Part shown: piece by piece, positions 1 to 64,000 of the stretch
Numbering within the stretch: position 1 is the first letter of the stretch
How the letters are laid out: each line of letters starts with the position of its first letter
Assembly (NCBI GenBank): GCA_016390365.1
Contig: GCA_016390365.1_3043.1
Reading direction: 5' to 3' (one strand)
Source: a phage
Length of the DNA stretch: 64,000 nucleotides
The notes under the pieces: generated by a model
What the model saw: the letters and a program-made list of their open reading frames with translations, nothing else
Databases searched by the model: none
What the model was told of the DNA's origin: nothing
Position numbers and translations under genes: made by a program

Positions 1-939
1 ATGTACAATATTAAATGCCTGACCAAAAACGAACAAGCTGAAATTGTTAAACTGTATTCAAGCGGTAATTACACCCAGCAGGAATTGGCTGATTGGCAAG
101 GTGTATCGGTTGACACAATCCGTCGTGTTTTGAAAAATGCTGAAGAAGCTAAACGCTCTAAAGTTACTATTAGCGGTGATATTACAGTTAAAGTTAATAG
201 CGATGTAGCTATTGCTCCAGTTGCTAAATCTGATATTATTTGGAATGCTTCTAAAAAATTCATTTCAATTACTGTTGACGGTGTAACTTATAACGCAACT
301 CCTAATACTCATTCAAACTTCCAGGAAATTCTTAATCTGCTTGTAGCAGATAAGCTGGAAGAAGCTGCACAAAAAATTAATGTTCGTCGCGCTGTTGAAA
401 AATATATTTCCGGCGATGTTCGAATTGAAGGTGGAAGCTTGTTCTATCAAAATATTGAATTGCGATCTGGTTTGGTTGATCGTATTCTCGACTCGATGGA
501 AAAAGGTGAAAACTTTGAATTTTATTTTCCGTTCTTGGAAAATCTGCTGGAAAACCCAAGCCAAAAAGCGGTATCTCGACTCTTTGATTTCTTGGTAGCA
601 AATGATATTGAAATTACAGAAGATGGCTACTTCTATGCTTGGAAAGTAGTTCGCAGCAATTACTTTGACTGTCACTCAAACACCTTTGATAACAGTCCGG
701 GTAAAGTAGTTAAAATGCCACGTACTCGTGTGAATGACGATGATACACAAACTTGTTCTCGTGGTCTGCATGTGTGTTCTAAATCTTATATTCGTCACTT
801 TGGCAGTTCAACTAGCCGAGTTGTAAAAGTTAAGGTTCATCCTCGCGATGTAGTATCAATTCCGATTGATTACAACGACGCTAAAATGCGTACCTGCCAA
901 TACGAAGTAGTTGAAGACGTTACTGAACAATTTAAATAA
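1..939 (+). CDS. rIIB: rIIB protein (rapid-lysis, membrane-associated)
   Basis: 312-aa ORF starting at window position 1; sequence (MYNIKCLTKNEQAEIVKLY...) matches T4 rIIB from memory. Confidence 0.93.
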   Translation: MYNIKCLTKNEQAEIVKLYSSGNYTQQELADWQGVSVDTIRRVLKNAEEAKRSKVTISGDITVKVNSDVAIAPVAKSDIIWNASKKFISITVDGVTYNATPNTHSNFQEILNLLVADKLEEAAQKINVRRAVEKYISGDVRIEGGSLFYQNIELRSGLVDRILDSMEKGENFEFYFPFLENLLENPSQKAVSRLFDFLVANDIEITEDGYFYAWKVVRSNYFDCHSNTFDNSPGKVVKMPRTRVNDDDTQTCSRGLHVCSKSYIRHFGSSTSRVVKVKVHPRDVVSIPIDYNDAKMRTCQYEVVEDVTEQFK

Positions 940-971
940 GGGCTTCGGCCCTTATCACATTAAGGAAAATT

Positions 972-1166
972 ATGTTAGGTTATCAAGCACGAGTAAAAGA
1001 AGAATACGATCAATTAATGCTCAAAATTAATGCACTGAGCAAATTTTTAGAAAGCGCAAAGTTTCTAACAGTTAGTGCAGTTGAGCAAGAATTACTGCTT
1101 TCACAGTTTATCTCAATGAAATCTTATGCTGACTGTTTAGAGAAAAGAATTGAACAATTCAAATAA
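972..1166 (+). CDS. hypothetical small protein
   Basis: 64-aa ORF flanked by two identical C(UUCG)G hairpins; no recognisable motif. Confidence 0.45.
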   Translation: MLGYQARVKEEYDQLMLKINALSKFLESAKFLTVSAVEQELLLSQFISMKSYADCLEKRIEQFK

Positions 1167-1168
1167 AT

Positions 1169-1191
1169 AAGGGCTTCGGCCCTTTTGTTTT
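1169..1191 (+). terminator. rho-independent terminator (CUUCGG tetraloop hairpin)
   Basis: AAGGGCTTCGGCCCTT followed by TTGTTTT. Confidence 0.6.
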
Positions 1192-1250
1192 AAGGTAAAT
1201 TATGATTTATTGTATGAATATCGGTGATTCCGACATAAAGGAAAGTTTAA

Positions 1251-1808
1251 ATGCAGAAAACGAATCCTGGGTTACAGAGACTATTTCAGATTCCGACATT
1301 TACTCTATCTAACAGCGATTTAACCAATGAAATGAAGGTCAAAATTGCTGATACAGCAAGATACTCTTTAAAACAAAATCCGAACCAGGATAAGGCAGAA
1401 GTTATCGAAAGATGCCGTATCGCTGTGTACGCAGAGTTTTTTGTGGCAGATTGGCTAAGCGGATATGTTAACAAAGGTCAAGAAGATGTCGATGATCCGT
1501 ACACGTATGCATGGGATGTTTTAGCACATCCAAAATACTGTGGGCTCCGTGTAGAAGTTAAGACACATCAAACTGACTCACGTTGGATTTCGGTAACAAC
1601 AGGATGCAGCGGAGAGTATCCATATGGTTCTGGAATAAATCTAGGGCCCATTCTAAATCATCAAGTCGCTGACTGTATAATTATATTCAACACTAAAGAA
1701 ATTCATCCAGGTGTCATCCAGTACACTCCGAAGTTCATCGGTGACAGAGAAGACCTTCGTAAAGTTGTAAGAAAAAGCAACTACAGCGGATGGTATCTTT
1801 CCATTTAA
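1251..1808 (+). CDS. denB: endonuclease IV (cytosine-DNA specific)
   Basis: 185-aa ORF; length and sequence consistent with T4 DenB; position next to rIIB. Confidence 0.88.
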   Translation: MQKTNPGLQRLFQIPTFTLSNSDLTNEMKVKIADTARYSLKQNPNQDKAEVIERCRIAVYAEFFVADWLSGYVNKGQEDVDDPYTYAWDVLAHPKYCGLRVEVKTHQTDSRWISVTTGCSGEYPYGSGINLGPILNHQVADCIIIFNTKEIHPGVIQYTPKFIGDREDLRKVVRKSNYSGWYLSI

Positions 1809-1824
1809 AAAATTTCACAAAACA

Positions 1825-1854
1825 GTTTACATACCACAAGGACCGTGGTACTAT
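1825..1854 (+). promoter_or_regulatory. T4 early-type promoter
   Basis: -35 GTTTAC at 1825, 18-nt spacer, -10 TACTAT at 1849. Confidence 0.55.
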
Positions 1855-1891
1855 ACAACTATCAACTACTGATACGGATTTGGAGAATAAA

Positions 1892-2155
1892 ATGAAATTT
1901 AAATTTTATTACGCTAAACATAAAATAACTGATGAGTTTGTGTCAGTTGAATATTCGAGCGATGATGAAGGCATGATTTATACTCGCTTAGGATTATCGC
2001 ATTGGGAGTCCGATCAGCCTTATTTTTCAACTCCTGAAGAAATTACACGCTTAGTTAATGGTCATATGAATGACCACTGGAATGTAATTCTTTCAGATAG
2101 TCTTAAAGCGGCTATTAATAGTAATGAAATGAAAATCGCTGAGATTGAACTATGA
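1892..2155 (+). CDS. hypothetical protein
   Basis: ATG at 1892 preceded by GGAGAATAAA and an early-type promoter; start chosen inside track ORF 1790..2155. Confidence 0.5.
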   Translation: MKFKFYYAKHKITDEFVSVEYSSDDEGMIYTRLGLSHWESDQPYFSTPEEITRLVNGHMNDHWNVILSDSLKAAINSNEMKIAEIEL

Positions 2156-2340
2156 GTTCACTATGGTGGTGTTTTGTTTGGTTAATTAGTATTCCAGTAA
2201 TTTGTTTAACATTTACTTTTGTGATGAGGTTATTATGAAAATTTTTAATTCTGTACTTATTGCTTGTGCGTGGTGGGTTGCACAAGTTTCGGCAGTAGTG
2301 ATTGGTATTCACATTTATTACGAATATTTTTAAAAAAGTT

Positions 2341-2370
2341 GTTTACAAGACTGTTCTTCCGTGGTACTAT
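2341..2370 (+). promoter_or_regulatory. T4 early-type promoter
   Basis: GTTTAC at 2341 and TACTAT at 2365; same architecture as other copies. Confidence 0.55.
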
Positions 2371-2398
2371 TACCCTATCAACTACGGAGGAACAGAAA

Positions 2399-2512
2399 AT
2401 GAAAAAGATTGTTAAAGCTATATGGAATGTAGTTATAATACTAGTAGTTTTGAGTATATTCCCAATCGTTTTAATGATTGATGTATTAAACGTTTACTTT
2501 GGATTTATGTGA
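2399..2512 (+). CDS. small hydrophobic membrane peptide
   Basis: 37-aa ORF, ATG at 2399 after GGAGGAACAGAAA; hydrophobic core; downstream of early promoter. Confidence 0.35.
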   Translation: MKKIVKAIWNVVIILVVLSIFPIVLMIDVLNVYFGFM

Positions 2513-2519
2513 GGAAAAT

Positions 2520-2717
2520 ATGAAGCGTAAACGCAGTGCTTTTACATTTATTGAATGGTTTTTCGATAATATTTTTCCGGCTTTGTTCATTTTCATGCTG
2601 ATTTTTGCCTTAGGTTCAGTTGTAGTTGGAATCTATTTGATGGCGGTAGTTGGAATGGACATTCATCAAAATGGTTTAAAATCCGTGGTTGAAACAATTT
2701 GGAATGGTGTAAAATGA
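2520..2717 (+). CDS. small membrane protein
   Basis: ATG at 2520 after GAGGAAAAT; one predicted TM segment (FIFMLIFALGSVVVGIYLMAVV). Confidence 0.4.
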   Translation: MKRKRSAFTFIEWFFDNIFPALFIFMLIFALGSVVVGIYLMAVVGMDIHQNGLKSVVETIWNGVK

Positions 2718-2832
2718 TGAATTTGCTGAGCGGTTGGTTTTATATTCTTATGTTTTACATTGGCGCAAATTTCCCATATTGGATGGGATGGTCAACAACT
2801 GCGTTTGGATTTTATACTCCTTGAGGTGAATT

Positions 2833-3048
2833 ATGAAAATCTTTAAAGATGTAAAAGTTGGTGAAATTTTTTGTTTAGATAATGGTGATCAGTTAATTCG
2901 TATTTCACCTCTTAAGAGCGCTAGCGAGAAACCGACAGTTAATGCTACTTTAGCAAATAACAGTAATGAACGTTTCTGTATTGAAAATGATACTGAAACT
3001 TATACCGTAGAAGAGTTTTGGGAATTGAGCGTCGACTGCGACGATTAA
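2833..3048 (+). CDS. hypothetical protein
   Basis: 71-aa ORF with RBS GAGGTGAATT upstream. Confidence 0.5.
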   Translation: MKIFKDVKVGEIFCLDNGDQLIRISPLKSASEKPTVNATLANNSNERFCIENDTETYTVEEFWELSVDCDD

Positions 3049-3108
3049 TTTAATGGCCGCGTGTATTCATGCGGCCTTGGAGTAGAAAATAATTTAGAGG
3101 AAATTAAT

Positions 3109-3567
3109 ATGAAATATATGACTGCTACTGATCTGAATAATGCGGGCGCTACCGTTATTGGTACAATCAAGAACGGTGAATGGTTTTTGGGAACTCCGCA
3201 TAAAGACTTTTTATCTAAACCTGGATTTTACTTTTTAGTGAGTAAATTAGATGGTCGTCCATTTAGTAATCCATGCGTGTCTGCACGATTTTATGTAGGT
3301 AATCAGCGTTCTAAGCAAGGATTCAGTGCAGTTCTAAGTCATATTCGTCAACGTCGGTCTCAGCTTGCACGTACTATTGCAAATAACAATGTTCCATACG
3401 CAGTATTTTATCTGCCTGCTTCTAAGATGAAACCTCTGACGACGGGATTTGGAAAAGGACAGTTAGCTTTAGCGTTTACTCGTAATCATCATTCTGAGTA
3501 TCAAACACTTGAAGAAATGAACCGTATGTTGGCTGATAATTTTAAATTCGTTTTGCAGGCATATTAA
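3109..3567 (+). CDS. ndd: nucleoid disruption protein
   Basis: 152-aa ORF from ATG 3109 ([11 protein letters not shown]...); matches T4 Ndd from memory; track ORF begins upstream at 3061. Confidence 0.88.
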
Positions 3568-3647
3568 TGAGTAATTTCCACAACGAACACGTGATGCAGT
3601 TCTATCGTAATAATCTTAAAACTAAAGGCGTCTTCGGACGCCAGTGA
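3567..3647 (+). CDS. stp: Stp peptide (suppressor of pseT mutations; PrrC anticodon-nuclease activator)
   Basis: 26-aa [29 protein letters not shown], below the track size cutoff; ATG overlaps ndd stop (TAATG). Confidence 0.85.
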
Positions 3648-3654
3648 GGAAAAT

Positions 3655-3813
3655 ATGAATATCGCAAAATTATTAGGAGTTATTTCATTTATTTGTTGGA
3701 TAGTAGCATGTGTTTTAACTATCTGTATTGATGCCAGCAGTGTGTTTTCGCAAGCTTTAGCTCAGGGTATGTGTGCATATTTAACATTTGTGTTGTTATC
3801 TACTAATGATTAA
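3655..3813 (+). CDS. small hydrophobic membrane protein (possible ac)
   Basis: 52-aa ORF, ATG 3655 after GAGGAAAAT; strongly hydrophobic; position matches T4 ac between stp and gene 52. Confidence 0.4.
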   Translation: MNIAKLLGVISFICWIVACVLTICIDASSVFSQALAQGMCAYLTFVLLSTND

Positions 3814-3946
3814 GAAAATCTTGGGCTATTCATTAGCCCTTGTTATTTTATTGATAGCATTATATTACGGAATAATGTTCGGATTAATTCAAGTCGTGCT
3901 TTTCATTTCTGATGTTATTATGGCACTACATTCACTAGTATGGTAA
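3806..3946 (+). CDS. small hydrophobic membrane peptide
   Basis: 46-aa hydrophobic ORF overlapping the previous ORF end; low confidence. Confidence 0.3.
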   Translation: MIKKILGYSLALVILLIALYYGIMFGLIQVVLFISDVIMALHSLVW

Positions 3947-3950
3947 ATTT

Positions 3951-5279
3951 ATGCAACTGAATAATCGTGATTTAAAAAGTATCATTGATAATGAAGCATT
4001 GGCTTATGCTATGTACACGGTTGAAAATCGTGCCATTCCAAATATGATTGACGGATTTAAGCCAGTTCAACGATTTGTTATTGCTCGAGCTCTTGATTTG
4101 GCACGAGGAAATAAAGATAAGTTTCACAAACTCGCTTCTATCGCAGGCGGTGTAGCGGACCTTGGATATCATCATGGTGAAAACTCTGCGCAAGACGCAG
4201 GTGCTTTGATGGCTAACACTTGGAATAATAACTTTCCTCTGTTAGACGGTCAAGGAAACTTTGGTTCTCGTACTGTCCAAAAGGCAGCAGCAAGTCGTTA
4301 TATTTTTGCTCGTGTAAGTAAAAATTTCTATAACGTATATAAAGATACTGAATATGCTCCGGTACATCAAGATAAAGAACACATTCCGCCTGCTTTCTAT
4401 TTGCCTGTTATTCCTACTGTTCTTCTTAATGGCGTTTCCGGTATTGCAACTGGTTATGCAACTTACATTCTTCCTCATAGTGTTTCTTCTGTCAAGAAAG
4501 CTGTACTGCAAGCTCTTCAAGGAAAGAAAGTAACTAAACCGAAGGTAGAATTCCCAGAATTTCGTGGTGAAGTCGTTGAAATTGATGGGCAATATGAAAT
4601 TCGTGGAACATACAAGTTTACTTCACGAACTCAAATGCATATCACTGAGATTCCATATAAGTATGATCGTGAAACTTATGTGAGTAAAATCTTAGACCCG
4701 CTTGAAGATAAAGGCTTCATTACATGGGATGATGCTTGTGGTGAGCATGGCTTTGGCTTCAAAGTTAAATTCCGCAAAGAATACTCTTTGAGCGATAACG
4801 AAGAAGAACGCCATGCAAAAATTATGAAAGACTTCGGGTTGATTGAGCGTCGTTCTCAGAATATTACGGTTATTAATGAGAAAGGAAAACTACAAGTTTA
4901 CGATAACGTGGTTGATTTAATTAAAGACTTCGTTGAAGTTCGTAAAACTTATGTCCAAAAACGAATTGATAACAAAATTAAAGAAACTGAATCAGCATTT
5001 CGTTTAGCCTTTGCCAAGGCGCATTTCATTAAGAAAGTAATTTCAGGTGAAATTGTTGTGCAGGGTAAAACTCGCAAAGAACTGACCGAAGAACTTTCTA
5101 AAATTGATATGTATTCTTCTTATGTTGATAAACTAGTCGGAATGAATATTTTTCATATGACTTCCGACGAAGCAAAGAAACTTGCTGAAGAAGCTAAAGC
5201 TAAGAAAGAAGAAAACGAATATTGGAAAACTACTGATGTAGTTACCGAATACACTAAAGATTTAGAGGAAATCAAATGA
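3951..5279 (+). CDS. 52: DNA topoisomerase II medium subunit (GyrA-like)
   Basis: 442-aa ORF; sequence matches T4 gp52 from memory (MQLNNRDLKSIIDNEALAYAMYTVENRAIPN...). Confidence 0.95.
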   Translation: MQLNNRDLKSIIDNEALAYAMYTVENRAIPNMIDGFKPVQRFVIARALDLARGNKDKFHKLASIAGGVADLGYHHGENSAQDAGALMANTWNNNFPLLDGQGNFGSRTVQKAAASRYIFARVSKNFYNVYKDTEYAPVHQDKEHIPPAFYLPVIPTVLLNGVSGIATGYATYILPHSVSSVKKAVLQALQGKKVTKPKVEFPEFRGEVVEIDGQYEIRGTYKFTSRTQMHITEIPYKYDRETYVSKILDPLEDKGFITWDDACGEHGFGFKVKFRKEYSLSDNEEERHAKIMKDFGLIERRSQNITVINEKGKLQVYDNVVDLIKDFVEVRKTYVQKRIDNKIKETESAFRLAFAKAHFIKKVISGEIVVQGKTRKELTEELSKIDMYSSYVDKLVGMNIFHMTSDEAKKLAEEAKAKKEENEYWKTTDVVTEYTKDLEEIK

Positions 5280-5425
5280 GTCCATTCATAGGTATTACAA
5301 GCGCTGCATTAGTATCTGGTGGCATTTTACTGGCGGGTTTAGGTGTTGTTCCAGCCGTAGCAGGAGGTCTTCTTGCGTTCGGAATTCAACGTGTTATCAT
5401 GATAGTAATCGCGTTTGAACAGTAA
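5276..5425 (+). CDS. small membrane protein
   Basis: 49-aa hydrophobic ORF, ATG overlaps gene 52 stop (ATGA); followed by a strong terminator. Confidence 0.4.
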   Translation: MSPFIGITSAALVSGGILLAGLGVVPAVAGGLLAFGIQRVIMIVIAFEQ

Positions 5426-5430
5426 TTTTA

Positions 5431-5458
5431 GGGAGAGCCGAGGCTCTCCCTTTTTTAT
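5431..5458 (+). terminator. rho-independent terminator
   Basis: GGGAGAGCCGAGGCTCTCCC followed by TTTTTTATTTT. Confidence 0.75.
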
Positions 5459-5481
5459 TTTAAAATTTTTTTCACAAAACG

Positions 5482-5511
5482 GTTTACAACCAAAGCATAC
5501 TGTGGTACTAT
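5482..5511 (+). promoter_or_regulatory. T4 early-type promoter upstream of motA
   Basis: GTTTAC at 5482 and TACTAT at 5506; A/T-rich UP-like tract upstream. Confidence 0.6.
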
Positions 5512-5552
5512 ACAACTATCAACTACTGATACAGAATTACGGAGATTAGAAA

Positions 5553-6188
5553 ATGTCTAAAGTAACTTACATCATCAAAGCTTCTAACGATGTTCTGAAT
5601 GAAAAAACTGCTGCGATTTTAATTACTATTGCTAAGAAAGATTTCATTACAGCTGCAGAAGTTCGTGAGGTGCATCCAGATTTAGGTAACGCAGTAGTTA
5701 ATAGTAATATTGGGGTATTGATTAAAAAAGGCCTAGTGGAGAAATCTGGTGATGGATTAATCATTACTGGTGAAGCTCAGGATATTATTTCAAACGCAGC
5801 AACTTTATACGCACAGGAAAATGCTCCTGAACTGCTGAAAAAACGAGCAACTCGTAAAGCTCGCGAAATTACTTCTGATATGGAAGAAGATAAAGACTTC
5901 ATGTTAAAACTTTTAGATGAAAATGGATTTGTTCTTAAAAAGGTTGAAACTTATCGTAGTAACTATCTCGCTATTTTAGAAAAACGTACTCACGGAATTC
6001 GTAATTTTGAAATTAACAACAATGGAAATATGCGAATTTTTGGATACAAAATGATGGAACATCATATTCAGAAATTTACTGATATCGGAATGTCATGTAA
6101 AATTGCTAAAAACGGTAATGTGTATCTTGACATTAAACGCTCGGAAGAAAACATTGAAGCAGTAATCACTGTAGCATCTGAACTGTGA
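5553..6188 (+). CDS. motA: middle-promoter transcription activator MotA
   Basis: 211-aa ORF matching T4 MotA in length and sequence; early promoter upstream. Confidence 0.93.
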   Translation: MSKVTYIIKASNDVLNEKTAAILITIAKKDFITAAEVREVHPDLGNAVVNSNIGVLIKKGLVEKSGDGLIITGEAQDIISNAATLYAQENAPELLKKRATRKAREITSDMEEDKDFMLKLLDENGFVLKKVETYRSNYLAILEKRTHGIRNFEINNNGNMRIFGYKMMEHHIQKFTDIGMSCKIAKNGNVYLDIKRSEENIEAVITVASEL

Positions 6189-6198
6189 GGAATAAATA

Positions 6199-6528
6199 AT
6201 GAACAAGTTAGAAATTGTTAATGAACTTCGCCGTTGTGCAGAACCCACTCAAGAGGGGTGGGACATCTGGTACCACGGAGCTTATCTTGGAACTATCGTA
6301 AAGATTAAGACTGGTAAATACATGATTATTCGTGAAAGTAAAGATGCTCCAGTAGGTATTCGCAATAATTTTATGGCGGCGATAAGTTCATTTACGGATG
6401 CAGCTTACGAAATTTACCTTGCTGATTATAAAGAATTCCAGGAATCTCAACCAGTTATTCGCTCAATTGGTGTTAACAAAGCTCAACAGAAAACTTTGTG
6501 GCAGCGTATTAAAGGATGGTTTAAATGA
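6199..6528 (+). CDS. hypothetical protein
   Basis: 109-aa ORF tightly packed after motA; no motif recognised. Confidence 0.55.
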
Positions 6529-6986
6529 AAACTTTTAAAGAACGTTTAGCTCTGTTAGATAAAGCTTTGTCACGTGAGACTCCAGAAAGTCTGGCTGCTA
6601 AATTAGCTTCTTACAGTGGTGAATACACAGAACAAAATGTTTTAGATGAAGTTCCTGAAATCTGTTGGCAGACTGCGTATTGGGATGAAAACCAAAAGTA
6701 TCAACGACGAATTGTTTGCGCAGCCAACCGTTTTAAATTAAAAGATGGACGAACTCTTGTTATTCCAGGTGCTCGTCATTATTCTAAAGATATGGCCGAA
6801 GTTTTAGATGTAGTTAAACCTCAATTAGTTACTCAACAAGTTTGTGATGATGACCAAGGGTTTATTGACCAATATAGTAATTATTGGACACGTGAAGAAG
6901 CAATGATTATTGCAACTTACGCTGGACAAGTACGTATTGAACGTGGTGGTAGTGAAAAAGAACTTTACTCTGAGGACCTTTACTAA
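6525..6986 (+). CDS. hypothetical protein
   Basis: 153-aa ORF, start overlaps previous stop (ATGA); no motif recognised. Confidence 0.55.
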
Positions 6987-7282
6987 TGAATATTAAAAAG
7001 TTTCAAATTGATGGAATTACTAATCAAATCCAGGCACTAGAATATGCCAATAAAATGATGTCAACTAATTGGGGAATTTATACCAATGAGCCGGGATTTA
7101 AGTTCTGCGATATGGAATTCGCCAAAAAGCTTGTAGGAAAAGATTATGTATGTCCATTTAGTTCTCCAGTAAATGGAATGCTAAAACCTGCTTTACGCGA
7201 TCTTTATATTGCGATGAACGAAGAGATGATAAAAGAGCTAAAACGTCAACTGAAGGTGATTCAATTTGGCCAGGGAAATTAA
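6986..7282 (+). CDS. hypothetical protein
   Basis: 98-aa ORF, start overlaps previous stop. Confidence 0.55.
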   Translation: MNIKKFQIDGITNQIQALEYANKMMSTNWGIYTNEPGFKFCDMEFAKKLVGKDYVCPFSSPVNGMLKPALRDLYIAMNEEMIKELKRQLKVIQFGQGN

Positions 7283-7484
7283 TTCAAAATCTGACTATTT
7301 TAATTCTCTCAATGATAAAGATAAAAATCTAATACGGCATTTTATTGTTGAGATGGGATATATTGATACACGTGATTTAAGAGAACATATATTTGAATGT
7401 GGTGTAGCTAAAAAGTTTTCATTCACATGCAAATGTTTGAGAGAGGTAATTCAGCACTATGAACAATTTAGTCGCAAAACATAA
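7266..7484 (+). CDS. hypothetical protein (start uncertain)
   Basis: 72-aa track ORF overlapping previous gene; alternative internal start possible. Confidence 0.35.
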   Translation: MAREINSKSDYFNSLNDKDKNLIRHFIVEMGYIDTRDLREHIFECGVAKKFSFTCKCLREVIQHYEQFSRKT

Positions 7485-7567
7485 TTTTAATAAAGCTTCT
7501 GTTCATAAGGATAAGAAGAAAGCGTTTAAAGAATCTAATCGCAAACAGAAACATAAGGGGAAGGTCT

Positions 7568-7846
7568 ATGATTATTGATTCTCAATCTGTGGTTCAATAC
7601 ACAATCAAAATTGATATTCTAGAAAAGCTATATAAGTTTCTACCAAATTTATACCACTCAATTGTTAATGAATTAATTGAAGAACTACATCTTGAGAATA
7701 ATGATTTCTTGATTGGAACTTATAAAGACCTCTCAAAAGCAGGATATTTTTACGTAATTCCAGCTCCAGGAAAAAGTATTGATGATGTATTAAAAACTAT
7801 AATGATTTATGTCCATGATTATGAAATTGAAGATTATTTCGAATGA
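7568..7846 (+). CDS. arn: anti-restriction nuclease Arn (McrBC inhibitor)
   Basis: 92-aa acidic ORF immediately upstream of asiA; length and position match T4 arn. Confidence 0.6.
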   Translation: MIIDSQSVVQYTIKIDILEKLYKFLPNLYHSIVNELIEELHLENNDFLIGTYKDLSKAGYFYVIPAPGKSIDDVLKTIMIYVHDYEIEDYFE

Positions 7847-7995
7847 GTCATAATCTTGAAAAAGTAATCGAGCATAATGTAGCTCAGGAACGCGAGTCGT
7901 TCAAGGAATTCGTAGAAAAAATTTTTGAAGAAAATAACACAGACCAGTTTACAAATCAAGCGTCTGATGATATTATAATAAAGTCAACTAATTGA
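7843..7995 (+). CDS. small acidic hypothetical protein
   Basis: 50-aa ORF; ATG overlaps arn stop (ATGA); below track cutoff. Confidence 0.3.
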   Translation: MSHNLEKVIEHNVAQERESFKEFVEKIFEENNTDQFTNQASDDIIIKSTN

Positions 7996-8007
7996 GTGGT
8001 ATAGTTA

Positions 8008-8280
8008 ATGAATAAAAACATTGATACAGTTCGTGAAATTATTACTGTTGCGTCTATTTTGATTAAATTTTCCAGAGAAGATATTGTTGAGAATCGTGCT
8101 AATTTTATTGCATTTCTGAATGAGATTGGAGTAACGCATGAAGGTAGAAAGTTAAATCAGAATTCATTCCGTAAAATTGTTTCTGAATTAACCCAAGAAG
8201 ATAAGAAAACCCTCATCGACGAATTCAACGAGGGTTTTGAGGGTGTATATCGATATCTAGAGATGTATACAAACAAATAA
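8008..8280 (+). CDS. asiA: anti-sigma70 factor AsiA
   Basis: 90-aa ORF matching T4 AsiA (MNKNIDTVREIITVASILIKF...). Confidence 0.95.
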   Translation: MNKNIDTVREIITVASILIKFSREDIVENRANFIAFLNEIGVTHEGRKLNQNSFRKIVSELTQEDKKTLIDEFNEGFEGVYRYLEMYTNK

Positions 8281-8937
8281 TTATTTAGCCCTTCCTAATA
8301 TTCTGGCCGCCTGAGAACATATTGATTCAAGGCGGTCATTACTTATATGATCATTTCTATACCAGTACATGGTTATTGTTCCAGCATAGATATTATCCAA
8401 ATTGAAATATGGACAACTGTACATGTAATTTATTTCGGGAGTAGGCTTTTTAGTTGGTAAAAAAGCAAATTTTGAGTTGGAATAATAATGACGTCCATTT
8501 AAATGAACTGTGTATTCATCCATAGTTTTATCAACAGGATATCCTCCAAGTGATTTTTCAGTTATTGTTGAAGGTAATCTTCCTTCGTATGCTATAATAT
8601 CAACAAAATAGTTTAAGTTTTTAGGGCGGAAAGAATACACCGCACTAAAGTCTGCCTCAGATGATATATGAACTATCTGGAGTTGTTCCAGGGCGACAGA
8701 TTCAAAGCGTGCATTTCTTTCCTTTTCAATAATTTCACTGTATGTTTCATACTTTGATTGCTTATAGTACTCAAAGAAACTATCTCCCCTATACCAAACA
8801 ATCGCCATTATAAACAAAAGAATTACGACAGCTACCCGGGAAGCAAGAACTTTCCCGGTAGCATTATCTTTGAACAAGCGATCTAGAACACCAAATAGAA
8901 TATCAGAGGGCGAAAATGATATTCTAGGTGCTGCCAT
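8281..8937 (-). CDS. t: holin T
   Basis: 218-aa ORF with N-terminal TM segment and large periplasmic domain; matches T4 holin length and sequence. Confidence 0.93.
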   Translation of the reverse strand: MAAPRISFSPSDILFGVLDRLFKDNATGKVLASRVAVVILLFIMAIVWYRGDSFFEYYKQSKYETYSEIIEKERNARFESVALEQLQIVHISSEADFSAVYSFRPKNLNYFVDIIAYEGRLPSTITEKSLGGYPVDKTMDEYTVHLNGRHYYSNSKFAFLPTKKPTPEINYMYSCPYFNLDNIYAGTITMYWYRNDHISNDRLESICSQAARILGRAK

Positions 8938-8967
8938 AGACCCTCCTTTTAAGGGTATTTATTCACA

Positions 8968-9747
<780 letters not shown>

Positions 9748-9783
9748 AATTTATACTCCAAAGGGGGCATTTCCCCCTTGTTG

Positions 9784-12732
9784 TTAGAATTTAAAATATT
9801 TACTAATTTTGCGAGCAATTTTAGTAAAGAGAGGCGTTTTCAATTCTTTAATTTCTTCACTCATTTCCTGAATAGCCTTAATTAAAAGAGCATTCACAGC
9901 AGAGTTAGAAATTGTCAGAACATCAGATCCATCAACTTCAACTTTAGATACAGCTTCCGGTAATTCCTTTTCAAGGTCCTGAGCAATAATACCAACTTCA
10001 CGTTTAATAACACTACGGTCTTTAATAGACTTAACTTTATCGTAAATATAAACTTTCAGTCGGCAAACTTTTTCGACCGCTCCATATTCTAATTCTTCTT
10101 TATTAATCTTGAGACGGGAGTCAGAACGAATATACACATCGCTAAAGCTACCATTTCCTGGTGTATAAAAGAATCCATCATGATGGAATTCAAACACAGC
10201 TTGTGGGTGTCCAGCATCAGGAGAAGCCTCCGTGGATCCGACACGAATGATTGCTTGCCCCCACTGTGATGGAATACGACGCATACCAAAGTCAACAGCG
10301 GTGCTATATCCTTGATTGGTTATAACGCTTCTTGCTTTAAGAATAGGATAATAACAATCCTGTGAAACATAACCATGATCAACGAATAATGGAGCTTCTA
10401 CTCGCCATTGGTTGCCCCAATCACCCGGTTGTCTAGCAATCCATCCAGAACCGTTAATGTGTACACGGTCACGGTTAACGTTAACCATTGCGGTATTTTG
10501 CGGGTTTAACGCAATCTCACCATTGTTTGTGATATGTACTGCCGCCTGAGAAGCATAGCTATAAAATGCTAGCGAATTATCAGCACCACCCTTACCAATA
10601 TACCAGTTACCAGTCCCGTCTATGTCACCACGAATATGCAAAGAATTACTAGCAGTCGTTGATAATACAATAGAATCATTAGGTGCATTGATTGTTAACC
10701 GACCTGTCATCGTATCACCGCCTTTACCTACGCGAGTATTCAAGGCAGCATCTAAATTTGTCGCATTGTTATATTTCTTCCAGATTGAACCGGCAATATT
10801 ACCATCTGTATTAAGGAACGCATCACCGACATATACACGCCCTGGAGATTTAAAATAACCTGACGGCATGAAAGTCCACTGTTTTAACCCATCTGCTGTT
10901 CCATCAGCGGATAAATCACCCTGAGCAATGATCTTATATTCGGATGTACCTATAGCCATACCAGTGGCAAAGGTGATATTACTTACAGTATTTTTCTGTT
11001 TAACAATTGGCGCAAACTGGTTTTTATTTGAATCGTCAATAGCCTGATATAATGGCGCAATGGTAGTATTCTGATTTGCGTAAGTATTAGAACCAGAACC
11101 GCTAGCAGGGGCTTGAATATATGCTCCTGGAGCAAGTGAAATTTTCTGATTAGCACCAAGATTAACAGCAGCAGTGATATTCAGCAATCCCCTAAAGTTT
11201 TGTTGAGCAGTCCAAGTATGTGATCCGTCTTCAAGAACAACGCGTCGAACTGTACAAGTTCTATTTCCAGAATTACCGAACACACGAACGACAAAATAAC
11301 GGTAGTTTGTCTTGGATACGGTGCCGCGCCAAATCTGAACAGTACGTCCTGTGCCAGTCTGTTCGCTAGGACCAACGGAAAACATAACCAAGTTTCCGTC
11401 AATCGTCCCCCAATCCATATTTGCTGGCATATTCTTTATTTTGTTCAAAGGAACGCTAAACATACTACCAGGGACAAAATCAAAGGTTTGCCAATCTAAC
11501 TCCGCTAATCGAGCTTTAATACCACCCATACCTAAAGTAATTGGCAGAGAGTAAGATGTATATACTTCGTTCCATGCACCCCACGCACCACCAGTATATG
11601 CACGCTCAAAAATACGTCCGCGAGTAGTTGCACCTGTTCCGGCAGTAGTAAATTTTTGGAAAATAGCACCACCAGAAGCACGCTGTTTAACTTCCAGCAA
11701 ACCAACAATAACAGGCGGCAAACCTTCACCTGTAGGGCAGTTAATAACGGCATCGGTGCCTAAAATATTATATAACCCAGGAGTTTTAAAATCATTAAGG
11801 TCACCATCATAGAAAGTCGCTGGTGTGACATTACCGACTTGTTGCCAAGGTCCCCATTTAGGCGCAGAAGCATCCCACGCAGCAGCAAGACAACGAGTAT
11901 AAACAACACCAAATCTGGTCGTATATCTCTGTGTGCGAGAATAGTTTCCACCTTCATATACTTCTAAAAGTCCTTGAGCGGACGATCCTTCTTCTGGGAA
12001 ATTTCTGTCAAAGGTAGCAATGGAATTTGAACTATTTCGCCACAAACCAAGGTGTTCAGCGCCTCCTAGATCATTAAGATCAATCGTTGTTGACAGTGGA
12101 CGAGTACCAGATTGAATATTTCGCCACGCACTCCACGGACCGTTTACTCCGTTCCATGTAGCAGTCAAGGAACGAATATAAACATTTCCGTATCTAGTTG
12201 TATATCTCTGAGTACCAGCAAATTGACGACCGGCCACAAATACTTCTAGAACACCTACAGCATTTTCTTCTGGAAATTTATTTGCTGGTTGAGCGTTGGT
12301 TGAAGTTGCTTTCGACCAAACTCCAAGATATTCTTCAACAGGCCCATACTCATCTAAATTAGCATCAACAGGTAATTCGCCGTTATTTTTTATAAACGTT
12401 GTACTATTTACATTTATATCAGATGGAGTTAGTGTAATGTCCTTTGATCCATCAAAAGATATACCATTAATTTTCCTAGGTGTTTGCAATTTAGTAGCTG
12501 TACTAGAATTTCCAATTAAAGTTCCAGTTATATTTTCTGTAACCTCTAAAGATCCATTTATAGTTCCTCCATATTTTAAACCTAATTCTATAACACTACC
12601 TGAGTCATCTTTTGTGAAAATTGTTTTATCTTTTAAGTTTATAGCCAATTCACCTTCGGCTAATACTGAAGCTGCAGGACGTTGACCTGCAATTTTGCTT
12701 CTTTTAAATTGTATTTGTTTTAAAGTAGCCAT
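9784..12732 (-). CDS. 37: long tail fiber distal subunit gp37
   Basis: 982-aa ORF; conserved N-terminus; position between 36 and 38; C-terminal helical segment resembling an intramolecular chaperone. Confidence 0.9.
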   Translation of the reverse strand: MATLKQIQFKRSKIAGQRPAASVLAEGELAINLKDKTIFTKDDSGSVIELGLKYGGTINGSLEVTENITGTLIGNSSTATKLQTPRKINGISFDGSKDITLTPSDINVNSTTFIKNNGELPVDANLDEYGPVEEYLGVWSKATSTNAQPANKFPEENAVGVLEVFVAGRQFAGTQRYTTRYGNVYIRSLTATWNGVNGPWSAWRNIQSGTRPLSTTIDLNDLGGAEHLGLWRNSSNSIATFDRNFPEEGSSAQGLLEVYEGGNYSRTQRYTTRFGVVYTRCLAAAWDASAPKWGPWQQVGNVTPATFYDGDLNDFKTPGLYNILGTDAVINCPTGEGLPPVIVGLLEVKQRASGGAIFQKFTTAGTGATTRGRIFERAYTGGAWGAWNEVYTSYSLPITLGMGGIKARLAELDWQTFDFVPGSMFSVPLNKIKNMPANMDWGTIDGNLVMFSVGPSEQTGTGRTVQIWRGTVSKTNYRYFVVRVFGNSGNRTCTVRRVVLEDGSHTWTAQQNFRGLLNITAAVNLGANQKISLAPGAYIQAPASGSGSNTYANQNTTIAPLYQAIDDSNKNQFAPIVKQKNTVSNITFATGMAIGTSEYKIIAQGDLSADGTADGLKQWTFMPSGYFKSPGRVYVGDAFLNTDGNIAGSIWKKYNNATNLDAALNTRVGKGGDTMTGRLTINAPNDSIVLSTTASNSLHIRGDIDGTGNWYIGKGGADNSLAFYSYASQAAVHITNNGEIALNPQNTAMVNVNRDRVHINGSGWIARQPGDWGNQWRVEAPLFVDHGYVSQDCYYPILKARSVITNQGYSTAVDFGMRRIPSQWGQAIIRVGSTEASPDAGHPQAVFEFHHDGFFYTPGNGSFSDVYIRSDSRLKINKEELEYGAVEKVCRLKVYIYDKVKSIKDRSVIKREVGIIAQDLEKELPEAVSKVEVDGSDVLTISNSAVNALLIKAIQEMSEEIKELKTPLFTKIARKISKYFKF

Positions 12733-12740
12733 AAGTCCTC

Positions 12741-13391
12741 TTAATAATAGCCGAAATCTTGAACAGAATCCTTAATTACGATTTGGTCAAATCGTGGAAC
12801 GTGTGAAGGTTGAGATGCAGGATTCTGTGAAAAAAGGTTTGGCGCAGTTAAATTTCCTGTCATAGTGTCTCCAGAGCGTAATACCCTAGAGTTTGCATTT
12901 GCTGTAACAGTATTTATTGCTCCATCAACATAATCTTTGCGAGTAACATCAGATGCTGCGGAAGGAGTAGATGTAACAGTTACCGATGGAGCCGTTACAG
13001 CCCTGGTAAATGTTGTCAAACCTTCTGGTGTAATAGTAATTTGTCCAGTAGTGATTTCACTACCTGCAGGTCTAAAACTAATACCGCCGGAAGAGCCGCC
13101 AACTACAAGAGTATTACCGGTACCGCCACCAGAACGAATTCGAATGGGGGTTTCATTATTACTTAATTGAAGATAACTATTTACCCCGTAATTAATAGTA
13201 ATTGGACCGGTGTAAGTACCACCATTAGCTTTAGAAACGAAATCGTTATCAGCTGCCTGTGGTTTATTATATTCTGAATATATTTTAAATGATTTGTAGA
13301 GTACATCGTCACCGGCTGAATTCAATGGAAAATTTCCTTGATGCCAAATGACAGATCCACCTACAGTTGAACCTACTTTTAAATCAGCCAT
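12741..13391 (-). CDS. 36: long tail fiber distal connector gp36
   Basis: 216-aa ORF (T4 gp36 about 221 aa); late promoter TATAAATA 24 nt upstream. Confidence 0.85.
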   Translation of the reverse strand: MADLKVGSTVGGSVIWHQGNFPLNSAGDDVLYKSFKIYSEYNKPQAADNDFVSKANGGTYTGPITINYGVNSYLQLSNNETPIRIRSGGGTGNTLVVGGSSGGISFRPAGSEITTGQITITPEGLTTFTRAVTAPSVTVTSTPSAASDVTRKDYVDGAINTVTANANSRVLRSGDTMTGNLTAPNLFSQNPASQPSHVPRFDQIVIKDSVQDFGYY

Positions 13392-13414
13392 TATATGCCC
13401 CTTTATTTTAATAT

Positions 13415-13422
13415 TATTTATA
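13415..13422 (-). promoter_or_regulatory. late promoter (TATAAATA) for genes 36-37-38
   Basis: Reverse complement TATTTATA on plus strand, 24 nt upstream of gene 36 ATG. Confidence 0.65.
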
Positions 13423-13448
13423 AAGAAAAAGGGAACCCGAAGGCTCCC
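13422..13448 (-). terminator. rho-independent terminator after gene 35
   Basis: Minus-strand hairpin GGGAGCCTTCGGGTTCCC (UUCG loop) followed by a T-run. Confidence 0.65.
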
Positions 13449-13453
13449 TCAGT

Positions 13454-14569
13454 TTAAACTTCTCTAAATTCTTGCCCAAACACTTTGCCAGTTTTAGAAG
13501 AGGCTTGTGTAGGAAGTACCATTATATCTGGAGGTGAAGCCGATTCACAGACATAATTAACACGAATACCATTGACGCCAAATTCGGCAGGTTTTGAAAT
13601 GCCGCCATTTCTTGATACTTCAGAAAAGCTTAAATTCCTCATTCCGCCTTGACCAGCTTGTGCAGTTCTCTGTGCGTATATCGTAAATCCTACTGCATTT
13701 TCAGGAACAACTACATAATCTTCTTTTAATTCCCAAGACCCAGCTTGCCCAGTAAACTCAGCTTGGGTCGAGGAAATATATCCATTTGATGCATCATAAA
13801 AACGAATAGATATATTTGTAGTTCCAAGATCAAGTAAATCAGCATCAGCATATAGTTGTGCTTTAAGATAAAGAACATCACCAGGAATTAAATTGTAGTC
13901 AGAAAGTTTACTTATAGCAGCTGAAGTTGGCAATCGCGCAATTTCGTTATTAGTTCCACCAACTGCTGACATGAATTGCTCTACACTTTCATATGTTCTT
14001 TTAGGAAATCCTGTAGCTCCGACGTCTTCTAAACTATCAAATACAACATCTAAAATAGTTTGATAATCATCTGTGCTTTTTCTATTACTTAGTTTAACAT
14101 GCTCTAATGCAATAGCTCTTTTAGAAGAAGTATAAAAAGCAGCATATGACACGTCAAATCTTGACAATACTGAATCTGATGGAAAAACTGAAGTTCCTGC
14201 TCCCCTTAACCAAGATACCACTTCAGGAGGAAAATTAACCTTTCCGCTAGTTAATATAGCAACAAGTCTATTGTTTGACAAAGAATTCATGAAACTGACA
14301 AAAGCGGCAGATGTTGTATTGTTTGAAGCAGAAAAAGCATATGACTCGCTATCAACTAATGCTCCCGTAGAAGGGTCAAAAACTCTTAAATGAAGACCTG
14401 CACTAAATGTTTGATTTCCAACGGGATTATCCTGAAATTTAACATATGGCCCTGCAGTAGAAAGCGGGCAAGAGCCCGCTATGCTTATTTTATATCTTAC
14501 TGAATTGCTTTCCGATAAAAATGGCGTTTGGACATATCCTTGTCCAAACTCTGCCATAAATTTTTCCAT
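13454..14569 (-). CDS. 35: long tail fiber hinge protein gp35
   Basis: 371-aa ORF (T4 gp35 about 372 aa) between 34 and 36. Confidence 0.85.
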   Translation of the reverse strand: MEKFMAEFGQGYVQTPFLSESNSVRYKISIAGSCPLSTAGPYVKFQDNPVGNQTFSAGLHLRVFDPSTGALVDSESYAFSASNNTTSAAFVSFMNSLSNNRLVAILTSGKVNFPPEVVSWLRGAGTSVFPSDSVLSRFDVSYAAFYTSSKRAIALEHVKLSNRKSTDDYQTILDVVFDSLEDVGATGFPKRTYESVEQFMSAVGGTNNEIARLPTSAAISKLSDYNLIPGDVLYLKAQLYADADLLDLGTTNISIRFYDASNGYISSTQAEFTGQAGSWELKEDYVVVPENAVGFTIYAQRTAQAGQGGMRNLSFSEVSRNGGISKPAEFGVNGIRVNYVCESASPPDIMVLPTQASSKTGKVFGQEFREV

Positions 14570-14577
14570 AATACCTC

Positions 14578-17500
14578 TTATTCAACCCATTCAAATTTAA
14601 CAGTTTTATTCACTGGGTCAGGAATAATGCGAACATTACCAATTCGCAAGAAATCGCGAATAGTAAGATTACCTATTATTCCATTATCAGATGGGATCGC
14701 TCCTATATCTGAAGGTTGAGGAGGGTTACCTCCGTCAAATACCTGAACAAAACTTGACCAAGAGTTTTTGGTTTTCTGCCATGTACGTGTCCAGCGAGTG
14801 GTACGTGCTTCTGGGGTCGTTGGATAAGTAATCCAATCTTGGTAAAGTGAATCAAGTGTGTTACCAAACTGAGTCAATGTACCAGGAGATTTAACTTCTT
14901 CGCCACGTTCTAAGTATGGAAGCCCAGTCACTTCATTAGTTTTTTCAACCATTTTAAAATAACCCGGGAACTGGTTATAAGTGGCTGAATCATTAATATC
15001 GATTGACCAGAATCCTACAGTATCAGATGTCGGCGCACGGGTATATAAATCAGATGTTTTAGTGCCCTGAGAACGAATTCTCGAGTTAACAGTTAAACCA
15101 CCTGAATTTATAGTAGCACCTTTAGCAATGATCAAGCTTTCACCAATTGTGACCTGCCCAGATTGATTATTAATGGACAATGGACGTAATCCATTAAATC
15201 CACCAGTCTGATCACCCGATGCAGTAAGCATAAAATTCGTTACTGATCCATCATTGCGAACAATGAAACCATAATTTCCGTTAATAGCACGGAAAGCATT
15301 TGCGCTTCGAGAAATAATTTCACCAGTTGCAGTGACTGAATTACCAAATGTTGCTACACCATTTGCATTCAATGTTCCTGAAGCATTAACATTTATCGGT
15401 GTTACTGTACCGTTGATATTAAATGTTATATTTCCAGCTTTATTACGCTGAGAATAAAAATGACTAGACGTTTCATCACTAACTTCAAATACGGTAGAAC
15501 GTGTTGTGTCTGATTCCCCGCTAAATTGATTTCCCCACACTCTGACTGTCATCGTTTGAGCTGGGTTTGTTCCAGTTTGAGGTCCTTTCTCAAAAATCAG
15601 ACGAGTTGCCGTTCCAGTATTAGAAATAGTTAATGTACTATTTGCTGAAACTGATCCACCGAATGTAGCAGTACTAGATGATACAAGAGGGGCACTCAGA
15701 TTCGTTTGTTGGGTTAAGGTTAGTGAACCATTAACTGTTTGTGCAATGTCCCTACGAATGAACTGGAGCGAATCTAGACCATCTAATAAATTACTATCTA
15801 CAGCTTTTGCTTTTAATGGCAAATAATTTGCTAATACGCGATTTAATTCATATGGTGATACTGCATAACCATTTTTCTCATATGATTCTAATGGCTGTGT
15901 TGAACCTACCGTATCATTACCAACGAATGTAATTGAACCAGATGAAGTTTTAACAAAACCTCTTATTGCAGTAGTAGCTGCCCAAGTAGGTTCACTCTGC
16001 ACAATCCATTTTAAATTTTTTGGAGATACAGCAGTATTTGCTGACGTTCCAGCTACAGTTTCAGACCGAGTTGCAACTTTAATAACGCCTTCCTGTGCTT
16101 CAGTAGATTTAGTACCTAAAAGCTTTTTAGGAGTTATTAGAACATTATCCAATGTTCCTGCAGCAGCTTCAACTTGTGTAGCTACACGAAGTGTACCACG
16201 CTGTGTCTCATTTGCTTCAAGAATATTAAGGGTATAATGGTCCCAGAGAGTTCCTGATTCAACTAATCCAGATAGAGCAACAACAGAAGTACGATCAGTA
16301 CTATTAAATCTGGTTTTAATTTTTAATGGTGTAGAGATACGAGTATCGTCGACGCCTGCGTCGAATTCAACTTGCGTAGCAATTTCAGCTATACCACTTA
16401 AACTTTCAGTTGCTCTACGGTCATTTAAAGTTTTAGGAGTGACTGCGCGAGTATAATCAGTTCCTGTATTAACTTCGCTTTGCGTAGCAATTTCAATTAA
16501 ACCAATTCTTCCATCAGTTGATGTCTTTTTATGTAACGTTTCTGGTGTTACAACCGCATTTGCCCATCCTTCTTGGCTTTGTCCAGCAATTACTTCACTT
16601 TCAACTGCTAAAATTACTGCGCCTTGTTGCGTTGGAGTAGCTTTATACTGATCCAAAGCTTTAGGTGAAACAACTAAATTATTAGTGTTTTTATTATAAA
16701 CATTTGTACCATTTAATTCACGACTAGAAGCTGGAGTAGCTCCTGCAGTAGATACAAAAGTTACAATACCCGATAATGTTTCAGAACCTTGACGAGCTTG
16801 AAGCTTTTTAGGAGTGATGATTGTAGTATCATCGATACCTGTATTAGTTTCCTGCTGCGTAGCAATTTCAGCAACACCTCTGCGAGTTTCTGTAGCAGTT
16901 CTTTCATTCAGCTTTTTAGGAGTGATGATAAGGTCATCTGCAAAAGAGAATGTAGTGTTCTGATTTACTTGAGCAGTAGTTGCTATTCTTGCAATACCTC
17001 TGCGAGTTTCTGTAGCAGTACGATTAGCTAACGTTTCTGGAGTAATTGCTAATTCTTTTTGTGGAGAATTTTCTAAATCAGCATTTGCTTGAGCTTGCGT
17101 AGCTAAAGCAATTACGCCTAATCTTGCTCTAGTAGAAGCATTTAAAGAGTCTACTCTTTCTACAGTTGGAACGTTTTGCTGTACAACCCAGTATTTTCCA
17201 TCAGAATCTTCTATATAAGCAAGTTGTAAAACTGGAACATAATTAGTTTCACCATTAAAAACTAATTCTTGAACTGTTACCCATTCAGCTTCAGGCGGAT
17301 ATTCTGAACGTTTTGGGAATTGCAGCAATTGAACTGAAGAAGCAATTTTATCTTCACCGGCAGCTTTGATTTTAACTGTTTGTCCTTTTCTCATGTAATT
17401 CATGGAAATTTTAACAGTATCACCAACAGAAATATCAGTCGGAAGCTGAAGCTCAATTGTTTGAGTTGTTCCATTATTCGCACCAAATACCATAACTTCT

Positions 17501-18447
17501 TCATTTGGACGAATGTTTGAATTAGTCGTTATAATGCGTAAACGTGCTTTACTATCCCCGTCAAACAATCTCCACAATTTCTCATTATCATCAAACATCA
17601 AGAAACCGTCAATCGATGTACGGCCTTCAATGGAATGAGTTCCAACTTCTTGCACTGACGTTGTTTCATCATATGTCGTAACAATTGTATGATAAAGTGG
17701 ATTTAATTTATCTAAATCAACGAAATTAATGATATCTCCATGATTGGCAAATCTTGGAAGTTTAACATTAATCGGTGCGGCAGAAGTAAATCTACGTACG
17801 ATAAAATCATTAGATTGTGCTTGATATGCAGTCGATGGAGTAACAATTGCAGCTTCTCTGCTATAATCAGCAATATACATTTGCCACAAACGGTTATTAA
17901 AAATGAATACCATCTGTGACTTTGGATGAGTCATTAAAACTGAACGTACCTGTTCACCTCTAAAATTGACAATACTCTGATTTGAAGAATTTATTTTAAC
18001 CTGATTTATGCCAGGTTTTCCACCGATATCTTGAATTATTACGGTTTCTCCATCAAGCGGAGAAGGTGGTAAAGTAAACTCAATGTCATTGCCAACTGAT
18101 GTATCTACTGAAATTGCTTCTCCGGATTTTAATTGATATGGTCCAGATGATACGGTTGTATATACGGCATCAGTACGTAATGCTTTCCAACGAATTCTAT
18201 TAAAATTTCCAGCAGGTTTTGGAATATTATCCGTTGCTGCCCAAAAACGATTATTATAAATGATTACAAAATCTTTTAAATATCCACGAGTTGGATCATA
18301 TTGCTGAACTGTGTTTTCTTGAATTAAGTAATCAACGTTAACACCGTCAGTTCCTACGGTACGATCAGCTAAAGCTACGTTGATTATTTTATCGCCACCT
18401 GCGTCCAGACCATCTTCTGCTCTGAACTTTCTTTTAATCTCGGCCAT
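14578..18447 (-). CDS. 34: long tail fiber proximal subunit gp34
   Basis: 1289-aa ORF, same length as T4 gp34; internal repeated motifs (..TPKKL..ATETRRG..IATQ..); late promoter upstream. Confidence 0.95.
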   Translation of the reverse strand: MAEIKRKFRAEDGLDAGGDKIINVALADRTVGTDGVNVDYLIQENTVQQYDPTRGYLKDFVIIYNNRFWAATDNIPKPAGNFNRIRWKALRTDAVYTTVSSGPYQLKSGEAISVDTSVGNDIEFTLPPSPLDGETVIIQDIGGKPGINQVKINSSNQSIVNFRGEQVRSVLMTHPKSQMVFIFNNRLWQMYIADYSREAAIVTPSTAYQAQSNDFIVRRFTSAAPINVKLPRFANHGDIINFVDLDKLNPLYHTIVTTYDETTSVQEVGTHSIEGRTSIDGFLMFDDNEKLWRLFDGDSKARLRIITTNSNIRPNEEVMVFGANNGTTQTIELQLPTDISVGDTVKISMNYMRKGQTVKIKAAGEDKIASSVQLLQFPKRSEYPPEAEWVTVQELVFNGETNYVPVLQLAYIEDSDGKYWVVQQNVPTVERVDSLNASTRARLGVIALATQAQANADLENSPQKELAITPETLANRTATETRRGIARIATTAQVNQNTTFSFADDLIITPKKLNERTATETRRGVAEIATQQETNTGIDDTTIITPKKLQARQGSETLSGIVTFVSTAGATPASSRELNGTNVYNKNTNNLVVSPKALDQYKATPTQQGAVILAVESEVIAGQSQEGWANAVVTPETLHKKTSTDGRIGLIEIATQSEVNTGTDYTRAVTPKTLNDRRATESLSGIAEIATQVEFDAGVDDTRISTPLKIKTRFNSTDRTSVVALSGLVESGTLWDHYTLNILEANETQRGTLRVATQVEAAAGTLDNVLITPKKLLGTKSTEAQEGVIKVATRSETVAGTSANTAVSPKNLKWIVQSEPTWAATTAIRGFVKTSSGSITFVGNDTVGSTQPLESYEKNGYAVSPYELNRVLANYLPLKAKAVDSNLLDGLDSLQFIRRDIAQTVNGSLTLTQQTNLSAPLVSSSTATFGGSVSANSTLTISNTGTATRLIFEKGPQTGTNPAQTMTVRVWGNQFSGESDTTRSTVFEVSDETSSHFYSQRNKAGNITFNINGTVTPINVNASGTLNANGVATFGNSVTATGEIISRSANAFRAINGNYGFIVRNDGSVTNFMLTASGDQTGGFNGLRPLSINNQSGQVTIGESLIIAKGATINSGGLTVNSRIRSQGTKTSDLYTRAPTSDTVGFWSIDINDSATYNQFPGYFKMVEKTNEVTGLPYLERGEEVKSPGTLTQFGNTLDSLYQDWITYPTTPEARTTRWTRTWQKTKNSWSSFVQVFDGGNPPQPSDIGAIPSDNGIIGNLTIRDFLRIGNVRIIPDPVNKTVKFEWVE
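16876..17019 (-). repeat. 34: direct repeats within gene 34
   Basis: Exact 24-nt ACCTCTGCGAGTTTCTGTAGCAGT at 16876..16899 and 16996..17019 (plus-strand coordinates), matching the repeated TATETRRG protein motif. Confidence 0.85.
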
Positions 18448-18481
18448 TCTCCCGGGCTCCTATTGTGTTTTCAATAATAAG

Positions 18482-18489
18482 TATTTATA
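18482..18489 (-). promoter_or_regulatory. late promoter (TATAAATA) for gene 34
   Basis: TATTTATA on plus strand, 35 nt upstream of gene 34 ATG. Confidence 0.65.
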
Positions 18490-18551
18490 CCTGTTTACTT
18501 TAAGATTTAGATAGTATATAATAGAAATCTCACTAATTGAACGAGGTTCAT

Positions 18552-19469
18552 ATGGATTTAGAAATGATGCTGGATGAAGATTACAAAGAAGGAATTTGCT
18601 TTATTGACTTTAGTCAAATTGCTCTTTCAACTGCTCTGGTAAACTTCCCAGATAAAGAAAAAATTAATTTATCAATGGTTCGTCATTTGATATTGAACTC
18701 AATTAAGTTTAATGTCAAAAAAGCAAAAACGCTTGGATACACTAAAATTGTACTATGTATTGATAACGCGAAATCTGGATACTGGCGTCGTGATTTCGCT
18801 TATTATTATAAGAAAAACCGTGGAAAAGCACGAGAAGAATCTACTTGGGACTGGGAAGGTTATTTTGAATCCAGTCATAAAGTTATAGATGAATTGAAAG
18901 CTTATATGCCATACATTGTTATGGATATTGATAAGTATGAAGCAGATGACCACATTGCTGTTCTTGTTAAAAAGTTCTCTTTAGAAGGACATAAGATTTT
19001 AATCATTTCATCGGACGGTGACTTTACTCAACTTCACAAATATCCAAATGTTAAGCAATGGTCACCGATGCACAAGAAATGGGTTAAAATTAAAAGCGGT
19101 TCTGCTGAAATTGATTGTATGACTAAAATTCTTAAGGGTGACAAAAAGGATAACGTTGCTTCAGTTAAAGTACGTTCTGACTTTTGGTTTACCAGAGTTG
19201 AAGGTGAACGGACTCCTTCAATGAAAACTTCAATCGTTGAAGCTATTGCTAATGATCGTGAGCAAGCTAAGGTACTTCTCTCAGAATCTGAGTATAATCG
19301 TTATAAAGAAAATTTAGTTCTAATTGATTTTGATTATATTCCTGATAATATTGCTTCAAACATTGTGAATTACTATAATTCATATAAATTACCACCGCGT
19401 GGCAAAATTTATTCATATTTTGTAAAAGCGGGTCTTTCTAAATTAACTAATAGCATTAATGAATTTTGA
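18552..19469 (+). CDS. rnh: RNase H (5'-3' exonuclease/flap endonuclease)
   Basis: 305 aa from ATG 18552 (MDLEMMLDEDYKEG...), matching T4 RNase H; track ORF starts 15 nt upstream. Confidence 0.95.
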   Translation: MDLEMMLDEDYKEGICFIDFSQIALSTALVNFPDKEKINLSMVRHLILNSIKFNVKKAKTLGYTKIVLCIDNAKSGYWRRDFAYYYKKNRGKAREESTWDWEGYFESSHKVIDELKAYMPYIVMDIDKYEADDHIAVLVKKFSLEGHKILIISSDGDFTQLHKYPNVKQWSPMHKKWVKIKSGSAEIDCMTKILKGDKKDNVASVKVRSDFWFTRVEGERTPSMKTSIVEAIANDREQAKVLLSESEYNRYKENLVLIDFDYIPDNIASNIVNYYNSYKLPPRGKIYSYFVKAGLSKLTNSINEF

Positions 19470-19477
19470 GGTGAATA

Positions 19478-19747
19478 ATGGCTAAAAAAGAAATGGTTGA
19501 ATTTGATGAAGCTATCCATGGCGAAGACTTGGCTAAATTTATTAAAGAAGCATCTGACCATAAACTGAAAATTTCCGGTTATAATGAACTGATTAAAGAT
19601 ATTCGAATTCGTGCCAAAGATGAACTTGGCGTTGATGGTAAGATGTTTAATCGTCTATTAGCTTTGTATCATAAAGATAATCGTGATGTGTTTGAAGCTG
19701 AAACTGAAGAGGTAGTTGAACTTTATGACACAGTTTTCTCTAAATGA
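19478..19747 (+). CDS. dsbA: double-stranded DNA-binding protein DsbA
   Basis: 89-aa ORF; length and position as T4 dsbA. Confidence 0.88.
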   Translation: MAKKEMVEFDEAIHGEDLAKFIKEASDHKLKISGYNELIKDIRIRAKDELGVDGKMFNRLLALYHKDNRDVFEAETEEVVELYDTVFSK

Positions 19748-20063
19748 TATTCGTCCGGTCGATGAGACCGGTCTTTCAGAAAAAGAACTTTCAATCAAGA
19801 AAGAAAAGGATGAAATAGCAAAGCTTCTTGATCGTCAAGAAAACGGATTTATTATTGAAAAAATGATAGAAGAGTTTGGAATGAGTTATCTTGAAGCTAC
19901 AACAGCATTCTTGGAAGAAAACTCTATTCCTGAAACTCAATTTGCTAAATTTATTCCTTCGGGTATAATTGAAAAAATTCAGTCAGAAGCTATTGACGAA
20001 AATCTTTTACGTCCTTCTGTTGTTCGTTGTGAAAAAACTAATACATTAGATTTTCTACTATGA
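19725..20063 (+). CDS. 33: late transcription co-activator gp33
   Basis: 112 aa from ATG 19725 (MTQFSLNDIRPV...); matches T4 gp33. Confidence 0.9.
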   Translation: MTQFSLNDIRPVDETGLSEKELSIKKEKDEIAKLLDRQENGFIIEKMIEEFGMSYLEATTAFLEENSIPETQFAKFIPSGIIEKIQSEAIDENLLRPSVVRCEKTNTLDFLL

Positions 20064-20713
20064 TTAAACTCCGCATGCCTGCTGGTGGTGAAAGATATAT
20101 TGATGGTAAATCAGTTTATAAATTATACTTAATGATAAAACAACATATGAATGGAAAGTATGATGTAATTAAGTATAATTGGTGCATGCGGGTGTCTGAT
20201 GCCGCTTATCAAAAGCGAAGGGATAAGTATTTTTTCCAGAAGTTATCAGAAAAATATAAATTAAAGGAACTTGCTTTAATCTTTATAAGTAATTTGGTTG
20301 CTAACCAAGATGCTTGGATTGGTGACATCTCTGACGCTGATGCACTTGTGTTTTATCGTGAATATATCGGACGCTTAAAGCAAATTAAATTTAAGTTTGA
20401 AGAAGATATTCGCAACATTTATTATTTTAGTAAAAAAGTTGAAGTTTCTGCTTTTAAAGAAATCTTTGAATATAATCCAAAGGTTCAGTCAAGTTATATT
20501 TTTAAACTTCTGCAATCGAACATAATTTCGTTTGAGACGTTTATCTTGCTTGATTCGTTTTTAAATATAATTGATAAACATGATGAACAGACTGATAATT
20601 TAGTCTGGAATAATTATTCTATAAAGTTAAAGGCTTATAGAAAAATTTTAAATATTGATTCACAGAAAGCTAAAAATGTTTTCATTGAAACTGTGAAATC
20701 TTGCAAGTATTAA
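20060..20713 (+). CDS. 59: helicase loader gp59
   Basis: 217-aa ORF matching T4 gp59. Confidence 0.93.
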   Translation: MIKLRMPAGGERYIDGKSVYKLYLMIKQHMNGKYDVIKYNWCMRVSDAAYQKRRDKYFFQKLSEKYKLKELALIFISNLVANQDAWIGDISDADALVFYREYIGRLKQIKFKFEEDIRNIYYFSKKVEVSAFKEIFEYNPKVQSSYIFKLLQSNIISFETFILLDSFLNIIDKHDEQTDNLVWNNYSIKLKAYRKILNIDSQKAKNVFIETVKSCKY

Positions 20714-20721
20714 TTGCTTAT

Positions 20722-20729
20722 TATAAATA
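20722..20729 (+). promoter_or_regulatory. late promoter (TATAAATA) upstream of gene 32
   Basis: Exact TATAAATA 84 nt upstream of gene 32 ATG. Confidence 0.45.
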
Positions 20730-20739
20730 GATTATAATT

Positions 20740-20812
20740 ATCTCACTGACCAGCTATGAGGTCATACATCGTCATAGCACCAACTGTTAATTAAATTAAA
20801 AAGGAAATAAAA
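20740..20812 (+). promoter_or_regulatory. gene 32 mRNA leader / putative translational operator
   Basis: AU-rich unstructured tract TTAATTAAATTAAAAAGGAAATAAAA directly before ATG, preceded by a GC-containing structured segment; resembles the known gp32 autoregulatory site. Confidence 0.5.
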
Positions 20813-21721
20813 ATGTTTAAACGTAAATCTACTGCTGAACTCGCTGCACAAATGGCTAAACTGGCTGGAAATAAAGGTGGTTTTTCTTCTGAAGATAAAG
20901 GCGAGTGGAAACTGAAACTCGACAATGCGGGTAACGGTCAAGCAGTAATTCGTTTTCTTCCGTCTAAAAATGATGAACAAGCACCATTCGCAATTCTTGT
21001 AAATCACGGTTTCAAGAAAAATGGTAAATGGTATATTGAAAACTGTTCATCTACCCACGGTGATTACGATTCTTGCCCAGTATGTCAGTATATCAGTAAA
21101 AATGATTTGTACAACACTGACAATAAAGAGTACGGTCTTGTTAAACGTAAAACTTCTTACTGGGCTAACATTCTTGTTGTAAAAGACCCAGCTGCTCCAG
21201 AAAACGAAGGTAAAGTATTTAAATATCGTTTCGGTAAGAAAATCTGGGATAAAATCAATGCAATGATTGCGGTTGATGTTGAAATGGGTGAAACTCCGGT
21301 TGATGTAACTTGCCCGTGGGAAGGTGCTAACTTTGTACTGAAAGTTAAACAAGTTTCTGGTTTTAGTAACTACGACGAATCTAAATTCCTGAATCAATCT
21401 GCGATTCCAAACATTGACGATGAATCTTTCCAGAAAGAACTGTTCGAACAAATGGTTGACCTTTCTGAAATGACTTCTAAAGATAAATTCAAATCATTTG
21501 AAGAACTGAGCACTAAGTTCAGTCAAGTTATGGGAACTGCTGCAATGGGTGGTGCCGCTGCAACTGCCGCTAAGAAAGCTGATAAAGTTGCTGATGATTT
21601 GGATGCATTCAATGTTGATGACTTCAAAACAAAAACTGAAGATGATTTTATGAGCTCAAGCTCTGGCAGTTCATCTAGTGCTGATGACACGGACCTGGAT
21701 GACCTTTTGAATGACCTTTAA
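20813..21721 (+). CDS. 32: single-stranded DNA-binding protein gp32
   Basis: 302-aa ORF; sequence matches T4 gp32 including the acidic C-terminal tail; AU-rich leader upstream. Confidence 0.97.
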
Positions 21722-21743
21722 CAGATTATATTACTAATTAATT

Positions 21744-21770
21744 GGGGACCCTAGAGGTCCCTTTTTTATT
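21744..21770 (+). terminator. rho-independent terminator after gene 32
   Basis: GGGGACCCTAGAGGTCCC followed by TTTTTTATTT. Confidence 0.75.
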
Positions 21771-21791
21771 TCAAAATTTTTTCACAAAATG

Positions 21792-21821
21792 GTTTACATC
21801 CCTGTTCTTCTATGGTACTAT
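21792..21821 (+). promoter_or_regulatory. T4 early-type promoter
   Basis: GTTTAC at 21792 and TACTAT at 21816. Confidence 0.55.
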
Positions 21822-21865
21822 ACAACTATCGGCAATACTGCTGACGATTAAAGAGGAAAACAATA

Positions 21866-22095
21866 TGGCTAAAGTTGATATTGACATCGTTGATTTTGAA
21901 TATATTGAAGAAATTATTCGTAATCGTTATCCTGAACTTAGTATCACAAGTATTCACGATGATCCCAATTATTGCAATTTTTCTATTGTCATTGAAGGTC
22001 CTCTTGAAGACCTCACCCGCTTTATGGCTAATGAATATTGTGATGGTATGGATTCTGAAGACGCAGAATTTTACATGGGATTGATTGAACAATAA
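21866..22095 (+). CDS. hypothetical acidic protein (frd.3-like position)
   Basis: ATG 21866 with RBS AAGAGGAAAACAA and early promoter upstream. Confidence 0.5.
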
Positions 22096-22100
22096 TTATC

Positions 22101-22122
22101 AAGGGGCTATTACAAGCCCCGT
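22101..22122 (+). terminator. candidate terminator hairpin
   Basis: GGGGCTATTACAAGCCCC followed by GTTAAAAT; weak U-tract. Confidence 0.4.
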
Positions 22123-22140
22123 TAAAATGAGGAAAACGTA

Positions 22141-22506
22141 ATGTATATTGGCAAAAAGTATGAGCTTGTTCCAAGACTTATTGATACATTTATTAATTAT
22201 CGCCCACGTTCTAATTCATCGATAGTTAAAATTATTCAAGAAAATGGTGGATGGTTTGAAGTTAAAGAAGCTTTCTTTGTTGATGGATTTAGAGTAATAA
22301 AACACATTGAATGCGCAAATGGAAAGCATTTTTACTTTAACGTTTGTGAAGAAGAGTTTTATTGTTTCCGCGAATATAAAGAACCGACTTCTGAAGAGGA
22401 TGAAGTCAAAGACAAGGTTTCTGGCGTAACAAAAATTCACTGCATTGTTGACGAAAACAATGTAGATGAAATCATTGAACTTTTGCGAAAAACTTTCAAA
22501 AAGTAG
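22141..22506 (+). CDS. hypothetical protein
   Basis: 121-aa ORF with RBS GAGGAAAACG. Confidence 0.5.
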   Translation: MYIGKKYELVPRLIDTFINYRPRSNSSIVKIIQENGGWFEVKEAFFVDGFRVIKHIECANGKHFYFNVCEEEFYCFREYKEPTSEEDEVKDKVSGVTKIHCIVDENNVDEIIELLRKTFKK

Positions 22507-22535
22507 TTTACAAAAGGGTAGTAGTGTGATACTAT
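22506..22535 (+). promoter_or_regulatory. T4 early-type promoter
   Basis: GTTTAC at 22506 and TACTAT at 22530. Confidence 0.55.
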
Positions 22536-22644
22536 TACCCTATCAAAACTAATGGAGAAAAGAAAATGTTCGCACCTTATATTATGGCAGCAGTTATGTT
22601 GGTCTGTTTATATCTTTTGATTAAAGCTTGCTAAGGAGAATAAA

Positions 22645-22887
22645 ATGAGATTACAACGTCAGAGTATCAAAGATTCAGAAGTTAGAGGTAAATGGTATTT
22701 TAATATCATCGGTAAAGATTCTGAACTTGTTGAAAAAGCTGAACACCTTTTACGTGGCATGGGATGGGAAGATGAATGTGATGGGTGTCAGCTTTATGAA
22801 GACGGTGAAAGCGCAGGATTTTGGATTTATCACTCTGACGTCGATCAGTTTAAAGCTGATTGGAAAATTGTGAAAAAGTCTATTTGA
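22645..22887 (+). CDS. hypothetical protein
   Basis: 80-aa ORF with RBS AAGGAGAATAAA. Confidence 0.5.
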   Translation: MRLQRQSIKDSEVRGKWYFNIIGKDSELVEKAEHLLRGMGWEDECDGCQLYEDGESAGFWIYHSDVDQFKADWKIVKKSI

Positions 22888-22897
22888 GGAAAATATT

Positions 22898-23230
22898 ATG
22901 TCTGACATTCATGTAATTGGAATTTCACAAGTAAATATTCGCTGCCAATTTAAAACTGTACCCGGGGTGACTCATATTACTTTATCACACGACCCATATT
23001 CTCGTGGAAGACAGTTAACTGGTGTAATTAAGTTTTTCGGTGGAATTGGTGGTAATGAATTTACTGTAGGCGATGAAGAAATTGTTGGCTGTAAATTAAA
23101 AGTTCAGAAGGGCGTGTTAGAACTTTTTAGTGATGAAGTTTTTGATGAAATCTCACGAGCAGTTAACAAAGGAATGTTAACGTTAATTAAAATGATTAAA
23201 GCTAGCGGATATGTTCCTGATCCTTTTTAA
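22898..23230 (+). CDS. hypothetical protein
   Basis: 110-aa ORF with RBS GAGGAAAATATT. Confidence 0.5.
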   Translation: MSDIHVIGISQVNIRCQFKTVPGVTHITLSHDPYSRGRQLTGVIKFFGGIGGNEFTVGDEEIVGCKLKVQKGVLELFSDEVFDEISRAVNKGMLTLIKMIKASGYVPDPF

Positions 23231-23241
23231 TAGGAGATAAT

Positions 23242-24068
<827 letters not shown>

Positions 24069-24088
24069 AATAATACGTGGCGGAAAAT

Positions 24089-24436
24089 ATGAATTTTAAT
24101 TATTACCCTATTCTATTAGAAGAAGACGCGAAACAGCCAAAGTGGCAGGGTCCTCAGTTTATTAAAGGTGTCTATCAATTAGTAGTTCCTAAAGACAAGA
24201 TTTATAGCAGTTGTTTCACTGAATCCGCTTGCAGTATTTTCGGTAATAGTTCTCCGTATTGGAATTTTGACATAAAGCTGAATAGAAATATCGATATTTG
24301 GTTGAAAGCTATGGATATTGGTAATATCACGTTTGATGAGAATAATTATCATATTATTGGTCGCTTTTCCAAACGCGGTAAAGAATTATATTTCACGCCT
24401 GAAATTGAGAGAAAATTTGATGCTAAACCGTATTGA
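24089..24436 (+). CDS. hypothetical protein between frd and td
   Basis: 115 aa from ATG 24089 (track ORF begins at GTG 24077); no motif recognised. Confidence 0.5.
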   Translation: MNFNYYPILLEEDAKQPKWQGPQFIKGVYQLVVPKDKIYSSCFTESACSIFGNSSPYWNFDIKLNRNIDIWLKAMDIGNITFDENNYHIIGRFSKRGKELYFTPEIERKFDAKPY

Positions 24437-24481
24437 TTATTTAGCTTCATAAAATGTATTATAATTTATATAAGGTACTAA

Positions 24482-25030
24482 ATGAAACAATACCAATTTT
24501 TAATTAAAGATATCCTGGAAAATGGCTACAAAACCGATGACCGAACAGGCACAGGAACAATTGCTTTGTTCGGTACTAAATTACGCTGGGATTTAACTAA
24601 AGGTTTTCCTGCAGTAACAACTAAGAAGCTCGCCTGGAAAGCTTGCATTGCTGAGCTAATATGGTTTTTATCGGGAAGCACAAATGTCAATGATTTGCGA
24701 TTAATTCAACATGATTCGTTAATCCAAGGCAAAACAGTTTGGGATGAAAATTACGAAAATCAAGCAAAAGATTTAGGATACCATAGCGGTGAACTTGGTC
24801 CAATTTATGGAAAACAGTGGCGTGATTTTGGTGGTGTAGACCAAATTATAGAAGTTATTGATCGTATTAAAAAACTGCCAAATGATAGGCGTCAAATTGT
24901 TTCTGCATGGAATCCAGCTGAACTTAAATATATGGCATTACCGCCTTGTCATATGTTCTATCAATTTAATGTTCGTAATGGATACCTTGACCTTCAGTGG
25001 TATCAACGTTCGGTAGATGTTTTCTTGGGT
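24482..25030 (+). CDS. td: thymidylate synthase, exon 1
   Basis: 183 codons of TS ending ..QRSVDVFLG; intron follows after the terminal U; the in-frame stop at 25031-25033 is the intron's first codon. Confidence 0.93.
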
Positions 25031-26045
25031 TAATTGAGGCCTGAGTATAAGGTGACTTATACTTGTAATCTATCTAAACGGGGAAACTCTCTAGTAGACA
25101 ATCCCGTGCTAAATTGTAGGACTGCCCTTAATAAATACTTCTATATTCAAAGAGGTATTTATGAAAAGCGGAATTTATCAGATTAAAAATACTTTAAACA
25201 ATAAAGTATATGTAGGAAGTGCTAAAGATTTTGAAAAGAGATGGAAGAGGCATTTTAAAGATTTAGAAAAAGGATGCCATTCTTCTATAAAACTTCAGAG
25301 GTCTTTTAACAAACATGGTAATGTGTTTGAATGTTCTATTTTGGAAGAAATTCCATATGAGAAAGATTTGATTATTGAACGAGAAAATTTTTGGATTAAA
25401 GAGCTTAATTCTAAAATTAATGGATACAATATTGCTGATGCAACGTTTGGTGATACATGTTCTACGCATCCATTAAAAGAAGAAATTATTAAGAAACGTT
25501 CTGAAACTGTTAAAGCTAAGATGCTTAAACTTGGACCTGATGGTCGGAAAGCTCTTTACAGTAAACCCGGAAGTAAAAATGGGCGTTGGAATCCAGAAAC
25601 CCATAAGTTTTGTAAGTGCGGTGTTCGCATACAAACTTCTGTTTATACTTGTAGTAAATGCAGAAATCGTTCAGGTGAAAATAATTCATTCTTTAATCAT
25701 AAGCATTCAGACATAACTAAATCTAAAATATCAGAAAAGATGAAAGGTAAAAAGCCTAGTAATATTAAAAAGATTTCATGTGATGGGGTTATTTTTGAAT
25801 GTGCAGCAGATGCAGCTAGACATTTTAAAATTTCGTCTGGATTAGTTACTTATCGTGTAAAATCTGATAAATGGAATTGGTTCTACATAAATGCCTAACG
25901 ACTATCCCTTTGGGGAGTAGGGTCAAGTGACTCGAAACGATAGACAACTTGCTTTAACAAGTTGGAGATATAGTCTGCTCTGCATGGTGACATGTAGCTG
26001 GATATAATTCCGGGGTAAGATTAACGACCTTATCTGAACATAATG
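25031..26045 (+). mobile_element. group I self-splicing intron in td, carrying the I-TevI gene
   Basis: 5' intron sequence TAATTGAGGCCTGAGTATAAGGTGACTTATACTTGTAATCTATCTAAACGGGG matches the T4 td intron from memory; ends ..CTGAACATAATG with terminal G; rejoined exons give a 286-aa TS. Confidence 0.88.
25161..25898 (+). CDS. GIY-YIG homing endonuclease I-TevI (intron-encoded)
   Basis: 245-aa ORF inside td intron; sequence matches I-TevI (MKSGIYQIKNTLNNKVYVGSAKDFEKRWKRHF...). Confidence 0.95.
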   Translation: MKSGIYQIKNTLNNKVYVGSAKDFEKRWKRHFKDLEKGCHSSIKLQRSFNKHGNVFECSILEEIPYEKDLIIERENFWIKELNSKINGYNIADATFGDTCSTHPLKEEIIKKRSETVKAKMLKLGPDGRKALYSKPGSKNGRWNPETHKFCKCGVRIQTSVYTCSKCRNRSGENNSFFNHKHSDITKSKISEKMKGKKPSNIKKISCDGVIFECAADAARHFKISSGLVTYRVKSDKWNWFYINA

Positions 26046-26357
26046 CTACCGTTTAATATTGCATCATATGCTACGTTAGTTCATATTGTAGCTAAGATGT
26101 GTAATCTTATTCCGGGAGATTTGATATTTTCCGGTGGTAATACTCATATCTATATGAATCACGTAGAACAATGTAAAGAAATTTTGCGTCGTGAACCTAT
26201 GGATTTATGCGAATTACAATTAAAATTTCCAGATGAATTTGATGAATGGGACACAGAATCGCAGGTATTTTGGTTGAGTCAATTCGCAAAGCCGCATAAT
26301 TTTGTTCTTAACAACTATGAATCACACCCTCCTATTAAAGGAAAGATGGCGGTGTAA
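26046..26357 (+). CDS. td: thymidylate synthase, exon 2
   Basis: 103 codons in frame with exon 1 after intron removal ([21 protein letters not shown]...). Confidence 0.9.
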
Positions 26358-26377
26358 TTTTATTATTGCGAGGATAT

Positions 26378-26623
26378 ATGATTTTACGATTTAAAGATAC
26401 TTCTGGCGTTGTTCTTTTTACACTTCCTAACCCAAGCGAGTTAGAAGTTCCAGGACCAGAACAGCCTATTATCATTTATGGTAAAAAATACTATACTCAT
26501 AAAATGACTCGTGAGTATTTTGATAATAAAATTTCCACAGTTAAAACTTCTTCTGACTGTTACTATGATATTACTGTATTAACGGAAAAACAATATGACG
26601 AATGTAGAACTTTAGCAGTATAA
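26378..26623 (+). CDS. hypothetical protein (nrdA.1-like position)
   Basis: 81 aa from ATG 26378 with RBS GCGAGGATAT; track ORF begins at TTG 26366. Confidence 0.45.
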
Positions 26624-27343
26624 ATATGATTCCCAGCAATCTAGAGCGCATCTTTTAGATATAAGTTTTCTGCTTATTCCGGTTTGACGCACAGCTTCTG
26701 CTATTGTTGGATATTCTACCCCATCTATACTTACTCTTAGATGGGGTTTCTTTTTACCTCTCTGTGAGTCAGAAATTCGTTTTCTAACTTCATTGGTATG
26801 CGTCTGTCCGTAATATGGATTATTGATGCCTTTCATATTAAGTGCAGCGTTTCTTTCTTGGAACTTTTTGCTTATTTCTATAGCACGATCTAACCCATAG
26901 TGTTCTTCTATAGTTTTACCTTTGATGTCTCTAGGTCTACCATGTTTTTGCTTAAGTTCTTCTGGTGATAATTTTGAATTATTATTTTTAATTGCATTTG
27001 AAATTTTATTAAGGATTTCTTGCTTTCTTGGGTGATGAGATAAGGTATCCCCAAACGATGCGTCTGCTATATTATACCCATTTTCCTTTGAGTCATATTC
27101 ATGCATCCAATAATTTTCACGTTCAATAATGATAGATTTTTCGTATGGAAGTTCTTCTATGATTTTACATACGAAAGCATCTTTACCATGCTTATTATAA
27201 GAACGCTGCAGCTTTATTGAATGATGATTTCCATTATCTAAATCTTTAAAGTGTCGTTTCCATCGTTCTTCAAAATTAATTGCACTTCCTATATAGTGCT
27301 TATTAGTTTTAGTGTTTATAATAGCATATATTCCAGATTTCAT
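26612..27343 (-). CDS. free-standing GIY-YIG homing endonuclease (I-TevI paralog)
   Basis: 243-aa ORF; N-terminal about 100 aa closely parallels I-TevI catalytic domain (GIY..YIG, ERWKRHF, IERENYW, NGYNIAD); SD AGGAG and late promoter upstream on minus strand. Confidence 0.8.
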
Positions 27344-27365
27344 TATATTCTCCTATATAAAATTA

Positions 27366-27373
27366 TATTTATA
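27366..27373 (-). promoter_or_regulatory. late promoter (TATAAATA) for free-standing GIY-YIG endonuclease gene
   Basis: TATTTATA on plus strand, 22 nt upstream of the ATG, with SD AGGAG in between. Confidence 0.6.
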
Positions 27374-27398
27374 TGGGGTAACTTACTACAGAGGACTT

Positions 27399-29663
27399 AT
27401 GCAATTAATTAATGTTATCAAAAGTAGTGGTGTTTCTCAGAGCTTTGACCCGCAAAAAATTATTAAAGTTTTATCTTGGGCAGCTGAGGGAACATCAGTA
27501 GATCCTTATGAATTATATGAAAATATTAAATCATATCTCCGTGATGGAATGACAACTGATGACATTCAGACTATTGTCATTAAGGCTGCTGCGAATTCTA
27601 TTTCGGTTGAAGAACCTGATTATCAATATGTAGCTGCACGTTGTTTAATGTTTGCTCTTCGTAAGCATGTTTATGGGCAGTATGAACCACGTTCATTTAT
27701 TGACCATATTTCTTACTGTGTAAATGAAGGTAAATATGACCCCGAATTATTGTCAAAATATTCAGCAGAAGAAATTACATTTTTAGAATCAAAAATTAAG
27801 CACGAACGGGATATGGAATTTACTTATTCCGGGGCGATGCAATTAAAAGAAAAATATCTAGTTAAAGATAAAACCACTGGTCAAATTTATGAAACTCCAC
27901 AGTTTGCATTTATGACTATTGGAATGGCATTGCATCAAGATGAACCTGTTGATAGATTAAAACATGTTATTCGTTTTTATGAAGCAGTATCTACTCGACA
28001 GATTTCACTGCCAACTCCTATTATGGCTGGTTGCCGTACTCCGACTCGACAGTTCAGTTCATGCGTTGTTATTGAGGCAGGAGATTCATTGAAGTCTATC
28101 AATAAGGCTTCCGCTTCGATTGTTGAATATATCTCTAAACGCGCTGGAATTGGTATTAACGTTGGTATGATTCGTGCCGAAGGTTCTAAGATTGGCATGG
28201 GTGAAGTACGCCATACTGGTGTTATTCCTTTTTGGAAACATTTTCAGACTGCTGTTAAATCATGTTCACAGGGTGGAATTCGTGGCGGCGCTGCTACTGC
28301 TTATTATCCTATTTGGCATTTGGAAGTTGAAAATCTTCTCGTTTTGAAAAATAACAAAGGCGTAGAAGAAAACCGTATCCGTCATATGGATTATGGCGTT
28401 CAACTGAATGACCTAATGATGGAACGATTCGGAAAGAATGATTACATTACTTTGTTCAGTCCGCATGAAATGGGTGGCGAACTTTATTATTCTTATTTTA
28501 AAGACCAAGACCGTTTCAGTGAATTATACGAAGCAGCAGAAAAAGACCCTAATATTCGTAAAAAGCGTATTAAAGCCCGTGAACTATTTGAATTGCTCAT
28601 GACTGAACGTTCAGGAACAGCAAGGATTTATGTACAGTTCATTGATAATACGAATAACTATACTCCGTTTATTCGTGAAAAGGCACCTATTCGTCAGAGT
28701 AACTTGTGCTGTGAAATTGCTATTCCAACAAATGACGTGAATAGTCCTGATGCTGAAATTGGATTGTGTACTCTCTCTGCGTTCGTACTAGATAATTTTG
28801 ACTGGCAAGACCAAGATAAAATTAATGAATTGGCAGAAGTTCAAGTTCGTGCTCTTGATAATCTTTTGGATTACCAAGGATATCCAGTTCCTGAAGCAGA
28901 AAAAGCTAAAAAGCGTCGTAACCTCGGTGTAGGTGTTACTAACTATGCAGCTTGGCTGGCAAGTAACTTTGCTTCTTATGAAGATGCTAACGATTTAACA
29001 CATGAACTATTTGAGAGATTACAGTATGGACTCATTAAAGCATCCATTAAGCTCGCCAAAGAAAAAGGACCTTGCGAATATTATTCAGACACTCGTTGGT
29101 CTCGAGGCGAATTACCTATCGACTGGTACAATAAAAAGATTGACCAAATCGCTGCGCCTAACTACGTGTGTGATTGGGACGAACTTCGATCTGAACTCAA
29201 ACAGCATGGAATTCGAAATTCTACTTTATCCGCGTTGATGCCATGTGAGTCATCTTCCCAAGTTTCTAACAGTACAAACGGTATCGAGCCTCCACGTGGA
29301 CCAGTCTCTGTTAAAGAATCAAAAGAGGGCTCCTTTAATCAAGTCGTGCCCAATATTGAGCATAACATAGACCTTTACGATTATACATGGAAATTAGCTA
29401 AGAAAGGTAATAAACCTTATCTTACGCAGGTAGCTATTATGCTGAAATGGGTTTGTCAATCAGCTTCGGCGAATACATACTATGACCCGCAGATTTTTCC
29501 AAAAGGAAAGGTTCCAATGTCATTAATGATTGATGATATGCTATACGGATGGTATTATGGCATTAAAAATTTCTATTATCATAATACCCGCGATGGTTCT
29601 GGTACTGATGATTATGAAATAGAAACTCCAAAAGCTGAAGATTGTTCATCCTGTAAATTATGA
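27399..29663 (+). CDS. nrdA: aerobic ribonucleotide reductase large subunit
   Basis: 754 aa from ATG 27399 (MQLINVIKSSGVSQSF...); matches T4 NrdA; track ORF is extended upstream to 27312. Confidence 0.97.
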   Translation: MQLINVIKSSGVSQSFDPQKIIKVLSWAAEGTSVDPYELYENIKSYLRDGMTTDDIQTIVIKAAANSISVEEPDYQYVAARCLMFALRKHVYGQYEPRSFIDHISYCVNEGKYDPELLSKYSAEEITFLESKIKHERDMEFTYSGAMQLKEKYLVKDKTTGQIYETPQFAFMTIGMALHQDEPVDRLKHVIRFYEAVSTRQISLPTPIMAGCRTPTRQFSSCVVIEAGDSLKSINKASASIVEYISKRAGIGINVGMIRAEGSKIGMGEVRHTGVIPFWKHFQTAVKSCSQGGIRGGAATAYYPIWHLEVENLLVLKNNKGVEENRIRHMDYGVQLNDLMMERFGKNDYITLFSPHEMGGELYYSYFKDQDRFSELYEAAEKDPNIRKKRIKARELFELLMTERSGTARIYVQFIDNTNNYTPFIREKAPIRQSNLCCEIAIPTNDVNSPDAEIGLCTLSAFVLDNFDWQDQDKINELAEVQVRALDNLLDYQGYPVPEAEKAKKRRNLGVGVTNYAAWLASNFASYEDANDLTHELFERLQYGLIKASIKLAKEKGPCEYYSDTRWSRGELPIDWYNKKIDQIAAPNYVCDWDELRSELKQHGIRNSTLSALMPCESSSQVSNSTNGIEPPRGPVSVKESKEGSFNQVVPNIEHNIDLYDYTWKLAKKGNKPYLTQVAIMLKWVCQSASANTYYDPQIFPKGKVPMSLMIDDMLYGWYYGIKNFYYHNTRDGSGTDDYEIETPKAEDCSSCKL

Positions 29664-29714
29664 TATAATTTGACTCATGGACGAGTCACTAACTATTAAC
29701 TAAGAGGAAAATTT

Positions 29715-30390
29715 ATGAGCACAGTTTTTAATACAAATCCAGTTGATGTTTTAAAAGAACCTATGTTTTTTGGTTCAGGTCTTGGTATTGCGCGTTATGA
29801 TATTCAACGGCATCGAGTATTTGAAGAACTTACTGAGAAGTCTTTATCATTTTTTTGGCGTCCTGAAGAAGTAAACTTAATGATGGATGCTGCACAGTTT
29901 AATAAGCTTCCTCAGTATCAGCAAAATATTTTTACTAACAACCTGAAGTATCAATCACTTTTGGATAGCATTCAGGGCCGTGCGCCGTCTGCTGTACTTA
30001 TGTCATTAATTTCAGACCCAAGCCTTGATACATGGGTTGCTACATGGACTTTTAGTGAAACTATTCACAGTCGTTCATATACTCATATCATGCGAAATCT
30101 TTATACTGATCCATCGAAGGTATTTGATGAGATTGTATTAGATGAAGCTATCATGAAACGTGCTGAATCTATCGGTCGCTATTATGATGATGTCTTGGTT
30201 AAAACCCGTGAATGGGAAAATGCTAAAGAATTTGTAGAACTAGCTAAAGAATCTCCTGATGCCGACTTTCGTTTAAACCGAGCTATTAAACAAGAAGCCG
30301 AAGCTAAACGTGCTTTAATGAAGTCTCTTTACCTCTGTTTACACGTTATTAATGCCTTAGAAGCTATTCGTTTTTATGTATCTTTTGCGT
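29715..30390 (+). CDS. nrdB: ribonucleotide reductase small subunit, exon 1
   Basis: 225 codons plus 1 nt of NrdB ending ..EAIRFYVSFA; exon ends on U at 30390; the in-frame stop belongs to the intron. Confidence 0.9.
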
Positions 30391-30500
30391 AAAATGCGCC
30401 TTTAAACGGTAACGTTTATCGAAAACTCCTTTAATTGCTGGAAAGTCCTTTATAGGAAAACTAGCAGCCAAGGTTTTGCTTGCACCTTTAATTAGTATAA

Positions 30501-30508
30501 TATAAATA
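30501..30508 (+). promoter_or_regulatory. late promoter (TATAAATA) inside nrdB intron for I-TevIII
   Basis: Exact TATAAATA 28 nt upstream of the endonuclease ORF. Confidence 0.6.
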
Positions 30509-30535
30509 TGATTATACTTTTAAGAGGATGCACAA

Positions 30536-31345
30536 TTGAACTATAGAAAAATTTGGATAGATGCTAACGGACCTATACCTAAAGATTCTGATGGAAGAAC
30601 ATACGAAATCCATCATAAAGACGGTAACCGTGAAAATAATGATTTAGATAATTTGATGTGCCTTTCTATACAGGAACATTATGATATACATTTAGCTCAA
30701 AAAGATTACCAGGCTTGTCATGCTATAAAGCTTAGAATGAAATATTCTCCTGAAGAAATTTCTGAATTAGCTTCTAAAGCCGCAAAATCTAGAGAAATCC
30801 AGATTTTTAATATCCCTGAAGTACGAGCTAAAAATATTGCCTCTATTAAATCTAAGATAGAAAATGGTACATTTCATCTTTTAGACGGTGAAATACAGCG
30901 TAAATCTAATTTAAATAGAGTTGCATTAGGTATACATAATTTTCAACAAGCTGAGCATATTGTAAAAGTTAAAGAACGCAATATTGCAGCTATAAAAGAA
31001 GGTACTCATGTATTTTGCGGTGGTAAAATGCAGTCAGAAACTCAATCAAAACGGGTAAATGACGGTTCACATCATTTCTTGTCAGAAGACCATAAGAAAA
31101 GAACATCAGCAAAAACATTAGAAATGGTTAAGAACGGGACCCATCCTGCACAAAAAGAAATCACATGTGATTTCTGCGGTCACATTGGTAAAGGTCCTGG
31201 ATTTTATCTAAAACATAATGACAGATGTAAATTAAATCCAAATAGAATTCAATTGAATTGTCCATATTGTGATAAGAAAGATTTATCACCATCAACATAT
31301 AAACGATGGCACGGCGACAATTGCAAAGCAAGGTTCAACGACTAG
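30536..31345 (+). CDS. HNH homing endonuclease I-TevIII (intron-encoded, full length)
   Basis: 269-aa ORF inside nrdB intron with zinc-finger-like Cys pairs; ORF as tracked begins at TTG 30536 with SD AAGAGGA 7 nt upstream; TATAAATA at 30501. Confidence 0.8.
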   Translation: MNYRKIWIDANGPIPKDSDGRTYEIHHKDGNRENNDLDNLMCLSIQEHYDIHLAQKDYQACHAIKLRMKYSPEEISELASKAAKSREIQIFNIPEVRAKNIASIKSKIENGTFHLLDGEIQRKSNLNRVALGIHNFQQAEHIVKVKERNIAAIKEGTHVFCGGKMQSETQSKRVNDGSHHFLSEDHKKRTSAKTLEMVKNGTHPAQKEITCDFCGHIGKGPGFYLKHNDRCKLNPNRIQLNCPYCDKKDLSPSTYKRWHGDNCKARFND

Positions 31346-31481
31346 TCTTCGGACGTAGGGTCAAGCGACTCGAAATGGGGAGAATCCCTCTGGGATTGTG
31401 ATATAGTCTGGTCTGCATAGTAATATGTAGCAGTTCATAAGAGAACGGGTTGAGAATTAGCGAGCTCAATCGAACATAACG

Positions 31482-31984
31482 GTACCTTTAACTTCCACAA
31501 GAATATGGAAATCATGGAAGGTAATGCCAAGATTATGAAGTTCATTGCACGTGATGAGCAGCTTCACCTTAAAGGCACTCAATATATTATTCGTCAACTT
31601 CAACTTGGCACTGATGGCGATGAATGGGTTAAAATTGCTCAAGAGTGTGAACAAGAAGCAGTTGATATTTTCATGGAAGTTAACCGCCAAGAAAAAGATT
31701 GGGCAGTTCATTTATTTAAAAATGGCGATGTTCCTGGATTAAATACAAATAGCATGTGGAGCTTTATTGATTACTTAACTGTATCTCGTATGAAACAGTG
31801 TGGTCTTCCATGCCCAATTACCGATGCTCCGGTTAAACATCCGTATCCTTGGATTCGTGAATATCTTAATTCTGATAATGTTCAATCCGCGCCACAAGAA
31901 GTAGAACTGTCATCCTATCTTGTTGCACAGATTGATAATGATGTTGATGATAAAGTTATGATGAGTTTTAAAAAATATTTTTAA
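31482..31984 (+). CDS. nrdB: ribonucleotide reductase small subunit, exon 2
   Basis: 167 codons in frame after splicing; contains the conserved NrdB C-terminal region. Confidence 0.85.
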
Positions 31985-31988
31985 GGAG

Positions 31989-32010
31989 TGGGCCGCAAGG
32001 CCCATTTTAT
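31989..32010 (+). terminator. terminator-like hairpin after nrdB (GCAA tetraloop)
   Basis: GGGCCGCAAGGCCC followed by ATTTTATT, immediately before denA ATG. Confidence 0.5.
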
Positions 32011-32011
32011 T

Positions 32012-33599
<1,588 letters not shown>

Positions 33600-33602
33600 G
33601 CT

Positions 33603-33633
33603 GTTTACAAGTCCCTCGTGTTGTGTTACAGTA
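33603..33633 (+). promoter_or_regulatory. early-type promoter upstream of alc
   Basis: GTTTAC at 33603; part of a repeated promoter-leader element. Confidence 0.45.
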
Positions 33634-33657
33634 GTCTTACTGACATAACATGAGGAC
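33603..33657 (+). repeat. promoter-leader repeat, copy 1
   Basis: GTTTACAAGTCCCTCGTGTTGTGTTA.AGTA.TCTTACTGACATAACATGAGGA shared with 46533..46587, 2 mismatches. Confidence 0.8.
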
Positions 33658-33660
33658 TTT

Positions 33661-34167
33661 ATGATGGATTTGCAGCTTATTACTACTGAGATGGTCGTTG
33701 AAGCATACGGTGATACTACAGATGGGATTTCTGTATTCAAAGGAAATCGTCGAGTTGGATATATCACCGATCTTAAGAAAGATTTAGCTAAGCAAGTCAA
33801 GCGGAAAACGACCATTAAAGAATATCGAAATCGTCGTCTTGAGCAAGCTCGTGATATGCTTCCTGATGCGGTTGAGGAGATGAAAGTCTTTTTAGAAAAT
33901 CAGCTTGCGAAATATGATTGTGATGTGTTCATTAATCAGACTCAACCTAATGTTCATATTAACAACTGTAAATGCTATATCATCGTTAATCCTTTAACGG
34001 GAAAACATCGTCTTGGAATTAGTAATCCAAATCGTAGCGCATCGGATATGGCAGAAGATGTTGAGGCATGCTTTAAAATTTCTAAATCTCCGGCTGAACA
34101 TCATATTTTAATTAACGGTCTTTCTCAAGACGATATTATAGAGGTTATTAAAACTTTATGCAATTAA
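33661..34167 (+). CDS. alc: Alc (blocks host transcription on cytosine DNA)
   Basis: 168-aa ORF matching T4 Alc in length and sequence. Confidence 0.9.
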   Translation: MMDLQLITTEMVVEAYGDTTDGISVFKGNRRVGYITDLKKDLAKQVKRKTTIKEYRNRRLEQARDMLPDAVEEMKVFLENQLAKYDCDVFINQTQPNVHINNCKCYIIVNPLTGKHRLGISNPNRSASDMAEDVEACFKISKSPAEHHILINGLSQDDIIEVIKTLCN

Positions 34168-34511
34168 GTAATACGACAGCAGGCTTGCTATTAATTGTAA
34201 TTGCATTGGGCGGAACTTCTTTAATTTTAAAAAATAAAATTGAAAGATTAGAAACGTCTGTTGTAGAAATTACAAAAACGGCCAATGAAAACGCTTTAGC
34301 ATTAAATAATTTGCGAATTCAGTATAATTATATTGATGCGATGAATAATAAAAATCGTGAGGCAATTGCTGCTATTGAGCGTGAAAATGAAAAACTGCGC
34401 AAAGACGCAAAGAAGGCGGATGTGGTGGCTCATAAGCCAGGATTGGTTGAAAAACAAATCAACAACTCCTTCAACAAGTTCGCAGAAGACATCCAGGACC
34501 TTTCTAAATGA
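34158..34511 (+). CDS. i-spanin (inner-membrane spanin subunit, pseT.3-like)
   Basis: 117 aa; N-terminal TM segment (AGLLLIVIALGGTSLIL) then coiled-coil-like periplasmic region; overlaps the next ORF by 4 nt. Confidence 0.6.
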   Translation: MQLSNTTAGLLLIVIALGGTSLILKNKIERLETSVVEITKTANENALALNNLRIQYNYIDAMNNKNREAIAAIERENEKLRKDAKKADVVAHKPGLVEKQINNSFNKFAEDIQDLSK

Positions 34512-34807
34512 TTAGACTATCAGCAGTAATATTATCTATTGGTCTTCTAGTTGGTTGTTCGACAAAGCCTCTAGAAGTAAAGAAAGAAACAGTTCATCCT
34601 AATTGGCCAGTACAAATAAAGTCATACGATGAAGCTAAACTATCCTGGCAAGTTAAAGTTATTGATGGTAAAGCTTGGGTCGGTATGCCATTCGAAGATT
34701 CCCAGGAATTTCGTATTTGGCTTAATGATGTAAAACGATATGTACATGATCAGAAAACTATGATATGTTATTATCGCCAAGAGTTAAAAGAGGATAAATG
34801 CAAATGA
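34508..34807 (+). CDS. o-spanin (outer-membrane lipoprotein spanin subunit, pseT.2-like)
   Basis: 99 aa; signal peptide with lipobox LVGC; paired with preceding TM/coiled-coil ORF. Confidence 0.6.
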   Translation: MIRLSAVILSIGLLVGCSTKPLEVKKETVHPNWPVQIKSYDEAKLSWQVKVIDGKAWVGMPFEDSQEFRIWLNDVKRYVHDQKTMICYYRQELKEDKCK

Positions 34808-35028
34808 TTTCATGGCATCAATTTGAACATCTCAAAGGATTGATTTATGAATCCGAGATGGCTGCAATGATTTATGGACGCCAGATTCAACGATTAGAAT
34901 CTTTACCTCCAACTAATGATGTTTTATTAGCTCAATCACGTGCTAATCTTAAAAATGAATACCAAAATAAGTGGGGTAAAGCATCTAAAGACCTGCATGA
35001 TTATATTCAATCATTGGTTGAGAAATAA
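34798..35028 (+). CDS. hypothetical protein
   Basis: 76-aa ORF. Confidence 0.45.
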   Translation: MQMISWHQFEHLKGLIYESEMAAMIYGRQIQRLESLPPTNDVLLAQSRANLKNEYQNKWGKASKDLHDYIQSLVEK

Positions 35029-35031
35029 TAA

Positions 35032-36254
<1,223 letters not shown>

Positions 36255-36255
<1 letters not shown>

Positions 36256-36452
36256 TGGCGTGGCATCATGAAACTTGGTCTATTGTTATTGTAAATAGTG
36301 GTTTAGTTGGTACTAGTAATGGGCAATTTTGTGTATTCACTAGTGAAATCAGAGCTTGGGAGGAATGCCTTAAATTAAGAGAAAAGAATCCTGATGTTGA
36401 ACTAACAGTAAAGAAAACTAAACTGCCTTTACCATGGAAAACTTATGAATAA
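36255..36452 (+). CDS. hypothetical protein (cd.5-like position)
   Basis: 65 aa from ATG 36255 overlapping pseT stop (TAATG). Confidence 0.45.
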
Positions 36453-36645
36453 CATAGAAAAGATTTATCGTCTTTGTGATAAAATTGAAAAAGAAAAGAA
36501 ATATCTATTTTGTTTATGGCCTATTGTTGATGGAAGAGTAGGCTTAGATGTTCTTGATTATGAAACAGAAGACAGAGTAGATGGTTCAACTTTTGATAAT
36601 GCGTTGGATGTTATTAATTGGCTTGAAGAAAATTATGTGAGGTGA
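36445..36645 (+). CDS. hypothetical protein
   Basis: 66-aa ORF. Confidence 0.45.
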   Translation: MNNIEKIYRLCDKIEKEKKYLFCLWPIVDGRVGLDVLDYETEDRVDGSTFDNALDVINWLEENYVR

Positions 36646-36647
36646 AT

Positions 36648-36923
36648 ATGTTTCCGACTTATTCTAAAATCGTAGAAGTAGTGTTTAGTCAAATTATCGC
36701 TAATAATATGTTTGAAAAGCTTGATAACGCAGCCGAGCTTCGAATTCATGCTCAAGTGACTCATGTATTGAACACTTTGCTTCCAGACCAGGTGGATTCT
36801 ATTGCAATTACGCTGTATCCGGGTTCCGCGCATATCATTGTCGTATTTGGTCTTGATGCTGAGCTAGTCATCAAAGGCGATATTCGCTTTGAATCACAGA
36901 CATCAGAATTCAAGGCAATTTAA
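36648..36923 (+). CDS. hypothetical protein
   Basis: 92 aa from ATG 36648 (track ORF starts at GTG 36642). Confidence 0.45.
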   Translation: MFPTYSKIVEVVFSQIIANNMFEKLDNAAELRIHAQVTHVLNTLLPDQVDSIAITLYPGSAHIIVVFGLDAELVIKGDIRFESQTSEFKAI

Positions 36924-36926
36924 TAG

Positions 36927-36966
36927 TTTACTTTTTGGTAGAGTTGTGATATTATAGCTCTACCAA
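36927..36966 (+). promoter_or_regulatory. early-type promoter with dyad symmetry around -10
   Basis: GTTTAC at 36927; inverted repeat TTGGTAGAG (36935) / CTCTACCAA (36958) flanks the -10 region. Confidence 0.45.
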
Positions 36967-36985
36967 AACAAATGAGGAAAACAAA

Positions 36986-37222
36986 ATGCTAAGTGAAAAA
37001 CCAATTACTGTTAAAGAATTCCAAGAAAAAGTTAAACTATTTGCCCAGGAATTGGTAAATAAGGTTTCTGAACGATTTCCGGAAACATCGGTTCGCGTTA
37101 TTACCGAAACTCCTCGTTCAGTATTAGTAATTGTGAATCCAGGTGATGGTGATCAAATAACACATCTCAAATTGGATTTTGATGGATTAGTTGAAGCACA
37201 AAGGGTGTATGGCGTACTATGA
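36986..37222 (+). CDS. hypothetical protein
   Basis: 78-aa ORF with RBS GAGGAAAACAAA and early promoter upstream. Confidence 0.5.
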   Translation: MLSEKPITVKEFQEKVKLFAQELVNKVSERFPETSVRVITETPRSVLVIVNPGDGDQITHLKLDFDGLVEAQRVYGVL

Positions 37223-37557
37223 TGAATTTAACTGATATAATTGATAATTGTCTTGAAAATGATACTGGCGATCATAGAGCGCTTGACTCTGAAACAGCAC
37301 AGTTCATTAGAATAACTTTAATGAATGACACTCTAGTGAATAGTATTCATCCTTCTGTGTATGATGCTATTATTGTGACGAAGTATCCAGTTGAGCTTCA
37401 CAAAAAGATGGTTGGCGCAATTTTTATTGATAAGAAAAACCGCTTTAAAGATGGGCAGAATATAATTAGTTCTGTTATTAAAAGTATAACTAAACTTCGT
37501 CACGAAATTTATCGTGTTGAAACTGCTAAATCTGCTTATCTGGTGATTATGAAATGA
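37219..37557 (+). CDS. hypothetical protein
   Basis: 112-aa ORF, overlapping starts and stops with neighbours. Confidence 0.5.
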   Translation: MMNLTDIIDNCLENDTGDHRALDSETAQFIRITLMNDTLVNSIHPSVYDAIIVTKYPVELHKKMVGAIFIDKKNRFKDGQNIISSVIKSITKLRHEIYRVETAKSAYLVIMK

Positions 37558-38135
37558 AAGCGAGTACAGTACTTCAAATTGCATATTTAGTATCACAAGA
37601 ATCAAAATGTTGCTCCTGGAAAGTAGGAGCAGTAATTGAAAAGAATGGACGTATTATTTCTACTGGATATAATGGTTCACCTGCAGGTGGTGTGAACTGC
37701 TGTGATTATGCTGCTGAGCAAGGTTGGTTGCTGAATAAGCCTAAACATACTATCATTCAAGGTCATAAGCCTGAATGTGTATCATTTGGTTCAACTGATC
37801 GTTTTGTCTTGGCGAAAGAACACCGTAGCGCTCACTCTGAATGGTCGTCTAAAAATGAAATTCATGCTGAACTAAATGCGATTTTGTTTGCTGCACGAAA
37901 CGGTTCTTCAATTGAAGGTGCTACTATGTATGTAACACTTTCTCCTTGTCCGGATTGCGCAAAAGCGATAGCTCAATCTGGTATTAAAAAGCTGGTTTAT
38001 TGCGAAACATACGATAAAAATAAACCTGGCTGGGATGATATTCTGCGAAATGCAGGTATTGAAGTGTTTAATGTTCCTAAGAAAAACTTGAATAAGTTAA
38101 ACTGGGAAAACATCAACGAATTCTGTGGTGAATAA
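37554..38135 (+). CDS. cd: dCMP deaminase
   Basis: 193-aa ORF with zinc-binding deaminase motifs (HAE..., PCPDC); matches T4 Cd. Confidence 0.95.
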   Translation: MKASTVLQIAYLVSQESKCCSWKVGAVIEKNGRIISTGYNGSPAGGVNCCDYAAEQGWLLNKPKHTIIQGHKPECVSFGSTDRFVLAKEHRSAHSEWSSKNEIHAELNAILFAARNGSSIEGATMYVTLSPCPDCAKAIAQSGIKKLVYCETYDKNKPGWDDILRNAGIEVFNVPKKNLNKLNWENINEFCGE

Positions 38136-38371
38136 TGAAATTTCGTTTGGTACAGCTCACAGCAATTAGTTCTTATTCTAACGAGAACATTTCATTTGCT
38201 GTAGAGTATAAGAAATATTTTTTCTCTAAATGGAAGCAGTATTATAAGTCAGAATGGGTTTGTATTGATAGGCCGTATAGTTGGAAATCTGATTTAGAAA
38301 AATGCCAAAAATTGCTTTCCACTCTTAAAGAACGTGGAACAACCCATATTAAAACTGTAATAGGTAAATAA
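38135..38371 (+). CDS. hypothetical protein
   Basis: 78-aa ORF. Confidence 0.45.
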   Translation: MKFRLVQLTAISSYSNENISFAVEYKKYFFSKWKQYYKSEWVCIDRPYSWKSDLEKCQKLLSTLKERGTTHIKTVIGK

Positions 38372-38680
38372 ATGAAACTGACAACTGAACAGAAAGTAGC
38401 AATTCGTGAAATTTTGAAAACTAAATTGTCCATGGGTATTTCAAACGTAGTTTTTGAAAAGTCTGATGGTACTATTCGTACTATGAAAGGCACTCGTGAT
38501 GCGGACTTTATGCCAACCATGCAAACTGGTAAATTGACTGAATCTGCTCGGAAAGAATCTACTGATATGATTCCAGTATTTGATGTTGAGCTTGGTGCAT
38601 GGCGAGGTTTTTCTATTGACAAATTGATTTCCGTTAATGGTATGAAAGTTGAGCATTTGCTCCAATTTATTGGTAAATAA
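38372..38680 (+). CDS. hypothetical protein
   Basis: 102-aa ORF. Confidence 0.5.
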   Translation: MKLTTEQKVAIREILKTKLSMGISNVVFEKSDGTIRTMKGTRDADFMPTMQTGKLTESARKESTDMIPVFDVELGAWRGFSIDKLISVNGMKVEHLLQFIGK

Positions 38681-38736
38681 ATGCTTTAAGAATTATTTGT
38701 TATTATTAATTCATCTGTTAACAAAAAGGAAAAACG

Positions 38737-39072
38737 ATGTCTGAAGTACAACAGTTACCAATTCGTGCTGTCGGTGAATATGTTATTTTAGTTTCTGAAC
38801 CTGCACAAGCCGGTGATGAAGAAGTTACAGAATCAGGACTTATTATTGGTAAACGTATCCAAGGCGAAGTTCCTGAACTGTGTGTAGTTCACTCTGTCGG
38901 TCCTGATGTTCCTGAAGGTTTCTGCGAAGTTGGTGATTTGACTTCTCTCCCAGTTGGTCAAATTCGAAATGTTCCGCATCCTTTTGTAGCTCTGGGTCTT
39001 AAGCAGCCAAAAGAAATTAAACAAAAATTTGTTACCTGTCACTATAAAGCTATTCCGTGTCTTTATAAGTGA
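38737..39072 (+). CDS. 31: co-chaperonin gp31 (GroES-like)
   Basis: 111-aa ORF matching T4 gp31. Confidence 0.93.
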
Positions 39073-39219
39073 TATAAATAATAATATGAATTGGGTGTCG
39101 GAATAATAAGTTAACCGAACAATTCTATGTGGTAGTCTACAACTGAGAGATCTGTCGAAAGAAGATGAAATTCAGAAGAACGTGACTACCGAGTTTTAAT
39201 CTCTAACGAGAATTTTTAA

Positions 39220-39468
39220 ATGATTAAACAATTACAACACGCTCTTGAACTGCAACGAAACGCATGGAATAATGGTCACGAAAACTATGGCGCATCTATT
39301 GATGTTGAAGCCGAAGCTCTTGAAATCCTGCGTTATTTCAAACATCTGAATCCTGCTCAAACTGCATTAGCTGCTGAGCTTCAGGAAAAAGATGAACTTA
39401 AATATGCTAAGCCTCTGGCTTCTGCTGCACGAAAAGCAGTTCGTCATTTTGTGGTAACACTGAAGTAA
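39220..39468 (+). CDS. rIII: lysis inhibition accessory protein rIII
   Basis: 82-aa ORF; length and position match T4 rIII. Confidence 0.85.
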   Translation: MIKQLQHALELQRNAWNNGHENYGASIDVEAEALEILRYFKHLNPAQTALAAELQEKDELKYAKPLASAARKAVRHFVVTLK

Positions 39469-39864
39469 TTTATTGGAGATTCACTGCCTTAGTGTGAGCT
39501 AAATCGAGGAGCCGTCGAACTGTCTGATTAATGATTTGCGAATCATTATAGTTTTAAGACCCCGGCAGTTTTACGGTGTACCTCTTGAATGTTATTTTAT
39601 AGCGGCAAGTGCATGCTACCCCGAGGTGATGGCCAATCGGGAGTACGCCTCAAGGCCTATATATCCATCAGTATATATCTTATCCTCGAGTAATCGGACC
39701 CGGAACCTTTAAGCTAACGGTGTGCAACAGATAAGAGCTATAAGGTATGATGACGAGGTTTATGGTTATCCTGTCGGTAAATATTCAAAACCTAAGTACC
39801 CCTTTGAGGGCTTTCGCAGGCAATGCCAATAAGTCCTGCATTTTCGTTTAAAAGAGAATTTATA

Positions 39865-40041
39865 ATGGCAAAACAAGCTAAAGCAAAGAAAGCAGTTGAA
39901 AAGAAAGTTGGTGATTCTAAACGCGCTGGCTACAAGCGTGGGTCGAACTCTCGTATCAATCAAACTGTTGAGAAGATCATGCGCCGAGCACGTGCGGTTC
40001 TTCGAGATGATGCTTCTCGTTTTGGTAAGCAGAAAGCATAA
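39865..40041 (+). CDS. small basic protein
   Basis: 58 aa from ATG 39865 (MAKQAKAKKAVEKKVGDSKRAGYKRGS...) with RBS AAAGAGAATTTATA; terminator immediately downstream. Confidence 0.45.
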   Translation: MAKQAKAKKAVEKKVGDSKRAGYKRGSNSRINQTVEKIMRRARAVLRDDASRFGKQKA

Positions 40042-40046
40042 GTTGA

Positions 40047-40071
40047 GGACTCCTTCGGGAGTCCTTTTTTA
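40047..40071 (+). terminator. rho-independent terminator (CUUCGG hairpin)
   Basis: GGACTCCTTCGGGAGTCC followed by TTTTTTATTTT. Confidence 0.75.
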
Positions 40072-40094
40072 TTTTCCAAAGATTGCACAAAGTT

Positions 40095-40124
40095 GTTTAC
40101 AGTACGGTTCCTTTGTGATAGTAT
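40095..40124 (+). promoter_or_regulatory. T4 early-type promoter
   Basis: GTTTAC at 40095 with -10-like TAGTAT about 18 nt downstream. Confidence 0.45.
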
Positions 40125-40151
40125 TATCTTACACAAACAAAGGAGAATAAA

Positions 40152-40517
40152 ATGAACTACATCAACTTTGAACGTAAATATGTTTCTAATGGTATTGCAG
40201 GTTCTATTGATACTATTTGTCTCTGGAAACATCAAAACGGATCAGTATGCGAAATCGATCAGTATATGACTCCTAATTACGTTTATATGCGATTTGAAAA
40301 TGGCATCACGGTTTCAATCACTAAGGAAGGTTCCAACTTTAAAATCGCTCTAGATGATGATTTCCGTGAACGCGATTTAGGGACTCATCCTTGTTGGAAT
40401 GGCGTTCATCGCAAGCTTCTGATTAAAACTTGGATTCGTCATATTCTGAGTAACAAAGCTAAACCTGAGCATCTTGAAGCAATCTTTGATGTAGTTCTTA
40501 ACGAATTTGATATTTAA
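40152..40517 (+). CDS. hypothetical protein
   Basis: 121-aa ORF with RBS AAGGAGAATAAA and early promoter upstream. Confidence 0.5.
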   Translation: MNYINFERKYVSNGIAGSIDTICLWKHQNGSVCEIDQYMTPNYVYMRFENGITVSITKEGSNFKIALDDDFRERDLGTHPCWNGVHRKLLIKTWIRHILSNKAKPEHLEAIFDVVLNEFDI

Positions 40518-40545
40518 GCTTCGGCCCCTTACTGAGGAAAATATT

Positions 40546-40833
40546 ATGTTTATGACTACTTATTTTGATACCCGCAAAAATTTCTGTGAAGTTGTTTTCT
40601 CAAAGGCACCTAAAGACCTTCCTACACATTTGCAACCTACTAGCGAATCGATTAAAAACTACGTTGATGTGGTTTGTCCTTTAGAGTTCCGTACTGTAAA
40701 TGGGCGTGATACTTTAGCTATCACTAAACTTAATCGTGAAATTGACATTGACCCTTCAATTGCGCGCGAAATTAATATCTCTGATATTGGTGGCGGTAAT
40801 GTTAAATCACATGGTTTTCAGATGAGGTTTTAA
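40546..40833 (+). CDS. hypothetical protein
   Basis: 95 aa from ATG 40546 with RBS GAGGAAAATATT (track ORF starts at TTG 40507). Confidence 0.45.
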   Translation: MFMTTYFDTRKNFCEVVFSKAPKDLPTHLQPTSESIKNYVDVVCPLEFRTVNGRDTLAITKLNREIDIDPSIAREINISDIGGGNVKSHGFQMRF

Positions 40834-41030
40834 TGAAATTCTTTTTAGGTCAAACTGTTGAATTAAAGGGAGTTGGTATACCTGGATTAATTTCTAAGGT
40901 TTTATCTGCATTTAAATCTGGAGACCTTCAAATAAAAGAGGCTTATATTGTTTCTTGGGTAGATGGAAATGAAGACCTTCGTATGGGTGATGAATTATCT
41001 CCTATCTACGGATTAAAGGAATTAGTATGA
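40833..41030 (+). CDS. hypothetical protein
   Basis: 65-aa ORF. Confidence 0.4.
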   Translation: MKFFLGQTVELKGVGIPGLISKVLSAFKSGDLQIKEAYIVSWVDGNEDLRMGDELSPIYGLKELV

Positions 41031-41233
41031 ATATAATTAATAAGATTTTTGGAATTCAGTACATTAAGGTCACATATAAAGTAACAGATAAAAATCCGTA
41101 TACTGATGAACACGAAGAACCGAAAGTTGAGTCTATTATATTAGAAAAGGACCCTAACTGGCCAGTTGAATTTCGTCTTCCTTGCTATGGTCATTGGGCT
41201 GATGTTGAAATTATAAGCATTGAAAATGTCTGA
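41027..41233 (+). CDS. hypothetical protein
   Basis: 68-aa ORF. Confidence 0.4.
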   Translation: MNIINKIFGIQYIKVTYKVTDKNPYTDEHEEPKVESIILEKDPNWPVEFRLPCYGHWADVEIISIENV

Positions 41234-41684
41234 GTTAGAGATTAGAAGCAATTTTAGGTGGCCATCATGTGCATTAAGTAATTTCGCCCATTGGCCTTTC
41301 GTTATGGATGGCATTCAATTTGGAGGTCTTGAAGGATTCCTCCAAGGATGCAAGGTGAAAAATGTTGAACAACAACGTCGTATATTTGGGTTATCCGGGC
41401 TTGCCGCCCAACAAGCTGGAAGGTCTTATGCAAGAGCTCAGGACCGTGGGACCCTCTTCTGGCTTGGAGCTCCGTTTTCAAGATACTCCCCAGCGTGGAA
41501 AGAATTATACACAAATGCATATTTTGAAGCAGCGATCCAAAACAAGGGCTTTCGTGATGCATTACAAGCCTCGAAAGGAAAAGTTTTGAAGCACAGCATG
41601 GCTAGTGATCTAACAAAAGATGATACAATACTAACCGAAGCTGAATTTATTGATGTGTTAAACCTATTAAGAGACTCTCTATGA
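41226..41684 (+). CDS. NADAR-domain (YbiA-like) protein, 30.3-like
   Basis: 152 aa from ATG 41226; YbiA/NADAR-like sequence; local GC visibly higher than flanks. Confidence 0.55.
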   Translation: MSELEIRSNFRWPSCALSNFAHWPFVMDGIQFGGLEGFLQGCKVKNVEQQRRIFGLSGLAAQQAGRSYARAQDRGTLFWLGAPFSRYSPAWKELYTNAYFEAAIQNKGFRDALQASKGKVLKHSMASDLTKDDTILTEAEFIDVLNLLRDSL

Positions 41685-42517
41685 AGCCTACTATTTTGAC
41701 TGATATTGATGGTGTATGTTTAAGCTGGCAATCAGGTCTTCCTTATTTTGCCCAAAAATATAATCTTCCATTAGAACATATTTTAAAAATGATTCAGGAC
41801 GAAAAATTTATTTCTCCAGGTAAACTCTTTAACTGTGATGAAGAACTTGGCGTTAAGCTAATTGAAAAATACAATCGTTCGGATTTTATTCGTTACTTGT
41901 CTCCATATAAAGATGCTCTGTGTGTAATTAACAAATTAAAAGAAGATTATAATTTTGTTGCTGTTACAGCACTGGGTGATTCTATTGACGCTCTGCTGAA
42001 TCGTCAATTTAATTTGAATGCTCTTTTTCCTGGTGCCTTCTCAGAAGTACTGATGTGTAGTCATGATTCTTCAAAAGAAGAGTTGTTCAAAAAGGCAAAA
42101 GAGAAATATAACGTAATTTGTTATATTGACGATCTCGCTCACCATTGCGATCACGCGAGTGAAATATTAAATGTTCCTGTTTATTGGATGGCTCGAGGGG
42201 AGCGTGACAGTATTCCAAAAACCGCTCAGCGAGTTTATACATGGAATGATGTAGAGAATAAGCTTTTTCCATCGAAGGAAAATAAAGAAAATTTTGATAG
42301 TGAAAAAGTTATAAAAGATGTAATTGAAAAGATGATTAAAAATGATTCTTTTCCTTGGAACACTACCTGGAGAACTCCTGGATTTAATCCTTATAATCTA
42401 TATCATCCATATCAGACACATCCGTTTCAGACATGGAACTATATTAAACATGGTGGCATAGAGTATTTGTATAATAGACCTACTTGTGGTGATAATATTT
42501 TCCAAGGAGCATTCTAA
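41681..42517 (+). CDS. HAD-superfamily hydrolase-like protein (30.2-like)
   Basis: 278 aa; N-terminal DxDG motif (ILTDIDGV) and later ICYIDD typical of HAD phosphatases/nucleotidases. Confidence 0.5.
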   Translation: MKPTILTDIDGVCLSWQSGLPYFAQKYNLPLEHILKMIQDEKFISPGKLFNCDEELGVKLIEKYNRSDFIRYLSPYKDALCVINKLKEDYNFVAVTALGDSIDALLNRQFNLNALFPGAFSEVLMCSHDSSKEELFKKAKEKYNVICYIDDLAHHCDHASEILNVPVYWMARGERDSIPKTAQRVYTWNDVENKLFPSKENKENFDSEKVIKDVIEKMIKNDSFPWNTTWRTPGFNPYNLYHPYQTHPFQTWNYIKHGGIEYLYNRPTCGDNIFQGAF

Positions 42518-42786
42518 TGTTTGTTGTTCACACTATTTATGAAAATGAAGGTAATACTACACGTGATTACGGTCACGTAAATCAATTTTTTAGATGCAAT
42601 CCAGAATTCCGAGCTCAAAAAGACGAACGAATTTTTAAAAAATGCGTAGAGCAAGGTTTCATTTATATCAAGCACTGGATGCAAGGAAATAAAGTTAGAA
42701 CCACGTACCACAGGTCTTTGACTGAGCTTAATGATGAATTGATTTATAATAGAGCTGTAAACCAAACTCTAAAGGATGAACAATGA
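42517..42786 (+). CDS. hypothetical protein
   Basis: 89-aa ORF immediately upstream of ligase gene. Confidence 0.45.
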   Translation: MFVVHTIYENEGNTTRDYGHVNQFFRCNPEFRAQKDERIFKKCVEQGFIYIKHWMQGNKVRTTYHRSLTELNDELIYNRAVNQTLKDEQ

Positions 42787-44246
42787 TTCTTAAAATTCTG
42801 AACGAAATAGCATCTATTGGTTCAACTAAGCAGAAGCAAGAAATTCTTGAAAAGAATAAAGATAATGAATTGCTTAAACGGGTATATCGTCTGACTTATT
42901 CTCGTGGGTTACAGTATTATATCAAGAAATGGCCTAAACCGGGTATTGCTACCCAGAGTTTTGGAATGTTGACTCTTACCGATATGCTTGACTTCATTGA
43001 ATTCACATTAGCTACTCGGAAATTGACTGGAAATGCGGCAATTGAGGAATTAACTGGATACATCACCGATGGTAAAAAAGATGATGTTGAAGTTTTGCGT
43101 CGAGTGATGATGCGAGACCTTGAATGCGGTGCTTCGGTATCTATTGCAAACAAAGTTTGGCCAGGTTTAATTCCTGAACAACCTCAAATGCTTGCAAGTT
43201 CTTATGATGAAAAAGGCATTAATAAGAATATCAAATTTCCAGCCTTTGCCCAGTTAAAAGCTGATGGAGCTCGGTGCTTTGCCGAAGTCAGAGGTGATGA
43301 ATTAGATGATGTTCGTCTTTTATCACGAGCCGGTAATGAATATCTAGGATTAGATCTTCTTAAGGAAGAATTAATCAAAATGACCACTGAAGCCCGCCAG
43401 ATTCATCCAGAAGGCGTGTTAATTGATGGCGAATTGGTATACCATGAGCAAGTTAAAAAGGAGCCAGAAGGCCTAGATTTTCTTTTTGATGCTTATCCTG
43501 AAATTAGTAAAGCCAAAGAATTCGCCGAAGTAGCTGAATCACGTACTACTTCTAATGGAATCGCTAATAAATCTTTAAAGGGAACCATTTCTGAAAAAGA
43601 AGCTAAATGCATGAAGTTTCAGGTTTGGGATTATGTTCCGTTGGTAGAAATATACGGTCTTCCTGCATTTCGTTTGAAATATGATGTACGTTTTTCTAAA
43701 CTAGAACAAATGACATCAGGCTATGATAAAGTAATTTTAATTGAAAACCAGGTAGTAAATAACCTAGATGAAGCTAAGGTAATTTATAAAAAGTATATTG
43801 ACCAAGGTCTTGAAGGTATTATTCTCAAAAATATCGATGGATTATGGGAAAATGCTCGTTCAAAAAATCTCTATAAATTTAAAGAAGTAATTGATGTTGA
43901 TTTAAAAATTGTAGGAATTTATCCTCACCGTAAAGACCCTACTAAAGCGGGTGGATTTATTCTTGAGTCAGAGTGTGGAAAAATTAAGGTAAATGCCGGT
44001 TCAGGCTTAAAAGATAAAGCCGGCGTAAAATCGCATGAACTTGACCGTACTCGCATCATGGAAAACCAAAATTATTATATTGGAAAAATTCTAGAGTGCG
44101 AATGCAACGGTTGGTTAAAATCTGATGGCCGCACTGATTACGTTAAATTATTTCTTCCGATTGCGATTCGTTTACGTGAAGATAAAACTAAAGCTAATAC
44201 ATTCGAGGATGTATTTGGCGATTTTCATGAGGTAACTGGTCTATGA
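42783..44246 (+). CDS. 30: ATP-dependent DNA ligase gp30
   Basis: 487-aa ORF, same length as T4 DNA ligase; adenylation motif KADGAR present. Confidence 0.97.
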   Translation: MILKILNEIASIGSTKQKQEILEKNKDNELLKRVYRLTYSRGLQYYIKKWPKPGIATQSFGMLTLTDMLDFIEFTLATRKLTGNAAIEELTGYITDGKKDDVEVLRRVMMRDLECGASVSIANKVWPGLIPEQPQMLASSYDEKGINKNIKFPAFAQLKADGARCFAEVRGDELDDVRLLSRAGNEYLGLDLLKEELIKMTTEARQIHPEGVLIDGELVYHEQVKKEPEGLDFLFDAYPEISKAKEFAEVAESRTTSNGIANKSLKGTISEKEAKCMKFQVWDYVPLVEIYGLPAFRLKYDVRFSKLEQMTSGYDKVILIENQVVNNLDEAKVIYKKYIDQGLEGIILKNIDGLWENARSKNLYKFKEVIDVDLKIVGIYPHRKDPTKAGGFILESECGKIKVNAGSGLKDKAGVKSHELDRTRIMENQNYYIGKILECECNGWLKSDGRTDYVKLFLPIAIRLREDKTKANTFEDVFGDFHEVTGL

Positions 44247-44431
44247 AAGCTTACTTAGAAACAGTTGTCGTGGCTCAAAAAGAAGGTGGAGATGTTTCTA
44301 CTTCTGTATCACAAGTCGTTCTCGAATTTGTAGATGCATATGCTTATAATAAATTTACAGAAACATTTGATGCCTATGAAAAAGGTCCAAAGTTTGAAAT
44401 ATACCGTACTCTCTTACCACTAGATTATTAA
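44243..44431 (+). CDS. hypothetical protein
   Basis: 62-aa ORF followed by a CUUCGG hairpin terminator. Confidence 0.45.
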   Translation: MKAYLETVVVAQKEGGDVSTSVSQVVLEFVDAYAYNKFTETFDAYEKGPKFEIYRTLLPLDY

Positions 44432-44452
44432 AGGCCTTCGGGCCTTTAATTT
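44431..44452 (+). terminator. terminator-like CUUCGG hairpin before alt late promoter
   Basis: AAGGCCTTCGGGCCTT followed by TAATTTT. Confidence 0.55.
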
Positions 44453-44460
44453 TATAAATA
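44453..44460 (+). promoter_or_regulatory. late promoter (TATAAATA) upstream of alt
   Basis: Exact TATAAATA immediately after a terminator hairpin, 20 nt before RBS GAGAGG. Confidence 0.65.
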
Positions 44461-44646
44461 GAATAAACACTAGAGAGGATATGATGGAACTTATTTGACG
44501 AAGATACTACTCTTCCAATTACAAACTTAAATCCAAAGAAGAAAATACCGCAAATTTTTTCAGTTCATGTTGATGATGCAATTGAACAACCAGGCTTTCG
44601 TTTATGTACCTATACATCTGGAGGTGATACTAATCGCGATTTAAAA

Positions 44647-46533
44647 ATGGGCGATAAAATGATGCATATTGTTCCTTTTACATTAACTGCTAAAGGTTCA
44701 ATTGCTAAATTAAAAGGTCTTGGTCCAAGCCCAATTAATTATATCAATTCAGTTTTTACTGTTGCGATGCAAACAATGAAGCAGTATAAAATTGACGCGT
44801 GCTTATTCCGTGTACTAAAGAGTAAAACAAATGGCGCAGCTCGTCAAATGCAAGTTATTGCTGACCGTTTAGTACGTACTAAAGGAGCAGGTCGATATGT
44901 TCTTTTAAAGGAAATCTGGGATTACGATAAAAAGTACGCATATATTATGGTTTACCGTAAAAATGCCAATTTAGAAGACATTCCAGGTGTACCTCCTATT
45001 TCAACTGAGTTATTCACAAAAGTTGAATCAAAGGTCGGTGATGTTTATGTAGACGTTAAAACAGGTAATGCTGTTCCTAAAGCTGTCGCTGTTGCTGCTT
45101 CTATTGCTTTAGAAAATGATAAGCGCACGGACCAAGCTGTTATTCAGAAAACTAAAATCAGTCGTCGATTAGCAGCACAAGCTCAATATTCTACTGTCGA
45201 TGCTTCACTTCAGGGTGATAGCTTCGCTGCTAAGAAATATCAGGAATTTGAATCTAAAGTTCCGGTATATAAAGCAGAAGGACCAATGAACTCTGGCGTT
45301 ATTCAGATTGGTTCAAACTTCAGCAAAGGAGCTATTGGTGGTATGAGAAGTGCTTTTCGTTTTAAATCTAACGATTATGAACTAGAAAGTTTCCGAAATC
45401 ATATTGCATTAGCCCATGCACGTTTACGTGATCCATCTATCAAGTTGCAGAGCGATATAACATATCAAGGTTCTCAAGAATATTTAAAGAATAAAGAATT
45501 CTTTGATTATAAAACTGATAAAATTTTAAGCGATCTTGCTGACATTAATATTTCTAATAGCTTTGATGTTATTAAGAAAATTATCAATGATTTAGTTAAA
45601 GGTTCTAAAGCTACACCAGATGAAAAGACAGCTATTATTCAATTTGTCATGAATGGCATTTATAAATTGATTAATGAATCTGCCGCCCAGGCATATGAAT
45701 ACGCAAGCACCGAAGTAGCTCCAAAAGGACTGACTCAGGCTGAATCTGATGTAATTGAAGATTATTGTGCAGATTCATATGTTGAAATGAACTCGTTTCT
45801 TTTGGGTAAACCGGATTCTACCCGCGAAGAATATATGGAACGAGCTATTAAGCACATCGAGACGTTGGATTCTGCATTCGCTAAAGGTTCAGTTCTTCCT
45901 CCAGGAACTACACTTTACCGTGGACAAGAAGTTACCTTTAAAACTTTGCGTCATAACATTGAAAACAAAATGTTCTATTTCAAGAACTTCGTATCTACAT
46001 CGCTTAAACCAAATATCTTCGGCGAGCATGGTAAAAACTATATGGCTCTAGATGATTCTGGCGCAGTATTTTCTGGTGAAGGAGAAGGTTCTGTTGATGC
46101 AGAAGATTTGATGCATATGGGTAGTCATTCTACATATGCTAATGAAGATGCTGAAACTAGCGTGGGTATGGTAATTAAAGGAGCTGAGCGAATCAAAGTT
46201 ATCGTTCCAGGTCATTTATCAGGATTTCCATCAGAAGCTGAAGTTATTCTACCGCGTGGAATTTTACTGAAGATTAATAAAGTAAGTACGTACTTTATGA
46301 AAGAAACTGCTTATAACAAGTATCTAATCGAAGGTACAATCGTTCCTCCTTCTGAACAATTAGAAGAATCAGTATATGATGGCGACCATCTAATGGAAAC
46401 TGGTGAAGTTCGTCCAATGGCTGGATTTAATCAATTCCTTGTAGAAGAATCAAAAGAAGAGGAAAACGAAGTTTCTCAAATCTTAGCTTCTTTGGTTAAC
46501 ATCAACGGAATGTCTAAAAAGTTCAAAATGTAG
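44647..46533 (+). CDS. alt: ADP-ribosyltransferase Alt (5' end disrupted; coordinates from first in-frame ATG)
   Basis: 628-aa ORF with ART-like motifs (YRG, STS, EVILPRG); frame is open upstream to 44485 (..FDEDTTLPITNL..) but RBS-linked ATG at 44481/44484 is in another frame. Confidence 0.75.
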   Translation: MGDKMMHIVPFTLTAKGSIAKLKGLGPSPINYINSVFTVAMQTMKQYKIDACLFRVLKSKTNGAARQMQVIADRLVRTKGAGRYVLLKEIWDYDKKYAYIMVYRKNANLEDIPGVPPISTELFTKVESKVGDVYVDVKTGNAVPKAVAVAASIALENDKRTDQAVIQKTKISRRLAAQAQYSTVDASLQGDSFAAKKYQEFESKVPVYKAEGPMNSGVIQIGSNFSKGAIGGMRSAFRFKSNDYELESFRNHIALAHARLRDPSIKLQSDITYQGSQEYLKNKEFFDYKTDKILSDLADINISNSFDVIKKIINDLVKGSKATPDEKTAIIQFVMNGIYKLINESAAQAYEYASTEVAPKGLTQAESDVIEDYCADSYVEMNSFLLGKPDSTREEYMERAIKHIETLDSAFAKGSVLPPGTTLYRGQEVTFKTLRHNIENKMFYFKNFVSTSLKPNIFGEHGKNYMALDDSGAVFSGEGEGSVDAEDLMHMGSHSTYANEDAETSVGMVIKGAERIKVIVPGHLSGFPSEAEVILPRGILLKINKVSTYFMKETAYNKYLIEGTIVPPSEQLEESVYDGDHLMETGEVRPMAGFNQFLVEESKEEENEVSQILASLVNINGMSKKFKM

Positions 46534-46563
46534 TTTACAAGTCCCTCGTGTTGTGTTATAGTA
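46533..46563 (+). promoter_or_regulatory. early-type promoter (second copy of alc-type element)
   Basis: GTTTAC at 46533; about 55 nt nearly identical to 33603..33657. Confidence 0.45.
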
Positions 46564-46587
46564 TTCTTACTGACATAACATGAGGAA
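46533..46587 (+). repeat. promoter-leader repeat, copy 2
   Basis: Near-identical to 33603..33657. Confidence 0.8.
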
Positions 46588-46593
46588 CACAAA

Positions 46594-46884
46594 ATGAAAT
46601 CTTCTTTACGCTTTTTAGGTCAAGAACTTGTAGTTGAAGGCGTTATTCCTGCTGATAATGCTTTTAATGAAGCAGTTTACGATGAATTTATCAAAATTTT
46701 TGGAACAGATAAAAAGTTCGGAATTTTTCCTTCTGAAAATTTTTCAAAGCCAGAACAGACTGAAAGTATTTTTCAGGGTGTAGTAACAGGTAAATTTGAG
46801 TCAGAAGCTCCGGTAAAAATTGAAGTTTATATTGAAGACAGTTTAGTTGCTTCAGTTTCTGCTTTCATTTCATTCCGTAAATAA
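46594..46884 (+). CDS. hypothetical protein
   Basis: 96-aa ORF; promoter-leader element upstream nearly identical to that of alc. Confidence 0.5.
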   Translation: MKSSLRFLGQELVVEGVIPADNAFNEAVYDEFIKIFGTDKKFGIFPSENFSKPEQTESIFQGVVTGKFESEAPVKIEVYIEDSLVASVSAFISFRK

Positions 46885-46908
46885 AAATATGGGGACCTTT
46901 CGGTCCCC
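46881..46908 (-). terminator. rho-independent terminator after gene 54
   Basis: Hairpin GGGGACC(GAAA)GGTCCCC on minus strand followed by T-run (plus-strand AAAAATAT). Confidence 0.6.
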
Positions 46909-46912
46909 ATTG

Positions 46913-47878
46913 TTATATTGCTCCTAATATTTTACTCTGCGAATTGACAATCCCTGTCATAGTATTAATGTTTGAAATGCTTCCTGCAGTCCCTCCTAAT
47001 CTACTAAGTCGTGAAAGCGAATTAGATAGTCCAGTAACACCTCCACTATTTCCAAGAACGCTTTGAATACCATTTATAGCAGCAGATTCAAGCCATTCAA
47101 GCGCAGCTTGCCTATCAACTGCTCCAGCCTGCATCACTCTGTACGCAAAAGTAACATCAAATGTAGTTATTTGGTTATCTCCATCATATGATAACTCAGG
47201 AGCGCTCACTGACACTGGAATGCATCCAGTGAACATCACCGCAGTATGAGGTAATCCATTGCGAGAATGAAGATTAACCTGAATATCTGCCTCGACATCT
47301 TGTGGCAAAGCACGCAATCCAGTTACTGGGTCTTGAACAGAGTTAACCCAGTCTTGCATTGCACGATAGTTACAAGCTTCTGAATCCATTCTAAATGAAA
47401 TAACCAAAGGGTCTAATTCTCTCCCAGTTATACGAATATTAGGAGAATTATAGTTCCAGTCAGTTTCATAGGATAATCTATTCTCTGGCATTTTTACAGA
47501 GTATATCATCAATCCAGATGAGTTATATGCCATGTTAAAGAAGTCAATTAAATATGTACCAACTGTAAATGAGCCTAATAAACTTTGAACTGTACGTTGA
47601 CTCATGGCACCAATAAGATATTTACTAACCCCTGATTTTCTTATCAGTTTTTGTGTGCCAGCTGTAATTAGCGTGGTAATTCCCTGATTAATATCGCCTT
47701 GAGTTAATCCTAACCAATTTGAATTTAGGCCCAAGTTATTATAAGAAAAGTTGCTAATTGAACTTATCAACGAAGAGCTTTTAGTTGATGGAGTTGTCGC
47801 AAAAACGCAGCTAAACATATTATTACGTTGGAAATCTGCGTTTATTGCTTGATTATTAAATTCCTCTAAAGAATACAT
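46913..47878 (-). CDS. 54: baseplate tail tube initiator gp54
   Basis: 321-aa ORF; length and order match T4 gp54. Confidence 0.88.
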   Translation of the reverse strand: MYSLEEFNNQAINADFQRNNMFSCVFATTPSTKSSSLISSISNFSYNNLGLNSNWLGLTQGDINQGITTLITAGTQKLIRKSGVSKYLIGAMSQRTVQSLLGSFTVGTYLIDFFNMAYNSSGLMIYSVKMPENRLSYETDWNYNSPNIRITGRELDPLVISFRMDSEACNYRAMQDWVNSVQDPVTGLRALPQDVEADIQVNLHSRNGLPHTAVMFTGCIPVSVSAPELSYDGDNQITTFDVTFAYRVMQAGAVDRQAALEWLESAAINGIQSVLGNSGGVTGLSNSLSRLSRLGGTAGSISNINTMTGIVNSQSKILGAI

Positions 47879-48972
47879 TAAAAAGTCCCCGCATATAAAG
47901 AAGCACGGTTTAACGTGATAATTTCTCTCATAGTAATCTCGAGAGTAAATGTACTAGGGAGGTTTGGAGCAATAGCTAATCCGTTAAAGTTACCATTAGG
48001 TGTTTTATCAAATCTAATGCTCTGTATTTGGCATGGGCCAAATATTTCCGTTTTTCCATCAAACTTAGATGTTGCACCAAAGTTTTTCACCATCCAAATT
48101 GTAGGGTTTGAAACCACTAGAACGTTAGTTAAACTCGATGTCATTTTCTCAAATAGTGTTTTATTTTTAGCTGCGTCTTCCGGAGATAAAGGTTCAATTA
48201 ACGTAGAACGATACCAATCATCTAAATACCCCTTTATTTCAGCAGCATATTGAGATTTACCCGTTTCGCCATAAGAAAAATAGTTAAAATATTGATAGAT
48301 ATTAATAATAGCCATTAAATCTTCTGTTGAACGTGGAGTCAAATCCCATGTAAACACTTTAGTTCTATTTTCGGCACCACCATACATACTTCTGGCTGTC
48401 GTATAAATCTGTTCATTATTATCAGCCATTATACCTTGTGTTATACTTTCCAATGCCCCAAATACTGCAGTTGAAGCAATATTACTTAGCACACCAGTAG
48501 CAGTACCTCCGCCTCTACTGATAAGGCTTTCTTGAACATCATTAAATCTATGTGATGATGTATCAACATCAGATTTAGATCTTGGTAAAAGAATGTTTGC
48601 GACAGGAGCTTTACTTATTGTTCCTGAATTATTGTTTGATATTAATCCATTTGATAGTTTTGATACTGTACTACTAATAGTGTTTCTAGCTGTACGTAAA
48701 ATACTAGAAGATGAAGAAGAGTAGTTAGATCTCATCGTTCTGAGACTTCCAGAATCCCTAGATGACATATTGTATGCAGTAAATAATAATCCATTCTTAT
48801 ATAGATCTGTTACCTGGAAGTCCCCTGTAGTGTCATTCCCACTAGCACGCCCAGTTGGAAACTGGGCTGTGTATGTTTTAGTTCCTACTTCTGATTTAGT
48901 ACTCTGTCCGGCTGAAATTTTCTCACCGGACTTTTTAATTAAATCAGCAGTTATTTCTTTAACAATTGCCAT
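47878..48972 (-). CDS. 48: baseplate tail tube cap gp48
   Basis: 364-aa ORF; length and order match T4 gp48. Confidence 0.88.
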   Translation of the reverse strand: MAIVKEITADLIKKSGEKISAGQSTKSEVGTKTYTAQFPTGRASGNDTTGDFQVTDLYKNGLLFTAYNMSSRDSGSLRTMRSNYSSSSSSILRTARNTISSTVSKLSNGLISNNNSGTISKAPVANILLPRSKSDVDTSSHRFNDVQESLISRGGGTATGVLSNIASTAVFGALESITQGIMADNNEQIYTTARSMYGGAENRTKVFTWDLTPRSTEDLMAIINIYQYFNYFSYGETGKSQYAAEIKGYLDDWYRSTLIEPLSPEDAAKNKTLFEKMTSSLTNVLVVSNPTIWMVKNFGATSKFDGKTEIFGPCQIQSIRFDKTPNGNFNGLAIAPNLPSTFTLEITMREIITLNRASLYAGTF

Positions 48973-48980
48973 ATTATTCC

Positions 48981-50753
48981 TTAATTAACTCCAGTCGCAT
49001 CAAATACACCAGGAGCAGTCGTGCTCGTTACGGGTGTCATATTATGAACGACAGTATTTTTCTTAATAACATTATTAGTATTATTGATCGAAGGAGATGC
49101 TTGTTGAACAGGAGCTTGCTGTGCTTTGTTCTTTTCAATAACCTGGACCTGTTTCGCTTCTGGTGATTTAGCAGAAGTTTGAGGTTTGGCATTAGGCTGA
49201 TTTTTCTTGAGCTCTTGATAAGTAGCATCAATTTTAGCAAATCTAGAAGCAAGTTCTTTTTTAACTGCCGGTGAATTATTTAAATCCGGGTCATCCATCC
49301 GTTTTTTAAGGTCTTCATAAGCAGCTTCAACTGATTTAACCGTTGAGTCTTTACTCATATCAGCTGAATCAGCATATTTTTCAAAGCGAATCATTGCGGC
49401 ACGGGCTTCATTAGCCTTCATTAAAGCATTTTTTCTTTCTTCAGGTGAAAGTTGCTTTAATTTTTCTTCTTCTGCTGCGCGTTCTTCGTCGGTAGTTAGT
49501 GCTTCTTTATTATCAACCCCGCGGATCCAATTAGATGCACGAGTTTTCCAATTAGCAATTTTATCTAATCCTTTTGCTATCGGACCAAGGTCTCCGTTCA
49601 TTCGTTTATCTTGATAATTTGCAACTTTTTCCTGGTCTTCTTTATTAAGAGATGCTCCAGTAGAATTTTGGAAATTTTCCAGTGCTCTTCCTTCTACTTC
49701 GTCAGCAGTATCTTTCATACCAGGAATAACTCGAAGAATTGCTGCTGATAATTTAGCCATTCCAAGCTGAATAAGTTCTCCTAAATTATAAAGAACCTTT
49801 CCAAGCCCTTCTACAATAGCTACCGTCAAACCGCCCCAATCTCCCGCTTCCCAGAACTTTTTAATTTCATCAATAGATTCAAAGATGCTCTGTAATAAAG
49901 GACCCCAAGTTCCGGTTTCGCTTGAAAAAGTTTTAAAATCAGTGCTAAACAAATCCCAGGCTTTTGAAAATTTATCTGACCAATATTTAAAATGAACCAT
50001 CAGTAGGTCTATTCCAATAACAACAGCCATTATTAATGCAACCATTTTAGCAGCTTCAATAGCAGCACTGACAGTATACTTAAATAGCATGCTTGATATT
50101 TTATCAGTAATTGAAATGGATTTTTTAAATCCAAAATCAACAGTCTTTGTTAATTTATCTAAAGCTTGAGATAATTTTAAATTAAATGCTTCTTTTTTCT
50201 GTTTTTCTTCCGGTGACTCTCGCTTAGGTTCAACTGGTTGAGGGGCAGGGAAAAAATCAGCGTCAGGATCATTATTAACTGCTTCAGGAGCTGGTAATAA
50301 TGGACCAACAAATTCAGCTGTATCATCCTCAACAACTTTAACGGGAATAGCACTTTCGACTACAGCTAAGCTGGTTCCTGTCTGTTGAATTCCAGCTGTT
50401 TGAATTTTTTGTTCTAGTAAACTCGTTAATTTATCTAATTTACTTCCGAGTGATTCACCGATTTCTTTATTAATATTGTTGCCAATTTCTACAGTTTCAG
50501 CAATTAACTCAGAACCAGCAGTAGTATCACTCACTGCGCTTTCTACATTGTCAATTGCTCCAATTATTTCATTCGATTTTTCTTCAACGGTTTGAGCTAT
50601 TAATTCAGAAGCAGCTTGAGCATCATCCAATTTTGTAGAAATGTCATTAAGCCCAGATAAAGTGTTAGAAGCGGATTTAGCCGCTTCCTGAACTGGTTTA
50701 TTATCTGAAATAACTTTTCTACGCATCGTTTGCATTTCTTGTGGCTTTTTCAT
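48981..50753 (-). CDS. 29: baseplate hub / tail length determinator gp29
   Basis: 590-aa ORF; length and order match T4 gp29. Confidence 0.88.
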   Translation of the reverse strand: MKKPQEMQTMRRKVISDNKPVQEAAKSASNTLSGLNDISTKLDDAQAASELIAQTVEEKSNEIIGAIDNVESAVSDTTAGSELIAETVEIGNNINKEIGESLGSKLDKLTSLLEQKIQTAGIQQTGTSLAVVESAIPVKVVEDDTAEFVGPLLPAPEAVNNDPDADFFPAPQPVEPKRESPEEKQKKEAFNLKLSQALDKLTKTVDFGFKKSISITDKISSMLFKYTVSAAIEAAKMVALIMAVVIGIDLLMVHFKYWSDKFSKAWDLFSTDFKTFSSETGTWGPLLQSIFESIDEIKKFWEAGDWGGLTVAIVEGLGKVLYNLGELIQLGMAKLSAAILRVIPGMKDTADEVEGRALENFQNSTGASLNKEDQEKVANYQDKRMNGDLGPIAKGLDKIANWKTRASNWIRGVDNKEALTTDEERAAEEEKLKQLSPEERKNALMKANEARAAMIRFEKYADSADMSKDSTVKSVEAAYEDLKKRMDDPDLNNSPAVKKELASRFAKIDATYQELKKNQPNAKPQTSAKSPEAKQVQVIEKNKAQQAPVQQASPSINNTNNVIKKNTVVHNMTPVTSTTAPGVFDATGVN

Positions 50754-51283
50754 TCAAATAATCCAATAATATTGCCAATTCCAGTTATTGGACCATTAGG
50801 GCCAGGAATTGCTAAAGTTGTAGAAATATCATTTGCCCATTTTAATACAAATGCTGGCATCTCAAGAAAATTAATTTCTTTAACTTCATCATTGACCTTA
50901 AGCAAGCATTTAGATAACATATCGCTCACCGTTAAAAATTGCTCAAATTTTCCAGGAGGTCTAAAATAAAATGTATTTCCTTGGTATTGAAATTCTAATC
51001 TTTGGCATACATAAACGTCATTTATGTCATAAGTATAACCATCTATTTCTTTACGAGATTTAATCTTTCCATTAAATTCCAATAAATGAATGGAAACGAA
51101 ATCAACTTCTGCTGGTGATAAATTCGGACAAATAGAATCAATAAGAAGTTTTAAATTTTCATCAGGACCTTTAACATCTTTTAAAATGTTATAATGTTTA
51201 AGACCCATTTTAGGAATAGAAACTTCTTTATTGCTTATTGGAAGAACTATTTTCTTCAGTGGTAGTATCAGATTTAAATTCAT
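50750..51283 (-). CDS. 28: baseplate hub distal subunit gp28
   Basis: 177-aa ORF; overlaps the 3' end of gene 27 by 56 nt. Confidence 0.8.
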
Positions 51284-52403
51284 TTTTAACCTTAACTGGG
51301 TCTATTGTTTCCAGTTTCGTTGCATTAGTGAACATATATAAATGAGTTACTGAATTATTATTGGATAATTCGTGGATAACTTCATCAACGTAAAATTCTG
51401 TTTTAAATTGGTTTTTACTATCATTAAAAATAATTTTAACGCCAGGAGTCAAGTTAAAATTACCGACAGTAGAACATTTAGCATAGCCATCGTATTGTGC
51501 CATAGTTTGAAGACGAATAGCTTCTTCATAGCCATTCCTATAAGTCATTTCAGAATAAGCACCTGACCTTGACACTACAATAGAGTTTTCGCCCTTTCCT
51601 GTAGTAATCATTGGCAATGAAGAATCTAAAAATGAATGAGCATAGATAGTAGCATTTTTCATTGGGTCGCGTTTATGAGGATTAGATTTAGTCAACCAAA
51701 CGAAATCATATGCTAATGGATATTTTAATTCTTGGATGAATTGACCTATTAAAGATGGCTCACCGACAATCATTGGATACGGTTCTTGATTTATCATCAT
51801 ATCATAGTCCATCATGTTAACTCCCATGATGTCTTGCCATACAAATACAAATTTGTCACTTCCTACAGCTAGAGCAACTTCTCTGACATACGACAAATAG
51901 TTTTCAAATGTGCTAGTCCATGGAATATCAGGAACATAAGCATTTATAGCATTTATTGCTGGAGTTAATAACGTGCGATCCTGATAAATGACACCAAGCA
52001 TTTCCTTTATAGATTCGCCTGCATCAGAGAAAAACGGTCTGCCAAATTTAAGATTTTCTATAGAATGAATAGTTCCCAATTCAATAGCAATGATGTTATC
52101 ACCCTTTGAATCTACCGATACGGAAAAGTGCTTACATCCATAAATTCGTGTTTTAACATTATTAATATCGTTTGCATTAGCTACAGAAATCTGAATTATT
52201 TCATTTCCATCCATTTTTGTATGGATATTTTTAGAATCATAAAACTGCAGCATTCCTTCATTTCGACCATAAAGAGAATCCCGCATAGTTAATGTGGTAA
52301 TAGTAGCAGCTAATTCAACAAATCTATTATTACTCCAAGCGTCATAACTCTCAAATAATTTAACGCTGAGATTTGGATATCCGGGGCGTTGCAACATACT
52401 CAT
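51228..52403 (-). CDS. 27: baseplate hub subunit gp27
   Basis: 391-aa ORF; length and order match T4 gp27. Confidence 0.88.
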
Positions 52404-53152
52404 TGTTGTTTATCCTTCTCAATCAGTTTTAATACGAATCCGCGCTCAGCAGGAATCATTTTCATTATTGAATTTAAGCTATAATTACTTTTTACAAGTG
52501 TGTGATTAATTTGATAAAAAGTAAATATCTCATCTGGATTAACTAATAGCTTAAACACATCTACTATATCAGTGTATTTTTTTACATACTTATTACAACA
52601 CGACATATGCAGTGTTAAATTAATAGGATTCATTGCATCGAGAATTTTTTCTAATGTTTCTATCTCGATGGCATCAACAAGTTCTATTTGACTCGATTCG
52701 CTAATTTCCTTCCAATCATACCACATTTCATCTACTTGAACGGAATGAATATTTTCAGTAATCATCTTTGCTTTATTTTCATAAAACTCAGAAGGAAACT
52801 TTAATTTAATTTTAACATTAGCTACATCAAAAACAGGTTCCTTTAATTCTTTTTGATATATTTCAAATGGAACTGTCTTTTCTTTTTTGCATTTTGGACA
52901 TACAAATGTGACCGGTACTTTAGTTTTACCTATTGACCCTACAAATACCTGCAAAAATATAAATGGTTGCCAAGTCTTCGGATAGTCTCCAAAATAATCG
53001 GCAATTAAATCAGCAATTATTTCTTTTTGTTCTTGTGGTGACCGATGTTCTATATCGTTTCGAACTAACAAAAAATCTCGATAATCTTCTACCGTAAATG
53101 GTTTAAAACGATGAACACCATCTGGTAATTTACAACGAATAATGTTTGCCAT
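52400..53152 (-). CDS. 51: baseplate hub assembly catalyst gp51
   Basis: 250-aa ORF with paired CxxC motifs; late promoter and SD upstream. Confidence 0.85.
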
Positions 53153-53169
53153 AGATGCTCCTTTTATTC

Positions 53170-53177
53170 TATTTATA
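53170..53177 (-). promoter_or_regulatory. late promoter (TATAAATA) for gene 51 operon
   Basis: TATTTATA on plus strand; overlaps the divergent gene 26 late promoter. Confidence 0.6.
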
Positions 53178-53181
53178 AATA
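53174..53181 (+). promoter_or_regulatory. late promoter (TATAAATA) for genes 26-25
   Basis: Exact TATAAATA 21 nt upstream of gene 26 ATG. Confidence 0.65.
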
Positions 53182-53202
53182 TGATAAATAAAGGAGCTAA
53201 AT

Positions 53203-53829
53203 ATGTATGAATACAAATTTGATGTGAGAGTTGGTTCTAAAATAATCAACTGTCGCGCATTTACTCTTAAAGAATATCTAGAACTTATTACTGCTAAAAA
53301 GAACGGTTCAGTAGAAGAGATCGTTAAAAAGCTAATTAAAGACTGTACAAATGCAAAAGATTTAAACCGTCAAGAATCAGAATTATTGCTGATTCATTTA
53401 TGGGCGCATTCTCTTGGAGAAGTTAATCACGAAAACTCCTGGAAGTGCACCTGTGGAACTGAAATACCAACCCATATAAATCTATTACATACACAAATAG
53501 ATGCACCAGAAGACCTCTGGTATACACTGGGTGACATTAAAATTAAGTTCCATTACCCTAAAATTTTTGATGATAAAAACATAGCCAACATGATAGTATC
53601 ATGTATAGAAACGATTCATGCTAACGGTGAAAGCATTCCAATTGAAGACTTAAATGAAAAAGAGTTGGAAGATTTATATTCTATCATCACAGAGTCAGAT
53701 ATTGTAGCTATAAAAGATATGCTTTTAAAGCCTACTGTTTATTTGGCTGTTCCAATTAAGTGTCCAGAGTGTGGAAAAACTCACGCTCATGTAATAAGAG
53801 GACTCAAAGAATTCTTTGAGCTATTGTAA
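53203..53829 (+). CDS. 26: baseplate hub subunit gp26
   Basis: 208-aa ORF; divergent from gene 51; late promoter upstream. Confidence 0.85.
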
Positions 53830-54227
53830 TGGCAAATATTAATAAGCTTTATTCTGACATTGACCCAGAAATGAAAATGGATTGGGACAAAGATGTTTCA
53901 AGATCTCTTGGATTAAGGTCAATTAAAAATAGCCTTTTAGGAATTATTACAACCAGGAAAGGGTCAAGGCCATTTGACCCAGAATTTGGATGTGATTTAT
54001 CTGATCAGCTTTTTGAGAATATGACTCCTCTTACTGCTGATACTGTTGAGCGTAACATTGAAAGCGCAGTAAGAAACTACGAGCCACGTATTGATAAATT
54101 AGCAGTTAATGTAATACCTGTTTATGATGATTATACTTTGATAGTAGAAATACGCTTTTCAGTCATCGATAACCCTGATGATATTGAGCAGATAAAACTA
54201 CAACTGGCTTCCAGTAATAGAGTATAA
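53829..54227 (+). CDS. 25: baseplate wedge protein gp25
   Basis: 132-aa ORF matching T4 gp25 in length and position. Confidence 0.9.
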   Translation: MANINKLYSDIDPEMKMDWDKDVSRSLGLRSIKNSLLGIITTRKGSRPFDPEFGCDLSDQLFENMTPLTADTVERNIESAVRNYEPRIDKLAVNVIPVYDDYTLIVEIRFSVIDNPDDIEQIKLQLASSNRV

Positions 54228-54253
54228 TGCTTCACGTATAAACGTGGTATAAT
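54227..54253 (+). promoter_or_regulatory. MotA-dependent middle promoter upstream of uvsY
   Basis: MotA box ATGCTTCA at 54227, 13-nt spacer, -10 TATAAT at 54248. Confidence 0.6.
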
Positions 54254-54293
54254 GAATCTAAGTCCATCCAATAACAATTGAATAGAGAACAAT

Positions 54294-54707
54294 ATGAGAT
54301 TAGAAGATCTTCAAGAAGAATTGAAGAAAGATGTGTTTATAGATTCGACTAAATTACAGTATGAAGCAGCTAATAATGTGATGTTATATAGTAAATGGCT
54401 TAATAAGCATTCAAGTATTAAAAAGGAAATGCTTAGAATTGATGCACAGAAAAAAGTTGCTCTTAAAGCTAAATTAGACTACTACTCGGGACGAGGAGAT
54501 GGTGATGAATTTAGTATGGATCGTTACGAGAAATCAGAAATGAAGACAGTTCTATCAGCTGATAAGGATGTTTTAAAGGTTGATACTTCATTACAATATT
54601 GGGGAATTTTATTAGATTTCTGTAGCGGAGCTCTTGATGCTATCAAATCACGCGGATTTGCTATTAAGCACATTCAAGACATGCGAGCATTTGAGGCTGG
54701 AAAATAA
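54294..54707 (+). CDS. uvsY: recombination mediator UvsY
   Basis: 137-aa ORF; MotA-box middle promoter upstream. Confidence 0.9.
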   Translation: MRLEDLQEELKKDVFIDSTKLQYEAANNVMLYSKWLNKHSSIKKEMLRIDAQKKVALKAKLDYYSGRGDGDEFSMDRYEKSEMKTVLSADKDVLKVDTSLQYWGILLDFCSGALDAIKSRGFAIKHIQDMRAFEAGK

Positions 54708-54931
54708 TGAGATATAGCATTGATGATGCTTTTAATTATGAAGAAGAATTTGAAACGGAAATTCAATTCTTAATGAAAAAGTATAATCTCAAGCGTCAGG
54801 ATATTCGTATCCTGGCCGACCACCCATGCGGTGAAGATGTACTTTATGTTAAAGGAAAATTTGCTGGATATCTTGATGAATATTTTTATTCCAAAGATAT
54901 GGGCATTGATATGCATATGAGAGTTATATAA
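54707..54931 (+). CDS. hypothetical protein (uvsY.-1 position)
   Basis: 74-aa ORF overlapping uvsY stop. Confidence 0.5.
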   Translation: MRYSIDDAFNYEEEFETEIQFLMKKYNLKRQDIRILADHPCGEDVLYVKGKFAGYLDEYFYSKDMGIDMHMRVI

Positions 54932-54959
54932 ATAGATATATAATTTAGAGGAGACAATC

Positions 54960-55127
54960 ATGTCAGATAAGATTTGTGTTGTCTGTAAAACTCCAATCGA
55001 TTCTGCATTGGTTGTTGAAACAGACAAAGGTCCTGTACATCCTGGGCCTTGCTATAATTACATTAAAGAACTACCAGTTTCAGAAAGTTCGGAAGAACAA
55101 TTAAATGAAACACAACTTTTGCTATAG
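54960..55127 (+). CDS. small Cys-containing protein (uvsY.-2 position)
   Basis: 55-aa ORF below track cutoff, RBS GGAGACAATC; terminator downstream. Confidence 0.4.
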   Translation: MSDKICVVCKTPIDSALVVETDKGPVHPGPCYNYIKELPVSESSEEQLNETQLLL

Positions 55128-55150
55128 TGTGACCTTTAGTCTATAGTTTT

Positions 55151-55179
55151 GGCCCTTCCTTTTTGGTTGGGCCTTTTTT
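55151..55179 (+). terminator. rho-independent terminator after uvsY operon
   Basis: GGCCC...GGGCC stem followed by TTTTTTAATTT. Confidence 0.6.
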
Positions 55180-55182
55180 AAT

Positions 55183-55425
55183 TTAAAAGCTTTCTTCTAC
55201 TTCATTGTCTGAATCTTCTAATTCAGCTCTTTTTCCTGCCAAAGCATCTCTCACAGAGATGTCATCAGTATCTTTTAATTCAGTTTCTTTAACTCTTTTC
55301 TTATAATAAGCTTCAAGTTCTTCTAAACCTTCTAATGTTTGACAAGAGGCAATTTTACCCATAAATTCATCAATAGAAGCTTCATAAAGAAATTGTTTAA
55401 ATTCTAGTAACATCTTTTTCTCCAA
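55183..55425 (-). CDS. uvsW.1: UvsW.1 protein
   Basis: 80-aa acidic ORF immediately downstream of uvsW on the same strand. Confidence 0.6.
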   Translation of the reverse strand: MEKKMLLEFKQFLYEASIDEFMGKIASCQTLEGLEELEAYYKKRVKETELKDTDDISVRDALAGKRAELEDSDNEVEESF

Positions 55426-55438
55426 AGGGCCGAAGCCC

Positions 55439-56950
55439 TTATAAATTAACTGTTTTCATTACGTAATTAAATTTTTCATCTGCGTAGCGCTGAATACGAT
55501 CAATGCCGTGTTTTAAAAGATAGTTCAAATGAACGTATTTCTTTTTCGTATTAGCAGATTTTGGCTTGACGCCTGCGTCATCTATAAGATCCCAGACTGT
55601 TGCAATTGTTTTAGAACCATGTTTACGTAATACGCGACCTATTGTTTGCAATACAATAATTTTAGATTTAACACCGTGTGCTAAAACAACGTGATGCAGA
55701 TTTTTAACTGAAATACCAGTAGAAAATACACCATAACTAGCTACTATAATTATTCCTTTACCGTTTTCAGCTAAGGTTTTCATTATATTGCGGGTTTCGG
55801 TATCAACTTCCCCTGATACGTAATAAACTTTATCGTATTCATTTTTAATTAAATCGAAAATAGCTTTACCGTGCGATACGTGTTTAAACATGACAAAAGC
55901 GTTTTCATCTTTTTGTGCAAGCTTAATAGCTAATTTAGCGATCCATTTATTTCTTTTACTAAGCCCAGTAATAATTTTTATTTCTTCTTGGTAAGTTTTT
56001 CCCTTTAATTTAGTAGTGAACTCATCGGGATAGCGAAGAAAAATACTATTAATTTTTAACTCAGTTACTTGTCCATCTTCCATTAATTTAGAGGTCGTTA
56101 CTGGCTTAAATATTTCACCGAACATTCCAACATACTGCATGATATTGGCTTTGCCATCACGTAATGAACCAGACAAACCGAATTTGAACATGCAGTTATT
56201 TAAACCTGATATGATAGATGAAATACTTTTTCCTGTAGCAAGATGACATTCATCATTCATCATCATTCCAAACTGTGAGAACCATTCTTTCGGTTGTTTT
56301 ACTACAGTTTGCCATGTACCAACAACGACCGGTGCATCATTTTTATATTTATCATCTTTTGATGCTCCACCACCGATTTTCTTTATCATTGCATGACTGA
56401 ATAAACGATAGTCAACAAAGTCATCAGCCATCTGAGTTGTCAGAGCAGTTGTTGGAACAATAATAAGAATTTTGCCTTCATAATTTTCCAAATAATACCG
56501 AGCAAGCAAAGCTTGAATTAAAGATTTACCTGCGGATGTTGGAAGATTAAGAATTCTACGACGATTAACTAATCCTTCGAACACTGCATCTTTTTGATAC
56601 CAATGCGGTTCAATTCTTTTATTTCCTGAATAGATTTCTAATTTAGAAAGCCATTCATCAAAATCTTTTCTTGATAATTCTTCTTTTTCGTTAATCTGTG
56701 GGTCAATCCAGGCTTTATAGCCAAAGTTATCGCAGAACTTTTTAATTTGCCCGACTAAACCGAATGGAAGAAGGCGATTATAATCTAAAAGACGAATTCG
56801 TCCATCCCAGTGGCCATATTTGTACTTCGGATTAAAACGATACCCATCAGCTTCAAAGCTAAAGAAATCACGGAGTTCATGAAATGTACTTTCTTCACAA
56901 TCAATTCTCACGTGACTAAAATCATAAAAATGTACTTTAATGTCAGTCAT
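55439..56950 (-). CDS. uvsW: RNA-DNA and DNA-DNA helicase UvsW
   Basis: 503-aa ORF with SF2 helicase motifs (PTSAGKS Walker A, DECH box); late promoter upstream. Confidence 0.95.
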   Translation of the reverse strand: MTDIKVHFYDFSHVRIDCEESTFHELRDFFSFEADGYRFNPKYKYGHWDGRIRLLDYNRLLPFGLVGQIKKFCDNFGYKAWIDPQINEKEELSRKDFDEWLSKLEIYSGNKRIEPHWYQKDAVFEGLVNRRRILNLPTSAGKSLIQALLARYYLENYEGKILIIVPTTALTTQMADDFVDYRLFSHAMIKKIGGGASKDDKYKNDAPVVVGTWQTVVKQPKEWFSQFGMMMNDECHLATGKSISSIISGLNNCMFKFGLSGSLRDGKANIMQYVGMFGEIFKPVTTSKLMEDGQVTELKINSIFLRYPDEFTTKLKGKTYQEEIKIITGLSKRNKWIAKLAIKLAQKDENAFVMFKHVSHGKAIFDLIKNEYDKVYYVSGEVDTETRNIMKTLAENGKGIIIVASYGVFSTGISVKNLHHVVLAHGVKSKIIVLQTIGRVLRKHGSKTIATVWDLIDDAGVKPKSANTKKKYVHLNYLLKHGIDRIQRYADEKFNYVMKTVNL

Positions 56951-56979
56951 GTCTAAATACCATGTAATAAATATATCTA

Positions 56980-56987
56980 TATTTATA
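56980..56987 (-). promoter_or_regulatory. late promoter (TATAAATA) for uvsW
   Basis: TATTTATA on plus strand, 29 nt upstream of uvsW ATG. Confidence 0.6.
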
Positions 56988-57000
56988 CTGAGGAAATATT

Positions 57001-57681
57001 ATGATAGATAAAGATTATATTGCAGAGCTGAAGGCTCTTGATGATAATAAAGAAGCTAAAGCTAAATTAGCTGAATATGCTGAACAGTTTGGTATAAAGG
57101 TCAAAAAGAATAAATCTTTTGATAATATCGTTAATGATATTGAAGAAGCCCTCCAGAAGCTCGCTAGTGAACCTATGCCAGAGACTGATGGGTTATCTAT
57201 TAAAGACTTAATTGATGCTGCTGATGCCGCAGAGGGATTAAAATATGACGATGAAGAAGTCAATCCAGAAGCAGCACTTTTGATTGATTCTCCGGTTAAA
57301 TCTGACATTAAAATTGAAGTAGTAGAAACGGATAAAATTCCTGAAAATACTGATGTTTTGATTGAAGACACTCCTTTTGTTGAAGAAAAATTCGAACAAG
57401 CTGTAGCTGAGATTATTGAATCTGAAAAGCCGTCTGTATTTACTCTTCCGGAAAACTTTAGCCCGAATCTTCAGTTGATTGGAAAAAATCCAGGATTCTG
57501 CACTGTTCCTTGGTGGATTTATCAATGGATTGCTGAAACTCCGGATTGGAAATCTCACCCAACAAGTTTTGAACATGCGTCGGCACACCAAACTTTATTT
57601 AGCTTAATTTACTACATTAATCGTGACGGATCAGTTCTAATTCGTGAAACACGTAATTCTTCTTTCGTAACATTAAAATAA
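57001..57681 (+). CDS. inh: prohead protease inhibitor Inh (assignment by position)
   Basis: 226-aa acidic ORF between uvsW and hoc. Confidence 0.6.
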   Translation: MIDKDYIAELKALDDNKEAKAKLAEYAEQFGIKVKKNKSFDNIVNDIEEALQKLASEPMPETDGLSIKDLIDAADAAEGLKYDDEEVNPEAALLIDSPVKSDIKIEVVETDKIPENTDVLIEDTPFVEEKFEQAVAEIIESEKPSVFTLPENFSPNLQLIGKNPGFCTVPWWIYQWIAETPDWKSHPTSFEHASAHQTLFSLIYYINRDGSVLIRETRNSSFVTLK

Positions 57682-57690
57682 GGATAACTT

Positions 57691-59097
57691 ATGGCTTTTA
57701 CAGTTGATATAACTCCTAAAACATCTACTGGAGTTATAGATCAGACTCAGCAGTTTACTGCTACACCCAGTGGTCAAACTGGAGATGGACCTATTACATA
57801 TGCTTGGACTGTAGACGACGCTCCACAGGAAGAAACGTCAGCAACTTTTAGTTATGTACTAAAAGGACCTGCCGGTCAAAAGACTATTAAAGTAGTTGCA
57901 ACCAATCAAGTTGCAGAATCTGAACCTGAAACAGCTGAAATTAGTACAACTATCACAGTTCAAAATAAGACACAAACAACTACTTTGGCAGTAACTCCTG
58001 GTAGCCCTGATGCTGGAGTGATTGGAACTCCAATTGAATTTACCGCTGCCTTAGCTTCACAGCCATCAGGTGCAAACGCTACGTATCAATGGTACGTTGA
58101 CGGTTCTCCTGTGGGCGAAGCAACTAGCACTACATTCAATTACACTCCTGACGCAAGCGGAGTTAAAACAATTAAGTGCGTAGCTCAAGTAACCGCGACA
58201 GATTATGATACAAAGGAAGTTACTTCCAATGAAGTGTCACTGACTGTTAATAAAAAGACGCAGACAACTACCTTGGCAGTAACTCCTGATAGTCCTCCAG
58301 CTGGAGTAATTGGAACCCCAGTTCAATTTACTGCTGCCTTGGTTTCTCAACCTGATGGAGCGTCTGCTACATATAAATGGTATGTAGATGATTCTCAAAT
58401 TGGTGGAGAAACTAACTCTACATTTAACTATACTCCAACTACAAGTGGAGTAAAAAGAATTAAATGCGTAGCCCAAGTAACGGCTGAAAATTATAATGAA
58501 AAGGAAGTTACTTCTAATGAAGTATCATTAACAGTTAATAAGAAGACAATGAATCCACAGGTTACATTGACTCCTCCTTCTATTAACGTTCAGCAAGATG
58601 CTTCGGCTACATTTACTGCTAATGTTACGGATGCTCCAGAAGAAGCACAAATCGAATATTCATGGAAGAAAGATTCTTCTCCTGTAGAAGAATCAACTAA
58701 TGTATACACGGTTGATACATCATCTATTGGAAGTCAAACTATTGAAGTTACTGCAACCGACTATGATAGTAAAACAGTTAAAGCAACAGGCCAAGTTCAG
58801 GTAACTGATAAAGTTGCTCCGGAACCAGAAGGTGAATTGCCTTATGTTCATCCTCTTCCACATCGCACTTCAGCTTATATCTGGTGCGGTTGGTGGGTTA
58901 TGGATGAAATCCAAAAAATGACCGAAGAAGGTAAAGATTGGAAAACTGGAGATCCAGATAGTAAATACTACCTGCATCGTTACACTCTTCAGAAGATGAT
59001 GAAAGACTATCCAGAAGTTGATGTTCAAGAATCACGCAATGGATACATCATTCATAAAACTGCTTTAGAAACTGGTATCATCTATACCTATCCATAA
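57691..59097 (+). CDS. hoc: highly immunogenic outer capsid protein Hoc (expanded)
   Basis: 468-aa ORF of tandem Ig-like domains plus C-terminal capsid-binding region; about 92 aa longer than T4 Hoc. Confidence 0.85.
   Translation: MAFTVDITPKTSTGVIDQTQQFTATPSGQTGDGPITYAWTVDDAPQEETSATFSYVLKGPAGQKTIKVVATNQVAESEPETAEISTTITVQNKTQTTTLAVTPGSPDAGVIGTPIEFTAALASQPSGANATYQWYVDGSPVGEATSTTFNYTPDASGVKTIKCVAQVTATDYDTKEVTSNEVSLTVNKKTQTTTLAVTPDSPPAGVIGTPVQFTAALVSQPDGASATYKWYVDDSQIGGETNSTFNYTPTTSGVKRIKCVAQVTAENYNEKEVTSNEVSLTVNKKTMNPQVTLTPPSINVQQDASATFTANVTDAPEEAQIEYSWKKDSSPVEESTNVYTVDTSSIGSQTIEVTATDYDSKTVKATGQVQVTDKVAPEPEGELPYVHPLPHRTSAYIWCGWWVMDEIQKMTEEGKDWKTGDPDSKYYLHRYTLQKMMKDYPEVDVQESRNGYIIHKTALETGIIYTYP
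57967..58542 (+). repeat. hoc: tandem duplication of a 288-nt Ig-like domain unit inside hoc
   Basis: Units 57967..58254 and 58255..58542 encode near-identical 96-aa segments (KTQTTTLAVTP...SNEVSLTVNKK); nucleotide identity estimated by eye at about 80 percent. Confidence 0.85.
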
Positions 59098-59107
59098 TCA
59101 TAATCAT

Positions 59108-59135
59108 AAGGGGCTTCGGCCCCTTTCTTCATTTT
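59108..59135 (+). terminator. rho-independent terminator after hoc (CUUCGG hairpin)
   Basis: AAGGGGCTTCGGCCCCTT followed by TCTTCATTTT. Confidence 0.65.
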
Positions 59136-59192
59136 GAAAGCACACAAAACATACTCAGAAAATGATGTATATAATGGCATCAACTCGATAAC

Positions 59193-59390
59193 ATGAGATT
59201 GATTATGAGAACTGAGGTTGTGGTGTTTACTCTTCATGAGTCTGGAAAGTCATTCATTGAAATTGCTCGTGAATTAAACTTACAGGCGAAAGAAGTGGCT
59301 GTATTATGGGCTCGAGCTATGACTGCTAAGAATAAATTTGAAACTCGAGAAAAAGTTGTCTATAGAAAAAGATATATTAATAAAAGGTGA
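59193..59390 (+). CDS. hypothetical protein
   Basis: 65-aa ORF; alternative start at 59205. Confidence 0.4.
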   Translation: MRLIMRTEVVVFTLHESGKSFIEIARELNLQAKEVAVLWARAMTAKNKFETREKVVYRKRYINKR

Positions 59391-59393
59391 AAA

Positions 59394-59672
59394 ATGGAAC
59401 AGTATGATCTTTATGAAAATGAATCTTTTGCTAATCGATTACGCGAAAAAGCACTTAAAAGTAAACAGTTTAAGCTAGAGTGTTTTATTAAAGATTTTTC
59501 GGAACTTGCTAATAAAGCAGCTGAACAAGGTAAAACATATTTTAGTTATTATTGTACTGCTCGCGATAAATTGATTACTGAAGAAATTGGTGATTGGCTG
59601 AGAAAAGAAGGATTTAGCTTTAAAGTCAATAGTGATCAGCGTGATGGTGATTGGTTAGAAATTACATTTTGA
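59394..59672 (+). CDS. hypothetical protein
   Basis: 92-aa ORF upstream of rnlB. Confidence 0.5.
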   Translation: MEQYDLYENESFANRLREKALKSKQFKLECFIKDFSELANKAAEQGKTYFSYYCTARDKLITEEIGDWLRKEGFSFKVNSDQRDGDWLEITF

Positions 59673-59681
59673 GGATTAATT

Positions 59682-60686
59682 ATGTTTAAAAAGTATAGCA
59701 GTCTTGAAAATCATTACAATTCTAAATTCATTGAAAAACTTTATAGTTTAGGATTGACTGGTGGCGAATGGGTAGCTCGTGAAAAGATTCATGGCACAAA
59801 TTTCTCATTAATTATTGAGCGTGATAAAGTAACTTGTGCTAAACGCACTGGTCCTATTCTTCCTGCTGAAGATTTCTTTGGGTATGAAATTATTTTGAAG
59901 AATTACGCTGATTCCATTAAAGCAGTACAAGATATTATGGAAACTTCAGCGGTTGTATCTTATCAAGTCTTCGGTGAATTCGCCGGACCTGGCATTCAGA
60001 AGAATGTCGATTATGGCGATAAAGATTTTTATGTATTTGACATTATTGTTACTACAGAAAGTGGTGATGTGACTTATGTCGATGATTATATGATGGAATC
60101 ATTCTGCAATACATTTAAATTTAAAATGGCTCCACTTTTAGGTCGCGGTAAATTTGAAGAACTTATTAAATTGCCAAATGATTTAGATTCTGTCGTCCAG
60201 GATTATAATTTTACGGTAGACCATGCTGGATTAGTTGATGCAAATAAATGCGTTTGGAATGCTGAAGTAAAAGGCGAAGTATTTACCGCTGAAGGATATG
60301 TATTGAAACCTTGTTATCCTTCTTGGATGCCTAATGGCAATCGCGTAGCTATCAAATGCAAGAACTCTAAATTTAGTGAAAAGAAAAAGTCTGATAAGCC
60401 TATTAAAGCTAAAGTTGAACTGTCAGAAGCTGATAACAAATTGGTTGGAATTTTAGCTTGTTACGTTACACTGAACCGAGTAAATAACGTTATTTCTAAA
60501 ATTGGTGAAATTGGTCCAAAAGATTTTGGAAAGGTGATGGGGCTAACTGTTCAAGATATTTTGGAAGAAACTTCTCGTGAAGGTATTACTCTAACTCAAG
60601 CGGATAATCCTTCTTTGATTAAGAAGGAATTAGTTAAAATGGTACAAGATGTACTTCGTCCGGCTTGGATTGAATTGGTAAGTTAA
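59682..60686 (+). CDS. rnlB: RNA ligase 2
   Basis: 334-aa ORF with nucleotidyltransferase motif KIHGTN; matches T4 Rnl2. Confidence 0.95.
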
Positions 60687-60690
60687 ATAA

Positions 60691-60720
60691 AAAGGGACCT
60701 TTCGGTCCCTTTGTTTTATT
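60691..60720. terminator. bidirectional terminator between rnlB and gene 24
   Basis: AAAGGGACCTTTCGGTCCCTTT with T/A runs on both sides. Confidence 0.7.
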
Positions 60721-61999
60721 CATCAATGATAATTTTTGGTAGCTTAACACCTAATAAAACAGACAAATCTGAACGACCCGCCATTTTATCCATGTCTCCA
60801 CCATCAATTACTCTTGCTTCTTTTTCATCTTTTGCTACAGTGTAAGGATTTGCAGATAAAGCATATCTAACTAATAAACCGATAGATGGCTGCAAACTTT
60901 CTGGATCAACTACAACTTTAAATGCACCTACATGTTCAGGGTCATCTAAGTCAAGACCTTCTGTATACGGGGCATAGAAAATTGATCCAACAATTTCTTT
61001 TTCACCAATATTTTCTACTACGCCAACGATTACATAATCTAATGGACTGTTGGTATCGCAATAAAGCGGTAAACCATTAGCTAAGAACCCGTAGGCATTT
61101 TGTGAAAGATATTTGTCATCTTCTGGTTTATGTTTTAACCAACCTGATGCAGCAAGAATCGCAGCGGCACGAGCTGAAGCAACACAGAACGTTGCTGTAT
61201 AAGTTGATTCTTTCTGGATATGTGAAACCATTTCACACACCATTCGGTATAATGAACGACCAGCTTCAGGCGCAGATGCATAACTCAAATCAATGAATCC
61301 AGTATCAGTAATTCCTGTAACTTTATAGCGTTTTGACACTGTAATCAAAGACTGCAGAATATCTTTATTGATTTCATCTGCCATTTCGGTTGCAAGCAAA
61401 TCTTCCAAGAAATTAGGAGCATCGAATCCATTTGCTTCTAAATCTTGTGCTAATTCGACTGTGATGCCAGTTTTAAGTTTACGAGATTTAACTGCGGTTT
61501 GCCATTTATTAATCTGGAATCTAGCATCCGCAATTTCGCTATCAGAGCTTTCAAATTTGCTTGTTACTGCAGCATCAGAAAATAGACGAACTTTTAAAAG
61601 AACAATTGCAATCTGAAGAGCTAATTCTAAATCGCTTTCTTCAATATCAGCAAATGGTGTATCTTCTAATACTTTATAAACGATATTATTATATTTGAAT
61701 AAATCACCTTTATTGAGAGTTAATTTAGACTCTTCTGTTAATTCTGTGATTTGTTCTCGGTCTACATACCCAGCTTCGCCGGCGTAAGTAGCACCAGTTT
61801 TAAATGTAAATTCGTTATCCGGGTTAAGGTATTTGATACCATAAAAAGCAGCAACAGGTTGATTAGTTCTTTGCGTTGCTACAATGTCAGAATATATTAA
61901 TTTAGTGGTAGCGCGAGTCAAAGCAACGAGATTTGGGCGACCGATTGAGTTGCTATTCGTTGTGGTTGATTCGCGCAGAAGTTCGTTGATTTTAGCCAT
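60716..61999 (-). CDS. 24: capsid vertex protein gp24
   Basis: 427-aa ORF; similar to the gp23 fold region; late promoter 28 nt upstream. Confidence 0.9.
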   Translation of the reverse strand: MAKINELLRESTTTNSNSIGRPNLVALTRATTKLIYSDIVATQRTNQPVAAFYGIKYLNPDNEFTFKTGATYAGEAGYVDREQITELTEESKLTLNKGDLFKYNNIVYKVLEDTPFADIEESDLELALQIAIVLLKVRLFSDAAVTSKFESSDSEIADARFQINKWQTAVKSRKLKTGITVELAQDLEANGFDAPNFLEDLLATEMADEINKDILQSLITVSKRYKVTGITDTGFIDLSYASAPEAGRSLYRMVCEMVSHIQKESTYTATFCVASARAAAILAASGWLKHKPEDDKYLSQNAYGFLANGLPLYCDTNSPLDYVIVGVVENIGEKEIVGSIFYAPYTEGLDLDDPEHVGAFKVVVDPESLQPSIGLLVRYALSANPYTVAKDEKEARVIDGGDMDKMAGRSDLSVLLGVKLPKIIIDE

Positions 62000-62026
62000 T
62001 GCGCTTTCCTTTTGGTTTATATGATT

Positions 62027-62034
62027 TATTTATA
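62027..62034 (-). promoter_or_regulatory. late promoter (TATAAATA) for gene 24
   Basis: TATTTATA on plus strand, 27 nt upstream of gene 24 ATG. Confidence 0.65.
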
Positions 62035-62040
62035 CCATAA

Positions 62041-62068
62041 AAACAACTAAAGGGACCCGAAGGTCCCT
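62041..62068 (-). terminator. rho-independent terminator after gene 23
   Basis: Minus-strand hairpin GGGACCTTCGGGTCCC (UUCG loop) followed by TAGTTGTTTT. Confidence 0.7.
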
Positions 62069-62082
62069 TAAATCGTCAAAGA

Positions 62083-63648
62083 TTAGATACCTTTAACATA
62101 TACACGGCGGAAGTAAGCGTTTTTACCAAGGCTATTCAGAATAGAAGGCATACCGCTCTGGATGCGAGAAGCCGGAGCCTGAGCAGCGGATTCTGCAAAT
62201 GGGTTGATACCGATACCGTAACGAGTTTTGAATCCCATTACCGGTTGGAAGTTCTTCGGATCAGAACCACGCAGCGGAGTCAGAGCTACATATGGAGCAT
62301 AGTAAATACCAGCATCCATTTCGTTCGGACCTTTATAACCTACAGTGAAATAATCCTGTTTAGCATACTGGTCGATATATACACGGTATTTACCACCCAG
62401 AACACCAGCAAATACTGACTTGGTAGTATCAGTGTTAAAGCCGGTAGCCAGACCCTGTGCAGCATAAGAAATGCCAGTATCAACTGAAGCCAGAACGTTA
62501 ACTACGTTACGGGAAGCGATAATGAAGTTACCTTCGCCGCGACCAGTCTGACGAGCAATTTCAACTGCTTCTTTGTCAATCTGGAACAACAGAGCTTTAA
62601 AGGATTCACCTGCCCAGCGAGCACCACGAATATCAATCGGATCCTGGAAGTCAAATACACCAGCTTTAGAACCCGGAGTCAGGGTCATACCAGATTTACC
62701 AACCTGAGCTGAGTAGTTAATCCAATCAACAACTTCGCGGTTGATTTCCAGCATAATTTCGGTAGCCAGAATACCGGACAGTTCAGCATCAGCATCCATA
62801 CCGTGAACAGCGCGGAGGTCCTGTGCTAATTCGATAGAGTAAGCAGCTTTCAGCTGACGAGATTTAGCTTCGATAACTTGTTTATCGATACGGAAGCCCA
62901 TTTCATTCCATGGGTTATCGGTAGAACCGTTGAAACCTTCCTGAAGTTCAGCGATAGAAGTAGCCATGCCTTCAGCGATTTCTACCAGTACACCAGCTTC
63001 CATTTGTTTCTTAACTTCGGCATCTAATTTAGCAGCATCAGTCGCACCAGCATCGATTGTTACTACAGCGGAAGCTTGCAGATACACAGTACCAGTTTCC
63101 TGGAAGAAGTGAGTATAGATATCACCTACAACGGTTTGTGTGCTAGCAGCAAGAGCTGGGAATTTCTTAGCAGCACCCTGACCAGAGAACATTGCATCTG
63201 GACCATACATTGGGTGGAATGCTTCTTTAGCATCGGAAGCGATTGGGTCTTTACCATATACTGCACGCAGTGCGAATACCTGGCCAGTCGGGCTGTTCAT
63301 CGGCTGAACACCGCAAATATCGAAAGCAATCAGGTTAGGAATAGCACGACGTACCATACCCATAACAGCCGGGCCAATCTGAGTTACTGCGCCAGAAGTC
63401 TGACCTGCAGCGATGTTGGTAGCATTGTAACCGTGGTCACCACCGATTTCAGCTTCTGTTAAGAAAGAACCAAATGCCTGAGCAATTTTTTCGTCTTTAT
63501 ATTCCGGAGCTGTCTGGAAATCTTTTTCCTGGTTTTCAAAGATTTTAGCGATAATCGCTTGTTTGCTATTAGCAATTTCCGGTAAACCTTCACCTTCCAG
63601 TAATGGCTTCCATTTGTTCAAAAGTTCAGCTTTAGTTTTGATAGTCAT
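62083..63648 (-). CDS. 23: major capsid protein gp23
   Basis: 521-aa ORF, same length as T4 gp23 precursor; strongly biased codon usage. Confidence 0.97.
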   Translation of the reverse strand: MTIKTKAELLNKWKPLLEGEGLPEIANSKQAIIAKIFENQEKDFQTAPEYKDEKIAQAFGSFLTEAEIGGDHGYNATNIAAGQTSGAVTQIGPAVMGMVRRAIPNLIAFDICGVQPMNSPTGQVFALRAVYGKDPIASDAKEAFHPMYGPDAMFSGQGAAKKFPALAASTQTVVGDIYTHFFQETGTVYLQASAVVTIDAGATDAAKLDAEVKKQMEAGVLVEIAEGMATSIAELQEGFNGSTDNPWNEMGFRIDKQVIEAKSRQLKAAYSIELAQDLRAVHGMDADAELSGILATEIMLEINREVVDWINYSAQVGKSGMTLTPGSKAGVFDFQDPIDIRGARWAGESFKALLFQIDKEAVEIARQTGRGEGNFIIASRNVVNVLASVDTGISYAAQGLATGFNTDTTKSVFAGVLGGKYRVYIDQYAKQDYFTVGYKGPNEMDAGIYYAPYVALTPLRGSDPKNFQPVMGFKTRYGIGINPFAESAAQAPASRIQSGMPSILNSLGKNAYFRRVYVKGI

Positions 63649-63666
63649 TTGTGTTAACCTTTAAAA

Positions 63667-64000
63667 TTAGAAACGAGATGCGACTTTCGCATATACACTT
63701 ACAATATCTTCTGCACCAGATGCAGATTTATCTTCTACAGCTTCAGTGACGAAATTCAGTCCGGCTGCTTCAGTATCAGGAGTATTTATACTCTCAGTAA
63801 TAGTGCTTTCATCTTTATTAGATTTCTTCACCATTTCTACGATTGCACTCAATTTACTTGAGAATGCATCTGAATAATCCATACCTTCGACCAGAGCAGA
63901 GACTTTTTCTTTTTGAGACTCAGTCAGATCTTTAGTACTTTCGCTCAATGCCACTTCACGCTGCACATAATTGATATATGCGTCACGCTTATTGAGTTCT
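63667..64000 (-). CDS. 22: prohead core scaffold protein gp22 (3' portion; 5' end beyond window)
   Basis: Acidic ORF open to the window edge on the minus strand, directly upstream of gene 23. Confidence 0.7.
   Translation of the reverse strand, partial: ELNKRDAYINYVQREVALSESTKDLTESQKEKVSALVEGMDYSDAFSSKLSAIVEMVKKSNKDESTITESINTPDTEAAGLNFVTEAVEDKSASGAEDIVSVYAKVASRF
63783..63790 (-). promoter_or_regulatory. candidate late promoter for gene 23 (inside gene 22)
   Basis: TATTTATA on plus strand, about 135 nt upstream of gene 23 ATG. Confidence 0.4.

Follow-up and report, generated by a model that had tools for sequence, protein, structure and literature searches.

A compact structured RNA between rIII and 30.9 in T4-like phages of Enterobacterales

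What does the interval between rIII and the homologue of gene 30.9 contain in the phage DNA analysed here, a stretch of 64,000 nucleotides (the window)? The two genes are separated by 396 bp (39469-39864), and a preliminary description of the sequence had singled out this gap as free of ORFs and atypically rich in GC, placing it between a rIII stop at 39468 and the next start at 39865. Both boundaries proved right (Table 1), and no credible ORF was found between them. The ORFs of the gap (58, 36 and 34 aa on the plus strand, and 65 aa on the minus strand at 39766-39963, the last already suspected to be spurious) matched no PHROG family at E <= 1 and are disrupted by indels in other genera. In nearly 1000 related phage records, the gap appeared with no annotated feature or with short hypothetical ORFs only, and ARAGORN detected no tRNA or tmRNA in the window. 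The GC excess is real (0.422 in the gap against a window mean of 0.361) but modest, at the 92.5th percentile among segments of the same size. The excess sits in 39597-39743 (0.469), the two flanks being at 0.398 and 0.388. The inverted repeat pointed out in the same description also exists, with TAATGATT at 39529-39536 and AATCATTA at 39541-39548 enclosing the loop TGCG; this hairpin falls outside the conserved RNA described below, within a Tequatrovirus-specific flank. The family to which the downstream gene belongs (phrog_1427, the gp30.9 family) has no function assigned in PHROG.

Three explanations had been offered for the gap, namely a structured non-coding RNA, the remnant of a decayed gene such as that of a homing endonuclease, and a protein-binding or packaging site. 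For the central ~147 nt, the first has strong support from compensatory base changes in a comparative alignment, a test that the description had itself proposed. The covariance model R1 matched the window only once, at 39587-39750, with 190 bits. As shown by comparison of the homologues, the predicted fold combines a linker-free four-way junction (P1, P1b-P2, P3 and P5) with a three-way junction (P5, P4 and P6), into which the P5 arm opens. RNAalifold independently gave the same helices, plus P1b and a longer P6. It is the pairing of P1b that leaves the four-way junction without linkers; this helix is invariant save for one C-to-U change, which preserves a U-G pair, and covariation can lend it little support because its bases are nearly invariant.

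Table 1. Features in and around the gap between rIII and the gp30.9 homologue (positions in the window; helices are given as 5' strand / 3' strand)
Feature	Position	Strand	Remarks
Late-promoter motif TATAAATA	39073-39080	+	Upstream of rIII
rIII	39220-39468	+	Upstream gene; 82-aa ORF aligned with rIII of eight phages, in agreement with the T4 annotation
5' flank (segment A)	39469-39596	+	Near-identical to T4; Tequatrovirus/Mosigvirus-specific; includes the 8-bp hairpin 39529-39548
Core structured RNA	39597-39743	+	~147 nt, from P1 5' strand to P1 3' strand
P1	39597-39603 UUAUAGC / 39737-39743 GCUAUAA	+	Helix sequence wholly different between genera
P1b	39604-39606 GGC / 39655-39657 GCC	+	Single-sequence centroid fold and RNAalifold
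Internal-loop strand AAGUGCAU	39607-39614	+	Opposite 39649-39654 CUCAAG; invariant or nearly so in alignments A3 and A5
P2 hairpin	39615-39648; stems 39615-39624, 39637-39648	+	A and C bulges; loop L2 39625-39636
Kissing helix L2-L3, 6 bp	39627-39632 UGAUGG (L2) / 39665-39670 CCAUCA (L3)	+	Loop-loop covariation
P3 hairpin	39658-39677; stems 39658-39663, 39672-39677	+	Loop L3 39664-39671
P5	39678-39684 UCUUAUC / 39730-39736 GAUAAGA	+	3' strand continues directly into P1
P4 hairpin UCGA-GUAA-UCGG	39686-39697	+	4/4 pairs compensated
P6	39698-39723; stems 39698-39702, 39718-39723	+	U39721 bulged; RNAalifold
Junction strand GCAACA	39724-39729	+	Between P6 and P5
Accessory hairpin module (ii)	39749-39781	+	Stem GAC.AGG/CCUGUC; loop with GGUUAUC; flanks GAUG and CGUAAA-like
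Accessory hairpin module (iii), GUACCC-loop-GGGCUU	39796-39814	+	Adjoins the RNA on its 5' or 3' side in most genera
Hairpin GCAGG...CCUGC, then AUUUUCGUUU	39817-39849	+	Just upstream of the 30.9 ribosome-binding site; read from sequence
gp30.9 homologue	39865-40041	+	Downstream gene; ATG at 39865; phrog_1427, E = 2e-31; T4 annotation agrees
Strong terminator	40045-40075		3' of the gp30.9 homologue; terminator scan

P1 occurs, depending on the genus, as UAAAC/GUUUA, UAUAAGC/GCUUAUA or GUAGUAG/CUACUAU, with all six counted pairs changed on both sides (37-sequence count), and may be extended by three weak pairs to 39594/39746. All nine counted pairs of P2 are likewise changed on both sides and 99.7% of its cells are paired; RNAalifold adds a tenth pair, G39615-C39648, which is invariant. 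Every cell is paired in P3 (four of six pairs compensated) and 99.2% in P5 (five of seven), the Slopekvirus version of which is CCGUG/CACGG. The P4 loop is mostly GAAA or GUAA and elsewhere UAAA or UAAU, with UUUA or an A followed by seven U in Slopekvirus; given this variety, it is not strictly a GNRA loop. P6, which closes the conserved loop GAACC-(variable)-AGCUAA (39703-39717), was compensated twice independently, an A-U pair having become U-A in Cronus and a C-G pair U-A in Slopekvirus, and the variable centre of its loop holds an extra hairpin in EcS1. The GCAAC of the P6-P5 junction is invariant in all homologues, and the sixth base is A, but G in the Slopekvirus copies. A helix between UGCAU (5' internal-loop strand) and GUGCA (3' strand of P6) was rejected, as it leaves changes uncompensated and the Cronus change fits P6. 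By inspection, the internal loop matched neither the K-turn nor the loop-E consensus.

The loops L2 and L3 add a kissing helix to this fold. All 10 distinct combinations of L2 and L3, in five different sequence versions, give six Watson-Crick pairs, whereas loops taken from mismatched lineages give a mean of 3.6, and five of the six pairs are compensated. The kissing helix was not included in the covariance model. A helix inside L2 (GGY/GCC), which we had also considered, is displaced by the covarying L2-L3 helix.

Across 37 distinct homologues, 97.4% of the cells pair and 34 of the 41 pairs are compensated, although many of the compensatory cells are inherited from few events because the homologues, all of one phage group, are closely related. 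The pairing score was reached in none of 500 shuffles, and shifted controls gave 28-39%. Alignment A5 had been fitted to the nested helices. In a MAFFT alignment made without regard to the structure, 95% of the cells pair and 17 of 33 pairs are compensated, against 23-44% for shifted-partner controls. Taken singly, the sequence has an unremarkable minimum free energy (z = -0.69). Compensatory changes occur in seven helices, the kissing loop included, and G-U cells outnumber A-C cells by 27 to 7; together, these two features indicate selection on a single-stranded transcript. The unpaired core bases are more conserved than the paired ones, with a mean identity of 96% and 40 of 63 columns invariant, as compared with 90.5% and 12 of 71. 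Between Tequatrovirus and Jiaodavirus, the RNA is ~95% identical, whereas the flanking intergenic DNA is unalignable and the RIII protein only ~76% identical.

The sequences on either side of the RNA follow other rules. Segment A could not be aligned with Jiaodavirus and other genera, and is too invariant for a test of structure. Within it, 18 of 28 bases at 39491-39518 match, by eye, a type I-F CRISPR repeat; an RNA anti-CRISPR mimicking such a repeat was rejected, since the stem is broken and the Rfam CRISPR-DR models gave no match in 39465-39600 at E <= 10. Module (ii) stands on either side of the RNA depending on the genus, with differing stem sequences, and is present in T4 too. In the Slopekvirus loci, module (iii) follows the RNA either immediately or after 41 nt. 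The hairpin at 39817-39849 is kept in T4, RB69 and slur02; it was not called in the terminator scan because its loop exceeds 8 nt. Its U-rich tail would allow it to serve as an expression platform, an observation that we counted against the autonomy of the RNA considered below.

About 400 genomes carry the RNA, all of them T4-like phages of Enterobacterales, and its position is nearly always between rIII and 30.9. Carriers include ACG-C40, slur03 and JS10, as well as Jiaodavirus and Slopekvirus phages of Klebsiella. Upstream of 30.9, these copies occupy the usual position of a cis-regulator, which was also counted against autonomy. The Slopekvirus copies (79-87 bits) are situated at the 3' end of the uvsY operon, after uvsY and small downstream ORFs, with uvsY and uvsW as the neighbouring genes. 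Downstream of the RNA, these loci have neither a 30.9 homologue nor any annotated gene; on its 3' side come ~150-190 nt that are poor in ORFs and include hairpins and a bidirectional terminator, facing a convergent helicase gene. In both contexts, an ORF immediately precedes the RNA on its 5' side: rIII in one, the small ORFs that follow uvsY in the other. No match to the RNA was found in the whole T4 genome at E <= 1. The rIII-30.9 gap of T4 is also non-coding but measures 244 bp, and the window holds ~150 extra bases in the middle of the gap. T4 is without exactly the P1-bounded unit, yet the translation start region of its 30.9 is the same, and slur02 and RB69 carry another cassette of 45-50 nt at the same point. 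The spacing between the RNA and 30.9, as well as the order of the small flanking hairpins, varies between genera.

A search guided by RIII retrieved 15 rIII loci, and none of the nine loci new to the comparison that were scanned with the covariance model has the RNA. Anchored pattern scans for distant homologues in viral contigs and a metagenome yielded only T4-like phages among the matches listed, those of the loosest pattern being mostly noise. A bacterial or host origin, or mimicry of a host sequence, was rejected: five matches in genome contigs to a 19-base pattern (18 specified bases and one N) were dismissed as chance, since the model did not confirm them, and BLAST against 5,426 E. coli genomes found nothing.

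The Rfam scan suggested in the preliminary description was run and retrieved no known family. With the 4227 models of Rfam 15, there was no match in the element at E <= 10 when its 1.4-kb neighbourhood was scanned; the 171-nt element alone gave only a chance match of 11.8 bits, and a Slopekvirus copy only weak matches far below threshold. The whole window gave nothing at gathering scores, and neither flank gave anything relevant. The RNA thus does not belong to a known family, and no description of it was found in full-text searches of the literature. As far as Rfam 15, the E. coli genomes and the searched literature reach, it is a previously uncatalogued family. The fold shares a CUUAUC...GAUAAG helix, CCCGG.AACC and GCUAA with the SAM-I riboswitch, but no model of the SAM clan matched at E <= 10; by eye, neither the order of these words nor their structural roles agree with the SAM-I consensus. 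Nor did any of the self-cleaving classes (hammerhead, twister, twister-sister, hatchet, pistol, HDV-like and hairpin) match at E <= 10. A group I intron and a homing-endonuclease remnant were rejected on the grounds of no Rfam intron match and no PHROG match for the gap ORFs, respectively. Homology to T4 rnaC/rnaD was rejected as well, for R1 applied unfiltered to the tRNA-rnaC region of T4 gave no match above 8 bits, that match lying elsewhere in the locus. A phi29-type pRNA has against it the lack of an Rfam pRNA match and the neighbouring genes (rIII/30.9 or uvsY/uvsW), which are not packaging genes. Finally, a likeness to helix 27 of 16S rRNA, noticed by eye as a shared 9-mer (GGGAGUACG) and several 6-mers, was discarded: BLAST found nothing, and two sequences of 147 and 1542 nt would share ~0.9 9-mers by chance alone.

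The RNA shares its strand with rIII and 30.9. No strong terminator was called before 40045, and a sigma-70 scan found no promoter-like match inside the gap. The octamer upstream of rIII, TATAAATA, is the T4 late-promoter consensus, and is probably the source of late transcripts running through the RNA. A late-promoter-like CATAAATA precedes one Slopekvirus copy (L066, 1383-1390), but is not conserved in another (L068). Early, middle and late promoters all drive the transcription of rIII in T4 (PMC9409239). The RNA would then be transcribed in the sense orientation within the rIII-30.9 message, throughout infection.

We favour, with a probability of roughly 0.55, the reading that 39597-39743 encodes a self-contained RNA domain with tertiary structure, which may act as an accessory, autonomous module and bind a conserved partner. 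Closed by P1, such a module could move between loci and be dispensed with. The partner recognised by its conserved single-stranded core would be a single conserved one, whether protein or small molecule, belonging to the Enterobacterales host or to the phage itself. Most likely, the module would serve an accessory function in the interaction with the host, for instance as decoy, sponge or inhibitor, and not as a regulator of the neighbouring gene.

If the RNA is instead a cis-acting leader or riboswitch, the fold would sense a ligand or protein and control read-through into 30.9 or its translation, which we regard as unlikely. The great majority of carriers do have the RNA upstream of 30.9, and the hairpin followed by AUUUUCGUUU stands between the two, ahead of the ribosome-binding site. 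The architecture is moreover of the aptamer type, with P1, a multi-helix junction, a loop-loop contact, an invariant junction and covarying stems; a riboswitch requires a conserved ligand-binding fold closed by P1, and P1-P6 do covary here around an invariant junction core. A consistent 5' leader position, which is required as well, was not found: the Slopekvirus copies precede non-coding hairpins, a terminator and a convergent gene, and neither 30.9 nor any annotated gene lies downstream. Even where 30.9 follows, its distance from P1 and the intervening sequence are variable and rearranged between genera, and T4, RB69 and slur02 keep the hairpin, the U-tail and the 30.9 start region without the RNA. 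No alternative pairing of the P1 3' strand was seen, and 30.9 (phrog_1427) gives no clue to a ligand.

The place of the RNA, immediately after an ORF in either kind of locus, would also suit an element of processing or stability within the polycistronic message. Such an element could be a self-cleaving ribozyme of a new class, or a fold that resists nucleases or insulates the upstream from the downstream part of the transcript. The small stable hairpins alongside could mark transcript ends, and a compact kissing-loop fold with an invariant core would suit a catalytic RNA. Nevertheless, the known self-cleaving classes gave no match even at E <= 10, forty invariant unpaired bases far exceed the needs of a simple stabiliser, and the same operon works in T4 without the element. 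We consider this role improbable.

Comparably little weight is given to an intermolecular L2-L3 contact, in which two reciprocal kissing helices would join a homodimer, or higher oligomers would form, as an RNA assembly. The complementarity of L2 and L3 is perfect in every lineage, and the covariation is equally well explained by pairing within one molecule or between molecules. The two arms are unequal, with P1b, the internal loop and a 10-bp P2 on one side and a 6-bp P3 on the other, so that on geometric grounds an intramolecular kiss would need a sharp bend and an antiparallel dimer none; the large conserved internal loop could, however, provide that bend. Adjacent junction hairpins commonly kiss within one molecule, as in the purine and lysine riboswitches, and this precedent speaks for the intramolecular form. 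Precedents for the opposite arrangement exist in the rings of phi29 pRNA and in the homo-oligomers of OLE, ROOL and GOLLD, and natural homo-oligomeric RNAs joined by kissing loops are documented (PMC12286853). Against an assembly of the pRNA type, the element has no link to packaging genes and no Rfam pRNA match.

That the element is no RNA gene at all, but a decayed protein gene, a DNA-level site (for binding, packaging or recombination) or a miniature mobile element, is very improbable: close relatives differ at one exact point, some having the element, some lacking it and some carrying another cassette instead, and it has a second locus in Slopekvirus, behaviours known for mobile DNA, and short ORFs are annotated over it in some GenBank records, but the gap ORFs match no PHROG family, the substitutions track base pairing and not codons and, being paired, are as incompatible with coding as the indels that are not multiples of three, seven helices are compensated with an excess of G-U over A-C on one strand, a strand-specific pattern that makes the protein-binding or packaging site of the preliminary description unlikely, and no inverted terminal repeats beyond P1, clear target-site duplication or associated enzyme was seen.

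Few viruses have been studied as thoroughly as the T-even phages, which are now widely used in therapy against E. coli, Klebsiella and Enterobacter; the RNA probably escaped notice because the model phage T4 is without a copy. Its covariation, with seven helices including a kissing loop, and its 40 invariant unpaired bases place it among the better-supported orphan structured RNAs, and at ~147 nt it is small enough for direct structural and biochemical study. Near-isogenic phages with presence, absence and replacement alleles amount to a natural genetic test. The identity of the partner could reveal a new RNA-based way in which phages manipulate their hosts, and recognition of the RNA would correct spurious ORF annotations in hundreds of GenBank records. 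It is attractive, albeit speculative, to regard it as the founding member of a new RNA class, compact and possibly homodimeric, that neutralises a conserved factor or signal of Enterobacterales or contains a catalytic core; we hold this to be doubtful. If it is true, the RNA would be a device of counter-defence or takeover, and the absence from T4 would explain why it went without notice.

Among known systems, the purine and lysine riboswitches resemble the RNA in (i) a closing P1, (ii) unpaired junction bases that are the most conserved part, with freely covarying stems, (iii) a loop-loop helix between two adjacent hairpins and (iv) the usual position upstream of a gene. They differ from it in that it has a second domain (P5-P4-P6), no Rfam riboswitch match and no clue to a ligand in the downstream gene; unlike riboswitches, the RNA precedes no gene in its Slopekvirus copies. 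The hairpin ribozyme and twister-sister share with it a perfect four-way junction and arms with conserved internal loops that could dock, but the present RNA has no Rfam match and no recognisable cleavage-site motif. The T4 species 1 and 2 RNAs (rnaC and rnaD) are likewise small, stable-looking, non-coding and encoded by a T-even phage; those are in the tRNA cluster, at another locus, and T4 keeps rnaC without having the present RNA. GOLLD and ROOL, at 600-800 nt, far exceed the ~147 nt of the present RNA, which has no Rfam match and is not beside tRNAs or packaging genes. With these two and phi29 pRNA, it shares a phage-borne, highly structured and non-coding nature, contacts by kissing loops, and a patchy or dispensable occurrence among relatives.

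The window phage is T4-like and belongs to the genus Tequatrovirus, the closest records being those of vB_Eco_Geo, ACG-C40 and slur03 (97-98.5% identity across 1.9 kb). As proposed in the preliminary description, rIII is followed by a gap without a credible gene: short ORFs make up its whole ORF content, and none matched a PHROG family at E<=1. The inverted repeat quoted there is also present, as a perfect 8-bp hairpin at 39529-39548, and the GC content is indeed raised (0.422; mean of the window, 0.361), albeit not to an extreme, as it lies at the 92.5th percentile among same-size windows. The excess is concentrated in 39597-39743 (0.469). T4 has a non-coding gap of 244 bp at the same locus, and alignment leaves ~150 extra bases in the window, between ...CTTGAATGT and ATGATGACG.... 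BLASTN matched the gap in 996 phage records, in which either nothing or short hypothetical ORFs are annotated beneath. Elsewhere in the window, further stretches of 138-215 bp (44432-44646, 22507-22644, 25899-26042 and 30393-30535) carry no ORF of at least 50 aa on either strand.

Features of the locus and anatomy of the RNA, in window coordinates; L2 and L3 are the loops of helices P2 and P3, and L002, L004, L006 and L066 are loci of relatives
Feature	Position	Strand	Remarks
gp31	38737-39072	+	
Octamer TATAAATA	39073-39080		T4-type late promoter; inside ORF-free 147-bp gp31-rIII gap (39073-39219)
rIII	39220-39468	+	
Intergenic gap rIII-30.9			396 bp
P1	39597-39603 / 39737-39743	+	closing helix
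P1b	39604-39606 / 39655-39657	+	GGC/GCC; support weak
Internal loop	39607-39614 / 39649-39654	+	conserved
P2	39615-39624 / 39637-39648	+	loop L2 39625-39636
P3	39658-39663 / 39672-39677	+	loop L3 39664-39671
Kissing helix L2-L3	39627-39632 with 39665-39670	+	
P5	39678-39684 / 39730-39736	+	
P4	39686-39689 / 39694-39697	+	loop GUAA
P6	39698-39702 / 39718-39723	+	conserved loop 39703-39717
Junction strand GCAACA	39724-39729	+	
Module (ii), hairpin	39749-39781		L002 ~2430-2465; L004 ~1160-1195; L006 ~1318-1350
Module (iii), hairpin GUACCC-(3-7 nt)-GGGCUUG	39796-39814		L066 1554-1571; L002 ~2643-2660; L006 ~1127-1144
Hairpin GCAGG...CCUGC, then AUUUUCGUUU	39817-39849		immediately 5' of 30.9 ribosome-binding site; kept in T4, RB69, slur02
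gp30.9 homologue	39865-40041	+	
Strong terminator	40045-40075		after gp30.9 homologue

The earlier suggestion of a structured non-coding RNA holds, on covariation, for the central 147 nt of the gap. When 23 distinct copies were aligned with MAFFT, the stem sequences varied by genus with complementarity kept, and a hand-drawn structure gave 95% of cells paired and 17 of 33 pairs compensated (shifted-partner controls, 23-44%). A covariance model built on this alignment, R1, yielded a second one of 37 distinct sequences, in which 97.4% of cells were paired and 34/41 pairs compensated (shifted partners, 28-39%), a result equalled by none of 500 shuffles. RNAalifold independently recovered P1, P2, P3, P4 and P5 from the latter alignment, and added P1b and a longer P6, of which both variable pairs are compensated (A-U to U-A in Cronus, C-G to U-A in Slopekvirus). 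P1, P1b, P3 and P5 form a perfect four-way junction with zero linker bases, and P5, P4 and P6 a three-way junction. Across homologues, P4 is mostly capped by GAAA or GUAA; UAAA, UAAU and, in Slopekvirus, UUUA or A plus seven U also occur, so no strict GNRA loop is kept. In EcS1, the P6 loop has an additional hairpin at its variable centre.

Each of the ten distinct combinations of L2 and L3 allows exactly six Watson-Crick pairs, through five sequence versions (CGAUGG/CCAUCG, UGAUGG/CCAUCA, CUAUGG/CCAUAG, CAAUGA/UCAUUG and UGCAUU/AAUGCA), and loops mixed across lineages reach a mean of only 3.6 pairs. Since this kissing helix lies outside the covariance model, it cannot have been created by the alignment procedure. 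Given how far the P2 arm exceeds P3 in length, the pairing might instead be intermolecular and produce a symmetric dimer; the covariation fits pairing within or between molecules alike. G-U pairs outnumber A-C pairs by 27 to 7 among the aligned homologues, and the plus (sense) strand is therefore the folded one. Mean identity is 96% in unpaired core columns and 90.5% in paired columns, and 40/63 of the former are invariant versus 12/71 of the latter, an excess characteristic of a core engaged in tertiary contacts or ligand binding. Folded by itself, the window sequence has ordinary thermodynamic stability (z = -0.69), and the case for the RNA thus rests on comparative evidence. Judged from the alignments, it is close to certain that a structured RNA exists here, folding on the sense strand around a strongly constrained single-stranded core.

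Klebsiella Jiaodavirus phages share the insert at ~95% identity; their flanking intergenic DNA is unalignable to that of the window, and their RIII protein is only ~76% identical. By itself the insert matched 408 phage records; Tequatrovirus, Karamvirus, Jiaodavirus, Marfavirus, Moonvirus, Roskildevirus, Kagamiyamavirus and Muldoonvirus were confirmed as carriers, and the RNA lies in the rIII-30.9 interval in every record confirmed for these eight genera. R1 found a single copy in the 64-kb window, no match at E<=1 in the whole T4 genome, and no copy in the T4 tRNA/rnaC region or in nine further rIII loci, including those of Aeh1-size phages. BLAST of the RNA against 5,426 E. coli genomes gave no match. 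The matches listed by pattern scans of IMG/VR and of metagenomes all lay on T4-like contigs; five pattern matches in bacterial genomes were due to chance and were rejected by R1. In many genomes the RNA is overlaid by short ORFs annotated as 'hypothetical protein' (records under BLAST matches H2-H6 and H29-H32); Klebsiella phage 15882-3-5, for example, has three of them (31-38 aa) across the RNA and beside it. In two records the region is called '1,4-alpha-glucan branching enzyme'. The hypothetical-ORF and branching-enzyme labels are almost certainly mis-annotations.

A diverged copy (79-87 bits), reached via a short BLAST match, resides at another locus in Slopekvirus phages, 3' of uvsY and its small ORFs, and contributes much of the covariation signal. 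Downstream of it are ~150-190 nt of ORF-poor DNA with hairpins and a bidirectional terminator, facing a convergent helicase gene. In Slopekvirus K41P2 (L066), CATAAATA at 1383-1390 matches 7/8 bases of the T4 late-promoter consensus and ends 5 nt 5' of the first base of P1, so that a transcript would begin right at the RNA; this lead is uncertain, as the related locus L068 has a weaker version of the motif.

The element is thereby portable, occurring at two loci; it is also a discrete unit with limits set by P1, and accessory, being present, absent or replaced in close relatives. Four states occur at the insertion point 39596/39744: nothing in T4, the RNA in the window, a larger deletion in EO1, and, at the RNA's exact point in slur02 (L176 ~427-472) and RB69 (L177 ~395-450), an unrelated 45-50-nt non-coding cassette (UACUAUCAUGCGUCAGAAAAGUGUUAUCUGUGUAAGUCUUGG...). 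These alternatives mark a hotspot for swapping small non-coding cassettes. Module (ii), a second small conserved RNA-like module, has stems differing by genus (GAC.AGG/CCUGUC, GUGG/CCAC, GUCGUAG/CUAGAC) around a conserved loop, GUUGUWGGUYAUC (containing GGUUAUC in the window), and conserved flanks GAUG...CGUAAA; it lies 5' of the RNA in some genera and 3' in others, and is kept by T4. Module (iii) adjoins the RNA, 5' or 3', in most genera, and at Slopekvirus uvsY loci stands immediately 3' of it or 41 nt further; it might mark an RNA end or a processing site.

The RNA is probably co-transcribed with rIII, because the octamer TATAAATA precedes rIII, no strong terminator was called before 40045, and in T4 early, middle and late promoters all drive rIII (PMC9409239). 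It would then act as an autonomous non-coding RNA, a reading that is moderately supported, and its core may bind one partner conserved across Enterobacterales hosts (Escherichia, Klebsiella, Enterobacter, Serratia, Erwinia, Yersinia) or across phages. A patchy, cassette-like distribution is typical of host-directed accessory functions of phages, for which reason we favour a putative role as a decoy or inhibitor. For the rIII-linked copies, it is possible that the RNA is a leader or riboswitch of 30.9. This is weakened by the Slopekvirus context, as the copy at uvsY means that the RNA is not confined to the neighbourhood of 30.9, and by the 30.9 leader being unchanged in phages without the RNA: its hairpin, U-rich tail and start region are the same in T4, slur02, RB69, EO1 and the window phage. 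A putative processing element or a new ribozyme is a rival reading to the autonomous RNA.

The Rfam scan advised in the preliminary description, performed with Rfam 15 on the RNA, the Slopekvirus copy, the flanks and the whole window, gave no family match. For the hairpin at 39817-39849, Rfam gave a weak likeness to the DUF2815 RNA motif of phages, far under threshold at 14.9 bits (E=1.9). Some words of the RNA recall the SAM-I riboswitch consensus; their order differs and SAM models score nothing. A likeness to 16S rRNA amounts to one shared 9-mer, as many as chance predicts. The flank at 39491-39518 resembles a type I-F CRISPR repeat, but its stem is broken and it has no match to CRISPR-DR models. 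The literature searched, with partial coverage, holds no description of the RNA, and an earlier one is possible. The central 147 nt appear to represent a new family of structured RNA in phages, and the family is well supported.

What the first reader, a model, noticed from the sequence alone, without database searches (positions are those of the whole stretch)
41226..42517. High-GC NADAR-domain gene followed by a HAD-like hydrolase
The 152-aa ORF at 41226 has YbiA/NADAR-like sequence and markedly higher GC than its neighbours (runs such as GGACCGTGGGACCCTCTTCTGGCTTGGAGCTCC), suggesting acquisition from a bacterial source. NADAR enzymes have been reported to remove ADP-ribose from modified guanine, so a phage copy could counter DarT-type ADP-ribosylating defence toxins; this functional link is an inference, not shown by the sequence. 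The adjacent 278-aa ORF has HAD motifs (DIDGV...ICYIDD) and could process nucleotide or ADP-ribose-derived products.
Basis: inference. Interest (0 to 1): 0.5.

Follow-up and report, generated by a model that had tools for sequence, protein, structure and literature searches.

The report
Known phage anti-DarT enzyme plus phosphatase
These are genes 30.3 and 30.2 of a T4-type phage: 30.3 is AdfN, already shown experimentally to strip ADP-ribose off phage DNA and defeat the bacterial DarTG1 defence, and 30.2 is an uncharacterised nucleotidase-like phosphatase that sits next to the DNA ligase gene in almost all T4-like phages sampled.

Summary
The window is a Tequatrovirus, about 97% identical in DNA to many T4-like phages. 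ORF 41226-41684 is T4 gene 30.3 and ORF 41681-42517 is gene 30.2.

The composition anomaly is real. GC is 42.5% against 36.1% for the window, and synonymous codon usage is the most atypical of 90 ORFs. However, the gene is fixed in T-even phages, so this is not evidence of a recent transfer.

gp30.2 has a HAD fold with a C1 cap and all four HAD motifs, and it most resembles 5'(3')-nucleotidases. Its substrate is unknown. Published T4 transposon data show 30.2 is dispensable for DarTG1 resistance, so a NADAR-HAD pathway is not supported. The HAD gene's constant neighbour is DNA ligase (70 of 73 loci).

Verdict: already known, ordinary, low interest.

The parts
41226..41684 (+). Gene 30.3 = adfN (anti-DarT factor NADAR), 152 aa. 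Catalytic codons are E36 (41331-41333), K43 (41352-41354) and H123 (41592-41594). The C-terminal helix (residues 138-151) is intact.
41681..42517 (+). Gene 30.2, 278 aa. It is a HAD-superfamily phosphatase with a C1 helical cap (residues ~1-222) followed by a disordered, aromatic-rich C-terminal tail (224-278). Motif I is D8/D10 (41702-41710), motif II T96 (41966-41968), motif III K132 (42074-42076) and motif IV D150/D151 (42128-42133).
41027..41233 (+). Gene 30.4, 68 aa, function unknown. Its stop codon overlaps the 30.3 start (ATGTCTGA).
   Evidence: phrog_2042; T4T annotation. In T4 Tn-seq under DarTG1 it is mildly depleted (log2FC -1.79, adjusted p 0.014). This may be a polar effect on 30.3. 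Homologues are found only in the 15 close T-even loci.
41362..41589 (+). 30.3', a 75-codon ORF in the +1 frame inside 30.3. It is annotated in T4T as an internal translation product.
   Evidence: The frame is open in 14 of 15 close relatives. That openness is expected by chance given the protein sequence and codon usage (P 0.16-0.22).
42517..42786 (+). Gene 30.1 (DUF3045), 89 aa, lying between the HAD gene and the ligase gene.
   Evidence: Pfam PF11243, E 1.2e-64. Present in only 24 of 78 HAD loci.
42783..44246 (+). Gene 30, ATP-dependent DNA ligase (487 aa). It is the constant downstream neighbour of the HAD gene.
   Evidence: Annotation of the matching T4T region. Ligase lies downstream of the HAD gene in 72 of 78 HAD-anchored loci. 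The HAD gene lies upstream in 70 of 73 ligase-anchored loci.
40045..40124 (+). Terminator-like hairpin (40045-40066) followed by a promoter-like site (40096-40124). Together they would start a tightly packed co-directional block 30.7-30.6-30.5-30.4-30.3-30.2-30.1-30-alt.1.
   Evidence: Consensus scan only. No + strand terminator-like site was found between 40066 and 44700.

Best explanation
The window comes from a T4-type phage (Tequatrovirus).

Gene 30.3 encodes AdfN, a minimal, single-domain NADAR enzyme. When the host DarTG1 system senses infection, its toxin DarT1 attaches ADP-ribose to guanine bases in phage DNA and blocks replication. AdfN cleaves the guanine-ADP-ribose bond using E36 and K43, with H123 in the place of the Glu or Asp found in cellular NADARs. 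This restores the DNA so that the phage can replicate. In effect AdfN is an orphan antitoxin carried by the phage. This part is shown experimentally for the T4 protein, which differs at 4 of 152 non-catalytic positions. For this window it is inferred by near-identity and an intact active site.

Gene 30.2, translationally overlapped with 30.3, encodes a Mg-dependent phospho-monoesterase of the HAD superfamily with a small-molecule-type C1 cap. It is most similar to 5'(3')-(deoxy)nucleotidases, so it probably dephosphorylates a nucleotide or a similar small phosphoester. It is not part of the anti-DarT1 mechanism. Its conserved partner by gene order is DNA ligase. Fold and motifs are shown here; the substrate is inferred and unknown.
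For: - Identity of the locus: megablast gives ~97% identity to hundreds of T4-like phages, and the T4T annotation matches gene for gene.
- gp30.3 family and sequence: Pfam Phage_30_3 at E 1.4e-69. It is 148/152 identical to T4 AdfN and full length.
- gp30.3 conserved residues: S18-N19-F20, E36 and H123 are invariant and K43 is >=90% conserved across 72 homologues.
- gp30.3 sequence link to NADAR: the family profile aligns E36 and K43 to the E and K of YbiA at E 0.0087. 11 of 72 relatives hit Pfam NADAR, best 1.5e-7.
- Published function of AdfN-T4: it is necessary and sufficient for T-even resistance to DarTG1; E36A and K43 mutants are inactive; it removes ADP-ribose from DNA in vitro; the RB69 frameshift that removes the last helix makes RB69 sensitive (PMC11825919). 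It reverses guanine-ADPr but not thymidine-ADPr in vitro (PMC11125620). The His replacing Glu/Asp defines phage NADARs.
- T4 Tn-seq: 30.3 has log2FC -7.25 under DarTG1 and is unaffected under DarTG2.
Against: - No biochemical or genetic test was done on this phage itself.
- The window protein gets no direct Pfam NADAR, NCBIfam or PADLOC hit, so NADAR membership rests on structure prediction, transitive sequence links and the literature.
- Published work says AdfN-T4 works fully only during T-even infection, so an unidentified phage factor is part of the mechanism.
Confidence: 0.88

Rival explanations
1. 30.3 and 30.2 form a two-step pathway. The NADAR releases ADP-ribose (or a derivative) from DNA, and the HAD phosphatase then detoxifies or recycles it. 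Alternatively, gp30.2 is the unknown T-even factor that AdfN needs for full activity.
For: The two genes overlap by 4 nt and are co-directional. A NADAR gene lies within ~2.7 kb upstream of the HAD gene in 37 of 78 HAD loci, over a wide range of T4-like phages. The literature reports a missing T-even-specific factor.
Against: In T4 Tn-seq, insertions in 30.2 are neutral under DarTG1 (log2FC -0.12, p 0.61), while 30.3 falls by 7.25 log2 units. The Nudix gene nudE is also neutral. Only 20 of 81 NADAR-anchored loci have this HAD within 6 kb. Two ligase loci have the NADAR but no HAD.
Confidence: 0.05
2. gp30.2 works with DNA ligase. It could remove 3'-phosphates at nicks so that ligase can seal them, or act on a ligase-related nucleotide. 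It would be brought to its partner by short motifs in its disordered C-terminal tail.
Confidence: 0.12
3. gp30.3 is a housekeeping YbiA-type enzyme, for example acting on riboflavin-pathway intermediates, rather than a counter-defence enzyme.
Against: The residue that defines the YbiA family, a Glu in the last strand, is His in all 72 homologues. The DarTG1-specific phenotype and the DNA de-ADP-ribosylation activity are published for the T4 protein.
Confidence: 0.02
4. The high GC and odd codon usage mark a recent horizontal transfer of 30.3 from a bacterium into this phage lineage.
For: 30.3 has the most atypical codon usage of 90 ORFs (z -4.7) and ranks 3rd in GC. The literature places phage NADARs nearest the DarG1 antitoxins.
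Against: The gene is present at 84-98% protein identity in all 15 close relatives retrieved. In more distant T4-like phages it occupies the same position upstream of the HAD-ligase pair. In 66 distant loci its GC tracks the flanking GC (r 0.96, mean excess only 1.7 points). Part of the GC excess lies at codon position 2, i.e. in amino-acid composition. No close bacterial homologue appeared among the 104 hits listed, whose source names point to phages or give no organism.
Confidence: 0.1

Closest known systems
AdfN (T4 gp30.3), anti-DarT factor NADAR; Pfam PF08010 Phage_30_3
   Same: It is 148/152 identical and the same length, with the same catalytic E36, K43 and H123 and the same C-terminal helix. 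It has the same neighbours (30.4 upstream, 30.2 downstream). This is the same gene in a sister phage.
   Different: There are four substitutions (H22 for Q, A82 for V, M125 for I, D128 for G), none at a conserved catalytic position. Activity was not tested for this allele.
DarG1, the NADAR antitoxin of the DarTG1 toxin-antitoxin system (BC4488 subfamily; e.g. Geobacter lovleyi, PDB 8bat)
   Different: The phage protein is the bare core domain without the N-terminal extension. It has His instead of Asp in the last strand. It is not encoded next to a DarT toxin. As reported for T4, it does not rescue uninfected cells from DarT1.
E. coli YbiA (PDB 2b3w) and Phytophthora NADAR (PDB 8bau)
   Different: Only 19-20% identity. 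The defining Glu of the YbiA family is replaced by His. YbiA-type proteins are housekeeping enzymes.
5'(3')-deoxyribonucleotidases (NT5C family, cdN/mdN; PDB 2jao, 6g2n, 3bwv) - closest to gp30.2
   Same: HAD core plus a helical C1 cap of similar size. Shared motif I region DxDGVxxx[FW]xSGL, and a DD motif IV.
   Different: Sequence similarity is marginal (E 0.04). The window protein does not reach the Pfam NT5C threshold. It carries an extra ~80-residue segment, mostly disordered, that the cellular enzymes lack. The substrate is unknown.
T4 PseT (polynucleotide kinase/3'-phosphatase), HAD phosphatase domain (PDB 1ltq, 5uj0)
   Different: Only the 126-129-residue core of PseT aligns, so nothing in it matches the gp30.2 cap. 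PseT acts on polynucleotide 3' ends and is fused to a kinase (per its deposited name). gp30.2 has a full cap and no kinase domain.

Membership tests
NADAR superfamily | YbiA-type fold: a core of helices flanked by small sheets | tested here: met
NADAR superfamily | Conserved catalytic Glu and Lys on the central helix, plus the N-terminal SNF motif | tested here: met
   S18-N19-F20 and E36 are invariant and K43 is >=90% conserved in 72 homologues. The profile alignment places them on the SNF, E and K of YbiA. E36 and K43 are the residues mutated in the T4 study.
NADAR superfamily | Significant match to the Pfam NADAR model (PF08719) | tested here: inconclusive
   The window protein gives no hit even at E<=10. 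11 of 72 family members do hit, best E 1.5e-7, so the link is transitive only.
NADAR superfamily | Hydrolysis of the guanine-N2-ADP-ribose bond in DNA or RNA | not testable with these tools
   Published for the 97%-identical T4 protein (PMC11125620, PMC11825919, PMC12945103).
Phage NADAR subfamily / AdfN (Pfam Phage_30_3) | Match to PF08010, and His in the last strand where YbiA has Glu and DarG1 has Asp | tested here: met
   PF08010 at E 1.4e-69, covering the whole model. H123 is invariant.
Phage NADAR subfamily / AdfN (Pfam Phage_30_3) | Full length with the C-terminal helix (its loss in RB69 abolishes protection) | tested here: met
   152 aa, aligned end to end with T4. Helix 138-151 is present in the model.
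Phage NADAR subfamily / AdfN (Pfam Phage_30_3) | Required for plating on DarTG1-carrying hosts | not testable with these tools
   Shown for T4 by deletion and by Tn-seq. Not tested for this phage.
DarG1 antitoxin (DarTG1 operon NADAR) | Encoded next to a DarT1 toxin; N-terminal extension; Asp in the last strand | tested here: not met
   The neighbours are 30.4 and the HAD gene 30.2. The protein is the bare 152-aa core with H123. There is no PADLOC hit.
HAD (haloacid dehalogenase-like) phosphatase superfamily | Rossmann-like HAD core fold | tested here: met
HAD (haloacid dehalogenase-like) phosphatase superfamily | Four catalytic motifs: I DxDx[TV], II S/T, III K/R, IV DD | tested here: met
   D8-I-D10-G-V12, T96, K132 and D150-D151. 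D8, D10 and K132 are invariant and the others are >=90% conserved in 69 homologues.
HAD (haloacid dehalogenase-like) phosphatase superfamily | Match to a Pfam HAD model | tested here: inconclusive
   The window protein shows only HAD_PNKP at E 0.14. Among relatives, 9 of 69 hit PF00702 and 5 of 69 hit NT5C, best 1.2e-4.
5'(3')-deoxyribonucleotidase (NT5C) family | C1 helical cap with an aromatic, base-stacking residue 8 positions after the first Asp; sequence match to the family | tested here: inconclusive
5'(3')-deoxyribonucleotidase (NT5C) family | Nucleoside monophosphate phosphatase activity | not testable with these tools
   The paper library held no paper containing 'gp30.2' and none on T4 'gene 30.2'.

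The most novel reading that the evidence does not exclude
gp30.2 may be a dedicated accessory of the phage DNA ligase. It would be a capped HAD phosphatase kept immediately upstream of gene 30 across T4-like phages and brought to a partner by interchangeable short motifs in its disordered tail, acting on a nucleotide or DNA-end substrate connected with nick sealing. A second unexcluded reading is that the small T-even-specific gp30.4, translationally coupled to AdfN and mildly depleted under DarTG1 in T4 Tn-seq, is the missing factor that AdfN needs for full activity.
Probability: 0.12. Interest if true: 0.45.

Novelty: already known. Interest (0 to 1): 0.18.

Why it matters
The headline idea, a phage NADAR that reverses DarT ADP-ribosylation of DNA, is an important example of a phage carrying an orphan antitoxin. 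However, it was published for this very gene in T4 in 2024-2025, so the window adds only another allele.

What remains open:
- The T-even factor that AdfN needs for full activity.
- The reason for the gene's persistently odd codon usage.
- The function of gp30.2. The library holds no paper on it, yet it is one of the most constantly placed accessory genes of T4-like phages, sitting next to DNA ligase.

These are modest leads rather than surprises.

Tried and rejected
- Direct sequence searches of both proteins against Pfam (NADAR, HAD), NCBIfam, PADLOC and PDB sequences gave nothing significant. Classification needed profiles, structure prediction and relatives.
- I tested the idea that gp30.2 is AdfN's partner and rejected it. 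T4 Tn-seq shows 30.2 is neutral under DarTG1 and DarTG2, and NADAR-anchored synteny is weak (20 of 81).
- No other conserved neighbour of the NADAR gene emerged across distant loci.
- I tested whether the internal +1 ORF 30.3' explains the odd codon usage or is itself supported. The rare codons are spread inside and outside the overlap, and an open frame there is expected by chance (P 0.16-0.22).
- I tested GC as evidence for recent transfer and judged it weak.
- An Rfam scan of 39000-45000 found only one sub-threshold match, Atu_C8 at 39997-80, overlapping the terminator-like hairpin (40045-66). The promoter-like site count was no higher than in shuffled sequence.
- Literature searches for gp30.2 found nothing.
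- I did not retrieve the header of the DarTG1 Tn-seq sheet. My statement that only 30.3 and 30.4 are significant therefore covers the rows from gene-26 to the end of the sheet.

Full report
**What is there**

The region is a tightly packed, co-directional run of ORFs on the + strand. Megablast of 40800-42900 finds about 97% identity over the full length to hundreds of T4-like (Tequatrovirus) phages. The annotated T4T record matches gene for gene, in the order cd, 31.2, 31.1, 31, rIII, 30.9, (30.8), 30.7, 30.6, 30.5, 30.4, 30.3, 30.2, 30.1, 30 (DNA ligase), alt.1, alt.

The ORF at 41226-41684 (152 aa) is gene 30.3, and the ORF at 41681-42517 (278 aa) is gene 30.2. They overlap by ATGA.

**Composition**

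Gene 30.3 is 42.5% GC. The window mean is 36.1% and the flanking genes are 32-37%.

- Among 90 non-overlapping ORFs it ranks 3rd for GC and 4th for GC3, both about 2 SD above the mean. The 521-aa ORF at 62083-63648 (the length of T4 gp23, my identification) has higher GC.
- Synonymous codon usage is the sharper test. Conditioned on the protein sequence, 30.3 is the most atypical ORF in the window (z -4.7). 26 of its 152 codons are rare G/C-ending synonyms, spread along the gene.

So the compositional observation holds and is more than chance. It is not evidence for a recent transfer, for these reasons:

- All 15 close relatives retrieved carry the gene at 84-98% protein identity.
- More distant T4-like phages carry it in the same place, upstream of the HAD-ligase pair.
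- In 66 distant loci its GC follows the local GC (r 0.96) with only a 1.7-point excess.

**gp30.3 is AdfN**

Pfam assigns it to Phage_30_3 at E 1.4e-69, and it is 148/152 identical to T4 gp30.3.

Direct searches against the Pfam NADAR model, NCBIfam, PADLOC and PDB sequences find nothing.

- An alignment of 72 homologues shows S18-N19-F20, E36 and H123 invariant and K43 >=90% conserved.
- A profile of that alignment hits E. coli YbiA (E 0.0087) and places E36 and K43 on YbiA's Glu and Lys.
- 11 of the 72 homologues reach the Pfam NADAR model, best E 1.5e-7.
- The AlphaFold model is confident (pLDDT 93.6).

**What is already published on this gene**

Johannesman et al. (Nat Commun 2025, PMC11825919) mapped T-even resistance to DarTG1 to gene 30.3 and renamed it adfN. 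They reported the following:

- The gene is necessary and sufficient for counter-defence.
- The E36 and K43 mutants are inactive.
- The protein removes ADP-ribose from DarT1-modified DNA.
- RB69 is sensitive because a frameshift deletes the last helix.

An earlier study showed in vitro reversal of guanine-ADPr, but not thymidine-ADPr, by T4 gp30.3. It also defined phage NADARs by a His where YbiA has Glu and DarG1 has Asp (PMC11125620 and PMC11543638).

A T4 transposon screen (bioRxiv 10.1101/2025.11.20.689424) gives 30.3 a log2 fold change of -7.25 under DarTG1 and no change under DarTG2.

The window allele keeps E36, K43, H123 and the C-terminal helix. The mechanism therefore transfers by near-identity.

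**gp30.2 is a capped HAD phosphatase**

It is 97% identical to T4 gp30.2.

- The model is confident for residues 1 to about 222. Residues 224-234 and 242-278 are predicted disordered.
- All four HAD motifs are conserved across 69 homologues: D8/D10, T96, K132 and D150/D151.
- A helical C1 cap lies between motifs I and II.
- The family profile weakly hits cytosolic 5'(3')-deoxyribonucleotidase (E 0.04). The two share the stretch DGVxxx[FW]xSGL.
- A few relatives reach the Pfam Hydrolase and NT5C models.
- Viral structural neighbours beyond the orthologues are mostly annotated as 5' nucleotidases.

The best reading is a Mg-dependent small-molecule phosphatase, probably a nucleotidase, with unknown substrate. 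I found no paper on gp30.2.

**Are the two genes functionally linked?**

The evidence argues against it.

- In T4 Tn-seq under DarTG1, insertions in 30.2 are neutral (log2FC -0.12, p 0.61), as are nudE and adfA (61.2). In the rows I read (gene-26 to the end of the sheet), only 30.3 and, mildly, the upstream overlapping 30.4 are depleted. 30.4 has log2FC -1.79 with adjusted p 0.014, which could be a polar effect.
- Only 20 of 81 NADAR-anchored viral loci have this HAD within 6 kb.
- In contrast, 72 of 78 HAD-anchored loci have the gp30-type DNA ligase downstream on the same strand, and 37 of 78 have a NADAR upstream.
- Of 73 ligase-anchored loci with enough upstream sequence, 70 carry the HAD, and 66 of those have it within about 700 nt. 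Two loci have the NADAR directly upstream of ligase with no HAD.

The constant pair is therefore HAD-ligase, and the NADAR is a frequent but optional third member. This may be inherited gene order only. It may also hint at a ligase-related role. The full cap argues against a DNA-end substrate, and no HAD-ligase fusions were seen.

**Verdict**

The thing itself is already known: AdfN in a T4 sister phage, next to an uncharacterised but unremarkable HAD phosphatase. Remaining small leads are listed under next steps and things noticed in passing.

Noticed in passing
window 44489-44510 (start of alt) and ORF 44647-46533: Relative to T4, the window lacks 11 nt (TTATTACAGAA, lying between TTATT repeats) just after codon 4 of alt. 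The normal start now reads ATGATGGAACTTATTTGA and stops after 5 codons. The remaining ORF encodes 628 aa, against 682 in T4 Alt. None of the 500 matching phage records shares the deletion: no record exceeds the 90-95% identity band, and the top hits span 132 record bases for the 121-base query (an 11-base gap). Alt, the packaged ADP-ribosyltransferase, may be N-terminally truncated or inactive in this phage, or this may be a sequencing error.
   Followed up: partly
window 40042-40151: Gene 30.8 of T4 is cleanly absent. The deletion joins two near-identical RBS/start regions (GGAGAATAAAATGAA), so 30.7 now sits directly behind the promoter-like region that precedes 30.8 in T4.
   Followed up: partly
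window 41362-41589 (+1 frame inside 30.3): The T4-annotated internal ORF 30.3' (75 codons) has an SD-like AAGGTG 4 nt upstream of its ATG and is open in 14 of 15 close relatives. However, an open frame here is expected by chance given the AdfN protein sequence and phage codon usage (P 0.16-0.22). Sequence alone therefore gives no support for it being a real gene.
   Followed up: yes
window 41027-41233 (gene 30.4): In published T4 Tn-seq under DarTG1, 30.4 is the only gene besides 30.3 that is significantly depleted in the rows read (log2FC -1.79, adjusted p 0.014). Its stop codon overlaps the 30.3 start, so polarity is the simple explanation. However, 30.4 homologues occur only in the close T-even group, and this matches the reported T-even-specific requirement of AdfN.
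   Followed up: partly
window 42350-42517 (gp30.2 residues ~224-278) and homologues P0105-P0204: The C-terminal tails of gp30.2 homologues are hypervariable in length and sequence and are predicted disordered. Even so, they carry a few recurring short motifs: G-[IT]-E-Y-[LWY]-x-x-[QR]-P-T (GGIEYLYNRPT in the window), [DN]LRAYY, VPDYVLLNK and ALLGM. This looks like interchangeable docking peptides.
   Followed up: no
window 41226-41684, opposite strand; loci L002-L081: Long antisense ORFs (60-100 codons) lie inside the NADAR gene in 71 of 81 loci. This is probably a by-product of the conserved coding sequence rather than a gene.
   Followed up: no
window 1251-1808 (+), 8281-8937 (-), 36648-36923 (+): These ORFs are the next most atypical in synonymous codon usage after 30.3 (z -4.2, -4.0 and -2.8). 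In addition, 8968-9747 (-) has the highest GC in the window (49%). None of these was examined.
   Followed up: no
homologues P0014, P0015, P0017, P0049, P0095: Several database proteins join a fragment of gp30.3 to parts of other genes, per their precomputed Pfam domains (PF06919 = Gp30.7; PF06019, PF11097 and PF26911 not looked up). Several phage records also hold only truncated 30.3 ORFs (86-109 aa). This suggests that adfN is repeatedly disrupted or rearranged in some T4-like phages, as in RB69.
   Followed up: no

Follow-up and report, generated by a model that had tools for sequence, protein, structure and literature searches.

An 11-nucleotide deletion at the start of the ADP-ribosyltransferase gene alt probably leaves a T4-like phage without functional Alt

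Organization of the alt locus

The stretch of DNA analysed here (the window) covers 64 kb of the genome of a Tequatrovirus, a T4-like phage, and runs in reverse relative to the T4 reference. A tblastn search with 99 T4 proteins across the window places rIIB at its left end and genes 22 and 23 at its right. The closest phage records are ~96–97% identical over 24 kb.

The gene at the centre of this work had been predicted to be alt, which encodes the phage head ADP-ribosyltransferase, and synteny, domain content and sequence identity all bear this out. The order gene 30–alt.1–alt–alt.-3–gene 54 (Table 1) matches the T-even Alt locus and is the same in Yersinia phage PST. The product matches PF03496 (E = 4.5e-20, 72 bits against a cutoff of 23.4), and PF26846 (Tevenvirinae_ADPRT) is on record for the longest conventional reading frame that remains. 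The best nucleotide matches of the gene are PST alt (96.4% identity) and then ECML-134 alt (95.7%). There is no second alt paralogue at the locus, unlike in T6 and many relatives.

Table 1. Features of the alt locus and of the pseT lesion (positions in the window)
Feature	Position	Strand	Evidence
pseT fragment 1, 179 aa, kinase domain and DxDGT motif	35349–35888		
pseT fragment 2, 127 aa, overlapping fragment 1; ATG 17 nt before the new TGA	35872–36255		
Gene 30 (DNA ligase)	42783–44246	+	tblastn
alt.1	44243–44431	+	tblastn
GC-rich hairpin after alt.1, core AAAGGCC-UUCG-GGCCUUU, then T-rich tract	44427–44450	+	Fold
T4-type late promoter box of alt, TATAAATA	44453–44460	+	Read in sequence; homologous position in X69894.1 annotated 'T6 late promoter'
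Shine–Dalgarno (SD) sequence of alt, GAGAGGA (core GAGAGG, 44472–44477)	44472–44478	+	Homologous stretch in X69894.1 annotated ribosome_binding_site
Residual mini-ORF, ATGATGGAACTTATTTGA, M-M-E-L-I-stop	44481–44498	+	Sequence, alignment
Deletion junction, 11 nt absent relative to T4, T6 and PST	44490–44496	+	Alignment
Body of alt (ADP-ribosyltransferase), shifted frame, open throughout, cut off from start codon	44485–46533	+	
Match to T4 Alt within alt	44491–46524	+	tblastn
Longest remaining conventional ORF, 628 aa, starting at Met59 of full-length Alt	44647–46533	+	PGAP 'ADP-ribosyltransferase', MBJ0221103.1
alt.-3	46594–46884	+	tblastn
Gene 54	46913–47878	-	tblastn

The hairpin that follows alt.1 folds at -13.5 kcal/mol (z = -3.6; none of 200 shuffles folds as well), and its sequence is the same in T4, T6 and PST. 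A consensus terminator scan did not call it; ahead of the late promoter of alt, it probably acts as a terminator or stabilises RNA.

Reading frames at the alt start

The normal start codons of alt are at 44481 and 44484, and the T6 alt record X69894.1 has its CDS start annotated at the homologous position. The late promoter and SD sequence of alt are both present, yet no continuous reading frame (MELITELFDE...) extends from the ATG. Instead translation would end after four to five codons at the TGA at 44496–44498, which is a product of the deletion. The body of the gene lies in the +1 frame relative to the SD-linked ATG. This Alt frame (44485 + 3n) is open to a stop at 46531–46533, is closed on its upstream side by a TGA at 44482–44484 that overlaps both start codons (ATGATG), and has its first ATG, GTG or TTG at 44647, which corresponds to residue 59 of intact Alt. 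The original prediction had described a late promoter and an SD sequence followed by MMELI and a stop, all of which can be read in the sequence between 44453 and 44498, and a frame scan confirms its further claim that the Alt frame is open from 44485 with no ATG before 44647.

No SD-like motif occurs within 20 nt upstream of the in-frame ATGs at 44647, 44659 and 44662, and none of the near-cognate codons (ATT, ATA) that precede 44647 in the Alt frame has such a motif within the same distance. The nearest GGAGG ends 22 nt upstream of 44647, and the stop codon of the mini-ORF is ~150 nt upstream.

Extent, uniqueness and origin of the deletion

Aligned with PST, T6 and T4, the window shows near-identity across 180 nt, interrupted by a single gap of exactly 11 nt. 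The gap comes directly after I4 of MELI (I5 when numbering begins at the first ATG) and removes codons T5, E6 and L7 and part of F8, including the ITE-6 cleavage site of the gp21 protease. A loss of about 11 nt after codon 5 had been anticipated on the basis that T4 Alt begins MELITELFDEDTTL; the alignment fixes the length, and T4 Alt does start with this sequence.

A junction probe of 81 nt centred on the deletion was run against phage records. It matches 500 records, all at 80–90% identity, and among the matches listed the value is 88.0% over 92 nt, which corresponds to 81 matches and an 11-nt gap. The 500 phage records therefore carry the 11 nt, and the deletion is found in none of these 500 Tequatrovirus records. 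The exact junction string is not found in IMG/VR, where the undeleted T4-type string ATGGAACTTATTACAGAATTATTTGACGAAGA is present and the parental string CTTATTACAGAATTATT occurs in three contigs. Because the junction is shared by none of the 500 records and its exact string is missing from IMG/VR, the deletion is private to this genome, a uniqueness established by comparison with relatives and not by a statistical signal.

At the deletion site T4 has two copies of TTATT, separated by ACAGAA, with C before the first copy and TGAC after the second. Starting from a T4-like parent (CTTATTACAGAATTATT), six equivalent 11-nt deletion registers (TTATTACAGAA to ACAGAATTATT) yield the window sequence, which indicates that one copy of a 5-bp direct repeat was lost together with the 6-bp spacer. 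Loss of a direct-repeat copy and its spacer is a classic signature of slipped mispairing, and slippage between the TTATT repeats during replication most likely generated the deletion. The argument is weakened by the fact that PST, the closest relative at the locus, has CTC in place of CTT as its third codon, as does T6; from a parent of the PST/T6 type, the microhomology at the deletion would be only 1 bp.

Integrity of the rest of alt

Restoring the 11 nt gives an Alt of 686 aa with no other stop or frameshift. The restored protein has the same length as the Alt proteins of PST and ECML-134, and PST differs from it at seven residues. These two phages also share the alt.1–alt–alt.-3 context and have no second alt paralogue; they differ from the window in that their reading frame is continuous from the SD-linked ATG. 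The R/STS/ExE motif is intact, with LYRGQ, FVSTSL and SEAEVILPRG aligning with the T4 motifs, and the catalytic glutamate aligned with T4 E577 is kept. The E577A mutant of T4 Alt is inactive (PMC11404850). At the C-terminal gp21 site the window has QLEE/SVYDGD where T4 has ELTE/SVIYDGD (T4 L-T-E 619), so that the LxE pattern of this putative cleavage site is kept. The N-terminal gp21 site, I-T-E(6), is absent, its codons having been deleted.

Between the restored gene and PST alt, 66 codons differ, for which the Nei–Gojobori method counts 61 synonymous and 8 non-synonymous changes (dN/dS = 0.033). This ratio points to strong purifying selection on alt that lasted until very recently, and together with the intact body of the gene it indicates that the deletion is young.

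T4, T6, PST and this phage have the same Alt sequence over the first ~100 residues, and the remainder of T4 and T6 Alt is ~46% identical to the PST type; beyond that N-terminal stretch, T4 Alt is likewise only ~46% identical to the Alt of the window. By alignment, alt is a mosaic gene with a strongly conserved N-terminal module. Identity over ~100 residues, in a protein that has otherwise diverged to 46% in T4, suggests that the N terminus is under constraint.

A second lesion in pseT

The window carries another private frame-breaking change, in pseT (polynucleotide kinase/3'-phosphatase; 35349–36255). A 2-nt deletion (CCTTATGACC to CCTTGACC) at ~35886, directly after the DxDGT phosphatase motif, divides the gene into two fragments (Table 1), and is found in none of 510 matching phage records. 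A stop codon TGA followed by C stands at both junctions, ATT/TGA C in alt (44496–44498) and CCT/TGA C in pseT (35886–35888), which is probably a coincidence in an AT-rich genome.

Both alt and pseT are dispensable accessory functions in host takeover or counter-defence, and lesions confined to dispensable genes are as expected of real mutations tolerated on a permissive host. As a hypothetical alternative to mere tolerance, loss of alt and pseT may have been selected in the E. coli host because it let the phage evade a defence triggered by sensing of the two proteins.

Authenticity of the deletion

The original prediction proposed resequencing across the junction as a check. Public data go part of the way: Logan contig SRR7296920_609 (3,521 nt), from an independent assembly of public reads, is an exact substring of the window (43436–46956) with the same junction, and the 628-aa residual product is also called on the Logan contig of this run. 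The comparison is between assemblies, and the Logan assembly was probably built from the same reads as the NCBI assembly. The presence of the same junction in an independent assembly rules out an assembler artefact. Other Logan contigs of SRR7296920 are also exact substrings of the window; the one that reaches pseT ends ~200 nt before the pseT junction, and none of three reading frames from the pseT fragments is on record.

The deletion might still have arisen during sequencing or library preparation, or be a minority variant that became the consensus in a phage whose alt is really intact. It is unique among 500 relatives, the rest of alt looks fully functional by its dN/dS, the contig was obtained incidentally in an E. 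coli whole-genome sequencing (WGS) project, the Logan contigs are short (1.2–3.5 kb), which suggests low or modest coverage, and pseT has its own private indel. These observations have to be set against the identical junction produced by two different assemblers, and against the nature of the change, an 11-nt loss outside any homopolymer that is atypical of short-read or base-calling error, at a 5-bp repeat that cannot collapse in a k-mer graph. They also have to be set against the state of the other genes: ~95 show no frameshift, among them continuous long reading frames for gp34 (1289 aa), NrdA (754 aa) and gp29 (590 aa), and the two that are broken are both known to be dispensable, as real surviving mutations would be. 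We consider an artefact unlikely, and place a mixed population of deletion variant and wild type, or a library artefact, in the same improbable range. A generally error-prone assembly is ruled out, because only 2 of ~97 T4-homologous genes found by tblastn (alt and pseT) are broken. We conclude that the alt lesion is real but ordinary.

Consequences for the Alt protein

Alt is a late-made head protein, with ~40 copies in each head, that enters the host together with the DNA (PMC2988021; copy number also PMC9026906). Among the host proteins that it ADP-ribosylates is one RNA polymerase (RNAP) alpha subunit, at Arg265, and it boosts some early promoters ~2-fold (PMC2988021). Cleavage by the gp21 protease takes six residues off the N terminus, at ITE-6, and 63 off the C terminus, at LTE-619 (PMC5694885). 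The protein is non-essential (PMC5694885; PMC9026906).

In the phage described here, ribosomes that start at the SD-linked ATG would terminate after MELI, and the 680-codon remainder of alt would be left without a start codon bearing a ribosome-binding site. The phage would thus be expected to make no Alt, or at most traces of a truncated protein from Met59. As such a product would lack the gp21-processed propeptide, it would probably be kept out of the head. No Alt would then be injected by the virions, and Arg265 of RNAP alpha and other host proteins would escape immediate ADP-ribosylation; modA, whose product may modify alpha later, and modB are not part of the 64-kb window. The phage should nevertheless be viable because alt is dispensable. 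That no Alt or an N-terminally truncated Alt would be made had been predicted, and this is indeed the most likely outcome given that the Alt frame has no SD-linked start.

The accompanying suggestion that the N-terminal region matters for packaging calls for a qualification. The documented gp21-cleaved propeptide makes it plausible, but a packaging role is not firmly established for Alt, with one source stating that all internal head proteins use a CTS (PMC5694885) and a review stating that conservation of the IPII/IPIII capsid-targeting sequence does not extend to other core proteins (PMC9958956).

Two routes by which Alt activity might survive have to be weighed. Initiation at the internal Met at 44647 would give residues 59–686, a soluble late ADP-ribosyltransferase that is not packaged. 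The 628-aa reading frame for this product is intact, contains the whole catalytic domain and is called by PGAP. There is, however, no SD-like sequence within 20 nt of 44647, 44659 or 44662, and the stop of the mini-ORF is too far away for translational coupling; with neither an SD sequence nor a nearby stop, internal initiation at Met59 is very unlikely. Even if it were made, a protein without the propeptide would probably not enter the prohead, so that the role of the injected enzyme would be lost anyway.

The other route is a +1 frameshift at AUU UGA C that would still yield a low level of Alt starting MELI-DEDTTL and supply the head with its ~40 copies, a small requirement. Skipping base 44496 rejoins the Alt frame exactly, since 11 + 1 nt make 12 nt, or four codons; the product would be four residues shorter, and its I-D-E recreates an IxE gp21 motif at the same position. 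In E. coli, termination at UGA is inefficient when the next base is C, and the CUU UGA C of E. coli prfB (RF2) is likewise a sense codon ending in UU followed by UGA C, with the reading frame continuing in +1. The resemblance to prfB is superficial, however, because here the codon is AUU, the SD sequence is wrongly spaced (~15 nt upstream of the shift codon, against ~3 nt for the one that stimulates prfB) and the arrangement is not conserved in relatives. The site occurs in none of the 500 relatives and is therefore not a conserved recoding signal; tRNA-Ile slipped onto UUU would have a first-position mismatch; the downstream RNA is without unusual structure (z = 0.10); and the yield would probably be well below 1–2%. 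We regard rescue by frameshifting as extremely unlikely. The same downstream fold rules out structure-stimulated recoding, and a bypass in the style of gene 60 is ruled out because the sequence has no matched take-off and landing codons.

We therefore return to loss of function, and consider it highly probable that a recent, strain-specific 11-bp deletion in codons 5–8 leaves the non-essential alt gene null or severely hypomorphic, with no packaged product. Because the gene belongs to the Alt family by domain, motif and synteny but has neither a continuous reading frame nor the ITE propeptide, alt in this genome is best filed as a pseudogenised or null allele.

Relation to known alt alleles

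Viable T4 alt- mutants are credited to Horvitz 1974 and Goff & Setzer 1980 in the later accounts through which we cite them (PMC2988021, PMC9026906). In these mutants, as in the engineered T4-delta e/IPIII/IPII/alt and Alt E577A, the phage is likewise a viable T-even one whose injected ADP-ribosyltransferase has lost its function. The present allele differs from the T4 alt- strains in being spontaneous, in belonging to a non-T4 Tequatrovirus found within an E. coli WGS assembly, and in consisting of an 11-bp deletion in propeptide codons that is carried by none of 500 database genomes. Thus the allele is new, but its kind, a viable alt null, has long been known.

The decay of Alt-family genes also has a precedent in T4 alt.-1 and alt.-2, which the NC_000866 annotation describes as an old duplication of the 5' part of alt, interrupted by a stop codon. 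Both align to residues ~7–113 of the window Alt. They are old and diverged remnants of a second copy (53–65% identity), whereas in this phage the sole alt copy at the locus is affected, and very recently.

Annotation and use of the allele

The 628-aa product is deposited at NCBI as MBJ0221103.1, 'ADP-ribosyltransferase [Escherichia coli]', on a contig of 165,981 bp that also encodes its neighbours MBJ0221101.1 (ligase, locus tag F1442_11290) and MBJ0221105.1 (gp54). Because this phage contig was deposited within an E. coli WGS assembly (MBJ02211xx, F1442_), phage proteins are labelled as E. coli in nr. MBJ0221103.1 is the tail of a frameshifted phage alt gene and not a bacterial enzyme, and is probably not expressed.

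The 90% cluster that contains the 628-aa product also has members of 624, 619 and 531 aa that start at internal methionines, the 531-aa member coming from a Shigella flexneri contig of 169,851 bp. There are thus hints of N-terminally truncated alt calls in further T4-like genomes. A search of IMG/VR for related Alt loci gave six, too few for a base rate of truncation.

If recovered, the phage would be a natural alt-null, apparently PNK-phosphatase-defective Tequatrovirus and a handy natural control for the part played by injected Alt in host takeover. Since viable alt nulls have been known since the 1970s, the allele raises no new biological question, and its main value lies in annotation and strain characterisation.

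Other features of the window

The uvsW and uvsW.1 genes are separate reading frames on the minus strand (~55186–56947), with a junction at ~55441 that consists of a stop codon, the hairpin GGGCTTCGGCCC, an SD sequence and an ATG. The T4 reference NC_000866.4 has a fused UvsW of 587 aa, and differs from the window by 1 nt and two substitutions. The clean order of stop, hairpin, SD and ATG rules out uvsW as a third frameshift.

In the region ~8940–12740, the T4 gp37 query matches over its first 64 residues only, and T4 gp38 has no match, indicating that the distal tail-fibre or adhesin module is not of the T4 type. The window contains no homologue of the T4 homing-endonuclease and small accessory genes segD, segE, segG, mobE, nrdB.1, nrdA.1 and 30.8. 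Between pseT.1 and pseT there is an extra reading frame of 106 aa (35032–35352) that is absent from T4 and has no Pfam match on record; an identical sequence is present on eight other contigs in NCBI, Logan and ENA.

Follow-up and report, generated by a model that had tools for sequence, protein, structure and literature searches.

An apparently old and widely shared four-Ig-domain hoc allele in a T4-like phage

The hoc gene in the stretch of phage DNA analysed here (the window: 64,000 nucleotides of contig GCA_016390365.1_3043.1, NCBI GenBank assembly GCA_016390365.1) very probably represents the four-Ig form of the gene in a T4-like phage, in which two neighbouring 96-codon units, A and B, go back to an old common origin as paralogues and are shared with relatives. 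The same reading holds that the array of units is variable, that the allele moves laterally, and that the copy in the window is the G4500/G4507 allele with a 12-bp deletion. The encoded protein would be laid out as domain 1, unit A, unit B, a last Ig-like domain and a C-terminal capsid-binding domain. A sizeable share of the T4-like phages with known sequence would have inherited units A and B together, A first, with T4 carrying a B-type unit only. The middle of Hoc would be a variable-number array of 96-codon Ig units, with zero to three units giving 2 to 5 Ig-like domains in total. The number of units would shift through unequal or illegitimate recombination between them, and the whole hoc allele would travel between phage genomes via homologous recombination.

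The hoc gene and the layout of its product

The gene was originally predicted to be hoc, encoding 468 aa against 376 aa in T4, and the open reading frame list and a protein comparison bear this out. T4 Hoc, 376 aa long in five PDB entries (5vf3_Z among them), matches the 468-aa window protein with E = 5e-215 in phmmer, and Pfam gives PKD, Ig_2, Ig_3 and I-set matches. The order of open reading frames in the window (uvsW, inh, hoc, 24.3, 24.2, rnlB, 24, 23) is that of T4, with genes 24 and 23 beyond rnlB on the opposite strand. An identical gene order is annotated in the ime09, phage 107, G4500 and wV7 records. The locus contains the following features:

55439-56950, minus strand: uvsW, neighbour of inh and hoc
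57001-57681, plus strand: inh, directly 5' of hoc
57680..57684, plus strand: AAGGA, Shine-Dalgarno-like, 6 nt before the hoc ATG, sharing bases with the inh stop codon (direct reading)
57691..59097, plus strand: hoc coding sequence, four-Ig allele, for the highly immunogenic outer capsid protein, 468 aa plus stop (open reading frame list)
59108..59135, plus strand: hairpin AAGGGGCTTCGGCCCCTT resembling an intrinsic terminator, with a T-rich tail behind it (terminator scan)
59682-60686: rnlB, 3' of hoc and of two small open reading frames equivalent to 24.3 and 24.2

A ribosome binding site is annotated in the phage 107 record at the position equivalent to AAGGA. The terminator-like hairpin is GC-rich and starts 11 nt past the hoc stop codon, and a terminator is annotated at the equivalent place in G29 and G4500. 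A scan for sigma-70 promoters, using a tool whose models exclude T4 late promoters, gave fewer hits than were found in shuffled sequence. Judged from its sequence, this is the hoc of a T4-like (Tequatrovirus-type) phage, and the gene is intact and looks expressed. Its predicted product has a mass of 50.6 kDa and a pI of 4.51, compared with 40.4 kDa and 4.74 for T4 Hoc.

The protein divides into five segments, all encoded on the plus strand:

57691..57966, plus strand: Ig-like domain 1, aa 1-92, aligning with T4 Hoc 1-92
57967..58254, plus strand: repeat unit A, aa 93-188, the one Ig-like domain more than T4 has
58255..58542, plus strand: repeat unit B, aa 189-284, orthologue of T4 Hoc domain 2
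58543..58818, plus strand: last Ig-like domain, aa 285-376, orthologue of T4 Hoc domain 3 and 4 aa shorter
58819..59094, plus strand: C-terminal capsid-binding domain, aa 377-468, nearly identical to T4 Hoc 285-376

The phmmer alignment with T4 falls into two blocks: residues 1-124 of the window protein match T4 1-124, and residues 189-468 match T4 93-376. The second block identifies unit B as the T4 domain-2 orthologue. T4 Hoc (376 aa; PDB 5vf3, 8t1x, 8t9r; PMC10385173) thus shares the gene position and domains 1, 2 (= unit B) and 3 with the window, but it lacks unit A, which in the window protein separates domain 1 from the T4-type domain 2. The excess in length had been put down to one extra in-frame Ig-like domain, and this stands, the 92 aa being the balance of a 96-residue domain gained and four residues lost in a separate microdeletion. 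In the alignment, the last Ig-like domain shows a 4-residue gap against T4 189-284.

The coordinates originally given for the two 96-codon units were exact. Units A and B lie in frame and head-to-tail and are identical at 220/288 nt (76%) and 74/96 aa (77%). Tandem Repeats Finder reports an array at 57955-58548 with a period of 288, 2.1 copies, 77% matches and a score of 706, and an ungapped repeat finder returns two 288-nt copies with 76% identity. Under a codon-shuffle null of 2000 shuffles, the units share 87.5 +/- 7.4 nucleotides and never more than 114. Alignment z-scores detect relatedness among all four N-terminal domains, with z = 53 for the A–B protein alignment and z = 9-13 for the other pairs of Ig domains.

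An AlphaFold2 model built from 29 aligned Hocs predicts four beta-sandwich domains, with residues 1-290 mostly at pLDDT 81-96. Domain 1 is modelled as a beta-sandwich at pLDDT 81-93, the strands of the last Ig-like domain span residues 290-372, and the repeat-unit boundaries fall in predicted inter-domain linkers at ~92-97, 188-193 and 284-289. The C-terminal domain of the model is of low confidence (pLDDT 43-59), and its sequence is almost identical to that of the solved T4 domain: only 3 substitutions separate it from T4 285-376 (dN 0.011), and most of its positions are invariant among the 29 aligned Hocs. The best matches to the model in a Foldseek comparison with the PDB are four-Ig chains, namely Dscam1 Ig1-4, Sidekick Ig1-4 and ICAM-5 D1-D4 (E ~1e-13).

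Ig number among relatives and movement of the allele

A protein search returned 907 homologues of the window Hoc. Among the best 120 of the protein clusters, built at 90% identity, 81 fall at 372-377 aa, 30 at 468-472 aa and 9 at 567-570 aa, length classes with three, four and five Ig domains, respectively. At the nucleotide level, a megablast search with hoc matched 679 records among 50,697 phage records. Sixty of the 679, taken at even spacing, were sampled, which gives sample frequencies rather than a full census; 50 of these records carry a full-length hoc, at ~1419 bp (four Ig) in 17/50 and 1131 bp (three Ig) in 33/50. The original prediction of a Hoc enlarged by tandem Ig duplication is right that the extra domain is real; the domain is not particular to this phage, given its presence in 17/50 of the sampled genes. 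On sequence evidence, four-Ig Hoc appears to be an old, common and ordinary variant, carried by about a third of related phages.

The four-Ig A–B form is present in G4500, G4507, G29, ime09, wV7, phiD1 and moskry, and RefSeq genomes with a four-Ig hoc include ime09, wV7 and G4507. Lengths were confirmed for ime09 (472 aa), moskry (472 aa), wV7 (474 aa), ESh16 (568 aa) and PNJ-9 (283 aa). G4500/G4507 (NC_054919), ime09 (NC_019503), wV7 (NC_019505), Yersinia phage phiD1 and PYps14T all have the identical layout of domain 1, A, B, last Ig-like domain and C-terminal domain, and in ime09, moskry and wV7 the types of unit and their order are as in the window. The moskry record annotates a repeat_region within hoc. 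The exact Hoc protein of the window is already in NCBI (P0009). A search for contigs encoding exactly P0009 came back empty, and hoc had no megablast match among complete E. coli genomes. Among the four-Ig clusters, the first unit is A-like in 29/30 and the second is B-like in 30/30. Across the 30 four-Ig alleles, only 3/96 residues are diagnostic of position, all of them in the central loop (SPV.EA versus SQVGGE), and units this mosaic do not fit a simple tree.

Longer and shorter arrays are built from the same parts. The five-Ig Hocs (568-570 aa) of Shigella phage ESh16 and Escherichia phages UGKSEcP1/2 use the same 96-codon unit and capsid-binding domain. In PNJ-9, a "variant Hoc" of 283 aa with two Ig domains (Fu et al. 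2024, PMC11853027) consists of domain 1, one A-type unit and the C-terminal domain, without the T4-type third domain. The Hoc-like fibre of Serratia phage Muldoon, with 10 Ig domains (PMC10385173), follows the same principle, but it is distant in sequence and its Ig string is much longer.

The clearest case of a change in unit number comes from Escherichia phage 107 (OQ599309, 376 aa). Its Hoc is the same allele at every nucleotide outside the repeat, and its gene equals the G4500/window allele minus exactly one 288-bp period, except that it keeps the 12 bp missing from the window. The single unit of phage 107 has an A head and a B tail: in nt 1-78 all 13 diagnostic sites are A-type, and in nt 87-288 every such site is B-type. 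The two types are joined within an 8-bp tract that is identical in both units of the window:

58045..58052, plus strand: GCTGCCTT, identical tract in unit A, where the 288-bp deletion of phage 107 is resolved
58333..58340, plus strand: GCTGCCTT, the partner of 58045-58052 in unit B

Because A and B are 24% divergent, the four-Ig form is no fresh duplication of the phage 107 chimera, and the change therefore went from four Ig to three. Taking 96 aa out of a four-Ig cluster also gives, to within 3 mismatches, at least six other three-Ig clusters, which differ in breakpoint (aa 92, 107, 115, 129 and 176) and in parent. A five-Ig cluster shortened by 96 residues matches one of the four-Ig clusters apart from 5 mismatches. 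The clean deletion derivatives, phage 107 and the other three-Ig alleles, indicate that the array contracts recurrently in nature. Whole-period length differences with a chimeric junction unit mark the middle of hoc as what appears to be a domain array shaped by unequal recombination. Changes of other kinds also occur, as in G29, where a 55-bp tandem duplication inside unit A splits hoc. The gene is split or frameshifted in several four-Ig GenBank entries, namely G29, FriedrichMiescher ("Hoc part 1/2") and Ec_YwIITB1.

The allele also appears to move as a whole. The window hoc has 3 differences in 1407 nt from that of G4500/phage 107, whereas both flanks are ~2-3% diverged, ten-fold more. A four-Ig allele that is ~90% identical is carried by moskry, a Mosigvirus. 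That hoc is less diverged than its flanks and that a four-Ig allele occurs in a Mosigvirus together argue for lateral exchange of the allele.

Such exchange is also the basis of a different account of how the four-Ig arrangement arose. An out-of-register crossover between A-type and B-type three-Ig alleles during co-infection would join the two units directly, and the divergence between A and B would then be allelic rather than a measure of the age of the arrangement. Single-unit three-Ig alleles of the required kinds exist, with an A-type loop in 33 clusters and a B-type loop in 31. The flank comparison and the moskry allele show hoc alleles moving between genomes, and the conserved string TV(N/Q)(N/K)KTQTTTLAVTP, common to the domain boundaries, could help units exchange out of register. 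However, many single-unit alleles are deletion derivatives of four-Ig alleles, so A-only and B-only forms need not be ancestral, and the near-uniform order of A then B fits a single origin under either model. A crossover origin is considered unlikely, though it retains an appreciable share of the probability. Whether the pair arose by duplication followed by divergence or by crossover, the arrangement is old and shared.

The age of the A–B pair

The tandem arrangement was originally described as a fairly recent duplication, and on this point the silent sites disagree. At third codon positions, A and B are identical at only 57/96. Nei-Gojobori estimates for the units and for the neighbouring segments of the gene are as follows:

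Unit A versus unit B: dS 0.96, dN 0.15, dN/dS 0.16
Unit B versus T4 domain 2: dS 0.25
Unit A versus T4 domain 2: dS 0.89
Domain 1, window versus T4: dS 0.30
C-terminal domain, window versus T4: dS 0.27

The silent divergence between A and B is near saturation and is three to four times the window–T4 value in hoc (0.25-0.30), which argues that the duplication is not recent; these dS values may be distorted by gene conversion, as the units are mosaic and strictly position-diagnostic at just 3/96 positions. In ime09 and ESh16 the orthologue of unit A is the first of their units, at dS 0.14-0.21. The divergence between units is of a similar order within relatives, with inter-unit dS values of 1.0 in G4500, 0.66 in ime09 and 1.15 in moskry. 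Close relatives thus have the same number of Ig domains with comparable identity between them, as these three phages show, and this is the very finding that was originally named as refuting the idea. By these measures A and B are, it appears, old paralogues that are both under purifying selection.

It is accordingly very improbable that one Ig domain was duplicated recently, in frame and in this lineage alone, giving a tandem repeat that might still be unstable in the phage stock. Such an event would account for a repeat that is perfectly in frame and head-to-tail, for an A–B z-score far above that of any other pair of domains, and for the absence of the extra unit from T4. Yet fresh copies would be expected to be near-identical, which the dS and third-position values contradict, and both units, in this order and equally diverged, are found in many relatives. 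Least probable of all is an assembly artefact, in which a mis-assembled repeat inflates hoc: the several split or frameshifted four-Ig genes in GenBank suggest a region that is error-prone or genuinely mutable, but this explanation was rejected because A and B differ at 68/288 nt, so that reads map uniquely, the open reading frame is intact, and dozens of independent assemblies, produced by various laboratories on various platforms, show the same architecture.

The predicted fibre and the deletion particular to the window

T4 Hoc is a ~180 Å linear fibre, present at one per gp23 hexamer and 155 per capsid; the protein is acidic, and the phage can do without it (PMC10385173). In T4-like phages a Hoc monomer sits at the centre of each gp23 hexamer of the mature capsid and is not needed for growth. 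Fucosylated mucin glycans are ligands of Hoc (PMC9271167, PMC11853027), and point changes in the protein alter this binding (PMC9271167). With old paralogous units A and B in place, each of the 155 fibres would be one Ig domain, or ~4 nm, longer than the ~18 nm T4 fibre, and the protein would be ~10 kDa heavier and more acidic than that of T4. Two domain-2-type modules, instead of one, would be offered to mucin glycans or bacterial surfaces. A longer fibre with possibly altered adhesion or display, as the original prediction proposed, is a reasonable expectation from the sequence.

In domain 2 of PNJ-9 Hoc, S183, L184 and T185 are reported to contact MUC2 and to be needed for binding to it (PMC11853027), and the SLT motif occurs twice in the window Hoc, at 183-185 and 279-281. 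The second domain-2-type module and its SLT copy could raise avidity or broaden the range of ligands, and the doubled motif provides a concrete avidity hypothesis. T4 D246, which has been implicated in glycan binding (PMC9271167), has its equivalent kept as D342 in the window protein. It is possible, though doubtful, that Ig number (2, 3, 4 or 5) is a balanced polymorphism that tunes adherence to mucus or bacterial surfaces, with the three-Ig form of T4 derived and the four-Ig A–B form ancestral.

The three-Ig Hoc of T4 is not the sole norm: Hoc has four Ig domains in about one-third of sequenced relatives, and two- and five-Ig forms occur as well. Such variation is relevant to Hoc display and to comparisons of mucus adherence among therapeutic T4-like phages. 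Given the natural loss of whole units, four- and five-Ig Hocs, whether engineered or natural, may be unstable on passage. The gene in the window itself matters little, as it is a standard allele that has been deposited many times.

Much of this is already known. Hundreds of public records, RefSeq among them, contain the four-Ig architecture, and a variable Ig count has been published as a principle: the number of Ig domains differs among Hoc homologues, which present a linear Ig string on a conserved capsid-binding domain (PMC10385173). In the literature on T4-like coliphages, no explicit four- or five-Ig Hoc allele or Hoc domain duplication was found. The related papers are the general statement on variable Ig number (PMC10385173) and the description of the two-Ig PNJ-9 form (PMC11853027). 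No paper was found that makes explicit the three-, four- and five-Ig polymorphism with recurrent loss of units in close relatives of T4, and the novelty here is modest.

What distinguishes the window allele from its nearest relatives is small. It differs from the hoc of G4500, G29 and phage 107 by 3 SNPs each, plus 12 missing base pairs at the following site:

58747..58758, plus strand: the single remaining copy of GTTACTGCAACC, site of a 12-bp in-frame deletion (DNA alignment with G4500, G29 and phage 107)

The relatives have two tandem 12-bp copies at this site, GTTACTGCAACC GTTACAGCAACC, encoding VTATVTAT. The loss falls in the last Ig-like domain and gives 468 rather than 472 aa; Hocs of the G4500/G4507, ime09 and wV7 type have 472-474 aa, and the window protein lacks the VTAT encoded by the 12 bp. 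From this alignment, the window hoc appears to be the G4500/G4507 allele with a 12-bp slippage deletion in the last Ig-like domain. The hairpin of that domain is left with the length seen in units A and B, and an unrelated three-Ig allele, P0061 (372 aa), has the same 4-residue gap.

Divergence around hoc and its distribution

The hoc cassette of the window (57691-59097) is nearly identical to that of Escherichia phages G4500 and 107, with only 3 differences in 1407 nt (0.2%), whereas the flanking segments on both sides (54691-57690 and 59098-62110) diverge from the same two phages by ~2-3%, with 4-12 differences per 300 nt. Because divergence dips locally at hoc relative to its flanks, the sequence comparison suggests that the cassette was laterally exchanged recently among genomes that are more distant elsewhere. 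A four-Ig gene ~90% identical to the window's hoc is also found in Escherichia phage moskry, which is assigned to another genus and whose record carries a repeat_region annotated across both units. Just 3' of hoc there is a 6-nt length difference between the window and both G4500 and phage 107, and the small ORF there is listed at 65 aa, counted from its first ATG, versus the 204-nt (67-aa) genes annotated in relatives.

L005 (moskry locus; MN850651, genus Mosigvirus), 1501-2919: four-Ig hoc
Window, 59193-59390: small ORF 3' of hoc, 24.3 equivalent, 65 aa

Unit loss and split genes

The hoc gene of phage 107 is the window's allele minus exactly one 288-bp unit. Its junction unit is a chimera with the head of A and the tail of B, resolved within an 8-bp identical tract, GCTGCCTT. 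In Escherichia phage vB_EcoM_G29, a 55-bp tandem duplication in unit A causes a frameshift, and hoc is annotated as two overlapping CDSs ("PKD domain protein"). Further split four-Ig hoc genes are found in GenBank in FriedrichMiescher ("Hoc part 1/2"), Ec_YwIITB1, and UFV09. Such splits may come from sequencing errors, or hoc, which is dispensable, may truly be inactivated in these phages.

L001 (phage 107 locus; OQ599309), 3001-4131: hoc
L002 (G29 locus; MK327940), 3001-4474: hoc

Short repeats and divergent units

In the last Ig domain of the window's hoc, a 12-bp tandem repeat (VTATVTAT) is reduced from two copies to one. An identical 4-residue gap occurs in P0061 (372 aa), an unrelated three-Ig allele, so slippage at this site may be recurrent.

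Window, 58747-58758: 12-bp in-frame deletion, last Ig domain of hoc

The inserted Ig units of two other Hoc homologues, P0047 (472 aa) and P0072 (567 aa), are far more divergent (e.g., ...VAVTPASPAPVEIGTATTFTANVSNQPSG...). The divergent inserted units in some four- and five-Ig Hocs share 50-57% identity with A and B, so distant units, and not A/B-type copies alone, also went into building these arrays.
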